A stretch of 62,171 nt of DNA, filler included, from Stramenopiles sp. TOSAG23-2 (taxonomy: Eukaryota), in NCBI GenBank assembly GCA_900128395.1. It is 3 parts of 3 records of this genome, joined end to end, with 100 filler letters (N's around TTAATTAATTAA, not from the genome) between each part and the next. Parts side by side here need not be neighbours in the genome. Positions count along the whole stretch, not along the records: positions 1 to 20,700 come from LT649552.1; 2 more parts are not named here. One strand, 5' to 3'. Made by a program: the position numbers and the translations under genes. The notes beneath the pieces are model-generated. The model was not told the DNA's origin, did not search any database, and worked only from the letters and a program-made list of their open reading frames with translations. How positions within the stretch are numbered: the first letter of the stretch is position 1; each line of letters begins with the position of its first letter. This document shows positions 1-62,171 of the stretch, in pieces.

Positions 1-6
1 AACACC

Positions 7-360
7 ATGTTAAACCTATTAACAAAAAAACGACAAAGGTTTTTCTCAAGTTATGCCGTCATCACCGCGGTTTGGCGTGGTGGTGTATCAGGAACAACTG
101 TTGTTATAGGAGATTTAAGTGTAGGAGGAACAACATATTTAGGTTTAACTACACAGCAAACCATTATAAAGGAAGATTTAGTAATTCAGGATCAATTAGA
201 TGTGCAAGGTCCTGCTATATTGAGTTCTTCAGCAACTATTTATGGTGATACAAATATTAGTGGTCATGTAACATTAAAAAACGATTTATCTGTATATCGT
301 GAGAAAACTGTAGTACACCCAATGATTAAAGGAAAGACGTTGATACACGAAGTATTATGA
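7..360 (+). CDS. Chimeric ORF: first 16 codons identical to the 4CL-like gene N-terminus, fused to a beta-strand-repeat fragment resembling viral fibre/structural proteins (pseudogene or assembly chimera possible)
   Basis: nt 1-55 are the exact reverse complement of 6474-6528 (MLNLLTKKRQRFFSSY). The rest has GDLSVGG/DLVIQ/GDTNISG/NDLSVY repeats. Lies at a probable contig start. Confidence 0.35.
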   Translation: MLNLLTKKRQRFFSSYAVITAVWRGGVSGTTVVIGDLSVGGTTYLGLTTQQTIIKEDLVIQDQLDVQGPAILSSSATIYGDTNISGHVTLKNDLSVYREKTVVHPMIKGKTLIHEVL

Positions 361-985
361 ACCCATTTTTTTCATCAACTGCAAGTTTGATACGAACAGT
401 TTGTACCATCTATTTACCTTCATCTTTGGTATGATATTCTCTTTTAATGTGCATTATATAAATAAAATTTAATTTACGCATAATTTATTTTTAATTTACT
501 CATGATAATTCCTACTTCTTCAAAAGAATAAAATAACTGAAATAATCTAATCTCACACTAGTGTGTTGATATTCTCATAATCGAAAATACCAATGAAGGT
601 ATGATAAATAGATATGCATAGTATCAACTGACTCATAATAGCTGATGGAAAACGGACATCATAGGAAGGCGGAGAATAAATTGTACCAGGGTACAAATCA
701 TTATACGACTCGCATTATATATATATATGTATAATATATGAGTAAGAGAACATTTTATATATATGTATAACATATGAGTAAGAGAAAAATACATATATGT
801 GAGAATATTTTAACAACACTCTCTATCATAGTGTGAGATATCATAGATATTATTTAGTGTAAAAAAATTTAAAAAAATAAATTAAATACGAACTCGTATG
901 CGTAAATTAAAATTTTATTAATCTATTGACGATCCCCCTTTTCTACATATTCATTCTTCTTATTATTCTTTATATTTAAACTTTT

Positions 986-2332
986 TTATGTTACAGATTT
1001 TCTTGGTCTACCACGTCTATCGCGTTTTTTTCCAATTACACCTCCAGGTGGCCTTTTATAATCCTCTGGGATTTGACTTGTAAAGGATGTGCTACTATTA
1101 CTACTACTACTACTACTACTACTACTACCATCACCACCACCACCGCTTTCACTACCTTTCCCAAATTGTATACTAGAATGTAAATTATCAAAATCTTGTA
1201 TATGCGTGTTCAAATGTATTTTGAATGCATATAAATCTCCAGATTTTAAATCACATACTGGGCACAAATTTCCATGCTTGCGCCATACGACATAACTCTT
1301 CGGTATTACATATTCTTTATCGTCGCTTATTCCAACAAATTGTACTTGAAAATTATCAGCATCTTCGTAGTATACACGTGCTTCTTCGAAAGATTTTATA
1401 CTATCACCCCATGCCATTGGTATAATTTCTAATGGATCTCGTGTATAGTGCGCAAGACGGGCCCGAGATGATTTATATTTTCTTGTAAGAAAAACTGATT
1501 TACGTTTACCTGCTGTATATTTTGCTTTTCCCTTTTTTCTTTTAGGAATAATTTTTCTATTATTTACTGATGGTGGTATATTCCATTGACGTTCCTCTTC
1601 CTTATTTTCATTGGACATTCCAGCAAGAGTGCTTGCTACATTATTTGCATCATCATTTACATCTTCTTCATTTGCTAAATGTGGTTCTTGTGGAATTCTA
1701 CAAGATGCATATTCTGGTGCCCATGTATTGTCACTACAACACCATGCATGTGGTAACTGCTCTGATTTCATTGATGGATGTGCAACACGCCACTTTTCAC
1801 ATTTATAACATTGGATCCATACCCTCGAATTCGGACCATTCATACTTCTCCCTTGTGTTTCCTCTGCTGTTGTTGTTGTGGTCGTCGTCGTTGTTGTTGT
1901 GGAATTTCCCCCATTGTTATTATTATTATTCTTATCATTGTTGTTATCATTTTTATTCTTATCTTCGGCAATACGTAATCTACTGCTTCTACGATTATTG
2001 CTCCTACTACTATCGGACGGGTCTGGTAGGCTAAAATCAGGATTCCAATTTATACGAGTTTCAAGAGATAGAGCTGGATTCAAAACAGGAACTAATTTGC
2101 CACCATCGTCTTTCTTATTTTTTCCTTCCAAGTCAATATTTGTACCATGTTCTCTTAATAAATCATTGAATGGATCTCTTCTTTCCTCCTCCTCCTCTTC
2201 TTCACTATCGCTTGAACTGGAGGAAGACGATGATCCAGAAGATGAAGATCCAGAAGATGAAGATCCAGACGAAGAGCCGCTGTTACTACTACCACTTTTA
2301 TAACTAACATTATTATTATTATTATTATTCAT
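986..2332 (-). CDS. CW-type zinc finger chromatin protein with C2H2 finger and AT-hook
   Basis: WIQCYKCEKWR...WCCSDNTW...SCRIPQE (zf-CW), CPVC-x12-HLNTH (C2H2), C-terminal RRGRPRK (AT-hook). ATG taken at 2332; the ORF-track start 2338 is TTG. Confidence 0.8.
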   Translation of the reverse strand: MNNNNNNNVSYKSGSSNSGSSSGSSSSGSSSSGSSSSSSSSDSEEEEEEERRDPFNDLLREHGTNIDLEGKNKKDDGGKLVPVLNPALSLETRINWNPDFSLPDPSDSSRSNNRRSSRLRIAEDKNKNDNNNDKNNNNNNGGNSTTTTTTTTTTTAEETQGRSMNGPNSRVWIQCYKCEKWRVAHPSMKSEQLPHAWCCSDNTWAPEYASCRIPQEPHLANEEDVNDDANNVASTLAGMSNENKEEERQWNIPPSVNNRKIIPKRKKGKAKYTAGKRKSVFLTRKYKSSRARLAHYTRDPLEIIPMAWGDSIKSFEEARVYYEDADNFQVQFVGISDDKEYVIPKSYVVWRKHGNLCPVCDLKSGDLYAFKIHLNTHIQDFDNLHSSIQFGKGSESGGGGDGSSSSSSSSSNSSTSFTSQIPEDYKRPPGGVIGKKRDRRGRPRKSVT

Positions 2333-3045
2333 CTTCAAAATTGAGAAAATTAAAACAACTGACTATTAAATGCGTATCTATCTTGCGATTCTAATAAACG
2401 AAAAAATAGTACATCTAAAAATACAGCAAACGATGTATAAATTGTTAAAACTATGATGAATGGATATTTAACACAATAATGAAAACTGAGATATTTATAA
2501 TTATTCGAAATACATCTGAAATAATTGATAATGATGTTTTTATTGATGCAGGAGCCCTATAATCGCCAGCCAGGCTATCTATAAGCTAGCCAGCTAGCCC
2601 TTAATCCATTAATAGACGACTACAGTATACCGTACACTTACTGTAAGTCCATTAAGGCACGGTGGTAACACACATCACCAGTTTTTTTTTTTTTTTCTTC
2701 TTCAACATTTCAAAAAAAAAAAAAGAAAGAAGAATTATTAGAATAATTTCAATAGCTTAATATTCACCTAGACTACTAATACTCATACTGCTGTATTAAT
2801 ACCTACCTGGTATTAATTATTACGAAAAACGTTTATAATAAACAACTAAATAAAGAAATAGATGTAAGAGACGACTATGATAATTGATGAAATTCCTTTT
2901 TCAGGATAAGCAATTGTAATATATATATATTTATACTAGTGGACAGCCAGATCAGCCTTTTGTCCCGCTTATATATATATATATAAATATAAATATACAT
3001 TCTTTTATTCATTGCAAATAATAATAGTAAATAGAAAAATAAAAT

Positions 3046-4389
3046 ATGTCAAAAGAAAAAGGTACGGAAATTACAATTAATGTATCAAATATAATATCAG
3101 GCCTTGCTTTTGGTGTTGGTGTTGGTGTAGCAGCTGGTGTAGCATATTATTTTTTAAACGGCAGTAAAAGTTCACAGAATACAGGAAAACGAAACAAGGT
3201 AGACCTTGATGATGATGATGATATTCCATATTCGTCTAGAAGAGAATTTTCACCAAAAAGACCAACTAAATCTAAAAGGCCAGCTACACAAACTTTTGCC
3301 AGGGGAAGTGTAGATGAAACTAGTGAACCTTGGGATTCATGGGATAAACGAAAGTCAGTCACTGTACGCGTGCCAGCGACAAGTGCTAATTTAGGTTCTG
3401 GTTTTGATACCATTGGCATTGCGCTTGATATGTGGAGTGAAATTACTGTGGAAAGGGCAGATGAATTTTCAATGACATGCGAAGGTGAAGGGGCAGAGCA
3501 TTTACAAAGTTTAAACGAAAAAAATTTAGTATGTGTTGGTGTCAAAACAGCTTTTGAATATGTTGGTGAGGAACTTCCACCATTGAAATATACTTGCAGA
3601 AATCGTATACCATTTGGTAAGGGTTTGGGTTCTAGTTCAGCTGCAATAGTTGGTGGCTTGATAGCAGGGCTTGCGTTGTGTGGCAAGGAACTAAAAGTTT
3701 TTGGTGAAGATTCATTATATTCTGGGGGTGTAACTGCAGAGCCTGAAGAATTGCTTCAATTAGCATGTAAAATTGAGGGCCATCCTGATAATGTCGCGCC
3801 TGCGATTTATGGTGGGATTCAATTAGGCATTAAAATGCGAAATGGGAAATGGCGTTCAAGTCGTGTAAATTGCCCAGCAGATTTACAGATGGTTGCATAC
3901 ATTCCAAATGTTGTCGGCGTTACAGCGGAATTAAGAAAAGTATTGAAATCGAAAATTCCACGACAAGATGCTATTTTTAATATTGGCAGAGTTGCATTTT
4001 TAGTAAACTCTTTAAGCCAAAACAAATTGTATGACCTTAGATATGGAACAGAAGATGTATTGCATCAACCGCCACGCGCAAGTGTTTATCCTTATTTATA
4101 TCCATTAATGAATGCTGCATTAAGTGCTGGAGCACATGCGGTATATTTGAGTGGTGCTGGACCTACTGTATTAGCAATCACATCAGGTGCCGCTGGCGAT
4201 ACATTTACGCAGCATGGTTCGGAAAGAATGGAGCGTGCCATTGCCGATGCGATGATATTAGCTGGGCAAAAGCATTGCAGTAAACCAGGCAATGTGTATA
4301 TTACTCGACCAGTCATGCAAGGTGCATATATTGTAAAGGCAGATCCGCCATTTTCCAAAGGTGTTGTTCGATACCCAGGTTTTGTGTAG
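3046..4389 (+). CDS. thrB: Homoserine kinase (GHMP kinase) with N-terminal transmembrane extension
   Basis: VRVPATSANLGSGFD, PFGKGLGSSSAA, EGHPDNVAPAIYGG and LSGAGPT motifs. Confidence 0.92.
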   Translation: MSKEKGTEITINVSNIISGLAFGVGVGVAAGVAYYFLNGSKSSQNTGKRNKVDLDDDDDIPYSSRREFSPKRPTKSKRPATQTFARGSVDETSEPWDSWDKRKSVTVRVPATSANLGSGFDTIGIALDMWSEITVERADEFSMTCEGEGAEHLQSLNEKNLVCVGVKTAFEYVGEELPPLKYTCRNRIPFGKGLGSSSAAIVGGLIAGLALCGKELKVFGEDSLYSGGVTAEPEELLQLACKIEGHPDNVAPAIYGGIQLGIKMRNGKWRSSRVNCPADLQMVAYIPNVVGVTAELRKVLKSKIPRQDAIFNIGRVAFLVNSLSQNKLYDLRYGTEDVLHQPPRASVYPYLYPLMNAALSAGAHAVYLSGAGPTVLAITSGAAGDTFTQHGSERMERAIADAMILAGQKHCSKPGNVYITRPVMQGAYIVKADPPFSKGVVRYPGFV

Positions 4390-4577
4390 AGAAAAAGAAG
4401 AGAATGGAAAGTATAAAACTTTGAATTAAAAAGAGCTTATTTTCTTAAATTTTCAATAATCTCAACCCGAGATATATGATGATATTTACATGTAATGATA
4501 TATACGTATAAAAATAAATTCTCTTTATTTTTATATTTTTATTAATATACTCGTATATATACTCGTACGAATCATAG

Positions 4578-4615
4578 AGAGAAGTAAAATTATTATAACC
4601 TTAGATTTTAACCAA
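4578..4615 (+). repeat. Dispersed repeat family, 3'-end-only copy D
   Basis: gagaagtaaaattattataaccttagattttaaccaa matches the 3' end of copies A-C. Confidence 0.75.
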
Positions 4616-4753
4616 GATAAAAAATATCATATATGATATATATATATACATGTATGAAAATATATTTTTACTACGTAAAATGTACGCGTATTTTAATAAT
4701 TTTACATACTCGTATTAAAATATACATCACGCCAATACACACTCTTTGTTCAA

Positions 4754-6522
4754 TTATTTTTGTCTATCTTGATCCACAATCAATCGTCTTAAAATTTTCC
4801 CAGATGCTGTTTTTGGTATTGATTCAGCAAAGACCACTCCACCGCGTAATTTTTTATGTGGAGCAACCTTTGAAGCTACGTACTCTTGTACCTCCCTTTC
4901 ACTCATATTTGAATTTTCCGCTTTCACGACATATGCACGTGGTATTTCACCAGCTTCATCATCCTCAACTGGTATAACAGTTGCATCGATAATATCATTA
5001 TGTGTCATTAAAACATCTTCCAATTCAGCTGGTGCTACTTGAAAACCCTTATATTTAATCAATTCCTTCAAACGATCAAGAATGTAAAAATATCCATCTG
5101 AATCGTATTTTGCCAAATCACCAGTTAAAAGCCATTCGCCATCGGGGGTAAAACTTTCTTTTGTTTTTTCAGGTTGATTTATATAACCTTGCATAACTTG
5201 TGGACCACGAATGCATAACTCACCTTCCATTTCTGCAGGTAAATCTTCCCCAGTATCAACAGAAATAATTTTCCCTTCAGTATTAGCAAGTAATGGTCCA
5301 ATGGAACCGGCTTTAATAATATCATCTGGATCACAAGTTCCAACCGGTGACAACTCGGACATACCCCACGCTTGCTTAATTTTACAATTTAAGCGTTTGC
5401 AACATTCTTCCGTCAATTCATCTTTTAATGTTGCTGCCGCTGACATTAGCATTTTCAACGAGGACATGTCGTACTTGTCAACTAATTCATTTTTTGCTAA
5501 TGCCAATACAATTGGTGGTACAATATGCGAACGTACTGCAGTCCCTTCTTTACTATGTTCGTCGATGATTTCAAGATAACGTTGCAAATCAAATTGTTTC
5601 ATCGTCACCAAGGTACGACCTTGCCATGCTTGTTGCAACAAGGATACGGAAAACCCATATATATGCCACATGGGTAATGGAGATAATGTGATTGTGTCTA
5701 AATTTTGCTCTTTGTTTTCAGCTTCATCAATTTGTAGCAAATTTACACATACATTTTCATGCGTCAACACTACACCTTTTGGCAAACCAGTAGTACCAGA
5801 TGAAAATGGTAAAAGTAATGTATCTTTAGGAGTCACGCTAATAGTCTCTAATTGTGATTTATCAAGAAGAGATGATGTTCGTAGTTTTTCAAAATCGACA
5901 ATATTGCTATCGTTGTTGCTGGCGGCATCAGCGAATGTATTTTTCTCACCTGAACCCATCATTATCATATGTTCACAATTGCCATATTTTAATGCAGCAC
6001 TTTCAGCTTCAAAACGAAAATCTTCATGATAAATATACGCTTTTGAACTTGAAGCTTTTAATTGATGTAATAGTTCATCACATTTATATAATGGATTCAT
6101 CGGTGTAACAACCGCACCGATCCCTTTGTTCCAAATATTAGATTACCTTTAGTGTTAGAGAAGATAGGTTAATAAAGTATATTTCGGCATTTTTACTTAC
6201 GTCCTGCAGCACATATACAAGTCAAAAAATCTACGTGGTTAGGCGACTGCAGGGAAATTGAATCGCCATGCTTAAGACCCATGGCAATAAACTGTGCGGC
6301 TAGCGTATCAATATCATTCTTATAGTCGCCAAATGTTCGTGTGTCACCAGTAATCCCATCCACACAAGCAATCTTGCTTTCAATACTTGGAACATTGGGC
6401 CATTTAGATGAAATAAATTCAGCTAAAGTAAGCACACTTGGCATTTTTATATCTTTATACGGGGATTTTACGACATAACTTGAGAAAAACCTTTGTCGTT
6501 TTTTTGTTAATAGGTTTAACAT
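4754..6522 (-). CDS. 4-coumarate:CoA ligase/luciferase-like acyl-CoA synthetase, 2 exons (6522-6201, 6123-4754)
   Basis: LPFSSGTTGLPKGV AMP-binding motif, GELCIRGPQVMQGY, DRLKELIKYKGFQVAPAELE, PKTASGKILRR. Removing intron 6124-6200 (GTAAGT...AAG) gives in-frame AAGR-IGAVVTPMNP. N-terminus is mitochondrial-presequence-like; no C-terminal PTS1. Confidence 0.9.
6124..6200 (-). other. Spliceosomal intron, 77 nt
   Basis: GTAAGT donor, TCTCTAACA branch motif, AAG acceptor; splicing joins the two ORF halves in frame. Confidence 0.85.
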
Positions 6523-6960
6523 GGTGTTTGTAGTTTTTTTTCTGACTTGTAATATTCAAGCAATAATATATGACAGCTGTATTAACTTTATTGTACACAG
6601 CCATTTCGTATAACAATATATATACACAAAGATTTGTAAAAAATAGCAAAAAATATCCGAAAAAAAAAATATATTTTATTTTTTCTATGATGGTATACCT
6701 GGTAAATGGTGCGATTTTTTGTTGCCATAATTCGTTCTCTATAAGAATAGTACAGTAGACGACTATAGCAACCTGCACAATAGTACCTGGTAGTAACAGG
6801 TAATAATAAATAAAAAATAATATAGCTGGATATGCACATATATGTGCATATATAGCTATAATAAAATATTGATAATTCTAATATTAATAATGACAACATA
6901 AACAACTAAAAATAATACAATAAAGAAGAAACAAAACGATTATTTAACATACATTGAAGC

Positions 6961-8376
6961 ATGGCAAATCATAATAGATCCAATTTTCACCGCCATTTAA
7001 CCAATCGAGCAAGTGGTTTATCTCGTTTGACTAATTTTAAAAATTATTTTAGAAGAAAATATGGTGGTGGTGTCAATTTATCATTAGATGAAAATATAGA
7101 TATAAAAACTAATCACCATAATGGAAATACAACTTGCCTAGACCTCGAAAGTATTGAAGGACGCTATTTATTATCTGGCGCCGTAGATGGCCATGTTTCG
7201 ATTTATGATTTGGCATCTGTTGATAATAATATCAATAATAGCAGTAGCAATGGCATTTCTAGTAATTCAATAAAAAATGTCGAACCGCTTGTTTTCTCCA
7301 AGGGATCGTTAACAAATCCTCTTCCAGCACCTCATAAACATATGATATCATCAGTGCAATGGTATCCAGTGGATACTGGACTATTTATAAGTTCTTGTAT
7401 GGGTGGTCTTATCAATGTATGGGATACAAATAATATGGAAATAGTTGCCCGGTTCCGCATTGGTCGTAGAATAAATGCATCTCCTATGTCAAGAATTTCC
7501 AAACATCATAATTTAATTGCGGTTGGATGTGATGAAAATACAATTCGTTTATGCGACTTACGAACTGGTAGCAACACGCATGTGTTGCAAGGCCATCGGG
7601 AGGAAGTTTCATCATTAAATTGGTCACCAGTTGATGAATATGTTGTTGCTAGTGGAAGCAATGATTGTACCGTACGTTTATGGGACATACGATCAAGTGG
7701 ATTGAAAGCTTGTACTTATATATTTGATATGTATGATACGAAAGGTACTCGAAACCGTAAAATTGGAAATCAACCAATTGGTGGTGGTACGTCATCAAAC
7801 CAACACAAGGAAGATCATCTAGATAATAATAATAATAATAATGATAATAATAATAATACTAACAATGCCAGCAGCAGCAGCAGCAGTAGCAGCAAGAAAA
7901 GACAATATGCTAATAATGTAAACCAATTTCAAAATAATAATAGAAATAGAAAGAAAAATAAAAGTAACAATTTCGCGCATAAACGTTCTGTAACCTCTCA
8001 TCCAAGTCCTGTAAAATCAGTTCAATTTACACCAGATGGATTGTTCTTGGTTTCATGTAGTTCTAATAATATAACAACGTGGGACGCCTATAAAGGTATT
8101 AATCAATTAATTCATTACCCAAATTTCAAAGCAGCTTATTGTGGTAAAGCAAGTCCATTGAATATATTGCAAATCGGTTCATCTTACGATGCATATATAG
8201 TCACACCTATAGACAAGACTGGTGAAATTTTCTTATATAAAATGCACGATGGAACAATATGTTCAAGATTGAAAGGTCATTATGAAACTGTAACTGATAT
8301 AGTTATACGTGATGTTGGTAGTAACATTCAATTATTTAGTGCAGCTTTAGATGGAAATATATTAGCTTGGAGCTAA
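6961..8376 (+). CDS. ERCC8: DNA excision repair WD40 protein ERCC8/CSA
   Basis: LDLESIEGRYLLSGAVDG, SVQWYPVDTGLF, RLCDLRTGSNTHVLQGH, VRLWDIR and terminal DGNILAW match the CSA/Rad28 pattern. Confidence 0.88.
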   Translation: MANHNRSNFHRHLTNRASGLSRLTNFKNYFRRKYGGGVNLSLDENIDIKTNHHNGNTTCLDLESIEGRYLLSGAVDGHVSIYDLASVDNNINNSSSNGISSNSIKNVEPLVFSKGSLTNPLPAPHKHMISSVQWYPVDTGLFISSCMGGLINVWDTNNMEIVARFRIGRRINASPMSRISKHHNLIAVGCDENTIRLCDLRTGSNTHVLQGHREEVSSLNWSPVDEYVVASGSNDCTVRLWDIRSSGLKACTYIFDMYDTKGTRNRKIGNQPIGGGTSSNQHKEDHLDNNNNNNDNNNNTNNASSSSSSSSKKRQYANNVNQFQNNNRNRKKNKSNNFAHKRSVTSHPSPVKSVQFTPDGLFLVSCSSNNITTWDAYKGINQLIHYPNFKAAYCGKASPLNILQIGSSYDAYIVTPIDKTGEIFLYKMHDGTICSRLKGHYETVTDIVIRDVGSNIQLFSAALDGNILAWS

Positions 8377-8531
8377 AAAATATTCTTGTATTTTATATAA
8401 ATATATATATATCTCATTTTTATATAATATATTTTCTTTTAATAAAATAAAAAGAAGTACCGAATGCGTACGCGTTTTTGTTTTTTTTACTTTTAATATA
8501 AAGCAAAATAATACGAGTATGCATATGAGTT

Positions 8532-9212
8532 ATGCATATATATATTACTTCAGATGGGAAGAATTTACCTCCAGACGTGCAGACTAAACAACAAAACAAC
8601 ACCGGCATTCTATCAAATTATTATGAGCAGCATGATATTAGGAATAATGACAATAACTTTTTTGATGAAAAGGCCAAACCAGACGTTCTTTATTACGTAA
8701 ACACAAACACCAAGAATGCGCAACAGAATGAGATTCATCATGTGAATACTGTATGCTGCAAAAAACTATTATCCAAAGAGGATATCATTCAAAATCATAG
8801 TCACCGGGCGATCCCTTTAAAATTTAACCAGGCTAGGGACGATGATGTATACAATGATAAATCAACTTTGAAAACAGTTCCTTTTGTAGTACACACTTCA
8901 GATGGGAAGAATTTACCTCCAGACGTGCAGACTAACCAACAAAACATCAGGGAGCAAAAACCCAAGATTTATCACTTGTCAACGTTACTAACTCAATAAT
9001 TTTGTGCATTGCAACCACAACCTATTGTCACCCAAGACAATGGTTGCTATGAATCCACCCCTGGGGAATTCAAAACCACCAAACTTTGGAAAACCTATGG
9101 ACTATTCACACCACTTTCATCGAGCGTGTTATACTGAATTCAGACCTACTTGTGCTTATGGAGTATTAGCTTGCGGTGGCGCATGAGTCAGGAGAGCTTT
9201 ATTATAGTAGGA
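8532..9212 (+). pseudogene. ORF or decayed ORF of unknown function with an internal 52-bp direct repeat
   Basis: 155-aa ORF 8532-8999. The same frame stays open for ~45 codons after the TAA and runs into the dispersed repeat. TSDGKNLPPDVQT occurs twice. Confidence 0.35.
8547..8946 (+). repeat. 52-bp direct repeat pair (8547-8598 and 8895-8946), one mismatch
   Basis: acttcagatgggaagaatttacctccagacgtgcagactaa(a/c)caacaaaaca, 348 bp apart. Confidence 0.9.
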
Positions 9213-9300
9213 TAGCATATTATGCTTGCGATTGAGTATTGAGCATATTACTTTAACACGATAAGTGTAAAATTATTATAACTTAGATTTTAACCAATAT
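9144..9300 (+). repeat. Dispersed ~155-bp repeat family, copy A
   Basis: Colinear with 18152-18312 and the reverse complement of 57986-58149 (gagtattag...gagcttta...gtaggata...cttgcgattgagtatt...gagcatattactt...aagtgtaaaat...agattttaacca). Confidence 0.9.
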
Positions 9301-9558
9301 TATATATATAATATATACGGTATAATTTATGGCCACACGCTCCTGTATACAATTTATATTAATTTAATATTAATATTATGTCATTATTAAAATGATATAA
9401 CCTGCGAGGAACAATATGTCACTGAATGGCCAAACCGCATGTGGAGGTGGATTCCTTTTTCGATGATCTGTTTCTTTTTTAGTGGATCAGTTTGTGTGGA
9501 TGCGATTCAATTGAATGAATTATTCTTTTATTATTGTTGGGTTAAAAAATAACCGACA

Positions 9559-10053
9559 TCACAAAAATAGAATATCTTTAGGTAATTTACATTTATAGGC
9601 AATCCATACGCAATCAAAATTGGCATTGCTCTTTTTATTTAATTCATTCGACACAAAATGAATCCGCTTCGAGGGAATCACCAGCTGGAGATTATCATCG
9701 CCTCTAAATAATTCAATAAAATACTGCGTATTGATGCGAGGGATAGGAAGCAATACCATAAATGGCTTTCCTACCTGCTTGAGCCTCCGTAAGATGGATT
9801 TGGCTTTCGAGAATGGAGGATTGGTTAAAATCATATCGTAAGCCACAGAATGATCGAAGAAATCGATTTCTTTATCATGAATGATTTTGTTCTTAGGGAA
9901 TACCTCTTTTAAATGCTCCTTACACTTCCCATCGTAATAAAAAGGATCAAATAGAGTGATTTTGGTGGGGATAAGATGTCGAATGGATTTCCACGCAGAT
10001 TTTGGAGTCCCCCAGCAGTCATTTTGTTTAAAATGTTCGTTCGTATAGTTCAT
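9559..10053 (-). CDS. Small N6-adenine DNA methyltransferase of phage/giant-virus/Polinton-like-virus type
   Basis: 164 aa, intronless. DCWGTP, LFDPFYYDG (SAM-binding motif I-like), DFF, catalytic motif IV TNPPFSK, KPFMVLLP, IPSKRIHF, FDCVW. No low-complexity host-type linkers. Confidence 0.8.
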   Translation of the reverse strand: MNYTNEHFKQNDCWGTPKSAWKSIRHLIPTKITLFDPFYYDGKCKEHLKEVFPKNKIIHDKEIDFFDHSVAYDMILTNPPFSKAKSILRRLKQVGKPFMVLLPIPRINTQYFIELFRGDDNLQLVIPSKRIHFVSNELNKKSNANFDCVWIAYKCKLPKDILFL

Positions 10054-10445
10054 TTAAATGAGAAGATATCTATTTATATAGTGTCCTTTTTATACTTTCG
10101 CAGTTTACCGTTGAACGGATTTCCATTGAATACGATGGTTTTGAACGGGATTTAATAGCATTACAACACAAAAGGAAGTTCCAATTGGGAGGAGTATTCC
10201 ATACAGTCGTTATTATCCTTTTGTAATGACTACTTTTTCAGGGCATTACCAAATCTAAGAGATACCCTCTCTAACTTTACCAATTTCAATTTCACTTACA
10301 CGGCGTCCATTCAATGGATTGGGTGCCCATGTACGATTTACATAATTGTCACATCTCCCGAAATCTATTCAATGGATATCTTATGAGCTCCCAGAGTAAG
10401 GTTCACAATTGATAAGAAACTTATCTATAACCATAGTTGGCGCCA

Positions 10446-13400
10446 TTACTGCATCTCAATCTGTTTCAATCTCTCCTCTTCCATCTTTTCCAATGGATTC
10501 TGTTGCCATTTTCGATCTTCTTTATCATCAGCTTCACCACGAAATAAACATGAACCAAACTTTTTCCTAATTGTACCCACAATCACATCTGCTTTTTCAC
10601 GCCATTTCGCCTTTGCAAATACATATGCAAGTCCAGCAACACCAAATAAATTACAAATACCAACAACATATGCTGCACATTCACACCAAAAGCCACCTTC
10701 ATCAGCACATGTGGGATCCGTTTGTAGCATACCGCCAACCCAAAATGTAAAAAATGCCAATGATAATGACCCAAGTTCTAAATGCAACAGTTTCTTGGAC
10801 AAGAACGGTTGAAAATACGATGTTAAAAATAATAACAATGCCAATACAAATAAAACGCAATATATTTGTTGACTCTCTACGACAAACGTTCCAATTGCAA
10901 TAATCGCTACTTTACGCATAATCACGGTGACTTCCCAGTAATAATAACCGTCATTGTATCCATCATATAACATACCATACTTTAAACGTGTCGCTGGCAA
11001 CTCACGATTGGTTTTATGTAAAATATACAATCCATAACTTGGTAAACCAACAATATATAGTAACATAATCATACCAGCAGTACAAAACATCACCAAATGT
11101 TGATCTTTCCAACATGTAATTTCAGGATCTACTTTTAAATATTGTTCCTCCCCAATCATTTCCGTGCAACTAATTAATTTTGCAAACAACTGAATAAAGG
11201 ATGGAAACATTAAATACCACAACAAGACAATTGCAGAAATGATTTCCTCTTTATTTCCACGAACAAATTTAATACATGTATATGTTAATGGAACCATGAG
11301 TAATGGCAATAAAAGTATACAGATAGATCGAAGAACAAATACATCCCAAATGGACATGGTGTTCAATACACAATCTAATGAGAAGAATGCTTTAGACACA
11401 CTTGTAACAACATCTTGTGCAGCAAACAATTGATGAAAGGTTTGGTTCCATGGTACATCCATGTTTCGTGCCAGTAAAACGGTTTGTAAATAACTAAGGG
11501 CAATTTTCTTCACACCATCACTAAAATGGACTTTCCGCTCTTTAAATACGGTAATTTTAACAAGTACAATTGTACCAATTGTCGCAACGACAATACCAAC
11601 AAGAAAAACCACTATATTCAATTCAGAACTGCATTTCACACATCGACCAACACTTGAACCGCGAGCATGATTTACATCACAGGATGCACATAAACGACTA
11701 TTGTTTTTATATCCATCTGCACAAGATGCAATATTTCTACCTTTTCTATTGACATCTTCAAATCGTTTAATCGCATTATTTTTTGCACCTAAACATGCCT
11801 GTACACGAAGGCACGGGTAATACTTGGTTTTATTGTATTGCCAATACCCAAATTTTGCGTAAATGTTGGATTTTGTCACTGCGCCGACACATGATGCACC
11901 AACAGGACATGGCTGACACTTCCATGTTTTCATTTTAGATCCACTCGCATCTAAATACAATTCATCTGTATTGCAATCATTTGTTGTTTTCCATTTCATA
12001 TGTTTCGTCGTTGTTTTACTTATTGTTTTATCTCCATATTGAATATGCGCTTGTAGATGATATACTTGGTTTATGATAGGTATCGTTGGTTTTAATGAAC
12101 TTGATGTTGTTGTACTACCGTTAACAATAAATATGCTATCTTCTTTCCCTGTATCTACATTCATTGGTATGATAACAATATGGTCTATGGTTTTATTGAT
12201 AATTGGTACCGTCCATGTTAAGAATAACATTCCATCGATTGCTTCGACAGAGGTTATAGTTGGACCATTACCTTCTTCGTTTGCCGTTACGCATGCGATA
12301 TTATTGCTATCAGGGACTTGTTTACTTGGACATGGGATGCAGTTTGTTTGTCCTTCCATGTCTGTATGCAATAAACCAGTGCATGGTTCACATGTTCCGT
12401 CGATACCCGCTCTTCCCTTTGTACAATTGGTACATTGTACACTTCCTTTCACAAATGTAGTCTTGCCAGGTGCACATGTGTTGCAAGTGGAATTCCCTGA
12501 ATATGATATTGAACCGTCATTAAATGCACCTATCGGACAAGCTTCGAATGAATTGCAACCTTTTTTGTTACTTGTATCGTGACAATTGGATGGATACATA
12601 CCAGGTGGAACATCAATACACACAATGCTATTGTTTGAATATTTTCCAGCGTCACATAATTTGCACGAAGTTGCAATTGTATTTATTGGTTGATATCGTC
12701 CAGGCGAACATGTATCACATGAAGCACTACCATATTTATTCGTTGCTTTCCCAGCTAAACATGGTAAACATGATGGATATGAATCATTTTCACCTAAATA
12801 TTTACCTGGATGGCATGGTGAGCATTGGATTCCTTGCTTCTTATTTGGTTTGTTGGCGCAGTCAATGCCATAATTGGGGTAAGAGGGAATGGAATCTTGG
12901 CATATTTTTTCTGTACATTGACTTAGCGTTCCTTTTATTGAATTTTGTAAAATGCTAAAGGTAGTGTTGATAATGATAATTGTTGGTTCTGTCGCTATGT
13001 CCTTGCCGCCATGACTGGCAGTATTATCACTAAAATGACTATTTACTATAGTTACATCGCCGCTACCGATATATATTCCACCACCACTAGGACCAGTATT
13101 GTGTGAAATGTTACAGCTTGTTAAGTGCACTTCGCCATCCTTGATATACAAACCACCACCCTCTACAGCATTATTGTTTGAAATAGTACAGCTTGTTAAG
13201 TGCACGTTACCATTATTGATACGCAAACCACCACCTCGACTTAGTTGATCATTCAACACTTGCGTTGCTCTATTACCTGATATTGTACAGCTTGTTAAGT
13301 GCACTTTGCCATTATTGATATCATCGATATACAAACCACCACCTTGATAAGCGGTATTGCTTAAAATGTTACAGCTTGTTAAGTGCACTTCGCCATTAAG

Positions 13401-14315
13401 GATAGACAAACCACCACCATAACCAGCACCAGCGATATTGCTTGAAATAGTACAGCTTGTTAATTGCACTTTGATATACATACCACCGTCGATATACAAA
13501 CCACCACCAGGACCTTGAGCATAATTGCTTAAAATGTTACAGCTTGTTAATTGCACTTTGCCACTATTGATATACAAACCACCACCCGTCGTAGCCCATC
13601 CATTCCTGATCGTAACATTCGTTAATGTTAAATTACTAGGCGCATTTTGCCCCACAAAAAAAACGCGATGACCAGGACAACTACTAGCACATCCTGGTGT
13701 CCCTCCACCATCAATTGCAGGTCGTACACCATCTACACCAACAATACCAGTAATATCCAACACATCACCATTATTAACAATAATAGTACCTGATGCAGAC
13801 AGATCCACATCATTGGATAATATATACGTACCAGATGTCTGTTCATTCCATTCACCTACCAATGCTCTACCAAGATGCAATCGCCGTTTTTCAATAGGAT
13901 ACTCACCGTCTTCTTCCTTTTTCATTCCATTATGAACGAGCTTTTTCAATACAACCGCCTTTTTATTTGAATCACCATTTACATTATTCTCTTTTTTATG
14001 ATTCCATTTAAAAAAGTGTTTCTTTACTTTATTGCCATCATAACGTTGATGGTATACCTTGTCGTTTGTTCTATCAAAATCGTTTTCTTTTGCGTTTTCC
14101 ATCTCTCCAATTATATTTAAATCATTGAAAGAAGAACAACTTGGATATTTTCTATGAAACCATTGTGATAAATATTGATGATTTCGTAAAAATCCATCTG
14201 TCGTTAAGGAATGTATTACATCTATATGCATGTTACACATTGTATCTATTGCTTTATTCACATGAACGAACGATATGAAAAGGAGGATGGGTAAGATATT
14301 CCTATATGTCCTCAT
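10446..14315 (-). CDS. Surface receptor/adhesin: signal peptide, parallel beta-helix (POMP-like GGGLYI) repeats, Cys-rich GCC2/GCC3 (ephrin-receptor-like) repeats, FN3-like region, C-terminal multi-pass TM domain
   Basis: Hydrophobic N-terminus; 7 GGG[LI]xI...LTSCxIxxNxA units; repeated CxxCxxGxY motifs; several hydrophobic helices after residue ~900 including YGMLYDGY...YYWE...RK. Confidence 0.85.
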   Translation of the reverse strand: MRTYRNILPILLFISFVHVNKAIDTMCNMHIDVIHSLTTDGFLRNHQYLSQWFHRKYPSCSSFNDLNIIGEMENAKENDFDRTNDKVYHQRYDGNKVKKHFFKWNHKKENNVNGDSNKKAVVLKKLVHNGMKKEEDGEYPIEKRRLHLGRALVGEWNEQTSGTYILSNDVDLSASGTIIVNNGDVLDITGIVGVDGVRPAIDGGGTPGCASSCPGHRVFFVGQNAPSNLTLTNVTIRNGWATTGGGLYINSGKVQLTSCNILSNYAQGPGGGLYIDGGMYIKVQLTSCTISSNIAGAGYGGGLSILNGEVHLTSCNILSNTAYQGGGLYIDDINNGKVHLTSCTISGNRATQVLNDQLSRGGGLRINNGNVHLTSCTISNNNAVEGGGLYIKDGEVHLTSCNISHNTGPSGGGIYIGSGDVTIVNSHFSDNTASHGGKDIATEPTIIIINTTFSILQNSIKGTLSQCTEKICQDSIPSYPNYGIDCANKPNKKQGIQCSPCHPGKYLGENDSYPSCLPCLAGKATNKYGSASCDTCSPGRYQPINTIATSCKLCDAGKYSNNSIVCIDVPPGMYPSNCHDTSNKKGCNSFEACPIGAFNDGSISYSGNSTCNTCAPGKTTFVKGSVQCTNCTKGRAGIDGTCEPCTGLLHTDMEGQTNCIPCPSKQVPDSNNIACVTANEEGNGPTITSVEAIDGMLFLTWTVPIINKTIDHIVIIPMNVDTGKEDSIFIVNGSTTTSSSLKPTIPIINQVYHLQAHIQYGDKTISKTTTKHMKWKTTNDCNTDELYLDASGSKMKTWKCQPCPVGASCVGAVTKSNIYAKFGYWQYNKTKYYPCLRVQACLGAKNNAIKRFEDVNRKGRNIASCADGYKNNSRLCASCDVNHARGSSVGRCVKCSSELNIVVFLVGIVVATIGTIVLVKITVFKERKVHFSDGVKKIALSYLQTVLLARNMDVPWNQTFHQLFAAQDVVTSVSKAFFSLDCVLNTMSIWDVFVLRSICILLLPLLMVPLTYTCIKFVRGNKEEIISAIVLLWYLMFPSFIQLFAKLISCTEMIGEEQYLKVDPEITCWKDQHLVMFCTAGMIMLLYIVGLPSYGLYILHKTNRELPATRLKYGMLYDGYNDGYYYWEVTVIMRKVAIIAIGTFVVESQQIYCVLFVLALLLFLTSYFQPFLSKKLLHLELGSLSLAFFTFWVGGMLQTDPTCADEGGFWCECAAYVVGICNLFGVAGLAYVFAKAKWREKADVIVGTIRKKFGSCLFRGEADDKEDRKWQQNPLEKMEEERLKQIEMQ
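13020..13590 (-). repeat. In-frame coding tandem repeats (75-99 nt period) of the beta-helix region
   Basis: Core acagcttgttaa(g/t)tgcac at 13113, 13188, 13287, 13371, 13452 and 13539; all spacings are multiples of 3. Confidence 0.9.
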
Positions 14316-15353
14316 GTTTAATTTTGACGGTATCTATATATATATCGCTAAGATATGTTCTCAGTGTCAAAAGTTTACCTCTTCCTGATATACTACTAAT
14401 ACGATCTTTATTATTCACACAAAGTAAAACCTACAGAATCGTTTTCTAATATGTCTCTGTGCAAAACAAATAACACAATGAATATACCTGGAATACGATA
14501 CATGTGGCGATATTCTCTTTATTTAGTTTGATGAAGAAGAGACAGATAGTTATGTGCAATCTATCTATTAAAAACAATGGTTTATGTTCCTTCCAAAATA
14601 ATCAATAAACGATCTTTTTCTACTATTCGTCTGTATGTAAACGCAAATAATAAGACTGCAAACGAAACAGATGGTTCTATGTGAAATAGTATGCGTGTAT
14701 ACAAGTCTTACAGAATGAATATCACGTGAATGGAGTATTATCTTTCTTAGATATCAATGAAGAGTGACGTTTGTTGGTGTTTTCTCTATATCTGTAGATT
14801 GTATTTATTCATTCAATCTATTTTTATTTTAATAATAACTTTTCTGACGTTGAACTAAAAATAACTGTAAGCTATACTTGAATTACATTTTGTGTAGTGT
14901 ATTTTTGGATAGTATTCCTATATTATGTATTGGTGAGTATTCATTCATAAAATCTATTTATCTAGTATTTTTTGGCTGTTGTTATTCTTCTTGTGCTCAA
15001 TTTTATTCATCAGTAGATTGTATTCATTCATAAAATCTATTATTGGTGTGCCAAGAAGAATCAAAAAAAAGATATTTTTTTTTGCAACAACATTTATTTA
15101 TTAAAAAATAATATATTATTGGAATTAATTATAGTACATACCTGGCAAAATGCAACTATACATTATTATGAAATTATTGAAATTATTATATATATAATCT
15201 AGAAAATCTAGAATAAAAGATACTTGTATTTACACAGATTTTTTTTAGACCTGGTATACGCCGCTGATAATACGCACCAACAAGAATCAAATTTAAGAAA
15301 ATAATTTAAAGGAAGTTTAAAAGGAAACAATATAAGATTCTTTTATAGTTAAC

Positions 15354-16982
15354 ATGCCAGCTGCGAAGCCATTAAAAAGATTATTATCTTCAAACTCAGT
15401 ATTACGGAGAAGGAATACACCAATTAAGCCGTTTAATACCATCTCACCGAGGAAGTTAAAAACGGAAGATACTGATAAAGCAGAGAGTCGTTCCGTTACT
15501 GATTATGTTATGCTTCTTTACACAAATAATTACACGCAGTCGCTTCTACAATTTTTTACTATATTTGCGTCGTCTGGATTTGTCGTATCTGCAACTATTT
15601 TTCTTTTATTTATATATATATTATCACTTATTGAGGACTGCGCATCACCTGAATCCCAAGGTTCAATATCCAATATTTTCTCATCTGTTGACACAACAGA
15701 CAACTCATATTGTCAAGCAATGTCTCAAAGCTTATGGCTCCCGACGAAATATTCCAAAATATGGGTATTAAATGCAAAGGGTTGGTATGCAAATTTGGAG
15801 ACAAAACAAAATGGATACATTTGGACAGTAGCAACTAAATTATTACCTGGGTATTTTGCGAAAATAGTTGTTGATCGTTGTATTAAAGCAATTAAGAAAT
15901 TTAAAGAACAATACATATTTTTAACTGTTGGATTTCAAGATCGTGTGGCGATAACTTTGAATGTAGTAGTTCCAAGTAAGAAAGGGGAAGAAAATGAAAA
16001 AATGGAGTTCGAAATGAGAACTGTACGAGACTTATCAATCCAAGAACTGGTTCCTAATGATGCTGCTGTGAAATCTATCAAAAATGCAGGGAAACGAATA
16101 TTGCAAATGGAAGATGGCCCATCACGCACACAATGGGAAGAAAAAAGAGAAGCTTGCTGTGGAAATAAATTCTTTCAAAAACTTTTTTGCATTAAAGCAT
16201 ATTCAAAAACCTTTTGTTGCTGTGGTATTCGGAGATTTCCTTTTTCATATTTTTTACCACAATGGTTTTGCGGAAAAACGAAAATGACGAAATATCATTG
16301 CGATCCAATATTGAGATTTGATCCGAAAATGGAAAATGCTAAGAAATTCATTAAAGATCAAATAATAAACGTGTTAAGCTCTATATTTAGTGGAAATCGT
16401 TTCATTGGATGGGGGACAAATATGGATGCTTATGAAACTCATATTTATTATTGGTGTTTAACGTTTGAACAAACCATATCAAATATGGAAAAGAAAGGAG
16501 AAGTAAAATCAGCATTTCAAACATCTAATTTCCAAAACCGTAAATTTAGAATTTTAGTTGCTAGTAAAGAAGTTATTGATCTTGCAGTTAAATTTGACCC
16601 GTGGGATGTTTTCAAGAAAAAGTCAAATGAGAATTATACAAAGTATTGTGATAGGCGCTGGATGCATTTACGAACCATGGGGAACATTATAAAGAGACAA
16701 GAAGGCGAAGTCGACGAAAATGATGAAGATGAGACAGAAAAACATAAACTTTATGGAGATACATTTTTTTGTAGTAAATTGGAAGTCGTGATACCAAAGC
16801 CAACAAATCAACAAAAAAGGGTTGATGAAAAAATATCTTTGCAAGAACAAATTTCGAAAAGAATCATGCAGGTAGACAAAAGCATAGAACGAAGTAATAG
16901 TGTTGAAGAACGTAAAGAAAATGCAGTTGGAAGTCAGATGTCAGAATTCATCAAATCTCCCGGGTCGCCAACAATGCAATAA
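15354..16982 (+). CDS. Hypothetical membrane-anchored protein
   Basis: 542-aa ORF with hydrophobic segments at ~aa 60-95 and a globular C-terminal region; no function recognised. Confidence 0.7.
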   Translation: MPAAKPLKRLLSSNSVLRRRNTPIKPFNTISPRKLKTEDTDKAESRSVTDYVMLLYTNNYTQSLLQFFTIFASSGFVVSATIFLLFIYILSLIEDCASPESQGSISNIFSSVDTTDNSYCQAMSQSLWLPTKYSKIWVLNAKGWYANLETKQNGYIWTVATKLLPGYFAKIVVDRCIKAIKKFKEQYIFLTVGFQDRVAITLNVVVPSKKGEENEKMEFEMRTVRDLSIQELVPNDAAVKSIKNAGKRILQMEDGPSRTQWEEKREACCGNKFFQKLFCIKAYSKTFCCCGIRRFPFSYFLPQWFCGKTKMTKYHCDPILRFDPKMENAKKFIKDQIINVLSSIFSGNRFIGWGTNMDAYETHIYYWCLTFEQTISNMEKKGEVKSAFQTSNFQNRKFRILVASKEVIDLAVKFDPWDVFKKKSNENYTKYCDRRWMHLRTMGNIIKRQEGEVDENDEDETEKHKLYGDTFFCSKLEVVIPKPTNQQKRVDEKISLQEQISKRIMQVDKSIERSNSVEERKENAVGSQMSEFIKSPGSPTMQ

Positions 16983-17308
16983 TATATAATATATATATTA
17001 TATTATACCACTGGTACTAGTTGATGCTTTAAACAAAAATTACAAATGTAAACAACAACAGTTTTTTTAAATATTAATATAAAATTAATTTAAGGGTTAA
17101 AATATTCTCCTATCAAAATGTGTACTTAAATGACCGATTTTCATACACTCCTCTTTTGGGTTGAAATTATAAAAAAAAAACTCTCCGTCGTCCTCCAAAA
17201 AAAAAAAAAAAATATTAAAATATACTCCTGTAGTATAAGTAATATACATTACAATACAGAAGTACACACACACACATACACACACATATGTAAAGCAGAA
17301 TATATAAA

Positions 17309-18037
17309 ATGCTGTTGAACATGATTAATGTATTAAAATGGATACCACGTCAACGTAGATATTGTAAATATTATTATCATTATCAAAACTTTCATGGCAC
17401 AAACAAAAGATGTACAGGTGAATTACATGAAGAATATGAAGAATTAAAACAATTAAAAGACATCAAATCTCCTGAATTTTATGAAGAAGAAGGTAAACGG
17501 CGTAATTATTTTTATTATGTTGATTTACAAGGACGTCTATTTCTTGAAGATACAGCGCCAAAAAATATTGCAACTTCGTTAAAGAGTGATAAATTTTTGA
17601 ATTTCTTTTTTCGACAATTAAAGTGCAATAAAACAAATAATTTTAACGACTACCCGTATTTTTCTCCTTGTGGTAAAGAATCTAATTACATTAAATGTGC
17701 CGATACGCCAGTTGTTTTTTCAGAAATATTAAAAGATGAAAAAAAAGAAGGTGATAATAATTACAAATTAGTTTGGGGGCATTCGTTATCAATACCATTT
17801 CAGCCAGATAAATTAAGAATTTCAATTGACACGGGAAGATTGTATCATCCGTTTCCAGTTAAAAATGCAAAAAAGTTTGGGCAAAGTACTATGTTTGGCT
17901 TATTAAAATCACATTTGACGATTTCAATTTCCAATCGTATTGGTTCATATGGAAATAATAATTTTAATAATAATGGTAATGATGATGATTGGTATTTTGA
18001 ATGGGGAGATAAGAAACATAAAATAGAAGTAGTTTGA
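17309..18037 (+). CDS. UPF0598/C8orf82-like (DUF4505) protein, probably mitochondrial
   Basis: RRNYFYYVDLQGRLFLED...KFLNFFF...YPYFSPCGKESNYIKCADTPVVF...GRLYHP. Confidence 0.82.
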   Translation: MLLNMINVLKWIPRQRRYCKYYYHYQNFHGTNKRCTGELHEEYEELKQLKDIKSPEFYEEEGKRRNYFYYVDLQGRLFLEDTAPKNIATSLKSDKFLNFFFRQLKCNKTNNFNDYPYFSPCGKESNYIKCADTPVVFSEILKDEKKEGDNNYKLVWGHSLSIPFQPDKLRISIDTGRLYHPFPVKNAKKFGQSTMFGLLKSHLTISISNRIGSYGNNNFNNNGNDDDWYFEWGDKKHKIEVV

Positions 18038-18151
18038 ACAAGAAAGGAATATATTCATACATGTACATACACAATAATACAACAGAGAGAATACATATTT
18101 TTATACAACACATCTGAGATATCTTTTTTTAAAATCGTACGCGTATATATA

Positions 18152-18312
18152 ACCTACTCATGCTTGTAGAGTATTAGTTTGCAGAGGTGCATTAGAGCTT
18201 TACTATAGTAGGATACGAAGAATATATTATTCTTGCGATTGAGTATTTGGAGCATATTACTTAGCACGGGAAGTGTAAAATTATTGTTCGTATATAACTT
18301 AGATTTTAACCA
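18152..18312 (+). repeat. Dispersed ~155-bp repeat family, copy B
   Basis: Same blocks as copies A and C, with small indels. Confidence 0.9.
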
Positions 18313-18417
18313 CATATCAATTAAATTATATATTCGTACATAATATGAGTAAGAGAAAAACACATATATTTATGTATGTGTGTGTGTGTATAATATACGA
18401 GAAGTATGATATATGTA

Positions 18418-20052
18418 TTACACCAGAGTCCTCTCCTCTCCTTTTTTCCCTTTTTTACTCTTTTGTTTTTTGATAAGAAATTTATCCAAATTATTTGCAT
18501 TTGTTGAAGATCTTTTTTTCTTGTTATTATTATCTTTCTTCTTCTTGCTACTATTTTTTTTACCAGCTTTCAATTCCTTACGTCTACGATATGCTGCAGC
18601 CATCCAACCCATGTTTCTCTTCGATACAATCTTATGATCAACAATTGGATTTGGATAATCTTTACCAACAATACATCCAGCGCTTTTTTGTACATCGATT
18701 GGTGCGTTCCATGGATCATATATATATTTTTTAGGCATATGTTTCAATATTGGCAAATGCTTACGAATATAATCACCATTTTTATCAGTTTTTTTACCAA
18801 AAGATACTGGGCCATACACACGAAAATATTGATGGAAAAATGCAGATGCTGACAACCATTGCCAATTTGCATTATTTATACTCCAATCTGCATCTAATAA
18901 ATAACGATCAAATACCTTTGCACCTTCTTCCCAACTAATAAATAGATCGCCACGAGTTAAAAAACAAGCAACCATATGCCGTGCAAGATGATGTATCCAT
19001 CCTTCGTTTTTTAATTGCGTCATGATAGCATCAATGAATGGAAAACCAGTTTGTGCATTTTTCCATGCATTTAAATGCTCTTTATTTTCTTTCCAATCAA
19101 TTTGTACACAAATCGGATTACCAACCATTTTATCAAAATTGGGTATACCAAACCCATTTAAATAAAACCATTCTCTCCAATACAATTGACCAAGCAACGA
19201 CACCGGTGGTTGTGAATGTTTCTTTACTTCCTTATAAACAGACATCAATTCTTTATAAAATAGACGTGATGAGACACATCCAAATTTTAAATATGGTGAC
19301 AATACTGTCGTTGAGGGAGTTAATGAGTTTGGACTCGTTTTTGGTTTTTCAAATTCCGCAATGTATCTTTTATTTTTCATATGCAAATTTAATCGTTTTA
19401 AACCTTCCGTTTCACCACCTAAAAATGGTGTTGGTGCTCCATCGATTTTTTCATAGCCCATATCTAGCAATGTTGGTACATCATATTCAGAGCCATTTTT
19501 TATTACGACATCATTTGGTACAATAGTTGGTGCTTCCAATGGTGGACTTACTTTTACACCTTGTACTAACGAGCAAAATGATTTGTAAGTACCAGGTACA
19601 TGATCTTTATTTAAATACAATAAATGTTCAGGATCAAATAATGTATGACTAGTAAATGACTTTACTATAATATTTTTGGATTCTGCCATTGAAATAATAT
19701 TTGAATCACGTTTACGAGCATATGGCTCTGTATCTTTTTCAAACGTTAATAAAGATATAGACCATTTATCAAATAATTGTGGTAATACCTCTTCTGGCTT
19801 ACCTTTCGCAACGTATAATCGTGATTTACGCTCTCGCAATGATTTATCTAAATCACTTAATGATTCCAGCAAAAATTGATATCGTCGCTTTCCTACAAAT
19901 TCTTCCCTAGCAAACCAAGGGTCGATTATAAACACTGGATAAATATTTTCACTTTGTTTAATTGCTTCTAATAAAGCAGGATTATCGTGTAATCTCAATC
20001 CTTTCCTAAACCAATGTATAGCACATTTTGTTGTTGTTGCCATACTCGCCAT
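18418..20052 (-). CDS. (6-4) photolyase / animal-type cryptochrome family protein
   Basis: IHWFRKGLRLHDNPAL, GGETEGL, TTVLSPYLKFGC, GQLYWREW, GWIHHLARH, LLDADWSINNANWQWLS; Lys-rich NLS-like tail. First ATG at 20052. Confidence 0.93.
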   Translation of the reverse strand: MASMATTTKCAIHWFRKGLRLHDNPALLEAIKQSENIYPVFIIDPWFAREEFVGKRRYQFLLESLSDLDKSLRERKSRLYVAKGKPEEVLPQLFDKWSISLLTFEKDTEPYARKRDSNIISMAESKNIIVKSFTSHTLFDPEHLLYLNKDHVPGTYKSFCSLVQGVKVSPPLEAPTIVPNDVVIKNGSEYDVPTLLDMGYEKIDGAPTPFLGGETEGLKRLNLHMKNKRYIAEFEKPKTSPNSLTPSTTVLSPYLKFGCVSSRLFYKELMSVYKEVKKHSQPPVSLLGQLYWREWFYLNGFGIPNFDKMVGNPICVQIDWKENKEHLNAWKNAQTGFPFIDAIMTQLKNEGWIHHLARHMVACFLTRGDLFISWEEGAKVFDRYLLDADWSINNANWQWLSASAFFHQYFRVYGPVSFGKKTDKNGDYIRKHLPILKHMPKKYIYDPWNAPIDVQKSAGCIVGKDYPNPIVDHKIVSKRNMGWMAAAYRRRKELKAGKKNSSKKKKDNNNKKKRSSTNANNLDKFLIKKQKSKKGKKGEERTLV

Positions 20053-20700
20053 ACTTTCTTTTTTGGCTATTAATATTTTCTTTCTTTTCGATTTTATAGT
20101 CAATAAATAAATGTATATATATATATATGTATGTACGTACGTCAACAAATGATTTTATATGTGTTGATTGATGTTTTCATTGTTTTCTATGTTCTTATGC
20201 ATGTAAGTATGTGTAAATTGATTTTTTAGAATTCTATTTTATTTTGTTCTAGAAGAACAAAAAGAAAAAAAAAAAAAAAAAAAAAAAAAACGCGCAACTA
20301 GCCCAGCAAGCCCGGCAAGCCCAGCAAGCTGGCAAGCCAAACAGCAGCAAGCTGGCCTTAGCTGGCAAACTCACAACAGCACAACAATAATAAAAAAACA
20401 AAAAAAAGTACAAAAAATACCTAATCTGGCCTATCAAATATAGCAAACACTACAAATCTACTGAGTATATGAAAAGGACTACATTAAGTACAAATATGAT
20501 AGGAAATGAAAAACAGAAAACATGGCAGAAAAACACAATTTTCAAGTGTAAAATGTTGAAAGGCCTGTGTCCATGCTAATTTCTACATGCTATTTCCATA
20601 TATTAAAAAAACTTCATAGCGAAAATTATCATTACTATAGAAAACAACAAAAAATCTCCATACTATAGTTTTAAGTACTCTAACAAAAATATGTAAATTA

Positions 20701-20800
20701 NNNNNNNNNNNNNNNNNNNNNNNNNNNNNNNNNNNNNNNNNNNNTTAATTAATTAANNNNNNNNNNNNNNNNNNNNNNNNNNNNNNNNNNNNNNNNNNNN
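20701..20800. other. Artificial contig linker (N44-TTAATTAATTAA-N44)
   Basis: 100-nt N run containing a six-frame stop cassette; identical to 41447-41546. Confidence 0.97.
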
Positions 20801-20889
20801 GATATATATAATTTTAATAATACACCGATATTATTGGATTTAGAGTGATCTTTTACGCCCGTAAAATGTTCTCTCCTCACACACTCCTC

Positions 20890-22758
20890 TCACTTCTTTT
20901 GACTTGCCCAATCATGCAATGAACTTAATTTACTATCACTCCATGGCTCTTCTGGATTTTCATTTGGATCTCCACTTGTTTCTATTCCATTTGCAAATAA
21001 TTCATTCATGCTAGCATATGGTGCTGTATCTAATGGTGGTAAATTCCCTGTGCCTATCGTATTTGGTCGTTGCCTTTTTTGTTTTCCTATTGCAGATGTT
21101 GATTGTGATTTATTAATAGCTGGAACTTCATCACTAACCATTGTATTATCAACACCTAATGTTTTCAATGTATCAGTAGAACCAGCAATCATCATCCATT
21201 TCACACGTAATTTATTTGCCTCTGCTTGTATTTTACGAACTTCTTTTTGTGATTGATTTCTAGTCCAATCTAATTTATTTCTCAATTCGATATATTTTTC
21301 ATCCATTAATCGCAATTGATCTTCTAATATTCTACAACCTTCTCTTAATTCACGTATGACACGTTCACGACCACGATTTTTCATGATCAACGCTTCGTTT
21401 CTTTCTTTATATAAAACTAATTCTTTCTTTAAACGACGATTGCCGGAAGATGTACGAGCTTTTGCTGCAGCTTCATGTTTCAAATGTACCATTAATTTTT
21501 CGATGTGTTCTGACAATGCCTTGACACGTTCATTGCTACGCCTGGTATCCTCGCGAGCATGTGATGTTTTATCTTTTTGTATCGTTAATTTTTCTTGCGT
21601 TGCACTATAATTTTCCTCCGCTGTATTTAATAAATCACGAAATTTCATTGTTTCTTCTTTATATTTTTGTAATCGTTCATTTTTTTGTTGCAATGATTTG
21701 ACCTCCGTTCTTAAATCACTCATTTCCCGTTCAATCGTCTTAATACTTTCATATTTCCAACTCTCAGCATTTTCAATAGTTTTACCATTAGATAATTGTA
21801 AATTTGTTTTATCCAAACCTTCATCTCCGCCGTTCTCACCACCACCACTATTTGGACCTTGTGCACCATATGCCTCCGCTAATAATTTAATTAATTCTGG
21901 AAATGGAATATTGGAATATTTTTTCATTCGTGTAAGTTCAGATACAATAATTTGTGATTTTGATTTATCTTGATTCAAATTAGAATGTGTACTAGCAATT
22001 TCTCTCATAATAAATTCACGTACACTTTTCACTTCTTCCTTTGCTTTTGCGGCTTCTTGTTTATACTTTTTTATTGTATCCGATAGTTTTACATTTTTAT
22101 TACCACATTCGACTAATTTATTACCATATTTAAATATTTGATCTTCCGCTTCTCGTAATTTTTCACTTAATACAACTGTATTATTGATTTCCTCGATTTC
22201 ACGTACTTTATCATCCCATTCTTCTGTAAGTTCCATAGCAATTTTATTTGCTTCTTCCGCTTCTTTTTCCGCTTTTGCAAGTTTTTCTTTTATCTCTTCC
22301 AATTCGTTTTTCAATTTGTCTGAACCATCACTGTTCGTATTGTTAGACGTTTTGGATTCACCTTCTGTTTTCCCTTCGCTAGTTTTGCCACCGCCGCCAC
22401 CATTTGCAATTTGCTCTTCCAGCGTTGATATTTTAGCTAATGAAGAATCCAACTCCTCTTTTAATGTCTTTATTTCAACTGTACTCTTATCTAAACTTTC
22501 GATAAAAGAATGTTTTAAAGCATCTATTTTATCTTGTAACTCGTTGCTTTTTTCTTCTTCCTTTGCAGACTCGTCTAATAGTTCTTGATTATGTTTTACT
22601 TTTTCCAATAGTTTAGCATTTACTTCTTCATTTTTCTCTTTCAATTCTTCATTTAATTTCTTCTGTTGTGCATTTTCTCTCATTAACGATTCATTTGTTT
22701 CATTTAATTCAGCCAATTGCTTTTGCAACTGTTTCTTTGACGATTTTGATCCTAACAT
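20890..22758 (-). CDS. Long coiled-coil protein of unknown function
   Basis: Heptad E/K/L-rich ORF with a conserved-looking block LSEHIEKLMVHLKHEA...LEDQLRLMDEKY. First ATG at 22758. Confidence 0.75.
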   Translation of the reverse strand: MLGSKSSKKQLQKQLAELNETNESLMRENAQQKKLNEELKEKNEEVNAKLLEKVKHNQELLDESAKEEEKSNELQDKIDALKHSFIESLDKSTVEIKTLKEELDSSLAKISTLEEQIANGGGGGKTSEGKTEGESKTSNNTNSDGSDKLKNELEEIKEKLAKAEKEAEEANKIAMELTEEWDDKVREIEEINNTVVLSEKLREAEDQIFKYGNKLVECGNKNVKLSDTIKKYKQEAAKAKEEVKSVREFIMREIASTHSNLNQDKSKSQIIVSELTRMKKYSNIPFPELIKLLAEAYGAQGPNSGGGENGGDEGLDKTNLQLSNGKTIENAESWKYESIKTIEREMSDLRTEVKSLQQKNERLQKYKEETMKFRDLLNTAEENYSATQEKLTIQKDKTSHAREDTRRSNERVKALSEHIEKLMVHLKHEAAAKARTSSGNRRLKKELVLYKERNEALIMKNRGRERVIRELREGCRILEDQLRLMDEKYIELRNKLDWTRNQSQKEVRKIQAEANKLRVKWMMIAGSTDTLKTLGVDNTMVSDEVPAINKSQSTSAIGKQKRQRPNTIGTGNLPPLDTAPYASMNELFANGIETSGDPNENPEEPWSDSKLSSLHDWASQKK

Positions 22759-23636
22759 ATTTGTTTTATTTGATTTATAAACGTATATTGGTGTATAACG
22801 AAATCTAGAAAACAAGAATGATGTGTATTATTATTTAATTATATTATACACACAAAAAATTTAATTTCTATTTCAACACAATTCACGATTGATATTGCAC
22901 CCCGTTGCCTATATATATATATATATTACTCTATCTATCTATAAATATATATTACTCTATATGTATTGTATGTTTGTATCCACTACACATGGTTGTAATA
23001 CATGTTTTTATCGATTATAAAATCTATTTATTGACAACAAAGCCAAACGGTAAAAAAAAAACCATCTCATCAATCACACGGTATGCGTATGCTGTTCCAA
23101 CACCAAAACATCCATTATGAATAGTGTTATTTTTTTTCATATTTTGACAACTTTTTCCACTATTTTAAATAGGATCTTATTTATACTTGCAAGTCTACAG
23201 AACATTTTTTAAAAATTTCTCCAGGCTAACTGGCTATAAGCTAAATTCACTAAAGCGGCTACTAAGTACTAAACAGCAGCTATAAAAGCTAAAAAAAAGA
23301 AACGCAGCAGCAATAATTTTTTAAAAATTAGCAGGCAGTTAGGAGGGGATACGTATAGTACAGTAGCTACTTATATAGGAGGTGGTATGAAAAAAAAAAA
23401 TATCCCACCACCAATTATTCTAATTATAATAAATCAAATAATATATACAAAATTGAAAATGGTAGAAACAATAGATAGATAGAGATAATTATAATTTATT
23501 ATAATATACGCGTGTGCTTCTCTCTCTCTGTGTGTGTACATATATAGTACGTGAGAGAAAGAGAAATAAAATAACAAAGGAAAGAAATTCAAATAAATTA
23601 AATTTTAAAATATTTTGAAACATCATCATCATCATT

Positions 23637-25103
23637 ATGGCAGCATTAGCAGGTATTTATAATACTTTCGAAAAAACTCCTGCACATGATACGGTAGCTA
23701 TGGATATTGATGATGTAACAACTACTACTACTACTACTACGACGACGAATAGCAATGGTGCGAGTAATGGCGTTGGGAATCAAAATTCCTCATCTTCTAA
23801 TAGTAGTAATAATAATAATGCAATCGATGCAGAAACGGCTGAAAAGATTGGTAAAAAACGTACTTTGGATGCAAAATTAATAGCAGAAGAATATAAAATA
23901 TGGAAGAAAAATACACCTTTTTTATATGACTTAGTTTTAACACACGCATTAGAATGGCCATCGTTAACATGTGAATTTTTACCAACTGTACAAAATAACG
24001 ACGGGGATTGTTACAAAACACATAAATTATTGTTTGGTACACATACATCTACAGGAAATGATAATTTTCTACTTGTAGCAAATGTTAATTTACCAAAAGA
24101 TGAAACATCATTATCTACCGATGCAATTAATTCAATTGAAATGGGTCAAGGATATGACAAAGTTGATGCTAAAATTACCATTGAAAAATACATTAATCAC
24201 CCGGGGGAAGTGAATTTAGCCCGTCATATGCCACAAGATTCAAACATTGTCGCTACAAAAGCAATATCTGCTGATATTTTAGTATTTGATTTAAAAGAAC
24301 ATCCCATTTCAAAAGACGGGGAGAAACCAAAAGATAAAACTGTGAATCCAACAACATTATGTAAAGGTCATACCAAAGATGGATATGCAATGGCATGGTG
24401 TCCAAATAAAAAAGGATTATTATTGAGTGGTGCAGATGATAAATTAATATGTACATGGCAAGTTGATGAAACAAAGAATCAAAATACGGCTACGATATAC
24501 AATGGGCATACGGATGTTGTAGAAGATGTTAGTTGGCATAACTTGGATCCTAATGTATTTGCATCTGTTAGTGATGACAAATCGTTAATAATTTGGGATG
24601 TACGTGAAAATAATAAACAGAAGGCAAAAACGATATTAAGAAATGTGCATGATAAAGAAGCAAATGCTGTTGATTGGAGTCCATTTAAAGAAGATTTATT
24701 ATTAACTGCAGGTAGTGATCATATCGTAAAATTATGGGACATTCGTAGATTAGAAAGCAGCACGCCATTGCATACGTTTCGTGGACATGATAGTGAAATA
24801 TTTAATTTACAATGGAGTCCACATATGGATACTATATTTATGTCTGGTAGTAGTGATAGACGTGTATATGTCTGGGATTTAGCTCGGATTGGAGCAGAGC
24901 AAAGTGCGGAAGATGAGGAAGAAGGGCCAGCTGAGTTATTATTTATTCATGGTGGCCATACAGATAAAGTAAATGATATTTCATGGAATTTGAATGATGA
25001 TTGGGTAGTTGCTAGTGTGTCAGAGGATAATATTTTGCAAGTTTGGTCCATGGGTGAAAATATTTACAATCCTGGGTTTGCAATTGATAGTAATGCGCTG
25101 TAA
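23637..25103 (+). CDS. RBBP4: Histone-binding WD40 protein RBBP4/7 (MSI1, CAF-1 subunit C)
   Basis: EEYKIWKKNTPFLYDLVLTHALEWPSLT, INHPGEVNLARHMPQ, WDLARIGAEQSAEDEEEGPAELLFIHGGHT, SVSEDNILQVW. Confidence 0.95.
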   Translation: MAALAGIYNTFEKTPAHDTVAMDIDDVTTTTTTTTTTNSNGASNGVGNQNSSSSNSSNNNNAIDAETAEKIGKKRTLDAKLIAEEYKIWKKNTPFLYDLVLTHALEWPSLTCEFLPTVQNNDGDCYKTHKLLFGTHTSTGNDNFLLVANVNLPKDETSLSTDAINSIEMGQGYDKVDAKITIEKYINHPGEVNLARHMPQDSNIVATKAISADILVFDLKEHPISKDGEKPKDKTVNPTTLCKGHTKDGYAMAWCPNKKGLLLSGADDKLICTWQVDETKNQNTATIYNGHTDVVEDVSWHNLDPNVFASVSDDKSLIIWDVRENNKQKAKTILRNVHDKEANAVDWSPFKEDLLLTAGSDHIVKLWDIRRLESSTPLHTFRGHDSEIFNLQWSPHMDTIFMSGSSDRRVYVWDLARIGAEQSAEDEEEGPAELLFIHGGHTDKVNDISWNLNDDWVVASVSEDNILQVWSMGENIYNPGFAIDSNAL

Positions 25104-25187
25104 AAATTATTTTGGAGAATATATATTAAAAAAAACAATTTGGTGTGTGACTTTAGCAAGCTTAAGTATAAGTGTCATTATTTTTTT

Positions 25188-26228
25188 TTACTTCCTCTTC
25201 TTCTTTCTACCACCTTTTAATTTCCTGAATTTTGCTCTTTGTTCAAGTTTTCTATTTACAAATTGTCTATCTCTAAAACCACGATATACTTTTTGAATTT
25301 TTGTTGCTTGTTCATATACATATTGCTGCTTTAACAATTCGCGTTCTCTATCTCTTTCAATAAATTTTTGATCTACTATTTTCTTTGCCTTACGTCGCCT
25401 AGCAACTGTTTGTACCCTTAACGCTGCTCTATTTCTACGTCGTTTTATTTTTTCTAATATTGAACCTTTACATGCTTTCATGTTATACCACATTTTTTGC
25501 ATTGTTGCAGCTGCTTTATGTTGAGCTTTATTTCTACGATAAGCTGTTTCTCTTCTGGCCCAAGAACTACGTACCATACATTGAATTGCTGTTGCGCTAT
25601 TTTCTTTCTTTAAAAATTTCTGACGACGACGTTCACGTTCCTTATCACGCCTAGCTTTTTTCTCTTCCAATGCAACTTTTTGTCTCAAGACAAATGCTTC
25701 TTTATCTAACGCGCGTTTTTTTACATATTCCCGATGATATTTTCGTCTCATTTTCTGTATAAATGGTGATTGTAAACTGTTATCGCGATACATCCCAGAA
25801 GTTTCAAACGTCTGAGTAAATCTATTAGATTTCATTGCTTTTTTATCTGGTGTTATTAATACACCCGTAGCAGTTTGGTAAAATTCACCTAATTCTCTTT
25901 GTGTTGTTCTATATAATTCACTAGCACTTCTTCCAGCTTTTAAATTTGTATTATCGTTTGTTGGTAAATAACTGCCAAATGCAGATGGAGATCCCCCGCC
26001 TGTCATTTGTAAAGATGGTGACTTTAAGGATGTATTTAATTGAGACGACATACTATTGGATAATGGTGCCCAGCTCATTGAACGCGACATATGTCGTCGT
26101 TGACTCACACTTGGATTACTACTTATACGTGGCAAGAATGTTGCACTACCACTAGCACCATATGTATTAAACACAGATGATGTTGTATTTAAAATCTTTA
26201 ACATTCTCAACGATTCTGGGGTCGACAT
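25188..26228 (-). CDS. IQ-motif (calmodulin-binding) basic protein
   Basis: ATAIQCMVRSSWARR, AATMQKMW, ALRVQTVARR, ATKIQKVYRGFRDRQ. Confidence 0.75.
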   Translation of the reverse strand: MSTPESLRMLKILNTTSSVFNTYGASGSATFLPRISSNPSVSQRRHMSRSMSWAPLSNSMSSQLNTSLKSPSLQMTGGGSPSAFGSYLPTNDNTNLKAGRSASELYRTTQRELGEFYQTATGVLITPDKKAMKSNRFTQTFETSGMYRDNSLQSPFIQKMRRKYHREYVKKRALDKEAFVLRQKVALEEKKARRDKERERRRQKFLKKENSATAIQCMVRSSWARRETAYRRNKAQHKAAATMQKMWYNMKACKGSILEKIKRRRNRAALRVQTVARRRKAKKIVDQKFIERDRERELLKQQYVYEQATKIQKVYRGFRDRQFVNRKLEQRAKFRKLKGGRKKKRK

Positions 26229-26983
26229 GGTTTACAATGCGTTGTCAAAATATAATAATAATATCAATTGTTTGCTTTTTCTTGTATTATGAGTTGTATG
26301 TATCGTCAAGTTCATAGCTATTCATATGTATGTCTAGTACTATGTTACATACAGTATATATTGTGTGTATATTAATAAAAAAACGGAACTTTGGCACTCT
26401 TTTACTTTTACTTAATAAACTTTGTGGTTAGTGTTGTGTTGCCTCTCAGATTTTGCCTGCGGCTGCTATGTAGCTCTATGCTATTACGCTATTACCAGCT
26501 TTTGCCAGCAGAGTTTTAGTTGTAATAGTAGTGGGAAATAGTCAATAATACTTGATATTATACTTGGTACTATCGATACCCACTAACACGAAAACTAAAA
26601 CACTAAAAACTAAAACCTATAAACTATAAAACCTAAAACACCCTACTGGGCCTATACTAATACTCTAATACTATACCTAAAATACCAAAACACTTGATAT
26701 AGGACTTCTCTGTATACTGTTGTAATATTGTTTTACTGTTGTATTCTTTTCATAGACTACAACCAAGTACCCAGTAAATTAAGTAAAATAAAGAGACAAA
26801 ATAAAGAGTTTCCTCTGTCCACTCTAAGCCTAACTCTTTTTCTTCTTCTTCTTTTGCCTGGCTTGATGTATTTATTTTGGTATTTATTGGCATGCATTTT
26901 TTTTGAACACACATATACACATATACACACATAGATACGCATATACATTAATATATAGATACATAAAGCAGAACGAAAAAAAC

Positions 26984-28582
26984 ATGTCGAATTCCCCAAT
27001 ACAAGCAAGGCGATTACAAGCGTTGACGGAGAATATCAACCATGTTAATGAAAATAGTGCATATACAAATTTAACACAAGAGCAAATTAATTCGTATTAT
27101 CAAAATGGATTTGTAATATTACGAAATGCGTTTACACCAGAGGAAGTAAAAAATATGTATGATCCAATTATTAAAGCATATGAAGAACATGATTATGAAG
27201 CATCTCCAGCATATGATAGACCAAAGCATATTGGGTATGGACCAAGAATAACTGGTGCACAACCAGATAAATATTTATATCCAAAACCAGGTAATTTTCC
27301 TATGAGCTCGAGAATGATGGATAGAGATCCAAAGATAGTTCCAAGAAGTTGTGAGCACCCGTTAGTTGTAAATAGTTGCGAAACATTATTAAATGATCGT
27401 GCAATTTTATCGCAATATCAAATATACTGTCGTACACCAGGTGCAAATGGTACCGGTAAAGCATCAGAGGAAACACAAGGTTTCGGTAGTCATTATGATT
27501 ACAAACCATGGAGGCCTGTTGGATCTTTTTTAAATTGGATGTTTGCTATCATACCTTTAGTTGATTATTCGAAAGAGGTCGGCCCCTTATTATTATCTCC
27601 TGGTTCTCATCTTAAATCACGTATATTGGATACACATGATGATCGTATCCATTTAGTTGAAACTGGTTGTTTACCAGAAGCATCTGCAATTAATCTTGTT
27701 GATGGTGAATTGAAAGCTGGTGATTTATGTTTAATGAATGGTTTCACTTGGCATGAAGCATGGCCAAATCGTTCAAATATTACACGTATTGGATTGTATT
27801 TAAAATTTCATGGGGAACACTCTCCACCTGCTACTGGACCATTAATACATCCAAAAACAGCATTGAAACATGCAAATAGATATTCACATATCTTTGCAAA
27901 TAATTTTCGTGATGATAATAAATTTTCTGCAATTGTTGATTTTCATGATGGTGGATGTGCACCATCAAATGTTATTGATCGTGTTAGTATAGTCTTAGAA
28001 AATGCAAATGATCAAAAAATATTATGTGTAAAGGGTAAACATTTATTGCCTGAGATTGATGCAAATGAGACTAGGCAATATACCAATAGGCAACGCAATG
28101 CATTGCAATATTTAGATGCCGGAAATGTCATTGATACAATTCTCATGCATTTAGTAGAAGAAATTGAGGTTGAAATGCCATATGTGAGCTGGATATGTGA
28201 TGAAAAGAAAAAAGATGCATTTGGCAATATAATATTAAATCGTATATATGCCTATCGTATTACAACGGAAGAAGAACATGTTATTAATGAAAATTTATCA
28301 AAAGATAATAGCAAATATGAATGGATCGATACAAATGATTTGACAAATGAATATGTGAAAAAAGTATCATATATGTGGATTAATAGTGTGAATGAAAAAA
28401 ACGAAAAAGTATTAAGAAGTGCTGGATTCAGCCATCCAAAACATAATAAAATGCTTGCAACTACTTATAATGGTCCGGGAAATCCAATTGATAAATATGT
28501 ATGTGGTATTCGTTTAGGGGTGAACAAAGGTATTCAACCTCCACCAATAAAAATGAAACGACAAGGAAAGAGTAAACTTTAA
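26984..28582 (+). CDS. Phytanoyl-CoA dioxygenase (PhyH) family Fe(II)/2OG dioxygenase with extra C-terminal domain and PTS1
   Basis: LTQEQINSYYQNGFVILRNAF, HYD (HxD), GPLLLSPGSH, LKAGDLCLMNGFTWHEAWPN...R; ends in SKL. ATG at 26984. Confidence 0.85.
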   Translation: MSNSPIQARRLQALTENINHVNENSAYTNLTQEQINSYYQNGFVILRNAFTPEEVKNMYDPIIKAYEEHDYEASPAYDRPKHIGYGPRITGAQPDKYLYPKPGNFPMSSRMMDRDPKIVPRSCEHPLVVNSCETLLNDRAILSQYQIYCRTPGANGTGKASEETQGFGSHYDYKPWRPVGSFLNWMFAIIPLVDYSKEVGPLLLSPGSHLKSRILDTHDDRIHLVETGCLPEASAINLVDGELKAGDLCLMNGFTWHEAWPNRSNITRIGLYLKFHGEHSPPATGPLIHPKTALKHANRYSHIFANNFRDDNKFSAIVDFHDGGCAPSNVIDRVSIVLENANDQKILCVKGKHLLPEIDANETRQYTNRQRNALQYLDAGNVIDTILMHLVEEIEVEMPYVSWICDEKKKDAFGNIILNRIYAYRITTEEEHVINENLSKDNSKYEWIDTNDLTNEYVKKVSYMWINSVNEKNEKVLRSAGFSHPKHNKMLATTYNGPGNPIDKYVCGIRLGVNKGIQPPPIKMKRQGKSKL

Positions 28583-28785
28583 AAAAAGAAAAATAGAGAT
28601 GTATGTGTGTTATACATGTAAATGTATCCTAAAATATCATCGTGTCTCATTTACCATTTACATTGTAGTGCTGAGCTATTGTACTAGGTAATGAGCGCTA
28701 TAAGTAGTTGTTGTTTTGTTAAAGCAATGTAGTATACCAGGTACGAATCGTATGCACATATCATAGTTTGATTTAATAATTAAGT

Positions 28786-31700
28786 TTACCCTTGTATCAC
28801 TGTAGATGATACTCTAACCTGATCCATCTTTGCATCATTATTATTACCCTCCCCACGCCATAATCCTTCAACCTGTTTAGTCGATAAAACTGGCAGTGAA
28901 CTTTCTTTTGTATTTGCTTTGTTTATAAATTGGAGAAAAGTATCAATATTCACTTGAATTTCCGCATTATTTCTTTTTACAACAGCAACTGATGGACCAG
29001 AAATAATTTTCATAAGTTCATGAATTTCATTTGCTTGTATAAAAATTCCTAACTGTTGTAAAGCAATTTGAAAATCTTTCAGACCAATTTGACCATTTAT
29101 GCTACCTTTATAAAAATGAGTAGCAATATCTTCAGAGGTCAATCCGTTTTGTTTCATTTGCTTTCCATCCTTATCGTTGATGATGATGGCATCTTGTTTG
29201 GCTGTAGAGAAAATTTTGTACAATCGCTGTTCAACTTTTTGTATGACGTTACGACGAACAGGTGAATACATGGCTTGCATAGCACTTGTGCTTTTTCCAT
29301 TGCAGACTTTAATTTTTAGTTTTTTTTTCTTCCCCCCCCTTTGTTGGATATTAATTTTTGCACGCATCTTCCAGCTGTGAAAGTATGGTTGTAAAATTTT
29401 AAATTTACCAATATATTCTGTAATAGATTTTATATCGTGCAACGGGGTATCATTATTCTTTTCCTCGTTTAAATAATGTACATACTGTTCAATTTTCCTA
29501 ATAGATGCGTGAAAAAGGCGTTTTATGCATTGGCAATCTTGTAATTCACCACTTAAAGAATGCCATTTGCCAGTATTTGGTACCAGTATGTGAATTTCTG
29601 AATTTTCATTTTTCCATATTTCTTTATGTTTTAACTCATCCTCAAAGAAATAATTTAGCTTCATTAAAAGCACATTAGTAAACAAACCCAATGGTCCAGT
29701 TGCAAAGCCATTACTATGGCTATCGCAAAAATTAAAGCGCTCCCTGATGTTACTAATTGAACGCATAAACTCAATTTGATCCGAATTCATGTTTCTTTTA
29801 TATGTAGTTGGTGAAATAATGTTGGACAAAGTCGTTAAATCATTTGTAAACAAAATACAGTATTTTGTACTAAACCAATTTGCTAATTTTGGCTGTGTCT
29901 GGAGTAACGTAGTCGATAGTTCTTTGCCTGGTACAAATAGATCCCTCGTATCAATAGGTTTCTTTTGTTGAATGTTATCACTAATTAAACTGCGTTTTTT
30001 TACCAACGGACTTTTATTATTAACAATATTGTTATTTGATTTGTCATGCGGCGGCATGGGTGTCATTTTTTTATTTTTATCATCAAAAACAATGATATCG
30101 ATTCTATCCTTAATAACATTTTTGCTTTTTATGATATCCTTGTTATCCTCCACTGTTATATTTAAACGAGAATGGTGCAAAATAGATTTCTTCCATTCTT
30201 TCAATCTATTTTTTTCAGTTTCCCTAATTCCTATCAAGTTTAGATATTTCTCATCTTTGATCAAAAAATCGATCCATTTTATGACTAAATCTTCCTTCTT
30301 TAGCATAGACATTAAATTGATCTTTAACTTCCGTTTAAAGGCATTTAGTGAACCAATGCAAATCTCCAATCCTGTTTGTCGTAAAAATTCTGCATCTGAT
30401 ATCTCGTTTTCATCAAAATCTTTTGGTGGAGCATTAACTTTATTTTCGACTTTAAAAATCATACAATGTTAGAGAGGATATACATTTGGTAAAAAGAACA
30501 TCAATGTTGAATGTAAGAAACTTACATTCGATTTGTTTAACAGAATTTATTGTACGATATTTTGCAGTTTCAAATTTATGCAAATTTTCAGGTAAAACAC
30601 TTATATCATTTTCTTTCTTCCATGGTATATTTCTACCTTTAATTATTAAAATTACGTCCTGTGGGGCATAGCGTATAAAAGTGCAATGTGTTAGAGACGT
30701 TATCTTGTATAGGGTTAGGGAGATAGAATTTTACTTACTCGTTCCTGTGTATCCATTTCTAGCAGCTCGCTTATAAAAAATCCACTCTTAGTACCGTTAA
30801 CTGGGACTTTTACGTACGTTTTTTTGTTTCTGATTTGTTTAATTTCAAGTAGTTTTTCAAATTCCAATTGACCACTTAATATTCGTCTTATCTTTCTACT
30901 TTGGGCACTTGTACCCGACGAATTTTTGCCTAGTTGAATGTTTATTTGCAAGGGTGTTAAGCCATCAGAGTTTTTTATGCGTCGAATGCCTGGGTCTTGC
31001 TTTAAAATTTCTTCAACTGCGTACACTTTTTCATAATATACTGCTCTATGCAACGCTGTATCTCTACTATTTTTAAAAGATGCATCATGGGATCGTAATA
31101 CGGTGTCACCAAAGTTTACAGCATCATCTTTACTTTCATTATTATTATTATTATTATTTCTATTATCCTTATCATTATGTTCGTTCTGTACTACTCCCCC
31201 TTTAATCATGTATTTAAATAATTTCCTATTTTTAATCGCTGTTTGGTCGTTTTCACCTTGAAACTTTAAATTTTCAATTGCGAAAAATATTGGTGTATTT
31301 CCATTGGAATCCATTTGCAATAAAACATTTCTAACACCACCACAGCGTGTTAAAAAATTATATATACATTTTTGATTTAAAAAGCTATATACATGCTCAC
31401 ATAATAATATACGTTCAGGGGACACATATAACATGTGATTAATTAAACCATATAATCGCTTTCGTTCTACTTTGTTTACATCCTTCGGAAGGATGCTATT
31501 ATAGACTTTGATTATTTTTTGTATTGGAAATTCACCCGTCTGTATATCTTTCATACCTAATTGACCAGATGTTCCACCATTGTTACGTAATTGTAATAAT
31601 TTGTTGAAAATATTTTTCTCTTTGTTTTCATCACTGCCACTCTCCACGTCAAGAAGTGCCACTTTGTAGCAATTTTCCTGTAGAAGAACTTTGAAATTGC

Positions 31701-33186
31701 AAAATTGATTTATCATATGCTTCATCAATGATAACCAATCGTTACTATTTCCACCTTTTGCGCCTTCATACACTGAGGCATATGTTTGTAAGACTACAAT
31801 AATTGGCGTTTCTTTTCCTGTTCGTCCGTCTTTAGTTTGTGACAATGCTAATGTTGCTTGTATTGCTATTTCCTCTATTATCTCAGCGTCCACCTCCTCT
31901 GATAATTCTAATCGCTCGTACATATCATTTTTAATTCCAGCTGTATACAATTCACGTTCTCGTGTAGCTACAATTTGTAACATTTTCCCTTCCAAAACAT
32001 GATCGCGATATTCACGAAACTCTTGAACCGTTTTTTTAATATTTTCTTCCAATACTAATATTTTATCTTCAACGCGTACATCTTCTTTCATTTTTTTGTT
32101 CTTCTCTTTGTCCTGTTTTCGATAGTTTGTCAAAGTAAATAATTCCTTTTTCATTTCATTTATTTGTGCTTTGCTAACTTTTTTAAATTTTTTCTTTTCT
32201 TGATTACTTGGGAGATTATCTAAATGCAATTTGAACTTCAAAAATAATTCTGTTAATTCGCTTGACGTAAATTTCTCTTCCTCAAAAGTATCATCATTAT
32301 AGAAGCCATCCTCTTCATCAGAACTACTACTACTACTACTACTACTACTATCTTCGTCATCATCACTATTCTTACGTTCCTCATCCTTTTTTTCTTTTCC
32401 TTCTTTGCCTTCCTTTTCTTCAGACGCTTCTAATTTTGCTTTTTCTTCTTCAAAATTTTCAATTAAATCTTCCACAACCGCAGCATTTGGTTTGTTTAAT
32501 TCTTGTAATAGTAATTGTTTTAGATCTTCCCCATTAGTAGCTTTTGTGTCGCCGTCTATGATTTTTGCTACAATATCATCTGAATAAAATAATTTTAAAA
32601 CTAATTTTCTAATATGTTCATTTTCAAGGTCTTTATAAATAATATTATTGCAATAATCAAACTGTTTAATTATTTTGCGATTTACAAATAGCATTTTTTT
32701 GACCATTTTATAAACAATATTTAATAATTCAGGTAAAGTATTGTATTCTAAGCGAGATAACGGGTGGGTTTCATCTTCATCAATAAAATGATCTTTTCCA
32801 TAACATTGCAGTAACTCGTACTCGTATTGACTGATTGATTTTTGGGAGTTATTTTTTGTTACATTTAATTGATCTTTTCCTCCATATTTATTATAAGAGA
32901 TATTAAACAAAATTACATACCACTCTGTTAACTGGTCGAAATTTGTTTGTGAATATGCTTTATTATTTTCGGTCTGTGAGAAGTAATGCTTAATGACTAA
33001 TCCAAGATCATCTCGTCTTGCATAAACATTTAATTTATCAAATACATAAGTTTGTAAAGTTTTTACGACAAAATTTAATAGTTCTTCTTGAGATTCTGCT
33101 TTGATGATATTTTCCAAATGCTCCATGGACGTATTCATCCAATGTTTCGCATGGTGATCAAATAATGTTTTTATAGGAGACGACAT
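28786..33186 (-). CDS. Ankyrin-repeat protein with C-terminal EF-hand-like region; one 3-exon gene (33186-30739, 30658-30526, 30449-28786; 1414 aa)
   Basis: DSNGNTPIFFAI, RDTALHRAV and NSDGLTPLQ ankyrin motifs. Two GTAAGT..TCTCTAACA..AG introns join the two track ORFs and a 133-nt middle exon in frame (phases 0 and 1). Confidence 0.8.
30450..30525 (-). other. Spliceosomal intron, 76 nt
   Basis: GTAAGT donor, TCTCTAACA branch motif, AAG acceptor, phase 1. Confidence 0.82.
30659..30738 (-). other. Spliceosomal intron, 80 nt
   Basis: GTAAGT donor, TCTCTAACA branch motif, CAG acceptor, phase 0. Confidence 0.82.
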
Positions 33187-33721
33187 ATTGTTTTCTGTTA
33201 CAATTTATTGGTTTCTTTGTATTCTGTTTTTATCCGAACAATATGTATACCAAGTTCTGTATATTGGAATATATGTCTATATTAATATCTATCCTTAGTA
33301 GTAATATATATATATAATATATACATATCTATTTTATATTTATACTACTACGGTACTGCACAGTATAATAGCGTGGATAATATGTACATAGCACCATAAT
33401 AGACGATTATTTGAGAAAGATATTTTTATATTAGCAGGTAGCTAGCATTGCGATTTTAATCCTCATAATCTTCTTAGGTAATATAATACTTGTAGAGAAT
33501 ATCTTCTTTATCTTGATTCCACAAAAAAGCAGGTTGCAAAAAGGAGAAAAAAATATTTAATAAAAAATTAATACAAAATACACAATAAAAAGTTGTGGAG
33601 TTGCTCTCATCATTTCATCTCATATATCATAATCAGTATTAAAATAAAATTTCATTAAACATATTAATATTTTCAAAGAACACACACTTCACTCTCTTGT
33701 GCCACTGTATTTATCATTCTC

Positions 33722-36700
33722 TCATAGTTCATCATTATAATGTTCCCGTAACGTTTTCGTTTGCAAAAATGGTTCATTATTTTCCTCGCCTAATTTATGT
33801 TGTTCAATTGAATCTGCTAATAATTGCGCAACTTGTATATTTGTCAAAAGTGGCACGCCATAATCAACAGCTAATCGTCTAATATCATAATTCGTTTCAA
33901 CTCTTTGTGAAAATGTATTTGCAAACATTAAAACTAAATCAATTTTACCATTGCGTAAAAATTTTGCAATATCTTTATCACTATCACTTCCAGGCCAAAA
34001 TAATTCAGTCACTGTTATGCCTTTACTTTCTAAATAACGCGCAGTTTGCTCAGTGGCAAATATTTCAAATCCTAATGATTGAAATTTATTTACAGATGGT
34101 AAAAAATCTTCTCGCAATTTTTCTTGCATCGAGACCAAGACAGATTTTTTTGGCATTGGAAATGTTGTTGCCAACATGGATTTCAAAAATGCTTCTTCGG
34201 CAGATGCACCATAACATGCAACTTCACCAGTTGATGACATTTCAACACCTAACGTTGGATCAGCGCCTAATAAACGTTTGAAAGAGAACATTGGTGATTT
34301 GCAACCTACGTAAGTCTTTGGAAATAATGGGTATTCCCTATCGTAATCCTCATATAATTTCACACCCTCAGGTAAATGTTTCACTTCCTCTGCATCGACC
34401 ATTGCCCTAGTAGCAATTTCAATGAAGTCAACACCAGTCGTTTTAGAGCTAAATGGAAAGGATCGTGATGCTCTTACATTAGTTTCAATGATCTTTATTT
34501 CCCCATCTTTAGCAATTAACTGCATATTGTATGGCCCGGTAATATTCAGTGCTTTTGCCACCTTTCGCACAGTATCACGTACTAATTTTAATTCATCCTC
34601 AGGAATAGTTTGTGTTGGTAAAATTAATGTAGCATCCCCACTATGTATACCTGCGTTTTCAACATGTTCACAAATTGCATGTGCTACTACTTGTCCATCT
34701 TTAGCTACTGCATCTACATCAATTTCCCGCCCACCTTCAATAAATTTGGTGATAACAACAGGTTTATCAGCACTTACTTCCTCTGCTTGTTGTAAATTTA
34801 CTGCTAATTCACCTGCATTATATGCAACATTCATCGCTGCACCGCTAAGTACGTACGATGGTCGTACTAAGACTGGGTAACCAACTTTCTCTGCGAAATT
34901 AAATGCCTCTTCAACGGATGTCATATCAGCCCATTCTGGCTGATCAATACCATTGCGATCACACATATCTGAAAATTTCTTACGATCTTCTGCATTATCT
35001 ATCATAGCAGGTGATGTACCTAAAATTTTCACACCTGCATCATGCAATGGATTTGCTAATCCATTAGGGATTTGCCCTCCAACTGATACAATGGCACTTT
35101 CACATTGCTCGCGTTCATAGATATCCAATACACGTTCTTTACTTAATTCTTCAAAATATAAACGATCGCACTCATCATAATCAGTTGATACGGTTTCTGG
35201 GTTGCAATTAACGACAACTGTATTTTTTCCAACTGCTCTTAATGTTCGAATTGCACTAACACTACACCAATCAAATTCAACACTACTTCCAATACGATAG
35301 GTACCACTACCTAAAACCATTGTGCCGCTATCTGGTTCTAAATCATGTTCGGAGCCATTGTATGTCATATATAAATAATTTGTTGCAGCTGGGTATTCCG
35401 CCGCTTGCGTATCAATTTGTTTCACAACTGGTACTATGCCAAATTCGTTAATTCTTACATTACGTACATCATCTTCGTTTGAATCACATTTCAATCGTTC
35501 CGCTATTTGATGATCTGAAAATCCTTGCTCCTTTGCTTTACGCATATCACTTGCTTTTAACCCGTTTAAAAGCTCAGCGCTTTCAATGCGTTTTCCAGTT
35601 TCTACGATGTTCTCCAATCGGTGTAAATACCATGGATCAATATCAGTTAAATCATAAATGCGCTGTACGGACCATCCTAACCTGAAAGCATGGGCTATCG
35701 CATGTATTCTAGTATCAGATGGTTGTATTAAGCGTTCCTCAAATTCTGCAATAGTTATGTCATCTGTTGGTGCATTCCCGACTTTTATATCTTCATATCC
35801 ATGATCCTCGAAACCATGTACGCTTCCATCTACCATCCTCAATGCTTTTTGCAATGATTCTTCGAAATTTCTACCCACAGCCATAACCTCACCAATAGCT
35901 TTCATGGCACTGCCAATATGTCTCGATACACGATCAAATTTAACGAGATCCCATCGTGGAACTTTACAAACTACATAATCTAAACTAGGCTCAAAACATG
36001 CAGTTGTAGTCCCTGTTACACTGTTTCTCAAATCTGGCAATTCATGGCCAAGCGCTAATTTTGCGGCTACAAATGCTAATGGATATCCAGTTGCTTTGGA
36101 CGCCAATGCAGAACTACGGGATAATCGGGGATTAATTTCAATAATACAATATTCTTGCGATGTTGGATGCAATGCATATTGTATATTACATTCACCTACG
36201 ATGCCCATATGCCTAACGGTTTTCAATGCAGTTTCTCTCAACATATGATATTCATCATTTGATAATGTTTGTGATGGGGCAACGACTATCGAATCTCCCG
36301 TATGCACTCCAAGTGGATCAAAATTTTCCATGTTACAAACTGTTATACAATTATCAGCAACATCTCTGACTACTTCATATTCTACTTCTTTCCAACCAAG
36401 CATACTTTTTTCAACTAAAATTTGTGGAGACGTAGATAACGCTTTTGATGCCATATCACGCATATCATCTGGATCTTTGCATATACCAGAACCAAGACCA
36501 CCTAATGCATATGCAGAACGTATCATGCATGGATATCCAATATCTTCAGCAGCTATTAATGCATCTTCCACTTTTTTTACTGCTACACTAGGTGCCATTT
36601 TCTCGCCAATTTCGTTCAACTTTGCACTGAAACGGTCACGATCCTCCGTGTCCATAATAGATTCCACCTGCGTTCCTAAAACACGTATATCGTGTTTTGC

Positions 36701-38389
36701 CAAAATACCAGACTCATGCAATTCAACACCACAATTTAATGCAGTTTGTCCACCCATAGATAGAATTAAACCATCCACATTTTCTTTTTTTATTACTTCT
36801 TCTACATACTCAGGTGTTATGGGCATGAAATATACAGTATCCGCTTGTTGCGCACCTTCTAAATTTGTTTGTACACTGGCAATATTTGGATTCATTAAAA
36901 CTACTTCAACACCTTCTTCCTTTAATGCTTTGATTGCTTGTGATCCACTGTAATCAAACTCCCCAGCCTGTCCTATACTTAACCCACCAGAGCCCAACAT
37001 TAAAACTTTTTTTGGTTTCTCCGGCTTTGCAACGCGCATATCACTCAATTTTTGAAAGTATGCTCCAACCGTACCAAAATCTGTTTTTTCCCGTGCCATT
37101 CTAACAAATAGATCAAAAAAATGCTCCGTATCCGTTGGCCCACCTCTCGATTCGGGGTGAAACTGTGCAGAAAAAAAAGGTTTTTCTAGATGATATATAC
37201 CCTCGTTCGTATCATCATTGCGATTTACAAATAATGGAGCCCAACCTTCTGGCAATTTCTCAGCGTCTAATGCATAACCATGATTCTGTGGTGTAATTGT
37301 ACATGCACCTGTCAATAAATTCAATACAGGGACATTTTGTCCACGATTTCCAAATGGCATTTTATACGTTTGTGCACCAGCTGCCGTTCCTAACAATTGG
37401 TTTCCCATGCATATGCCAAAAATTGGATTTAATGGATTCACACCAACTTCATCAACGACAATTTTACGCACATATTCCATCGTCTCACTTGCCATTTTTG
37501 GGTCACCGGGACCATTCGATAGAAACAAACCATCATATGGTTCTTTCGTAATGTCATGGTTCCATGGTACTAATTTGACTTCGCAATCTCTTTCGCATAG
37601 ATGCCGTATCATGTTGTTTTTTATACCACAATCCACTGCTAATATTTTCACTGAATTACCTTTCCCGTACACTTTTACCTCCGTATTGCTTACTTCCGCA
37701 ATTAAATTGCGTTTATTTGGATTATCAAAAATTAAATTACTATCACTACTTATATTGCCATCTTCTGGAACCATATGTTGAGGTTCAAATGAAATTCGGG
37801 CTAACATAGCGCCACGATCCCGAATCCGCTTTGTCAACGCTCTCGTATCGATTCCATATATTCCAGGAACTTTCTGCTCGATTAACCATTGCGATAATGA
37901 TTTTTTGCTATTCCAATGACTTTCTGCGTGTGTATAATCTTGTGCCAAAAATGCGCTAGCCCATATTTTTCCACTTTCCATATATGTTGGTATACCCCAC
38001 TTGTCCACCACATGTTCATCTGGGACACCGTAATTACCCACTAATGGAAATGTGCTAATTAAAAATTGTCCTTGGTAACTTGGATCCGTCAATGATTCCG
38101 TGTATCCAACCATTCCCGTATTAAATACAATTTCGCCGTCAATGTTACCTTCATATCCAAACGATGTCCCAAACCATTTTGATCCATCTTCCAAAATTAA
38201 AGTAACACTACGTCCGCCATTTGGACTACGCGTAGCAGGATCGACATCCACTGCTGTTAAAGGACCTTTTCTACCGGATACATTGGTTGAAAAATTATAG
38301 GTTCTACTTCCATTTTGTGGAAGGAAGGTTTTTTTACCTTGCAATAGCCTTTTTTGTAGCTGTATTGATTTCGTAGATTGTCGTATCAT
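33722..38389 (-). CDS. CPS1: Carbamoyl-phosphate synthetase, fused small+large subunit, mitochondrial arginine/urea-cycle (CPS III-like) type
   Basis: Presequence-like N-terminus; GEIVFNTGMVGY, LSNGPGDP, GICMGNQ (catalytic Cys retained), QFHPE; LGSGGLSIGQAGEFDYSG; two ATP-grasp halves; C-terminal MGS-like domain; no DHOase/ATCase domains. Confidence 0.95.
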   Translation of the reverse strand: MIRQSTKSIQLQKRLLQGKKTFLPQNGSRTYNFSTNVSGRKGPLTAVDVDPATRSPNGGRSVTLILEDGSKWFGTSFGYEGNIDGEIVFNTGMVGYTESLTDPSYQGQFLISTFPLVGNYGVPDEHVVDKWGIPTYMESGKIWASAFLAQDYTHAESHWNSKKSLSQWLIEQKVPGIYGIDTRALTKRIRDRGAMLARISFEPQHMVPEDGNISSDSNLIFDNPNKRNLIAEVSNTEVKVYGKGNSVKILAVDCGIKNNMIRHLCERDCEVKLVPWNHDITKEPYDGLFLSNGPGDPKMASETMEYVRKIVVDEVGVNPLNPIFGICMGNQLLGTAAGAQTYKMPFGNRGQNVPVLNLLTGACTITPQNHGYALDAEKLPEGWAPLFVNRNDDTNEGIYHLEKPFFSAQFHPESRGGPTDTEHFFDLFVRMAREKTDFGTVGAYFQKLSDMRVAKPEKPKKVLMLGSGGLSIGQAGEFDYSGSQAIKALKEEGVEVVLMNPNIASVQTNLEGAQQADTVYFMPITPEYVEEVIKKENVDGLILSMGGQTALNCGVELHESGILAKHDIRVLGTQVESIMDTEDRDRFSAKLNEIGEKMAPSVAVKKVEDALIAAEDIGYPCMIRSAYALGGLGSGICKDPDDMRDMASKALSTSPQILVEKSMLGWKEVEYEVVRDVADNCITVCNMENFDPLGVHTGDSIVVAPSQTLSNDEYHMLRETALKTVRHMGIVGECNIQYALHPTSQEYCIIEINPRLSRSSALASKATGYPLAFVAAKLALGHELPDLRNSVTGTTTACFEPSLDYVVCKVPRWDLVKFDRVSRHIGSAMKAIGEVMAVGRNFEESLQKALRMVDGSVHGFEDHGYEDIKVGNAPTDDITIAEFEERLIQPSDTRIHAIAHAFRLGWSVQRIYDLTDIDPWYLHRLENIVETGKRIESAELLNGLKASDMRKAKEQGFSDHQIAERLKCDSNEDDVRNVRINEFGIVPVVKQIDTQAAEYPAATNYLYMTYNGSEHDLEPDSGTMVLGSGTYRIGSSVEFDWCSVSAIRTLRAVGKNTVVVNCNPETVSTDYDECDRLYFEELSKERVLDIYEREQCESAIVSVGGQIPNGLANPLHDAGVKILGTSPAMIDNAEDRKKFSDMCDRNGIDQPEWADMTSVEEAFNFAEKVGYPVLVRPSYVLSGAAMNVAYNAGELAVNLQQAEEVSADKPVVITKFIEGGREIDVDAVAKDGQVVAHAICEHVENAGIHSGDATLILPTQTIPEDELKLVRDTVRKVAKALNITGPYNMQLIAKDGEIKIIETNVRASRSFPFSSKTTGVDFIEIATRAMVDAEEVKHLPEGVKLYEDYDREYPLFPKTYVGCKSPMFSFKRLLGADPTLGVEMSSTGEVACYGASAEEAFLKSMLATTFPMPKKSVLVSMQEKLREDFLPSVNKFQSLGFEIFATEQTARYLESKGITVTELFWPGSDSDKDIAKFLRNGKIDLVLMFANTFSQRVETNYDIRRLAVDYGVPLLTNIQVAQLLADSIEQHKLGEENNEPFLQTKTLREHYNDEL

Positions 38390-38552
38390 ATTTTTATCTT
38401 AGATCAATTCAAAACAATATAAATATATATAATTAAATATATGTATACGTATAATATGTTAATTAATAATATTATAATCTTTACCAAAATGAAAATGAAA
38501 GCACAAATAACCGTCTGGTTTTGTCTTGTCGATGATGGTATACGTTAAGTTT

Positions 38553-38576
38553 CTATCTCCACCGTCTCCCCGTCAT
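38553..38576 (-). promoter_or_regulatory. Candidate Arg-rich upstream ORF (MTGRRWR*) of CPS
   Basis: ATG ACG GGG AGA CGG TGG AGA TAG; the only ATG within ~250 nt upstream of the CPS start. Confidence 0.35.
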
Positions 38577-39603
38577 GTAATTTTTTATCTCTAGACGATT
38601 ACACAAATGTATATATAAATCTATCTATCTATTTTTTTTATATTACCAGGTCATAAAGATGAGAGGATGAAAAGTAGTTGCAAAAGTGAAAAGGAGGAGG
38701 AGGAGGAGAGACGGGAGGTTAAATATTGTTTTGTTGATCCATCTAGTGTGCTCTAGGCTGATGCTATTATATTCGCCTGTTATTATGATCGGGAAAATGC
38801 CTTTTCACATTGATGCGTCATTTTGAAATATAAAATTCATGTTGTACGACACAACATTTTAAAAAAATATTGTAAGCAAATATTCACCCCTATTCGTAAA
38901 TATATACTTCTACAACAACATATATAGACATCGATGTTAAACAATTAATTCCAATTTGCAAAACATATAGTGAAAACAATTACAGTTTTAGCAATACAGT
39001 ATCTTTACATAGTATTTATTAATTTAAAATTCTTTCCTATTTAAATAACATTTTCTTGTATATATACAGTAATATTTGTATCAAGTGATAGAGTTTTTTA
39101 TTTGAATTACATTTGATGTGAAAGATTTGATAATGTGTGAGTTATTTTTTTCCATCGTGCAGATTGACGGCATGAGTGTTACTATATTTTGTCATGTGTT
39201 GTAGAGTTAGACTCAGGAATATCCTTTTCTTTGCCCCCAAAAAATAACTTGTCTTTCATTTCCCTTTCGTCAATTGTGAAAAAGGATGACGTTTTCTGAC
39301 ATACATAATCCATGCTATCTCCATGCTATACTACTCTCTAGTAAATCAATCATCATCAAAAACACAACAATATCTTTTATTCCTTTTTCATCAAAATGAT
39401 ATATTTTAAATATTGATGCAATTGGGGGAGATAGATTGTTATATTACGACAGTTTGAACATATATTTGTGTATAAACGTATTGGTAAGATTGAAGTAAAT
39501 ATTATTATAAGATATTGTGAGCGAAAATAGCACAGAGTTGGTGTAGGATATTGAATATAATTTTGTAGGGTCATTTATTTGTGTTATAGTGAATTAAATA
39601 ATC

Positions 39604-41446
39604 ATGGCTATGTATGCGACGACGAAAGTGGCAAAAATGAATATATTAAATCCAACATCAGCATCAATAATAAAAAGAAGGTTGTTTTCTTCATCTATTC
39701 CTATAAATGGTAATGTATTTTTATCACGTAATTTTTATAACAATAATATGCGACGATTAAGAGCAACAAAACTATTACCAACATCACAAAAATTAGTACA
39801 GAACCGTCAGTTTACTCTTAAGCGGCAAAACTCATATTCATATCAAGAAGAATTATCTGGTGATTTAAAAATGGTATTATCATCCATTGGTAGTACGAAA
39901 GAGGTACAGTATTGGCTTAAGCATTACGGCAATAGTGGAAAAAAAGAAATTGCTGTTATTAAAATTGGTGGTGCTATTTTGCGGGATGAAGAATTATTAA
40001 ATACGCTTATTAATTCGGTATCATTTTTGCAGAAAGCCGGTTTATCGCCTGTTATCATACATGGTGCTGGGCCTCAACTGATCGATGCTTTAAAAGAGAA
40101 AGACATTGTTTCTGATTACGTAGAAGGTCTAAGGGTGACTACTCCAGAAATATTGAAAACTGCACGTAGAGTTTTTCTAGACGCCAATCGTACTCTATGT
40201 CGCGCACTAGAAGGCGGTGGCGCAGAAGCATCTCCAATTGATGCAAGTGTTTTTGAAGCTGAATTGTTGGATTTTGATAATTTAGGTTATGTTGGGCAAG
40301 TTGTAAAAGTGCATAGTCAATGGGTCATGGATGCTGTAAATAATGGGAAAGTTCCGGTGGTGCCGCCATTAGGCGAAAGCACGTTAGGGCAAACATTAAA
40401 CATCAATGCTGATATAGCAGCAGTTGAATTGGCGAAATCTATCCAACCAAATAAAGTAATCTACATCAATGATATGGGTGGATTATTGAATGGCGAAGAT
40501 AAATTAATACCTAATATTAATTATCCATCTGATTATGAATGGTTGTTGAAACAGCCTTGGTTGCGACATGGCACAAAATTGAAAGTGAAAGAGATTGGAA
40601 ATTTACTGGATCATTTGCCAATCACCTCATCAGTCTCAGTCACTTCACCACAATTATTAATGAAAGAATTGTTTACACATGGTGGTGCTGGCACCTTATG
40701 TAGAAAAGAAACCAGGGTAAATCGATACAATTCAATAGATGATCCTAGAATTGATTACGATAAGCTGGTCGAGATTATGCGCATTGCTTTTGACGGCCAA
40801 ATGCCATCTAAAGCATATTTGGAGCGTTTAAAGAAAGTTACTAAACGAGTGTATGTATGCGCACATTATACTGGGTTTATTTTACTAACAGATGAACCTG
40901 GGTGTGACGTACCTTACATGGATAAATTTGTCGTCTCCAAACTAGCGCAAGGTATCGGTACTGGAAAAGCATTGTGGTTGGAAGTATTGGAAGATTGCAA
41001 TAAGTTGTTTTGGCGTAGTAGACGCTCAAATCAAATTAACCATTGGTACCATACTGTTTCCCATGGACATTTTCGTAGACATGGGGAGAAAGATTGGGTA
41101 GTCTTTTACCGCGGTTTGCATCCAGGAAAAGATACAGCTGAACTAAACACATGCATTGATATAGCATCAAATTTAGAATCTAGCTGGGCAGATAAAGACG
41201 AGAATATAGCAACACATAACGCCAATATTAGCAACAACAACGATACCAATAGTAACAACACTGGCAACCAAGCCTCTGCGCGACGAAATTTTTCTTCCTC
41301 TTCCGCCGCCACACCTTTAAAAGTTGGATTACTTGGTGCTAGAGGTTATGTAGGTGTTGAATTACTCCGTTTAGTTGCGGATCATCCTGGGTTTTCATTG
41401 ACTCATGCAAGTAGTCGCTCTTTAATAGGTGAAAACGTAGGTACAA
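39604..41446 (+). CDS. ARG5,6: ARG5,6-type polyprotein: acetylglutamate kinase + DUF619/GNAT-like domain + start of N-acetyl-gamma-glutamyl-phosphate reductase (truncated by contig end)
   Basis: AVIKIGGA, IIHGAGPQL, GLRVTTPE, GQTLNINADIAA, ELFTHGGAGTL; YMDKFVVSKLAQGIGTG...LFWRSR...WY; then KVGLLGARGYVGVELLRLVADHP (ArgC Rossmann start). Confidence 0.9.
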
Positions 41447-41546
41447 NNNNNNNNNNNNNNNNNNNNNNNNNNNNNNNNNNNNNNNNNNNNTTAATTAATT
41501 AANNNNNNNNNNNNNNNNNNNNNNNNNNNNNNNNNNNNNNNNNNNN
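41447..41546. other. Artificial contig linker (N44-TTAATTAATTAA-N44)
   Basis: Identical to the first linker; truncates the ARG5,6 ORF. Confidence 0.97.
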
Positions 41547-41965
41547 TTTTTTTTTTAGTTGCGTGTTTGAAGGAAGTTGATAGGTGTGTTTTATCGTATA
41601 CTAATATTTTATATACTGTGTATATGTTAAATGGAGATATAGGTTATACTTAGATCAATGCATTCCCATAGAAATTGTTGTCCGAATATATGTTTTTATA
41701 TATATATATATATATATATATTGGTATTTTAAATTTAATACTGTGTAGTGTTATTGATGGAGATATAGGTTATACTTAGATCAATGCATTCCCATAGAAA
41801 TTGTTGTCCGATTGACCTGTTTTTTTCGTTTTTGTTTGTTAAAACTATTTTCTATCGTGTGTCCATGCTAATCGGTGTTTAAAATTTCATCCTTTTCGTC
41901 CCCCACTTTTTTAATTTTTTATTTTTTTTCCTTTTTTCCTGTTTCCTCGAAATGGTTAAGTGCGA

Positions 41966-42556
41966 TTATTAGTATACATATATGATAGGAGGAGGAGGTA
42001 AATCGATACACTATAGGAAAATGGGTCTTACTATTTTCAGTAGCATCACATAGCATTACATAGCATTACACATCGTATTATATAGATAATCAGTAGTAAT
42101 TAGTATACATAAAGTACAAGTGACCATTTGACCGATATACAAGGTACATAGCGTTGTATTCCCATGTATGTTGTATCCACCCGATATGAAGTACACTTAT
42201 TAGTATACATATATGATACTGGGGGATATACAGGTACATAGCATGGCTAGCGTTGTATACCCGATTTGAAGTACATTTATTAGTATACCAATATGATAGG
42301 AGGAATACGTGGTGGATACAAGGTACATAGCATGGTAGATAGTATTCCCATCTATGTTGTATGTTAATGTTGTATCCACCCGATATGAAGTACATTTATT
42401 AGTATACGAATATGATAGGGGAGGATATACAGGTACATAGCACACGAAATAATTTGTTTACAATTTTACTATTTTAACTACACTTATTAGTCTACACATA
42501 TGCTAGGGGTGGATATACAGGTACATAGCATACGAAATAATTTGTTTACAATTTTA
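41966..42556. repeat. Degenerate minisatellite (~80-130 bp units, ~6 copies)
   Basis: Recurring blocks ttattagtatac..atatgatagg, gatatacaggtacatagca and cccgatatgaagtaca. Confidence 0.85.
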
Positions 42557-42560
42557 CGAT

Positions 42561-42699
42561 TTTACCATTTTACTCTACGGAATACAACCCGTTCAAGTAT
42601 ATAAAAACACGTATTTGATAGGTAAACTCATTCCATTTACCATTTTACTCTACGGAATACAACCCGTTCAAGTATATAAAAACACGTATTTGATAGGTA
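42561..42699. repeat. 64-bp direct repeat pair (42561-42624, 42636-42699)
   Basis: tttaccattttactctacggaatacaacccgttcaagtatataaaaacacgtatttgataggta occurs twice. Confidence 0.9.
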
Positions 42700-43130
42700 C
42701 AAGTCCCTGCGAACCAGTGAATTAGTAATTTTTTGACTTTTTCATCCACGCCGAACATATCGGTGTTATTGCATCTACAATAACACTACACAGTATTAAA
42801 TTTAAAATACCAATATATATATATATATATATATATAAAAACATATATTCGGACAACAATTTCTATGGGAATGCATTGATCTAAGTATAACCTATATCTC
42901 CATTTAACATATACACAGTATATAAAATATTAGTATACGATAAAACACACCTATCAACTTCCTTCAAACACGCAACTAAAAAAAAAATAAATATATATGG
43001 AATAATAAAAAAAATCAGAACCACGAAAGGACATAGATGGAAACAATTGTTTGAAACAGAATATAAACACATAACAATACAACAACAACCAAAGAAAAAA
43101 AAGAAAAGAAAAAAAAAACAGAAAGACAAG

Positions 43131-43385
43131 ATGCAAAATGATCAAGGCCAAATCATGGATTTATATATCCCAAGAAAATGTTCATGGACTAATAAAATTT
43201 TAGCTTCAAATGACTATGGTAGTGTTCAATTTAATGTTGGACATGTTGATCCTAAAACTGGTATTTACACTGGCACCTTTACGCCAATCTGTCTATCCGG
43301 TAAAGTACGTAAAAATGGTGAAGCAGACTTAGCTGTAAATGAACTTGTTGCTAAAATGCCAAATAAATGGCCATTAGCACAATAA
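43131..43385 (+). CDS. RPS21: 40S ribosomal protein S21 (eS21)
   Basis: MQNDQGQIMDLYIPRKCSWTNKI...DYGSVQFNVGHVD...G.YTG...LSGKVR.NGEAD. Confidence 0.96.
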   Translation: MQNDQGQIMDLYIPRKCSWTNKILASNDYGSVQFNVGHVDPKTGIYTGTFTPICLSGKVRKNGEADLAVNELVAKMPNKWPLAQ

Positions 43386-44244
43386 TTTTACATAATATAC
43401 TATAGGTTTAGCAACATTTATAATTAATAAATATATATATGTATTTTTTTTTTAGAAGAAGATTATGGAAAAAAATAAAGAAAAAAAAAAAGTTTAAAAA
43501 AAGCAACTCAATTAGTCTGATTATAGTAATTGTATATATCGCGCGTATATGATTAGTCATATGTTAGATAAAGGTAAATGTAGTCATACTTATCATGATT
43601 CATATATATAAAGACGACAATCGTGCAAATTGTTTAGAACAATATGCATACATTATACGATATAATGGTATGTGTATTAAAAACACTTTTGTCCTTCTTC
43701 GTTATATATACTACACACACAAACATATAATAATGGACTCTAGTACATACAAGTATAATAAATCAAAACAATAGATTATTTGTTGCGTATTTATTATCCC
43801 ATGGTACAATATTCCAAATATGTTTGTATAAATATAATGATATATTGAGAAATAGTTTCAAGATTGTGAGGAGAATTTTTATATAATACGAAGGGGGAGA
43901 AAGCGTAGTAATTACTTTTTCGTATATTTTGTCCAGAGTAAACAAATTTTTAATTTTTATACCGGAGAGCGATAAAAAAGAAGAAAAATAATATATATTA
44001 TATATATATTATAATATTATTATAATTATAAATATGTTTATATATATATATATATACACACTAGTATTTTATTATTTGGCTACATCATTCTATCTTAGAC
44101 ACATCACAGACACCCCATTTTATATACGCGTATCATAGTATATTATATGATACGTATGATACGTTCGTATGATATATATGTTATTACGTATGTATCATAC
44201 TTCGTACGTTCGTACGACGTATTTTTTACGAAAAAACGTATTCT

Positions 44245-47200
44245 CTACTCTGCTGGGGACTCGTCTACATGGTATATGTCATCCATAATAATATCATTAC
44301 GCGTTTTATCTATAAATTCTACTTCCATTTTCCCATCATTTCCAACATTCAAGACTTTACCTTCATATGTATCTTCCCAACTTTCACGAAAAGCCGATAT
44401 GACATCACCAGTTTTTATCTTGAATTCATCATAAAATATAATTTCTTCAATTATTACATTATGCAAATCTTCTTCGCCCTCAAAAAGCTCAACATGATGG
44501 AATTTACGATTAATTGCACCACGATACGTACCTTGAAAAGTAGCATTTATTAATATACCATCCCAACGATCTGTCAAATTTTTCATCCAACATTTTTTCC
44601 CTGCCTCTATTATATTTGTTGGTTCTATTTGTACTAAGTCCTTTACTTCGTCATAAAATTTTAACATAATGGTATTAAACATACGATCTACCTTATTGTA
44701 TTTCTTTTTATCATTGACCATTTCATCACGAACCGATGGAGTCAATCGAAAGCCTTGGTTTATCATTGTACATAAATCTTCTTTATTTATTACTGGTGAT
44801 TTATATTTATTACGAGCTATTAATAGTTCTTTTAATTTTTTCAAATTTAATTTTTCTTCATTTTTTTTTAAATGTACATGATCTTCTATTAAATTTTGTA
44901 AACCAGGTGCATCTAATTCACCCGTACCATCGCCACCATATTTACCCCATGGTGTTGCCGCTATACCGCTTGATCCAATACTTTCATCACTCGAGTTTAA
45001 ATCTTCTGCATCGAAAAATTTTTCTTGGATGTTTTCGATCATTTTCTTATTTTCCTTTTGAAAGATGATCAATTCTTTTTTTATGGAATCAACAATTTTA
45101 AATACAGTTGGATGAAATGCCGGATCTTCTTTTAAATAATTTGCACGCATTTTATCCGTAAAACGCAACATATTGTTAATGAATATTGCAAATTCAATAG
45201 CATCAACGGTGCCATCTGAATCAGAATCCATTTTACTTATAACTTTTTCACAATCTTTTATTGTTAATTTCAAATTAAAACCACTTTCTAACATTTTTTT
45301 CCATTCATCTTTATCCAAAGAACCATCGCCTGTAGTCTTACCCTTTTGATTTTGTTTCCCATCCCCAGTATCAAAAATTTGAAATACTTCATTCATGTAA
45401 TCTTTCATATCTTTTTCAAATATATTTCGTTCTTTAAACGTTTTACAATTATTATCAATTGTTTCAAAGACATCATTCATTATATTTATTACGGATGGTA
45501 CATTTGTGAAGCATTCCTTTATGTATGCTTGACGTCTTGGTGTATCTGCTAAAATACCATTTGCCAGAAATTCAATAAAAAGTTTCTTATCTAAATTGTT
45601 CTTCTTGTTGTTGTTATTTTTGTTATCATTGCTACCAGTAATAGCAGCTAAAATACTATCATACATAACATTGAAATCTTTTGAAGTAATTGTTTTTTTC
45701 AAGCCAAACATTTTAAACATTTGTTCACAATTTCTTTTTGATATATATCCAACATTAGTCGCGTCATATAAATACCATATGCTATTGATATATTCTTGCA
45801 AATCGTTTTGGCCATTTCTTTTCATTGTGAATTCTTTTAATTCTTTCTCTATTGCTTCAAATGCATCACACATAACAGTTTGCATTTTCCCGCGTGTACG
45901 ATATAATTTACGCTCTTCCGCGGCCATTTCAATACCGTTAATTGCGAACAATGCTAATTCATTGCTATTTAACGTCCCATTGCCATCTTTATCAATAACG
46001 TTTAGTACCCTTGTACAATTGGCTTTACTAACCGATTTTGGTTTTAGCAATGCATCTAAAAATGTTTTAAACACGGTGGCATTAATAGTAGCTTTACTAT
46101 TTCCAACTACTGCATTTAATTTAAATTCTAAATAGGCATCTAAATCCATTTTTAATTGAACATTATGAGTAATATGCTTTTCAATCGCATCAAAAGGTAA
46201 TTCATATCGTTCCGCATCATCATCAAATATTATTGTACATGTGCCAGCTGTTTCATTCACTTTTTCTACATCGCCAGCGTAATACCATCCATCCCATGCT
46301 TCCAGGGTTGCTTTAACACTTTCGCCAACTTTAAAAGGTGCGGTAGATTTCTTAGTCTTTTTCATAAATGTTTGTTGTATAGCATTAAAAAATTTGATGG
46401 CTGTTGCAAATACTGCACCTTGCTTAGCGTATTCTTTCTTCTCCTCTTCATTCATTAAAACAGATGGGTATATAAAATAACTTAATTCATCTTTTTCTAT
46501 TTTGCCATTACCATTTTCATCGACCATGTCTAAAAATGCTTTGACTTCCTTATCTGTGAAATTTTCATGTAATACATCTTCCATCATTTTTTTAGTTTCT
46601 TTCAAGTTGATGGTATTGTTTTTATCAGCATCGTATGTACTCCATATTTTATTTAAGCATTCTTGTATCTCGGAAATTTTCTGTTTCCGAAACAATTTTC
46701 GTTCTCTATCAACACCATCAAAAAATTTCACAATTGTTGCATGCAAATCACCTCGTTTTGCATATTGTTTTTTACCTTTGATCGTCAAATCTACACCTGC
46801 GTTAATGAATTGTAATAAATCATTCTGTGATATAAGTCCTTTGCCAGCTGTATCCACACCGTCTAAAAACTCTTTGCATTGTTTCATATTTAAATGTTTA
46901 ATTTGTGTAATATCTTCCATCATCTGTTTCAATTCCTCTACATCTATGCCCCCACTTTTATCTGCATCGTATTTATTCCATATGCTGCTAACATATGCAA
47001 TAATTTCTGGCATTTGCAAAGATCCATCGCTTTGATCTTCAAAATATTGATCTAATCCTTCCCTACCATTTTCTGTAAAAACATCTTTTGCCTCATCGAC
47101 TCCATTAAAAAATGCTATCATAATGTCTTGCAACTCTCCGCGACTTGCATATTCTTCTTTTTCTTTTGCCGTCATGGAAATGCCACGTTGTATAAAGTCA

Positions 47201-50200
47201 CTCAATTCCTCTCGCTGTACTGTGCCATTTTTGTCTTCATCAATGTTAATTAAAAATTCTTGAATGCGAGATTCCTCTATATTCCCTATTCCTGTTACTT
47301 TTTCCACCATTTGTTTTAGCCCAGTCGCTCCTAAATGGTTGTTTTTATTTGTGGTGTAACGCTCCCAAATTTCTTTTACAAAAGCTTCAATTTCTTTGGT
47401 TTCTTTATCGCGGAAATTTTTACTTTTCTTATTAAGGCCTTCCATAAATTGAACAGTTAACAGCTGGATTTCTCCGCCTTTAGAATACGTTTCCTGTTCT
47501 TGAACTGCCATTGTGTGGTAAGGATGATTGACTAAAAATAAAATAAATGGCTCTTTTACAAGATTTTCAGATTTAGCATTCACGCTTTTGATAAACGCTT
47601 TACATTGCTTCGTAGTAATTTCTTTCAATTTCGTGAGATCTTCAATCATCTTTTTGGTCGAATTAAAATCTATCTGATCCTTTTCATCTACATCATAGTT
47701 TTGCCATAATGATCGTTCTACATATGCCCTTATTTCTTTAACTTTTATACTTGGATCTGCTATATCTTCCATATATTCGTCAAGGGCATCTTTGCCTTTC
47801 TTATTGAATAATTCTCTTGCTTTGTCAACACCTGCAAAAAATTGCATTATTGTATCATGCAACCGACCTTGCTGACTGTATTGTAAACGATCCTCTTGTG
47901 ATAGTAACATACCATGGAAAATAAAGTCACTCAACTCTTCTCTATCGATTTTACCATTTTTGTCTTTATCAATGGAAATTAAAAATTTATTACAATCTTC
48001 AACATCCACATTTTTTATCCCAGTTAAATCCTCCAGCATAATTTTAGTCTCACCAGCTTCGATAAATCCACTATTGTCACTGTCATATAAGTTCCATATA
48101 TGATCTATAAAGGTTTTAATGTTTGCAATTTCAGAATTTCGGAATTCAACTCTTGCTTCATTAATACCTTCAAAAAAACTAACAATTATCTTATGCAACT
48201 CACCACGGCTTGCATATTCCTTTCGCTCACCAATTGTCATGTTGATACCGTGATTGATAAAATCAAGCAACTCATCTTTTAAAATCTTTTTGTTACTATG
48301 TTTCCTACCACTTTCATCAATTTCATTTACACTATTTAGAAATTCTTGACATAATTGTTTGCTCACTGCTTTTTTGGCATGGGTAATATCTTCAAGCATT
48401 TGCTTTGTTTCTTCTACGTCTATCTCTCCATTATTGTCCGCGTCGTACTTATTCCATATGCTATCAACAAATGCGTTTATTTCAGACATTTTGTATGGAT
48501 CCACTTCATTTTCTTCTTGCTCCCTCTTAAAATGATCCAACTCATTCGCAAATCCTTTGAATACTTTCAATAAAAATTCGTGGTATGAGCTTTGAGATCC
48601 ATATGCTTCCTGTTTTTCATTATTCATACACATTGCTTTTACAATATATACATGTAGCTGATCGTTAGATACATCGGATGGTATACTTGATTTTGATTTT
48701 TTTTCATCATTATCTGTATGTTCATCTTCATTTCGTACTCGGTTGATGAATGATTGCACTATGTCGTGTGATATTGATTTCTCTGATGACATATCTTGTA
48801 ACAATACTGTACATGTTTCCATTGTTAATTTAGGATTACCATTGGAATATACATCAAGTATATGTGACGCAAATGGTTTATATAATTCCATTTTTTTATT
48901 CTCATAATCTCTATATCGATTTTCGAAACCATTTATGAAGTCTATCAATGTCTGATAAAATGCACCCTTTGCCGCGTATCCTTTTCTTTCGTCTGCTTTC
49001 ATGGCCATCATATCATCGACAAAAAATATAAACTCTTCTTTTTCTATTTTGTTATCGCTTTCATGATCTTTCATTTTATCTTGCTCATTTAACGATTTTA
49101 CAAATTGCTCGCATTCCTCACGTGATATTGATTTGTGGCCTGTAATATCTGATAATAGTTGTTTTGTTTCATCTACCGATATACTGCCATTACGATCTGT
49201 GTCGTATTTAGTCCATATAGTATCAATATACGCTATTAATATGCTTAATTCGAAATCATGTTCTATTAATATCATACTAGCATCGCTACTGCCACTTTTA
49301 CCAGATGTGTTTAAAATATCCTTTTCTTTCTCCTGTTCTTCCTTGTAAAGTTTCCATTTAGCACCAATGCCTTTGAATACTTTCAATAAAAATTCGTGGT
49401 ATGAGCTTTGAGATCCATATGCTTCCTGTTTTTCATTATTCATACACATTGCTTTTACAATATATACATGTAGCTGATCGTTAGATACATCGGATGGTAT
49501 ACTTGATTTTGATTTTTTTTCATCATTATCTGTATGTTCATCTTCATTTCGTACTCGGTTGATGAATGATTGCACTATGTCGTGTGATATTGATTTCTCT
49601 GATGACATATCTTGTAACAATACTGTACATGTTTCCATTGTTAATTTAGGATTACCATTGGAATATACATCAAGTATATGTGACGCAAATGGTTTATATA
49701 ATTCCATTTTTTTATTCTCATAATCTCTATATCGATTTTCGAAACCATTTATGAAGTCTATCAATGTCTGATAAAATGCACCCTTTGCCGCGTATCCTTT
49801 TCTTTCGTCTGCTTTCATGGCCATCATATCATCGACAAAAAATATAAACTCTTCTTTTTCTATTTTGTTATCGCTTTCATGATCTTTCATTTTATCTTGC
49901 TCATTTAACGATTTTACAAATTGCTCGCATTCCTTACGTGATATTGATTTGTGGCCTGTAATATCTGATAATAGTTGTTTTGTTTCATCTACCGATATAC
50001 TGCCATTACGATCTGTGTCGTATTTAGTCCATATAGTATCAATATACGCTATTAATATGCTTAATTCGAAATCATGTTCTATCATACTAACATCGCTACT
50101 ACCACTTTTACTAGATGTGTTACTATCATTGCTACTACTGCTTTCAATTGATATGTCTAATGCGTTGTTTTTTATGTTCATTTCTTGATTGTCTTTCTTC

Positions 50201-53200
50201 TTTTTATTCTCATTAAAAGCCGTACGTTGCTTATCCAAACCATCAAAAAATTTTACTATTGTTGCATGCAAGTCGCTTCTTTTCCTAAAACTGTCTCTAT
50301 TTTCGCTGCTCATGGAAATTCCTCCTATTGAAAATTTAATTAACTCCTCCTTCGAAATTGTATCATCGTCCATACTTATACTACTAACGAATCGGTTAAA
50401 ATTTTCGTGTTCAATTTGTTCTGTGTTTCCAGTTACTTCCTGTATCATCTTCTTTGTCTCCTCCTCTTCAATAAATCCGCTTCCATCAGCATCGTATTTG
50501 TTCCAAATAAAATCAAGGAAATCCGTTACACCTCCGAACATATCTTCCCTACGCTTTTCTAAATTTTGCTCAAGCGCATTAAAAAAATCCATTAATATCT
50601 TTTCCAAACGACCTTGTTTAGCAAACTCTACGCGTTCTTCCGCCTTCATATCGAGACCTCCTTCTATTGCAAGTACCAACTCTTCTTTTTTCAAAGAAAG
50701 CCTTGCTACTGAATCCGTATTTTTCAATTCCTCGTTTGATATTTTAATTAGTTCTTTTACAAATGCTTTGCAATCATCTTCTGTAATTTTAGTAGCTCCG
50801 GTAATATCTACCAGCATTTTTTTAGTTTCCTCAATCTCAATGTAGCCAACATTGTTTTTATCATACGTGTTCCATATAGTATCAATAAATCCGTCGAGGA
50901 ATGGAGATAGAGAATTCAGCGAGGAGCCAATAGAAGAGCCAATGGATGACGCGGCTTCTATAGTTTTATTTTCAGTTTTTAATTCTTTTGAATCTTTACC
51001 AACTTCATCTTCCTTGGCCTTTTCTTCTTCATCTTTACTTTCTTCGATTCCTTTTTTGTCGTCTTTCCCTATTGAAGTTGGGGCTAATGCTGCTTTTTTA
51101 ATTGTTACTATTGGTTCTGGCTCCACCTTTTCAATATATTGTTTTTGTGTTGTTTTTGTTGCTTTTTTGCTACTTAATGCCGCTCCAATACCACCAAGCA
51201 CTGCTCCTACGCCGCCCGTTATCATTGTAGCAGCTCTACTAACAGCTGCAGAGTTTAACACCATCTTTTTGAATAGCTTTCCGCCAGCTAAAGACTTTGC
51301 AGCATTAACTGCTTTAAGTATTTGGATATTTGGAGAGGTATATAGCGCGCTAGCTAGATCGCTTACTTGTTTCTCTAGTAATGTAGCAGCTTCTTCGGCT
51401 ATCATTCCAGAACCATCACTTGATGGCAAAATTGAAAAGTCGATGATAACACTACCTGATTTGATACTTTTGATTTCAAATCGATCTTTATGTATGCCAA
51501 GAGAATGAGAAAAATCGTTTGCTATTTGGTTTTCATATTTTTTTCGTTCTGGGGTACCACTTTTTGCTATTGAGGTGTAATCTAAATCTAATGTTAATGA
51601 CGAGTCAACTTGTGCAAGGTGTTTGTTTTCATCTGTAACCTTGTACTCCTTTATTTGCTTTTCATTCGCCATATCGTTTGTCTTTAGAGCTTCTTCCTTT
51701 ACTGCTTGGCCTTTCACTGCGTCTTCCTCTTCCCTCTGCACTTGAGACTCGTACTTTCGTTGTATTACAACAGCAGCTTGCTTTTCAATTTCGTCTGCAC
51801 TTAATACAGTACTCAAATCTGTCATGTCCAATTGTGCAAATTTGGAAATGTTTGAAGTATCTGACAGCTTTGCAAATTCAGTATTAGCACTAAATAGAGT
51901 TGTTTCGGAAAGGATATCATCAATAGATTCTTTCCGTATTAATGAAGTCCTACGACCAGTTTTTGCATCGCTAACAGCGTTATCGAAATCATTATTGAAT
52001 TTATGCAACTCCTGAACATGTGGAAATACAAGCTCATTTAAGATAGCTTTGTGCTTTTTTGATTGAACCATTCGTTCCTCGCGCAATTCGAAAGCGTGTG
52101 GTATTCTCATGCTCAAGCGTCTTAATTTTTGGACTTTTTTCATGGATTGCGCGTTGCGTTTTTTTATTTTCAAATTATGACTATGCGCTGAAGCGGCTAC
52201 TATTTTTGATCGTTCTTTGCGGCGCTCTAGCAGCTTTTTGCGCTCAACGCGACGTTCTCTTGCTTCAGCTGCTAATTTCTTCAATTCACCTTTTGATTCT
52301 GCCAACTTGGCTAATGCTTCCTTCGCTTTCTTTTTTTCCTCCACCCGCAACGTTTCTGCATTAAAACGTTTCACAGCATTTTCAATTGCTAATACCAGTA
52401 CTTCCTGTTGAAACGATTGGCGTCTGTTTTTTTTTTCCTGTTTTATGATAATTTTTTCCTCCTTTCCAGCTTTTAAAGCTTTTAAGACAGGTGCCATACG
52501 ATTGACATTTCGGTTTATATCTTCAGTTTTTTTCTCTAGTTTTTCCATCTTTACTATACCAGCTTCCGCAAATTGCGATGCTAATTGTTTATATGACTGT
52601 CTACGGCTACGGCGTGCTTTAATTTTTCTTGGTATTGACGTTATCACGCTGGATAATCGTCGCTGTTTCTGCTTTATTTCTTCTTTGCGATTCTGTCTCT
52701 CTTCAACTTTTTTAAGTATACTTGAATATACTGGTTCTGTTTTTTGTGGGATTTCACCACCGTCTTTGTCGTTAACTGCCCTGCGATAATCCACTCGTTC
52801 ATATATGCCTTTTTCTTTGTTGTATATTGGTTTATGCACAGGTTCATACATAAGCTTCTTATGTTTTTTCAATTGCATTTTTTGCAGGCTTTGTGGTATA
52901 TCTTCATGCAGAGTTCTCCATACTTCATTCCTTAGTAATATTCGGCGTATCATCATTTGCCGCTTATTTGCTACCATTAGCGCGTTTTTACCCATTACTT
53001 TGCGTAGTTTTCGAATACGTTTTTTTTCTTGCCTCATTCTTGCTCGATTGAATTTTGTAGAATTGATAATATCTTTAGTTCTAGATTGCCACGTAGATTT
53101 ATCAACTTTTCGCTGTAAAACTTTCTTTCCTTTTTCTGCTGCCTCCATAAACACTTTAAATCGTAATTCTTGTTTTGTAGTAATTAAATCTTTTACTTTC

Positions 53201-55425
53201 TTTGACATAATTAAACCAGTAACAGCAGATTTCAATGACCTAATTTTCGTTTTTTTATTTTTTATTCTTTGTCTATCTTGTGCCTTTACTATAGCACCAC
53301 TTAGCATAGAATTATATTTAATCTCCGCTATTTTACGATCTCGTTCTGCTTCGATTTCTTTCTTTCGCTTCTTTGCTTCTTCTTTTGCCAATCGTAATTG
53401 GCTTGGACTAACCCTGTACGATTTTCCATCAAAACCAAGCACATCGTACGAAGTCTCGTTTAACGTCTCGTTAATTTCCATCAACACGCCTTCAATAAAA
53501 CCACTATTTGAATATTCTACAAATTCATCCAAGGATATTTTATGGTCCCCGTCTTTATCTTCTTTTTCTGTAAGCTTTTCGATTGTTTCATCTTCGAGAT
53601 CAACGCCCATTGCTTTAAACCCTATTTTGATTTCCGACGGTATTAAAAACCCATCGTTGTTTTTATCTATACGCTTAAACGTATCTTCGATTTCTTTTTT
53701 TCTTTCTCGTATTGCTTTTATAGTTGTTGGTGATGGATGTTCGAATTCAATTACATCCCCAACTTCATATACAACTTGCGGCGGTCTGGCAGTTATTCTG
53801 CCATCTGGTTTAATATTTTGCTCTAATTTTGATGCTGTAATAATCAAAATACCATTTGCTGAAGTTTCTTCTTTTTCTTCCTTTTTATTCACTTTGGCAC
53901 CAAAAACTTTATTATGTAGACGTAGACTTATCATTTCTGCCTTTTCTCCAATATTGAAATACTTCAAATGTTTGACAATATCCAAATCAGCCACACCTAA
54001 ACAGTCTCCATTATTTCTCATAACACGCATTTGTATTTTTTGATTATCATGAACATGCACTATAAAATCATCGTTGTATTCTGGTGATGTTGTTTTTTTA
54101 TTGCAGAAAATTGATTGGTGCTCTATTTGGTTATCGACATCAACAAGTATATATGATGTGGTTTCGCGCTTTAATCCAGCGGCAGATATTATTGTTATAT
54201 GGTACGATGATTTCTTATTTTTAATTGGTGGAGGGGATGATTTAAATTTATGTTTTACATCTGTCTTTACCTCATCAAAGATTTCCTCTTTTTCCATTTC
54301 TAAATGCGTCGGACTGGAAACTAATATGGAATTTCTACGTGGTGACCTTGGTTTTGAAAAGCTTATGTCGGGTATATCATCTAACCTCCTTTGTTTTTCC
54401 TCATTATTGCCATTATATCCACCATTATAAATAGGTAATTGGCTTATAGTACGAATAGCGCTTCTACTCAATTTTATTCCTAAGCATTTTTTCATACCAT
54501 TTGCAAAATTATTTGGTGATTCTAATAGTTGTTCATAATCTTCATTGCCCCACTGTTTGCCCCATGTCGGTTTTAAAGCACTTGCATAGTCATTTACTTG
54601 CAAGTCAATATATCCTAACGATCGCAAAATTTTTTTAACTTCAATTTCATACGTTTGAGGTATTCGCGGATTGGTGAAAGGTAATTGTGTTATAACAGGT
54701 CTTGCTAATATGTATGATTTACATTTTGTGCATGAAAATGATTTTTTCAATTTGGGTGCCCATGCACTATTTCCATTTGCAACTTCCAGTTCTATAGGTG
54801 TTGGCTTTTTACACATAGGGCAGCGCATCACGCACATTGCGCTTAAACGCAATTTCATGGTGCAACTGTACAGTCGCCAAAATCGTGCTATACGATTGAC
54901 TCGCTCATCATAATAGACTTTTTTAGCACGGAAAAAAGTCTGTATTAATACTGCTGCACGGTGCTTTCTATCTTGTCTTTGTAAAGCATTTAATGCTTCT
55001 AATTCTGCTGTTACATTTTTCGTTGTATTGTCATTTTTTGCAATCGTTTCCAGTGTTGTCAATTCTTTCAATAGTAATTGTAACTTATGTATCGTGTCGT
55101 TCCCAATTATACGAACAGCGCGGCCGACTTTCAATGATTCTGCAAATAATTCAAACAAATCATCTGTATCTGCTGGTCTTAATGCTTCTTGTAGTATTAG
55201 TCCATCATTTAAACGTTCTACCTCCCTAGATTTTTTTAATAACATTAAAGAATAATCCTGCACAGTAGAACTTTGAGATAAACCCGATAGATTATTCAAA
55301 GATGAATCTAAATTTGACTTGTTTGGGGAAGTTTCATCTAAGTTAATGCTTGTTGTTGGAGATATCATGTTGCTGGAAGAATTATTAACTTTAGCTATTG
55401 GAGATAAATTCGGCTTATTCGCCAT
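44245..55425 (-). CDS. Giant (3726 aa) Ca2+-binding protein: IQ motif, Zn-ribbon-like CxxC pair, C2 domain, EF-hands, basic coiled coil, SEA-like domain, ~16 EF-hand-pair modules, Tudor-like domains
   Basis: AAVLIQTFFRAK; RCPMC...SCTKC; ITIISAAGL...SPEYNDDF (C2); DKNNDGFLIPSE and DKDGDHKISLDE; IKSGSVIIDFSILP; repeated IWxxYDxDxxGxIxxxE; FKVGESVKA...WYYAGDVEKV...IIFDD. Confidence 0.85.
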   Translation of the reverse strand: MANKPNLSPIAKVNNSSSNMISPTTSINLDETSPNKSNLDSSLNNLSGLSQSSTVQDYSLMLLKKSREVERLNDGLILQEALRPADTDDLFELFAESLKVGRAVRIIGNDTIHKLQLLLKELTTLETIAKNDNTTKNVTAELEALNALQRQDRKHRAAVLIQTFFRAKKVYYDERVNRIARFWRLYSCTMKLRLSAMCVMRCPMCKKPTPIELEVANGNSAWAPKLKKSFSCTKCKSYILARPVITQLPFTNPRIPQTYEIEVKKILRSLGYIDLQVNDYASALKPTWGKQWGNEDYEQLLESPNNFANGMKKCLGIKLSRSAIRTISQLPIYNGGYNGNNEEKQRRLDDIPDISFSKPRSPRRNSILVSSPTHLEMEKEEIFDEVKTDVKHKFKSSPPPIKNKKSSYHITIISAAGLKRETTSYILVDVDNQIEHQSIFCNKKTTSPEYNDDFIVHVHDNQKIQMRVMRNNGDCLGVADLDIVKHLKYFNIGEKAEMISLRLHNKVFGAKVNKKEEKEETSANGILIITASKLEQNIKPDGRITARPPQVVYEVGDVIEFEHPSPTTIKAIRERKKEIEDTFKRIDKNNDGFLIPSEIKIGFKAMGVDLEDETIEKLTEKEDKDGDHKISLDEFVEYSNSGFIEGVLMEINETLNETSYDVLGFDGKSYRVSPSQLRLAKEEAKKRKKEIEAERDRKIAEIKYNSMLSGAIVKAQDRQRIKNKKTKIRSLKSAVTGLIMSKKVKDLITTKQELRFKVFMEAAEKGKKVLQRKVDKSTWQSRTKDIINSTKFNRARMRQEKKRIRKLRKVMGKNALMVANKRQMMIRRILLRNEVWRTLHEDIPQSLQKMQLKKHKKLMYEPVHKPIYNKEKGIYERVDYRRAVNDKDGGEIPQKTEPVYSSILKKVEERQNRKEEIKQKQRRLSSVITSIPRKIKARRSRRQSYKQLASQFAEAGIVKMEKLEKKTEDINRNVNRMAPVLKALKAGKEEKIIIKQEKKNRRQSFQQEVLVLAIENAVKRFNAETLRVEEKKKAKEALAKLAESKGELKKLAAEARERRVERKKLLERRKERSKIVAASAHSHNLKIKKRNAQSMKKVQKLRRLSMRIPHAFELREERMVQSKKHKAILNELVFPHVQELHKFNNDFDNAVSDAKTGRRTSLIRKESIDDILSETTLFSANTEFAKLSDTSNISKFAQLDMTDLSTVLSADEIEKQAAVVIQRKYESQVQREEEDAVKGQAVKEEALKTNDMANEKQIKEYKVTDENKHLAQVDSSLTLDLDYTSIAKSGTPERKKYENQIANDFSHSLGIHKDRFEIKSIKSGSVIIDFSILPSSDGSGMIAEEAATLLEKQVSDLASALYTSPNIQILKAVNAAKSLAGGKLFKKMVLNSAAVSRAATMITGGVGAVLGGIGAALSSKKATKTTQKQYIEKVEPEPIVTIKKAALAPTSIGKDDKKGIEESKDEEEKAKEDEVGKDSKELKTENKTIEAASSIGSSIGSSLNSLSPFLDGFIDTIWNTYDKNNVGYIEIEETKKMLVDITGATKITEDDCKAFVKELIKISNEELKNTDSVARLSLKKEELVLAIEGGLDMKAEERVEFAKQGRLEKILMDFFNALEQNLEKRREDMFGGVTDFLDFIWNKYDADGSGFIEEEETKKMIQEVTGNTEQIEHENFNRFVSSISMDDDTISKEELIKFSIGGISMSSENRDSFRKRSDLHATIVKFFDGLDKQRTAFNENKKKKDNQEMNIKNNALDISIESSSSNDSNTSSKSGSSDVSMIEHDFELSILIAYIDTIWTKYDTDRNGSISVDETKQLLSDITGHKSISRKECEQFVKSLNEQDKMKDHESDNKIEKEEFIFFVDDMMAMKADERKGYAAKGAFYQTLIDFINGFENRYRDYENKKMELYKPFASHILDVYSNGNPKLTMETCTVLLQDMSSEKSISHDIVQSFINRVRNEDEHTDNDEKKSKSSIPSDVSNDQLHVYIVKAMCMNNEKQEAYGSQSSYHEFLLKVFKGIGAKWKLYKEEQEKEKDILNTSGKSGSSDASMILIEHDFELSILIAYIDTIWTKYDTDRNGSISVDETKQLLSDITGHKSISREECEQFVKSLNEQDKMKDHESDNKIEKEEFIFFVDDMMAMKADERKGYAAKGAFYQTLIDFINGFENRYRDYENKKMELYKPFASHILDVYSNGNPKLTMETCTVLLQDMSSEKSISHDIVQSFINRVRNEDEHTDNDEKKSKSSIPSDVSNDQLHVYIVKAMCMNNEKQEAYGSQSSYHEFLLKVFKGFANELDHFKREQEENEVDPYKMSEINAFVDSIWNKYDADNNGEIDVEETKQMLEDITHAKKAVSKQLCQEFLNSVNEIDESGRKHSNKKILKDELLDFINHGINMTIGERKEYASRGELHKIIVSFFEGINEARVEFRNSEIANIKTFIDHIWNLYDSDNSGFIEAGETKIMLEDLTGIKNVDVEDCNKFLISIDKDKNGKIDREELSDFIFHGMLLSQEDRLQYSQQGRLHDTIMQFFAGVDKARELFNKKGKDALDEYMEDIADPSIKVKEIRAYVERSLWQNYDVDEKDQIDFNSTKKMIEDLTKLKEITTKQCKAFIKSVNAKSENLVKEPFILFLVNHPYHTMAVQEQETYSKGGEIQLLTVQFMEGLNKKSKNFRDKETKEIEAFVKEIWERYTTNKNNHLGATGLKQMVEKVTGIGNIEESRIQEFLINIDEDKNGTVQREELSDFIQRGISMTAKEKEEYASRGELQDIMIAFFNGVDEAKDVFTENGREGLDQYFEDQSDGSLQMPEIIAYVSSIWNKYDADKSGGIDVEELKQMMEDITQIKHLNMKQCKEFLDGVDTAGKGLISQNDLLQFINAGVDLTIKGKKQYAKRGDLHATIVKFFDGVDRERKLFRKQKISEIQECLNKIWSTYDADKNNTINLKETKKMMEDVLHENFTDKEVKAFLDMVDENGNGKIEKDELSYFIYPSVLMNEEEKKEYAKQGAVFATAIKFFNAIQQTFMKKTKKSTAPFKVGESVKATLEAWDGWYYAGDVEKVNETAGTCTIIFDDDAERYELPFDAIEKHITHNVQLKMDLDAYLEFKLNAVVGNSKATINATVFKTFLDALLKPKSVSKANCTRVLNVIDKDGNGTLNSNELALFAINGIEMAAEERKLYRTRGKMQTVMCDAFEAIEKELKEFTMKRNGQNDLQEYINSIWYLYDATNVGYISKRNCEQMFKMFGLKKTITSKDFNVMYDSILAAITGSNDNKNNNNKKNNLDKKLFIEFLANGILADTPRRQAYIKECFTNVPSVINIMNDVFETIDNNCKTFKERNIFEKDMKDYMNEVFQIFDTGDGKQNQKGKTTGDGSLDKDEWKKMLESGFNLKLTIKDCEKVISKMDSDSDGTVDAIEFAIFINNMLRFTDKMRANYLKEDPAFHPTVFKIVDSIKKELIIFQKENKKMIENIQEKFFDAEDLNSSDESIGSSGIAATPWGKYGGDGTGELDAPGLQNLIEDHVHLKKNEEKLNLKKLKELLIARNKYKSPVINKEDLCTMINQGFRLTPSVRDEMVNDKKKYNKVDRMFNTIMLKFYDEVKDLVQIEPTNIIEAGKKCWMKNLTDRWDGILINATFQGTYRGAINRKFHHVELFEGEEDLHNVIIEEIIFYDEFKIKTGDVISAFRESWEDTYEGKVLNVGNDGKMEVEFIDKTRNDIIMDDIYHVDESPAE
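48554..50121 (-). repeat. Near-identical in-frame tandem duplication (48554-49311 and 49370-50121; 816-nt offset)
   Basis: EHDFELSILIAYIDTIW...YHEFLLKVFKG is present twice, with very few substitutions and one 6-nt indel. Confidence 0.93.
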
Positions 55426-56796
55426 AATTGCTTTGGTTTAATAATGCAATTAAATACCTATCTTTTTCTATTTATGAAAATAATATCCAGATTGCCAACA
55501 CACTGTATAGATGTATAATCTTATGCGTGTCGTTTATTATATATGGTACTAAATTATGGTATAGTTGAAATATTTGTTTGTTGAAATGTATATCATTTCG
55601 TATCATATGTTTTAGTCTGATCATCAAGTATACTATGTATATATTAATATGGTGGTAAAAAATAATTATAGTATTATAGTACTATAGTATATAAATATTA
55701 TTATTATTATTGTTATTCCAGCACCCAGTATTATATTGTGCACAACATTATTTTTTTTTGTTTTTTTTGTTTTTGTTTTTTTTTTTTGTTTTTTTTGGCA
55801 AAAAAGCAAAAAGCCGCGGCGTGAGGATTTAGTAGACAGAATTATTATTCTAACAAGTATAAAATAAACAAAAAACAATTTTTTCATTTTTTATCAGTTG
55901 AAAGAATTTCCTACCTGTAATACATGTATTTATATATTTCCATTTTGGAAGATAATTAAGATAAAAATGTATAAATGTCGACATACACAATAATAAATAC
56001 ATCTTCCATACTATTATTATATATAGTAAACATAAGTATATTAATAGAAAATATATTAATTGTTTTTTGATATTTTAAAAATATACGTGAATAAGAAGTC
56101 AAAATAATTAGGAAATTCGCATATTTCCATCCTGTTGTAGCGTTTCTTTTTTTACGGAGTTAGCGTACGTAAAACTATATAGTCTAAAAATGGTGTTAGT
56201 TGTCCCTAATCAATAATTTATGCATTATACTATTGAAATATCCGAAAACGTCAATATAAGAAGCATGGAAAGGTATAAGTTAGAGAGACCCAAAAAAGAT
56301 TGCTGCGATGTGCAGGCTGGTATTATATACCACCATATACCACCTGGTGGCCTGGTGGTAGTTGGGTAGTTGGTATAATAATAATTAATAGTACTATTTT
56401 TTTTTGGCGTTATTATTATGTGCTTAATAAATAAGAAGAAGTGCCAGCAGAGTGGTGCTTCAGCTTAATTAATAATAATAATAAACATATTTATGTATAT
56501 GAAGAGCAAGAATCAATTGTAAGTTATAACAACAATAAATCTGAAAAGAGTCCGGTATTACTGCATTCATTCAACGATTTAAAAAGATTGAACACCCAAA
56601 TTTGTTATAACCATACTGATAAGGCCGATACATAAATAATAAAGCCATATCCCAGGAAATTGTGTTTATTATAATATTGTTCTGATCGCAGCGTGTATAT
56701 AAAGCATATCACAAGTATTTTTGGTGGTTAATTGTTTATAACATTTATAATTAATAATAATATATTAATAATAAAAATAATAACAAGAAGATTGTT

Positions 56797-57906
56797 ATGT
56801 TTGGTGGTGGTACCAATGACACTGCGGTAAGCGCTGAAGAATTTGAGGAGATGAGAAATGAATTAGAAAATTTAAAAGAAGAACATCAAGATGTTACAGC
56901 AGAACTTGAAGAAGTTACAACAGACTTTGATGCTTTACAAGAAGAATATGATACTCTAAATAATAATCATAAGGAACTAATAGAAAAGCGTGACCAAGTT
57001 GATGCGGAAAATTCTCGATTGCAAGATCAACTAGCAAAAGAACGAGCGGTACATGAAACATTGAAAGATGATTTAGAGACTGCAAGAGAAGAGTTACTAA
57101 ATTTTAAGCGCTCGCAAAGTACATTAATTGAGGATATAGAAACAAAAATTTCTAACTTAAAGTCACAAGCAAAAACTAAAAGCGGTGATTTAGATAAACT
57201 ATCCAGTTTATTGGCATTGACATTAAACGGCAGTGATCTAAAGAAAAGTTATGAAGTACAATATGAATTAAAGAAAATGAAAACTATAATTGAAACGGAA
57301 AAACAAAAAGCAATAGATGCTAATGATAACATGATAAATGATAGACGTATGTTCCAACTACAAATAAGTAAATTAAAAAGTAAATTGTCAAAGGTCATGT
57401 TAGGTAGTAGAGGTGATATGTCCTTAACTGTTGATAAACTTCGCAAGGAGTTAGTTGCTGTAACAAGTCAATTGCAGCAACTCACATTGGATAAAAATAT
57501 ATTACAACAAAAATTTGACAATTTAGTGGAATCAACTCAACAAGATTTAGATCTGAATGACTCCTTACATAAAGAAGAAGGCGGTTTTAGTATAGGTGAT
57601 ATAGACACATTAACAAATATAGAAATTGAGGAACGTTTAAAATTTATACAAAAATATATGCCTGGAGTGTTGCAAGAATGTGGATATGATATGACTATAG
57701 CGGAGGGTATAACCTCTCGAATGAATAATTTTACAGAAGACTGGTGGAGTGAAAGGGATTTGATTGAGTCTTGTACGAGCGAGAAAACGTTTACTGATGA
57801 TACATTAACATTTAGTGGTAAAAAAAACCATCCTGAACAATTTAAACAGAAAATTAAGAAAGTGACATTTTTTAAAGATTTTGAAAACGAATTTGTTGAC
57901 AATTGA
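56797..57906 (+). CDS. Coiled-coil protein of unknown function
   Basis: 369-aa E/K/L heptad-rich ORF with ATG in AT-rich context. Confidence 0.72.
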   Translation: MFGGGTNDTAVSAEEFEEMRNELENLKEEHQDVTAELEEVTTDFDALQEEYDTLNNNHKELIEKRDQVDAENSRLQDQLAKERAVHETLKDDLETAREELLNFKRSQSTLIEDIETKISNLKSQAKTKSGDLDKLSSLLALTLNGSDLKKSYEVQYELKKMKTIIETEKQKAIDANDNMINDRRMFQLQISKLKSKLSKVMLGSRGDMSLTVDKLRKELVAVTSQLQQLTLDKNILQQKFDNLVESTQQDLDLNDSLHKEEGGFSIGDIDTLTNIEIEERLKFIQKYMPGVLQECGYDMTIAEGITSRMNNFTEDWWSERDLIESCTSEKTFTDDTLTFSGKKNHPEQFKQKIKKVTFFKDFENEFVDN

Positions 57907-57985
57907 GGGAGAGGATTTTAATAACCACTCATCTGTAATAAATTACATTGTAATGTTAGTTTTTTAGAAAAACTTATATTTTATG

Positions 57986-58149
57986 ATATAATATTGGTTA
58001 AAATCTACAAGTTATAATATTTTTACACTTCTCGCGTGTTAAAGTAATATGCTCAATACTCAATCGCAAGAATAATATGTTATCCTACACTACTCGTATA
58101 GTAAAGCTCTAATGCACCTCTGCAAACTAATACTCTACAAGCACAAGTA
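57986..58149 (-). repeat. Dispersed ~155-bp repeat family, copy C (on a different contig)
   Basis: Reverse complement reads tacttgtgcttgtagagtattagtttgcagaggtgcattagagctttactata...cttgcgattgagtattgagcatattactttaacacg...agattttaaccaatat. Confidence 0.9.
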
Positions 58150-58286
58150 TGATATATATAATATTACGCGTATATTATATAATATATGCGAACACTTCAG
58201 AGTATTGCTGTGTGCTCGCAAAAATCTTTCTCTTTCCTCTCAATGCAAGACTCCATTCTCCATTCCCCCAGACAGTTTTTGCTCCT

Positions 58287-59757
58287 TCACAACATTTTAA
58301 CCATTTGTTGAAAATACAATCCATTTCTAAATTCTGGTAAAATATCAAACCATTCGTCTCTTTCTTTCCGTTCTTTTTCTCGGTAACCTAATTTTTTGTA
58401 AAATAATAATAAATCTGGGCTATTAGATAGTAATGGACCATGTGCAAAACATAATTCCATACGTGTCTTGCCATTTGCTATTGCTTTTTTTTCACATTCT
58501 TTCACTAACAAGCTACCAATACCTTTACGTTGCTGCTCGATATCTACGGCAAGGGAGCCGAAGGAACTTGTATTTGATAATGCAGCAGATTCAAAGTCAT
58601 GATGATGAGATGGTGTTAATACAGTTCCACAAATCTTATCTAATATAGTACATACAAGAACTTCAGATCCTTGCACATCCATTGCATATTTTATTTTTTC
58701 TAACGTGGTACGTGGAGGTGGCAACGATGATGATCGGACATGTGAATATGCTGCTTGAAAGGAATTGTTAATAATTTCAACAACATGTGGTAATTCTGCA
58801 TTAGTTGCTTTCCGTATAATTATTGGATGATTACAAGTTGTTTTATTTTTATTATTGTCCATGTTACTATTTGCCAACACTTTATTATTATGATTCCTAT
58901 TATTCGGTTTTGTAGCATTTGCTCTTTTATTAAACATTAGTTCTTCATCTGGGTCATAAATAGCAACAACGTGTTCTTCATAACTATCTTTACAACTATT
59001 TTCACATGAATATATTAAAATCGTTTCCCAATTCATATTCATGGTATTATTACCGTTTGTATCTTGCTCAATTGTTGACAGTAATGATGGCATCAATTGC
59101 ATTTCAAATAAACGATTGCCATTGCATTTTTGACATTTTGGAATCATTGTTGCTTCTTTTACATCATTATCACATTTTTTCTTTGCGTTTTTAATTTTTT
59201 TCTTATTAGTTTTCTTATTTTTGCTCTTTTTGTTCATATTAGATGATGATTTCGATGATGGTGGTAACAATGGTTTTGATCCATATGCATATCGCATACA
59301 TTGATTTGGTACACGTAATATTCTTTGATAAAATTGATTATTATCATTTATATTTGTTAAATCATTAAAATTGTTGTTATTATTATTATTATCATTGTTT
59401 GGCCTTTTTTTTCTACCTTTTTCCACTTCTTTATTATTATTATCTTTATCCTTTTCTTCTTCTTCGCCATATGTAAATGCTTTCATAGGATTATCGATAA
59501 ATTTTTTATATTTTTGATGTATCCTAGAATGATCAATTCCATATTCTTCATATGGTTCTTCCATTATAGTTATCTTCATTTGTGGTATTCCATCACTAAC
59601 GTTTGTGGATTTATTTTTATCTATAATATTATTTGGTTTTCCCATTGCATTGTTCGTTTGAAACATTGATTTAGTTGTATGCATCGCATTGGTTTCCTGC
59701 CGTTGTTGATTTTGTTGGTTTTTTCCCTTCTTTTTCTTCTTCTTTTTCTTCTTGTTT

Positions 59758-59788
<31 letters not shown>

Positions 59789-60368
59789 TACTATTATTAT
59801 TGGTAGATATTGTTAATTGATCTCGCATTGCTAATAATGCATCTAAATCATTATCAGCCCATGCATCCGTATTTTTTAACGCTGCGCTGTTGTTTTTTTT
59901 CGTCGTGCCATCTATACTTGTAAATTTTGTTTTTTCTTCTTGTGGTGTTTGTCTCCAATTTTTTATGCTATCTTCACTATTTTCTACATCTTGTGTTCTA
60001 TATACTTTCCATGAATTATTTCTACTATTACATTGTATATTATTACAACCAAAAATTAATAAACTTCGATGATATTCTACCGGTGCATAAATTTGTGAGA
60101 TAAGAATTAATGGTGCTTTGCAATATTTACATAATGGTATTGTTTTATTTACAATAGAATCATATTTATAATATCCCGGTGTTCCTCCAATATACGTTTC
60201 ATATGGGGAATTGATGTTTGTCTTTGTATTGGATGTGTTTGCTGTAGTTGATGGAATTCCAATTAATACCACTGTTTCCTCATTTTCGATTTTTTTTGGT
60301 AAATGTGAAATGTCATAATTATTATTGTTATCGGTAGTGATACTAGGAGCCGTGACTAGACTTGCCAT
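58287..60368 (-). CDS. PDCD2-like/TSR4 (uS5 chaperone family) protein fused to a C-terminal GNAT acetyltransferase
   Basis: IGGTP...CKYCKAPLILISQIYAP...HRSLLIFGCNNIQC and PNQCMRY...PKCQKCNGNRLFEMQLMP...WETILIYSC (PDCD2_C); then IRKAT...GSLAVDIEQQRKGIGSLLV...FYKKLGY (GNAT). Confidence 0.85.
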
Positions 60369-60801
60369 GATGCTGATAGTATAAATGAATTATTGTTATT
60401 ATTTGCTATTGTATAAAATTTAGTCACCGAATATAATATTTTGTTGCCAAATAGTCCTCATACGATGATGTTAAACATGTTGTCAAGTTACAAGTTGTGT
60501 CCTAACTTCATAAAATATACTTGATATATTATTTTTTCAAGTTGTTTTTTTATCTCATCTATTATAAGTACAGTTTTAACACTACTAATAATAATCATCC
60601 ATTTGCGTAGCTATGTTTAAGGAGGGCGATACATTAATATATAGACACAGCAGCTATAGCTCAATTGTTTTCCTGGTACGATACTTAGAATGGGAATAGC
60701 ATGGAGGCCAAAATATCGCCTGAAAAAGTATCGTACCGCCGTGCTGTGTCGATGCTAGATAAAAGATGAGATGTATTATCGTTCGATAAAATTGTTCTAA
60801 A

Positions 60802-61002
60802 TTTTGGAATCTGAAAATATAAATATGGAAATCATGATAGTATTTATAAGTTTTTATAACTATTAAAATAATTCATTATATTTAATATTTTACGGATATT
60901 GTTATTTTTGGAATCTGAAAATATAAATATGGAAATCATGATAGTATTTATAAGTTTTTATGACTTTAATAATAATGTATTATATTTAACATTTTACGGA
61001 TA
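60802..61002. repeat. Two tandem ~97-bp copies (60802-60898, 60906-61002)
   Basis: ttttggaatctgaaaatataaatatggaaatcatgatagtatttataagtttttat...attttacggata occurs twice, period 104. Confidence 0.88.
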
Positions 61003-61310
61003 GTTTTCTAGTATATTTCATATATGCCATAAAAATTGGAAAATTAGAGACTAGAAGTTATACTATACTTAGGTATATTTGACAAAAAGAAATACGTTAC
61101 ATCCTGTACATATAATTTAGAATAGAAATGTACACGCATTAAAAGCACATGTAGACAGACACACAATGAATATTGAGAGAAAACATTGACAATTGGTTGA
61201 AACTGGTCATAATTTTATTCAATACATATACATAAAAATATATTGTGAACAAAAACATTTGTTAGTACAACATTTATTACCAAAAAAAAAAAAAAAAAAA
61301 AAACTATTTA

Positions 61311-61679
61311 AAGTTTAAAAAAAAACAAGATTTTGATCGTAATCGATTAAGAGAAGCATTGGATGGTATTGAATGGAGTGAAACTAGGAAAGCAAATCAA
61401 ATGGAAAAAGATTTACGTCAACGTTTAAAGAATAATACATATGATATGGAACATGCACATAAATTACAAAAGCATATTAAGCCACAAAAAACTATTAAAC
61501 CAGTAGTGGAGAAACGACCAAATTATACACAAACATCAAGTTATTTTCGTGGTAAACAAATGTTGGCACGTTTAGTTGGTAAACGTGAACATGCTATACC
61601 ATCATTATGTGATTTACATGATTTTATGGATGAACCTGAAGGTATTACGTATTATCATAAACCAAAAAGTATTAATTAA
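61311..61679 (+). CDS. Probable 3' exon or fragment of a hypothetical basic protein
   Basis: Open frame KFKKKQDFDRNRLREALDGIEW...KPKSIN* with no ATG at its 5' end; upstream exon not identified. Confidence 0.4.
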   Translation, partial: KFKKKQDFDRNRLREALDGIEWSETRKANQMEKDLRQRLKNNTYDMEHAHKLQKHIKPQKTIKPVVEKRPNYTQTSSYFRGKQMLARLVGKREHAIPSLCDLHDFMDEPEGITYYHKPKSIN

Positions 61680-61852
61680 ATAAAATAAAAATGGCCACAT
61701 ATTCCTAGTAGAGAGGGCGTTATTGTGAGCTCAGATGCAGGCCTTAATATCCTAAAAACAGGATAAAGTAACATTATCAAATAATACAAATAGTATTATC
61801 ATTAATTTAAATATATATCGTTTTTGTTCAATCGAGTCGTCTTCAGTCTTCT

Positions 61853-62171
61853 TCAGTCTTCTTCAGTCTTCTTCTCATCATCATCATTTATACTAACTTT
61901 TTCTTCTGTATCCGCATTATTCTGTCCCTTTGTTGCAACATCTTCGATTGCTACATGTAATCGTTTCATCATTTCGATTATCATCGATTCATGTTCGTAA
62001 TCACGATTTTTACCTTTTGGTCTATATGACATAACTTCATGACCATTTAGCATTTTTCGTATTTTTTCAGCAGTGTCATTACTTGCTTTTGTTTCAGTAT
62101 CACTAGCCTCAAATAACCAATCATCTACTTTTGACATGATGAACAATAATTCTTTTTTTTCATCCAAAACC
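61853..62171 (-). CDS. C-terminal fragment of a hypothetical acidic protein running off the window end
   Basis: Open frame to the window edge; stop lies within a 10-bp (cttcagtctt)n repeat. Confidence 0.5.
   Translation of the reverse strand, partial: VLDEKKELLFIMSKVDDWLFEASDTETKASNDTAEKIRKMLNGHEVMSYRPKGKNRDYEHESMIIEMMKRLHVAIEDVATKGQNNADTEEKVSINDDDEKKTEED

Follow-up and report, generated by a model that had tools for sequence, protein, structure and literature searches.

The feature at the centre of this analysis is an intact minus-strand ORF of 164 aa, with an ATG start and with its stop codon inside the span given by the ORF listing (Table 1); it lies in a window that comprises the whole 62,171-nucleotide stretch of DNA that was analysed, filler included. 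A first, sequence-only reading had described an intact ORF of this length with DxWxTP, DPF..DG and NPPFS motifs, which both the ORF listing and the translation bear out. In the family alignment, T16 is invariant and P17 nearly so in the N-terminal DCWGTP motif, and P37, F38 and G42 of DPFYYDG and N78, P79 and P80 of NPPFS are nearly invariant. DPFYYDG comes after strand E33-35 in the AF2 model, and we take it to be motif I from general knowledge of the Rossmann-type fold; the motif order in the ORF is motif I (DPFYYDG) and then motif IV (NPPF). An in-frame stop lies directly 5' of the ATG, and the first ~50 nt of the upstream leader are kept in another copy, P0012, whose N-terminal extension resembles the upstream frame of the window. 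Homology with a decayed copy on a second eukaryotic contig (L081) stops at 9466, and 9506-9543 are missing from that copy.

Table 1. Coordinates of the methyltransferase gene, its motifs and its flanking features in the window.
Feature	Position	Strand	Evidence
Methyltransferase CDS, stop codon included	9559..10053	-	ORF list, PF05869, phrog_799, AF2 model
DCWGTP motif, N-terminal, residues 12-17	10003..10020	-	Translation, family alignment
DPFYYDG, residues 36-42, read as SAM-binding motif I loop	9928..9948	-	Alignment, model
NPPFS, catalytic motif IV, residues 78-82	9808..9822	-	Alignment, PDB profile search
Upstream leader, found in RNA-library contig	10054..10216	-	PolyA RNA run X5 contig 9985-10216, 0 differences
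3' flank common to the ORF and the decayed L081 copy	9466..9558	-	blastn, nucleotide alignment

Genomic Setting

This lone ORF is flanked on both sides by ordinary nuclear genes; the protist is marine, AT-rich and intron-poor, and the Pfam assignments of the neighbours include zf-CW, GHMP kinase, WD40, photolyase, RBBP4, a fused carbamoyl-phosphate synthase, an Arg5,6-like fusion and PDCD2. A gene of 1289 aa on the same strand is located 393 bp upstream of the methyltransferase ORF. The Pfam scan of 19 long ORFs in the window returned cellular families or no match, and no viral hallmark genes; when 1463 ORFs from 80 viral loci were compared with the whole window by tblastn, all 94 matches fell on the methyltransferase ORF. 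These two lines of evidence concur with the earlier statements that the methyltransferase stands alone among host genes and that no capsid, integrase, packaging ATPase or nuclease is found nearby. The contiguous capsid, packaging ATPase, integrase or polymerase by which an integrated virus would be recognized is absent from the window.

The 2-kb spacer that holds the methyltransferase ORF also contains a broken ORF of a repeat family, which has no Pfam match, and a short repeat, and the ORF list gives no other spacer ORF longer than 60 aa. A cognate endonuclease or specificity subunit is not present in the spacer, and an R-M system was rejected because the ORF list and Pfam show spacer content without a partner nuclease. 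When this 2069-bp spacer (8377-10445) was shuffled, none of 2000 shuffles gave an ORF of at least 164 aa, the longest ORF having a median of 59 and a maximum of 148 aa; together with the PF05869 score and the existence of full-length relatives, this indicates that the ORF is not a chance product. At 240 bp from the stop codon there is a host-type repeat that recurs in three further spacers of the window, and a very high-copy, assembly-breaking repeat occupies 9144-9319. The ORF is not bracketed by a long inverted repeat (the longest arms are 21 nt with a 76% match), and the window gave no tRNA or Rfam matches. Two ways of joining the ORF to its surroundings were examined and rejected: an exon of the upstream 1289-aa gene, since that gene has its own stop and all close copies begin with MNYTNE, and a single mobile unit formed with the neighbouring repeat ORF at 8532-9186, since L081 shares only 9466-9972.

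The ORF has no poly-Asn/Ser runs, as the sequence-only reading had said, but this property discriminates only weakly, since runs of at least five N/S/Q occur in 6 of 19 host ORFs and are absent from the other 13 as well as from the methyltransferase ORF. In codon use, GC3 of the ORF is 0.412 vs 0.185-0.284 in the 19 host ORFs, and its CAI-like value is 0.495 vs 0.64-0.76. The codon use of the methyltransferase ORF is foreign.

Coverage by RNA and Independent Contigs

Contigs from polyA/oligo-dT libraries of two different studies cover 9590-10216, at a depth like that of neighbouring genes; the evidence from these runs consists of contigs, which carry neither the strand nor the ends of the RNA. 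In the spacer bins 8336-8502 and 10340-10506, RNA is at or near zero and DNA runs cover both, bins without coverage being counted as no proof of absence. With the 1289-aa gene so close upstream and on the same strand, read-through transcription is possible.

From the ORF, contig pieces of different runs that overlap one another can be tiled as far as the 1289-aa gene, with pieces of independent runs overlapping from 9898 to 10276 and with an X2 depth of ~7-9 in every bin of 10173-10673, inside the 1289-aa gene. However, no independent contig joins both flanks: among the listed contigs of X2, X4, X5 and X16, none spans the whole stretch or both junctions. The ORF is not covered more deeply than the host flanks, and the same runs contain contigs that are 93-94% identical over the ORF and 91-94% identical over the neighbouring host gene.

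Family and Fold

The protein matches the Pfam family Dam (PF05869) with 32.1 bits vs a cut-off of 28.1, residues 9-151 aligning with positions 7-141 of the 169 profile positions; phrog_799, annotated 'DNA methyltransferase' (PHROG 799), matches at 2.3e-20, and the PADLOC type II MTase profile at 1.4e-6. The AF2 model (mean pLDDT 90.1) consists of alternating strand-helix units and has the Rossmann domain of amino-methyltransferases. Among the best-scoring PDB folds are PacII, M.TaqI and M.BseCI, all N6-adenine DNA MTases, and type I M subunits, with the rRNA/tRNA adenine methyltransferases (Dim1/KsgA, TrmM) equalling the DNA enzymes in fold-match score, and the BFVD fold search returned small phage DNA MTases with TM values of 0.6-0.73. 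The PDB sequence search gave nothing significant, and in the PDB profile search the match was confined to the catalytic-motif stretch, NPPFS aligning with the (D/N)PPY of DpnA at an E-value of 0.007. A search of the protein against NCBIfam gave no match. Pfam lists three families at E<=10, none of them MT-A70; from this list the HMMER filters drop most matches above ~0.1. The description of the protein as a compact NPPF-type amino-methyltransferase of the phage/virus kind, and not of the MT-A70 kind, agrees with both Pfam and PHROG. The ORF is a real gene whose product is predicted to be a minimal amino-methyltransferase, SAM-dependent and of the phage 'Dam' family (PF05869), with predicted N6-adenine activity on DNA.

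Relatives, Selection and Phylogeny

Seven full-length relatives were found with E-values of 2.4e-82 to 9.2e-90, each with a precomputed PF05869 match, and truncation or mid-sequence divergence affects 5 of the 13 database relatives. The window gene falls within a tight clade that is made up of ~80%-identical copies together with broken ones, which occur in marine metagenomes and in the second eukaryotic contig. Conserved residues are substituted in some copies (NIPF in P0006, G42R in P0007, NLPF in P0008 and L081). A single-protein metagenome scan gave one locus only, a look-up of clusters for 10 relatives gave no informative names, and the family as a whole comprises 1154 cluster representatives at E<=0.001.

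The L081 copy is 5'-truncated and frameshifted, has 84% nucleotide identity and lies in another gene context, on a eukaryotic contig with intron-bearing genes. GC3 is ~0.42 in both the window and the L081 copies, and 0.25-0.33 in the L081 host genes. Over 133 codons, the comparison of the two copies gave a dS of 0.44 and a dN of 0.076, a ratio of 0.17 (Fisher p 1e-8); the window and L081 copies split under purifying selection. Within the clade, 25% of family-conserved columns vary vs 47% of the least conserved ones (Spearman rho -0.21, p 0.008).

In IMG/VR, 88 relatives were found, of which 80 were kept, with 28-44% identity; a single-protein scan of its 2.9 million contigs found no close copy. 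Among the 80 viral loci, 12 have virophage capsid genes, 26 have NCLDV MCP and/or PolB, 7 have only a D5-like helicase and 35 are unclassified; L018 carries a protein-primed PolB, L027 a D5 primase, and L023 an A32 ATPase together with a tyrosine integrase. Phage records matched in 76 of 50,697 cases, and in 27 of 50,697 over at least 80% of the query; the best of them, Thermus phage YS40_Isch, has 39.6% identity over 93% of the query, and the best viral-contig matches have 44%. The IMG/VR loci and the tree uphold the claim that the nearest relatives of known context reside on virophage, virophage/PLV-like and giant-virus contigs. Best matches to vertically inherited eukaryotic RNA or protein methyltransferases, the outcome that the sequence-only reading had named as speaking against a viral origin, did not occur in the searches.

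The careful tree (LG+G4) was built from 57 rows, with 47 of 104 rows left out; the 57 were picked after a quick tree of the 104 rows had shown the grouping with L023, and the trees comprise neither labelled bacterial homologues nor DIRS sequences. In the 57-row tree, phages are split from the remaining sequences at 100/97, and the host clade has a support of 100/99. The host clade, L023 and five metagenome proteins group together at 99/93, and this whole group is nested above L072/L077 at 95/85; the giant-virus copies form a separate clade (94/96) away from that of the window. The L023 grouping is absent from a quick tree of 151 rows and present in both the 104-row quick tree and the 57-row careful tree. 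An 'EVF...IIH' stretch, seen by eye in the family alignment, is common to the host clade, L023 and its kin. In the AU test, placement of the host clade with phages was not rejected (lnL difference 11.98, p 0.269). The stem of the host clade is long (0.52-1.08), which suggests that the true donor is unsampled.

Comparison With Known Systems

Uptake of adenine methyltransferases from prokaryotes and viruses has happened many times in eukaryotes, and genes of this type are common in virophages and PLVs. One close parallel is given by the DNA methyltransferases of virophages and Polinton-like viruses, which are of the same family and size and have 40-44% identity; the virophage loci L001-L003 have the methyltransferase gene beside Sputnik-type capsid genes, and L023 has it with its ATPase and integrase. 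According to PMC7805220, a DNA methyltransferase is encoded by over half of 632 PLV/virophage genomes. In contrast, the window gene stands by itself in nuclear DNA, unaccompanied by a capsid, ATPase, integrase or polymerase gene, and its clade is long-stemmed and has no close member in IMG/VR. The giant-virus (Nucleocytoviricota) copies have 37-42% identity and equal length but form their own clade (94/96), and lie near MCP and/or PolB in 26 of 80 loci, three of which are named GVMAG. Phage Dam proteins of PF05869 / PHROG 799, such as the annotated DNA methyltransferases of Thermus phage TMA and Listeria phage LP-101, have the same motif order and size and 28-40% identity; however, they lie across the 100/97 branch, whereas the window gene is in a eukaryotic chromosome and is present in polyA RNA libraries.

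Integrated PLVs of Tetraselmis carry an adenine methyltransferase with a restriction endonuclease, as described in PMC9356565, and are similar in that a small integrating virus introduced a prokaryote-type adenine methyltransferase into the genome of a protist; the likeness is one of description, and in Tetraselmis the whole element and the adjoining nuclease are present, whereas the window has neither. Iyer, Zhang and Aravind (2016; PMC4738411) count at least 13 independent acquisitions of N6-adenine methyltransferases by eukaryotes, including a phage-type Dam in Trichomonas. Both this enzyme and the Phytophthora DAMTs, which have DPPY/DPPF motifs and proven activity (PMC6211444), are prokaryote or virus enzymes acquired by a microbial eukaryote. 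The Trichomonas enzyme is a member of the E. coli/T4 Dam group with a fused tail-fibre domain, whereas the window enzyme is an unfused 164-aa NPPF protein of PF05869; unlike that of the Phytophthora DAMTs, its activity is predicted only, and its motif is NPPF. The N6-adenine chemistry of the MT-A70 host 6mA machinery is presumed common to the window enzyme, but MT-A70 enzymes are circularly permuted (Iyer et al., PMC4738411), whereas the window enzyme has motif I before motif IV.

Origin and Function

The most probable reading, though one held with some reserve, is that the gene is a solitary, virus-derived orphan DNA methyltransferase, left by a small integrase-bearing virophage-like virus and predicted to be active. 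The sequence-only reading had proposed a captured viral MTase; relatives on viral contigs and foreign codon use support this proposal, but the AU test leaves a placement with phages unrejected. The gene would have entered through integration of a small integrase-bearing virus, of which only the methyltransferase would remain at the locus. The purifying selection between the copies, their non-host GC3 of 0.42 and their unrelated loci point to arrival by repeated viral integration, and such arrivals would probably have taken place more than once within the host group. In the enzyme, the DPF..G loop would hold SAM, the target base would flip into the NPPF pocket, and the methyl group would be transferred to the exocyclic N6 of an adenine that lies within a short DNA motif; with no nuclease as partner, its role would be that of an orphan modification enzyme. 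Since the gene is present in polyA RNA libraries and keeps all catalytic motifs, it probably still makes an active enzyme, as predicted. This is a clean case of eukaryotic pick-up of a viral DNA-marking enzyme, although not an unprecedented one; topic searches of the literature, not made by sequence, found no description of this particular clade.

In this uncultured marine protist, a chromosomal locus holds an intact, apparently expressed viral modification gene, of which a second eukaryotic contig has a broken sister copy. This combination of a lone intact viral gene and a broken sister copy elsewhere provides a concrete test case, and it raises the questions of whether small integrating viruses seed their hosts with DNA-marking enzymes and whether such a captured enzyme then labels host DNA. 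In addition, the family is abundant and uncharacterised, solved structures matching it by sequence only at the catalytic-motif stretch, so that the target motif of one expressed member would serve a large group of marine virus enzymes.

The virus-derived orphan has to be weighed against two readings that differ in what became of the gene after its arrival. In one of them, capture was followed by selection that keeps the gene as a domesticated host gene, with m6A in nuclear DNA serving as an epigenetic mark or as protection against the nucleases of infecting viruses. We regard this as unlikely, and its more specific form, in which the protist lineage keeps a virophage-type MTase because the virus's own m6A mark on nuclear DNA shields the genome from methylation-sensitive nucleases of infecting giant viruses or from virophage R-M systems, or distinguishes self from incoming DNA, as quite unlikely; if the host does use the enzyme, this would add one more independent case of a eukaryote acquiring a DNA adenine methyltransferase, by way of a virophage. 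Domestication accords with an intact ORF that has all its motifs, with the dN/dS of 0.17 vs L081 and substitutions that avoid conserved columns, with coverage by polyA RNA contigs of two studies, and with the absence of a close copy among the 2.9 million IMG/VR contigs; the 93-94% contigs over the ORF alongside 91-94% contigs over the host gene are as expected if sister populations carry the gene. However, both copies kept a GC3 of 0.42 as they diverged, which is easier to explain by divergence outside the host than by a long stay in it, the copies are at unrelated loci and some are decayed, and the purifying selection could date from time spent on a virus. The foreign codon use, the broken L081 copy and the 5 of 13 relatives that are truncated or diverge mid-sequence are in turn what would be seen in a neutral relic, the last gene of a decayed virophage/PLV or of a giant-virus fragment that is incidentally transcribed and becoming a pseudogene; the repetitive, partly broken sequence alongside it in the spacer fits as well, and the RNA could be read-through from the same-strand upstream gene. 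We hold a relic of this kind to be improbable, since the ORF is intact although spacer shuffles reach at most 148 aa, since the dN/dS of 0.17 excludes long neutral drift after the copies split, and since random decay that spared exactly one whole gene, with no other viral remnant in the spacer or window, would be odd.

The remaining readings place the source of the gene elsewhere. Direct capture from a bacteriophage or a bacterium (e.g., prey or a symbiont), with no part played by eukaryotic viruses, is suggested by the phage nature of PF05869 / PHROG 799, by the 39.6% identity of YS40_Isch, which is not far below the 44% of the best viral-contig matches, and by the unrejected clade of host and phages in the AU test. 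It is nevertheless quite unlikely, because phages lie beyond the 100/97 branch and the host clade is nested among contigs of eukaryotic viruses at 95/85 and 99/93, because the 'EVF...IIH' stretch, judged by eye, unites the host clade with L023 and its kin, and because only 27 of the 50,697 phage records have a match that covers at least 80% of the query. That the gene is not host DNA at all, but comes from a virus or contaminant that was assembled together with the protist and wrongly joined to its contig, seems very unlikely: the best DNA run, X1 (share 0.89), is possibly the source sample, both junctions together are not crossed by any independent contig listed, and the repeat at 9144-9319 is assembly-breaking, but independent runs overlap across 9898-10276, X2 keeps its depth of ~7-9 from 10173 to 10673, the depth of the ORF is not above that of the host flanks, the repeat of the flanking spacer recurs at three other sites of the window, and L081 has the same family within another eukaryotic contig with intron-bearing genes. 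Finally, the transposon option of the sequence-only reading would make the ORF a remnant MT domain of a DIRS-type tyrosine-recombinase retrotransposon. The DIRS MT domain is likewise detected with the Dam PF05869 profile, according to PMC3783388, and the 5' truncation of the L081 copy is frequent in retro-copies. This origin is extremely improbable and does not fit the locus, since no RT, RNase H or recombinase (RT/RH/YR) domain occurs in the scanned ORFs (ORF 8532-8999 and 10 longer relatives) and since the methyltransferase ORF begins at an ATG of its own, immediately preceded by a stop. The MT domains of DIRS1 are likely inactive and PCIF1-derived according to Iyer et al. (PMC4738411), whereas NPPF and DPF..G are intact here.

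The methyltransferase ORF and its setting

The compact, motif-bearing ORF claimed by the sequence-only reading was borne out, with an ATG start that is immediately preceded by an in-frame stop codon (see the table). In 2000 shuffles of the spacer sequence none gave an ORF of at least 164 aa, the longest being 148 aa, and an ORF of this length in the AT-rich spacer is not a product of chance. The absence of poly-Asn/Ser linkers, which that reading had also pointed out, was confirmed but is only weakly informative, because such runs are also absent from 13 of 19 neighbouring ORFs.

The window is eukaryotic nuclear DNA with a GC content of 28–39%. By Pfam, its long ORFs encode a zf-CW protein, a GHMP kinase, an AMP-binding enzyme, WD40 proteins, a photolyase, an RBBP4-like histone chaperone, a fused small-plus-large carbamoyl-phosphate synthase, an acetylglutamate kinase/reductase-type fusion and a PDCD2-like protein. 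Because the stretch is found in sequencing runs of marine or seawater metagenomes and metatranscriptomes, the host is referred to here as a marine protist. The ORF occurs once in the window, within a 2.07-kb spacer between a WD40 gene and a gene for a 1289-aa protein. When 1463 ORFs from 80 viral loci were compared with the window by tblastn, no other virus-like sequence was found, as all 94 of 94 matches fell on the methyltransferase ORF.

Coordinates of the features discussed
Feature	Sequence	Position	Strand	Remark
Methyltransferase ORF	window	9559-10053	minus	164 aa
Motif DCWGTP	ORF protein	residues 12-17
Motif DPFYYDG	ORF protein	residues 36-42
Motif NPPFS	ORF protein	residues 78-82
Spacer	window	8377-10445
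WD40 gene	window			ends 8376
1289-aa gene	window	10446-14315	minus	stop at 10446, same strand as ORF
AMP-binding enzyme ORF	window	4754-6100	minus
Repeat-family ORF	window	8532-9186		broken into 8532-8999 and 9004-9186
55-nt direct repeat	window	8547-8601, 8895-8949		inside repeat-family ORF
175-bp repeat	window	9144-9319
175-bp repeat	window	18152-18336
175-bp repeat	window	57975-58149	minus
175-bp repeat	window	4584-4634		partial
Penton and major capsid genes	L003, virophage contig	6773-7975, 8071-9822		same strand as methyltransferase
Methyltransferase	L003	9971-10489
Family-B DNA polymerase	L004, giant-virus locus	3123-6821		LAGLIDADG match at residues 847-909
TET-associated glycosyltransferase	L018, virus-like contig	651-2003
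Protein-primed family-B polymerase	L018	4015-7593
Tandem array	L081, second eukaryotic contig	1-436		contig start; two frames give a repeated peptide of about 53 aa

Protein family and fold

The protein matches Pfam Dam (PF05869) over residues 9–151 with 32.1 bits (cut-off 28.1), PHROG 799 'DNA methyltransferase' at 2.3e-20 and a type II methyltransferase of PADLOC at 1.4e-6, and it has no match in NCBIfam or in a PDB sequence search. With a profile of 30 family members, the sole PDB match was to DpnA, over its catalytic-motif stretch. The same 30-member alignment gave a confident AlphaFold2 model (mean pLDDT 90.1, pTM 0.85). Foldseek against PDB returned, each at a TM of about 0.5 on the query, both N6-adenine DNA methyltransferases (PacII, M.TaqI, M.BseCI and type I M subunits) and RNA adenine methyltransferases (Dim1/KsgA and TrmM). 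The best matches among viral models are small phage DNA methyltransferases (TM 0.6–0.73). That the product is an amino-methyltransferase, most likely acting on adenine N6, is well supported, and the genomic company of the family points to DNA as its probable substrate.

Relatives in databases and viral loci

A word-indexed protein search gave 13 relatives, namely seven full-length proteins (79–84% identity), five that are truncated or diverge mid-sequence and one at 40%. The ORF is one member of a small family with dispersed copies, some of them decayed. An exhaustive search of cluster representatives gave 1154 proteins at E ≤0.001, nearly all of 150–250 aa; only three of the best 150 matches exceed 300 aa, and RT, RNase H and recombinase domains are absent from the ten longer relatives examined. 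All relatives whose records were examined are metagenomic. In a phage collection, 76 of 50,697 records match, 27 of them with a query cover of 80% or more, the best being Thermus phage YS40_Isch (39.6%).

A search of IMG/VR with the single protein found no close copy, and the family alignment retrieved 88 relatives; 80 of these, at 28–44% identity, were retained. Their loci were classed by Pfam-confirmed seed proteins followed by iterative HMM searches with our own script: 12 carry Sputnik-type virophage capsid genes, 26 an NCLDV major capsid protein and/or family-B polymerase, and seven a D5-like helicase only, leaving 35 without a class. Among these 35, L027 encodes a D5-type primase and L012 a lipase, and the polymerase and glycosyltransferase of L018 suggest additional DNA base modification in a PLV-like element. 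L023 encodes a packaging ATPase of the poxvirus A32 type together with a tyrosine integrase, a GH5 cellulase and a collagen-repeat protein.

In the virophage contigs L001–L003 the methyltransferase gene comes next after two Sputnik-type capsid genes, for the penton and the major capsid protein, on the same strand. In L004 it adjoins the giant-virus polymerase, whose LAGLIDADG match may be an intein or a homing endonuclease insert. Since the 80 loci hold 94 methyltransferase matches, 14 of them have two paralogous copies (L054–L060, L063, L071, L010, L012, L027, L034 and L046), and in virophage loci with two copies these fall in separate clades of a 151-row quick tree. The relative P0014 (372 aa), in which the query is matched in two stretches, looks like a tandem duplication.

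Phylogeny and origin

In the 151-row quick tree, the window protein and its seven close copies, here called the host clade, group together with an SH-aLRT of 100. Their stem is long, and the clade lies inside a large virus and metagenome radiation without a supported sister. In a 104-row quick tree, an SH-aLRT of 98 supports the union of the host clade with L023 plus five proteins from metagenomes. A careful LG+G4 analysis used 57 rows, selected after the 104-row result was seen; its tree separates phages from all others (100/97) and recovers the host clade (100/99), its union with L023 and its kin (99/93) and the nesting of this group above L072/L077, two further viral loci (95/85). Constraining the host clade with six phage sequences costs 11.98 log-likelihood units, and the AU test does not reject this arrangement (p 0.269). 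Therefore, an origin from a eukaryotic small virus is the best-supported reading but is not proven.

Codon use, second copy and selection

The codon use of the ORF is unlike that of the host, with a GC3 of 0.412 and a CAI-like index of 0.495 versus 0.185–0.284 and 0.64–0.76 in 19 host ORFs. The second eukaryotic contig, L081, has other neighbours, a lower ORF density and an apparently interrupted mitochondrial-carrier gene. Its methyltransferase copy, 5'-truncated at about codon 28 and carrying several indels, is 84% identical over window 9466–9972, and the rest of the contig has no match to the window. GC3 is 0.42 in both copies versus 0.25–0.33 in L081's own genes; the L023 methyltransferase has a GC3 of 0.37 in an element of 40% GC.

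Codon-by-codon comparison of the two copies over 133 codons without alignment gaps gave a dS of 0.44, a dN of 0.076 and a ratio of 0.17 (27 synonymous differences over 81 sites, 23 non-synonymous over 318; Fisher p 1e-8), the ratio for the last 57 codons being 0.03. Among eight intact host-clade proteins, 25% of family-conserved columns vary versus 47% of the least conserved (Spearman rho −0.21, p 0.008). Together, codon use, dN/dS and the column pattern argue against long neutral decay. They fit copies that diverged while under selection, in surroundings whose base composition differed from that of the host genomes; separate arrivals would then have followed.

Expression and linkage

Four studies supplied the contigs, from two DNA runs and two polyA/oligo-dT RNA runs, that were aligned to window 7000–12000. 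RNA contigs cover 9590–9868 and 9985–10216 in run X5 and 9647–10059 in run X16; several over the ORF show 0–5 differences, at depths of 0.5–5 that resemble those of flanking genes. The spacer bins 8336–8502 and 10340–10506 have a depth of only 0–0.03 in the RNA runs, yet are covered in a DNA run. This cover is consistent with transcription of the ORF, the contigs giving no strand, ends or level, and read-through from the 1289-aa gene is a possible source of the RNA, because the ORF lies downstream of that gene on the same strand. As for linkage, overlapping contig pieces, drawn from different runs, extend across 9898–10276. The depth of DNA run X2 is about 7–9 in each bin between 10173 and 10673. 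Of the contigs listed for the four runs over 7000–12000, none crosses both junctions by itself.

Comparison with known systems

DNA methyltransferases are reported to be common in virophages and PLVs, occurring in over half of 632 genomes (PMC7805220), and integrated Tetraselmis PLVs are described with an adenine methyltransferase beside a nuclease (PMC9356565). According to Iyer, Zhang and Aravind (PMC4738411), eukaryotes acquired N6-adenine methyltransferases at least 13 times independently, and the DIRS1 MT domain is an inactive PCIF1 derivative. PF05869 is reported to detect the DIRS MT domain (PMC3783388), and Phytophthora DAMTs are described as active enzymes with DPPY/DPPF (PMC6211444). 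Compared with these published descriptions, the ORF fits neither DIRS nor MT-A70, because it is an unfused, motif-intact PF05869 protein with its own start and without retroelement parts. No integrated virus or R-M system is recognisable around it either. The ORF is solitary and intact in the nuclear DNA of a protist and encodes a probable orphan DNA adenine methyltransferase, of the type found in virophages, PLVs and giant viruses, that is probably expressed and active. It adds a member to a known type, and any benefit it may bring the host is a testable question.

Neighbouring repeats and genes

The repeat-family ORF beside the methyltransferase belongs to an abundant marine repeat family, with 25 relatives, many 82–98% identical, in clusters of up to 86 members; it has no Pfam match, and its GC3 of 0.37 is not host-like. 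The relative P0194, other copies and RNA contigs have it unbroken, with two additional bases at 8994/8995. Its 3' end continues into the 175-bp repeat, every window copy of which (four, each of about 175 bp except the partial one) lies in a spacer between convergent ORFs. The summed depth of this repeat in metagenome contigs is 2594 (X2) and 12103 (X4), where flanking genes have about 4–9. Both RNA runs likewise cover it deeply, and 9296 is the end point of many contigs. It has no match in Rfam; candidate identities are a SINE/MITE-like element and a shared 3'-end element.

The match of the AMP-binding enzyme ORF begins at profile position 76 of 384, and an upstream exon and intron, or another start, are likely. 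By eye, many 'GGGLYI...VHLTSC' repeats can be read in the 1289-aa protein. Its middle is Cys-rich, with a weak Ephrin_rec_like match (22.7 bits, under the 23.1 cut-off), and its C-terminal region is hydrophobic; overall it resembles a large surface protein.
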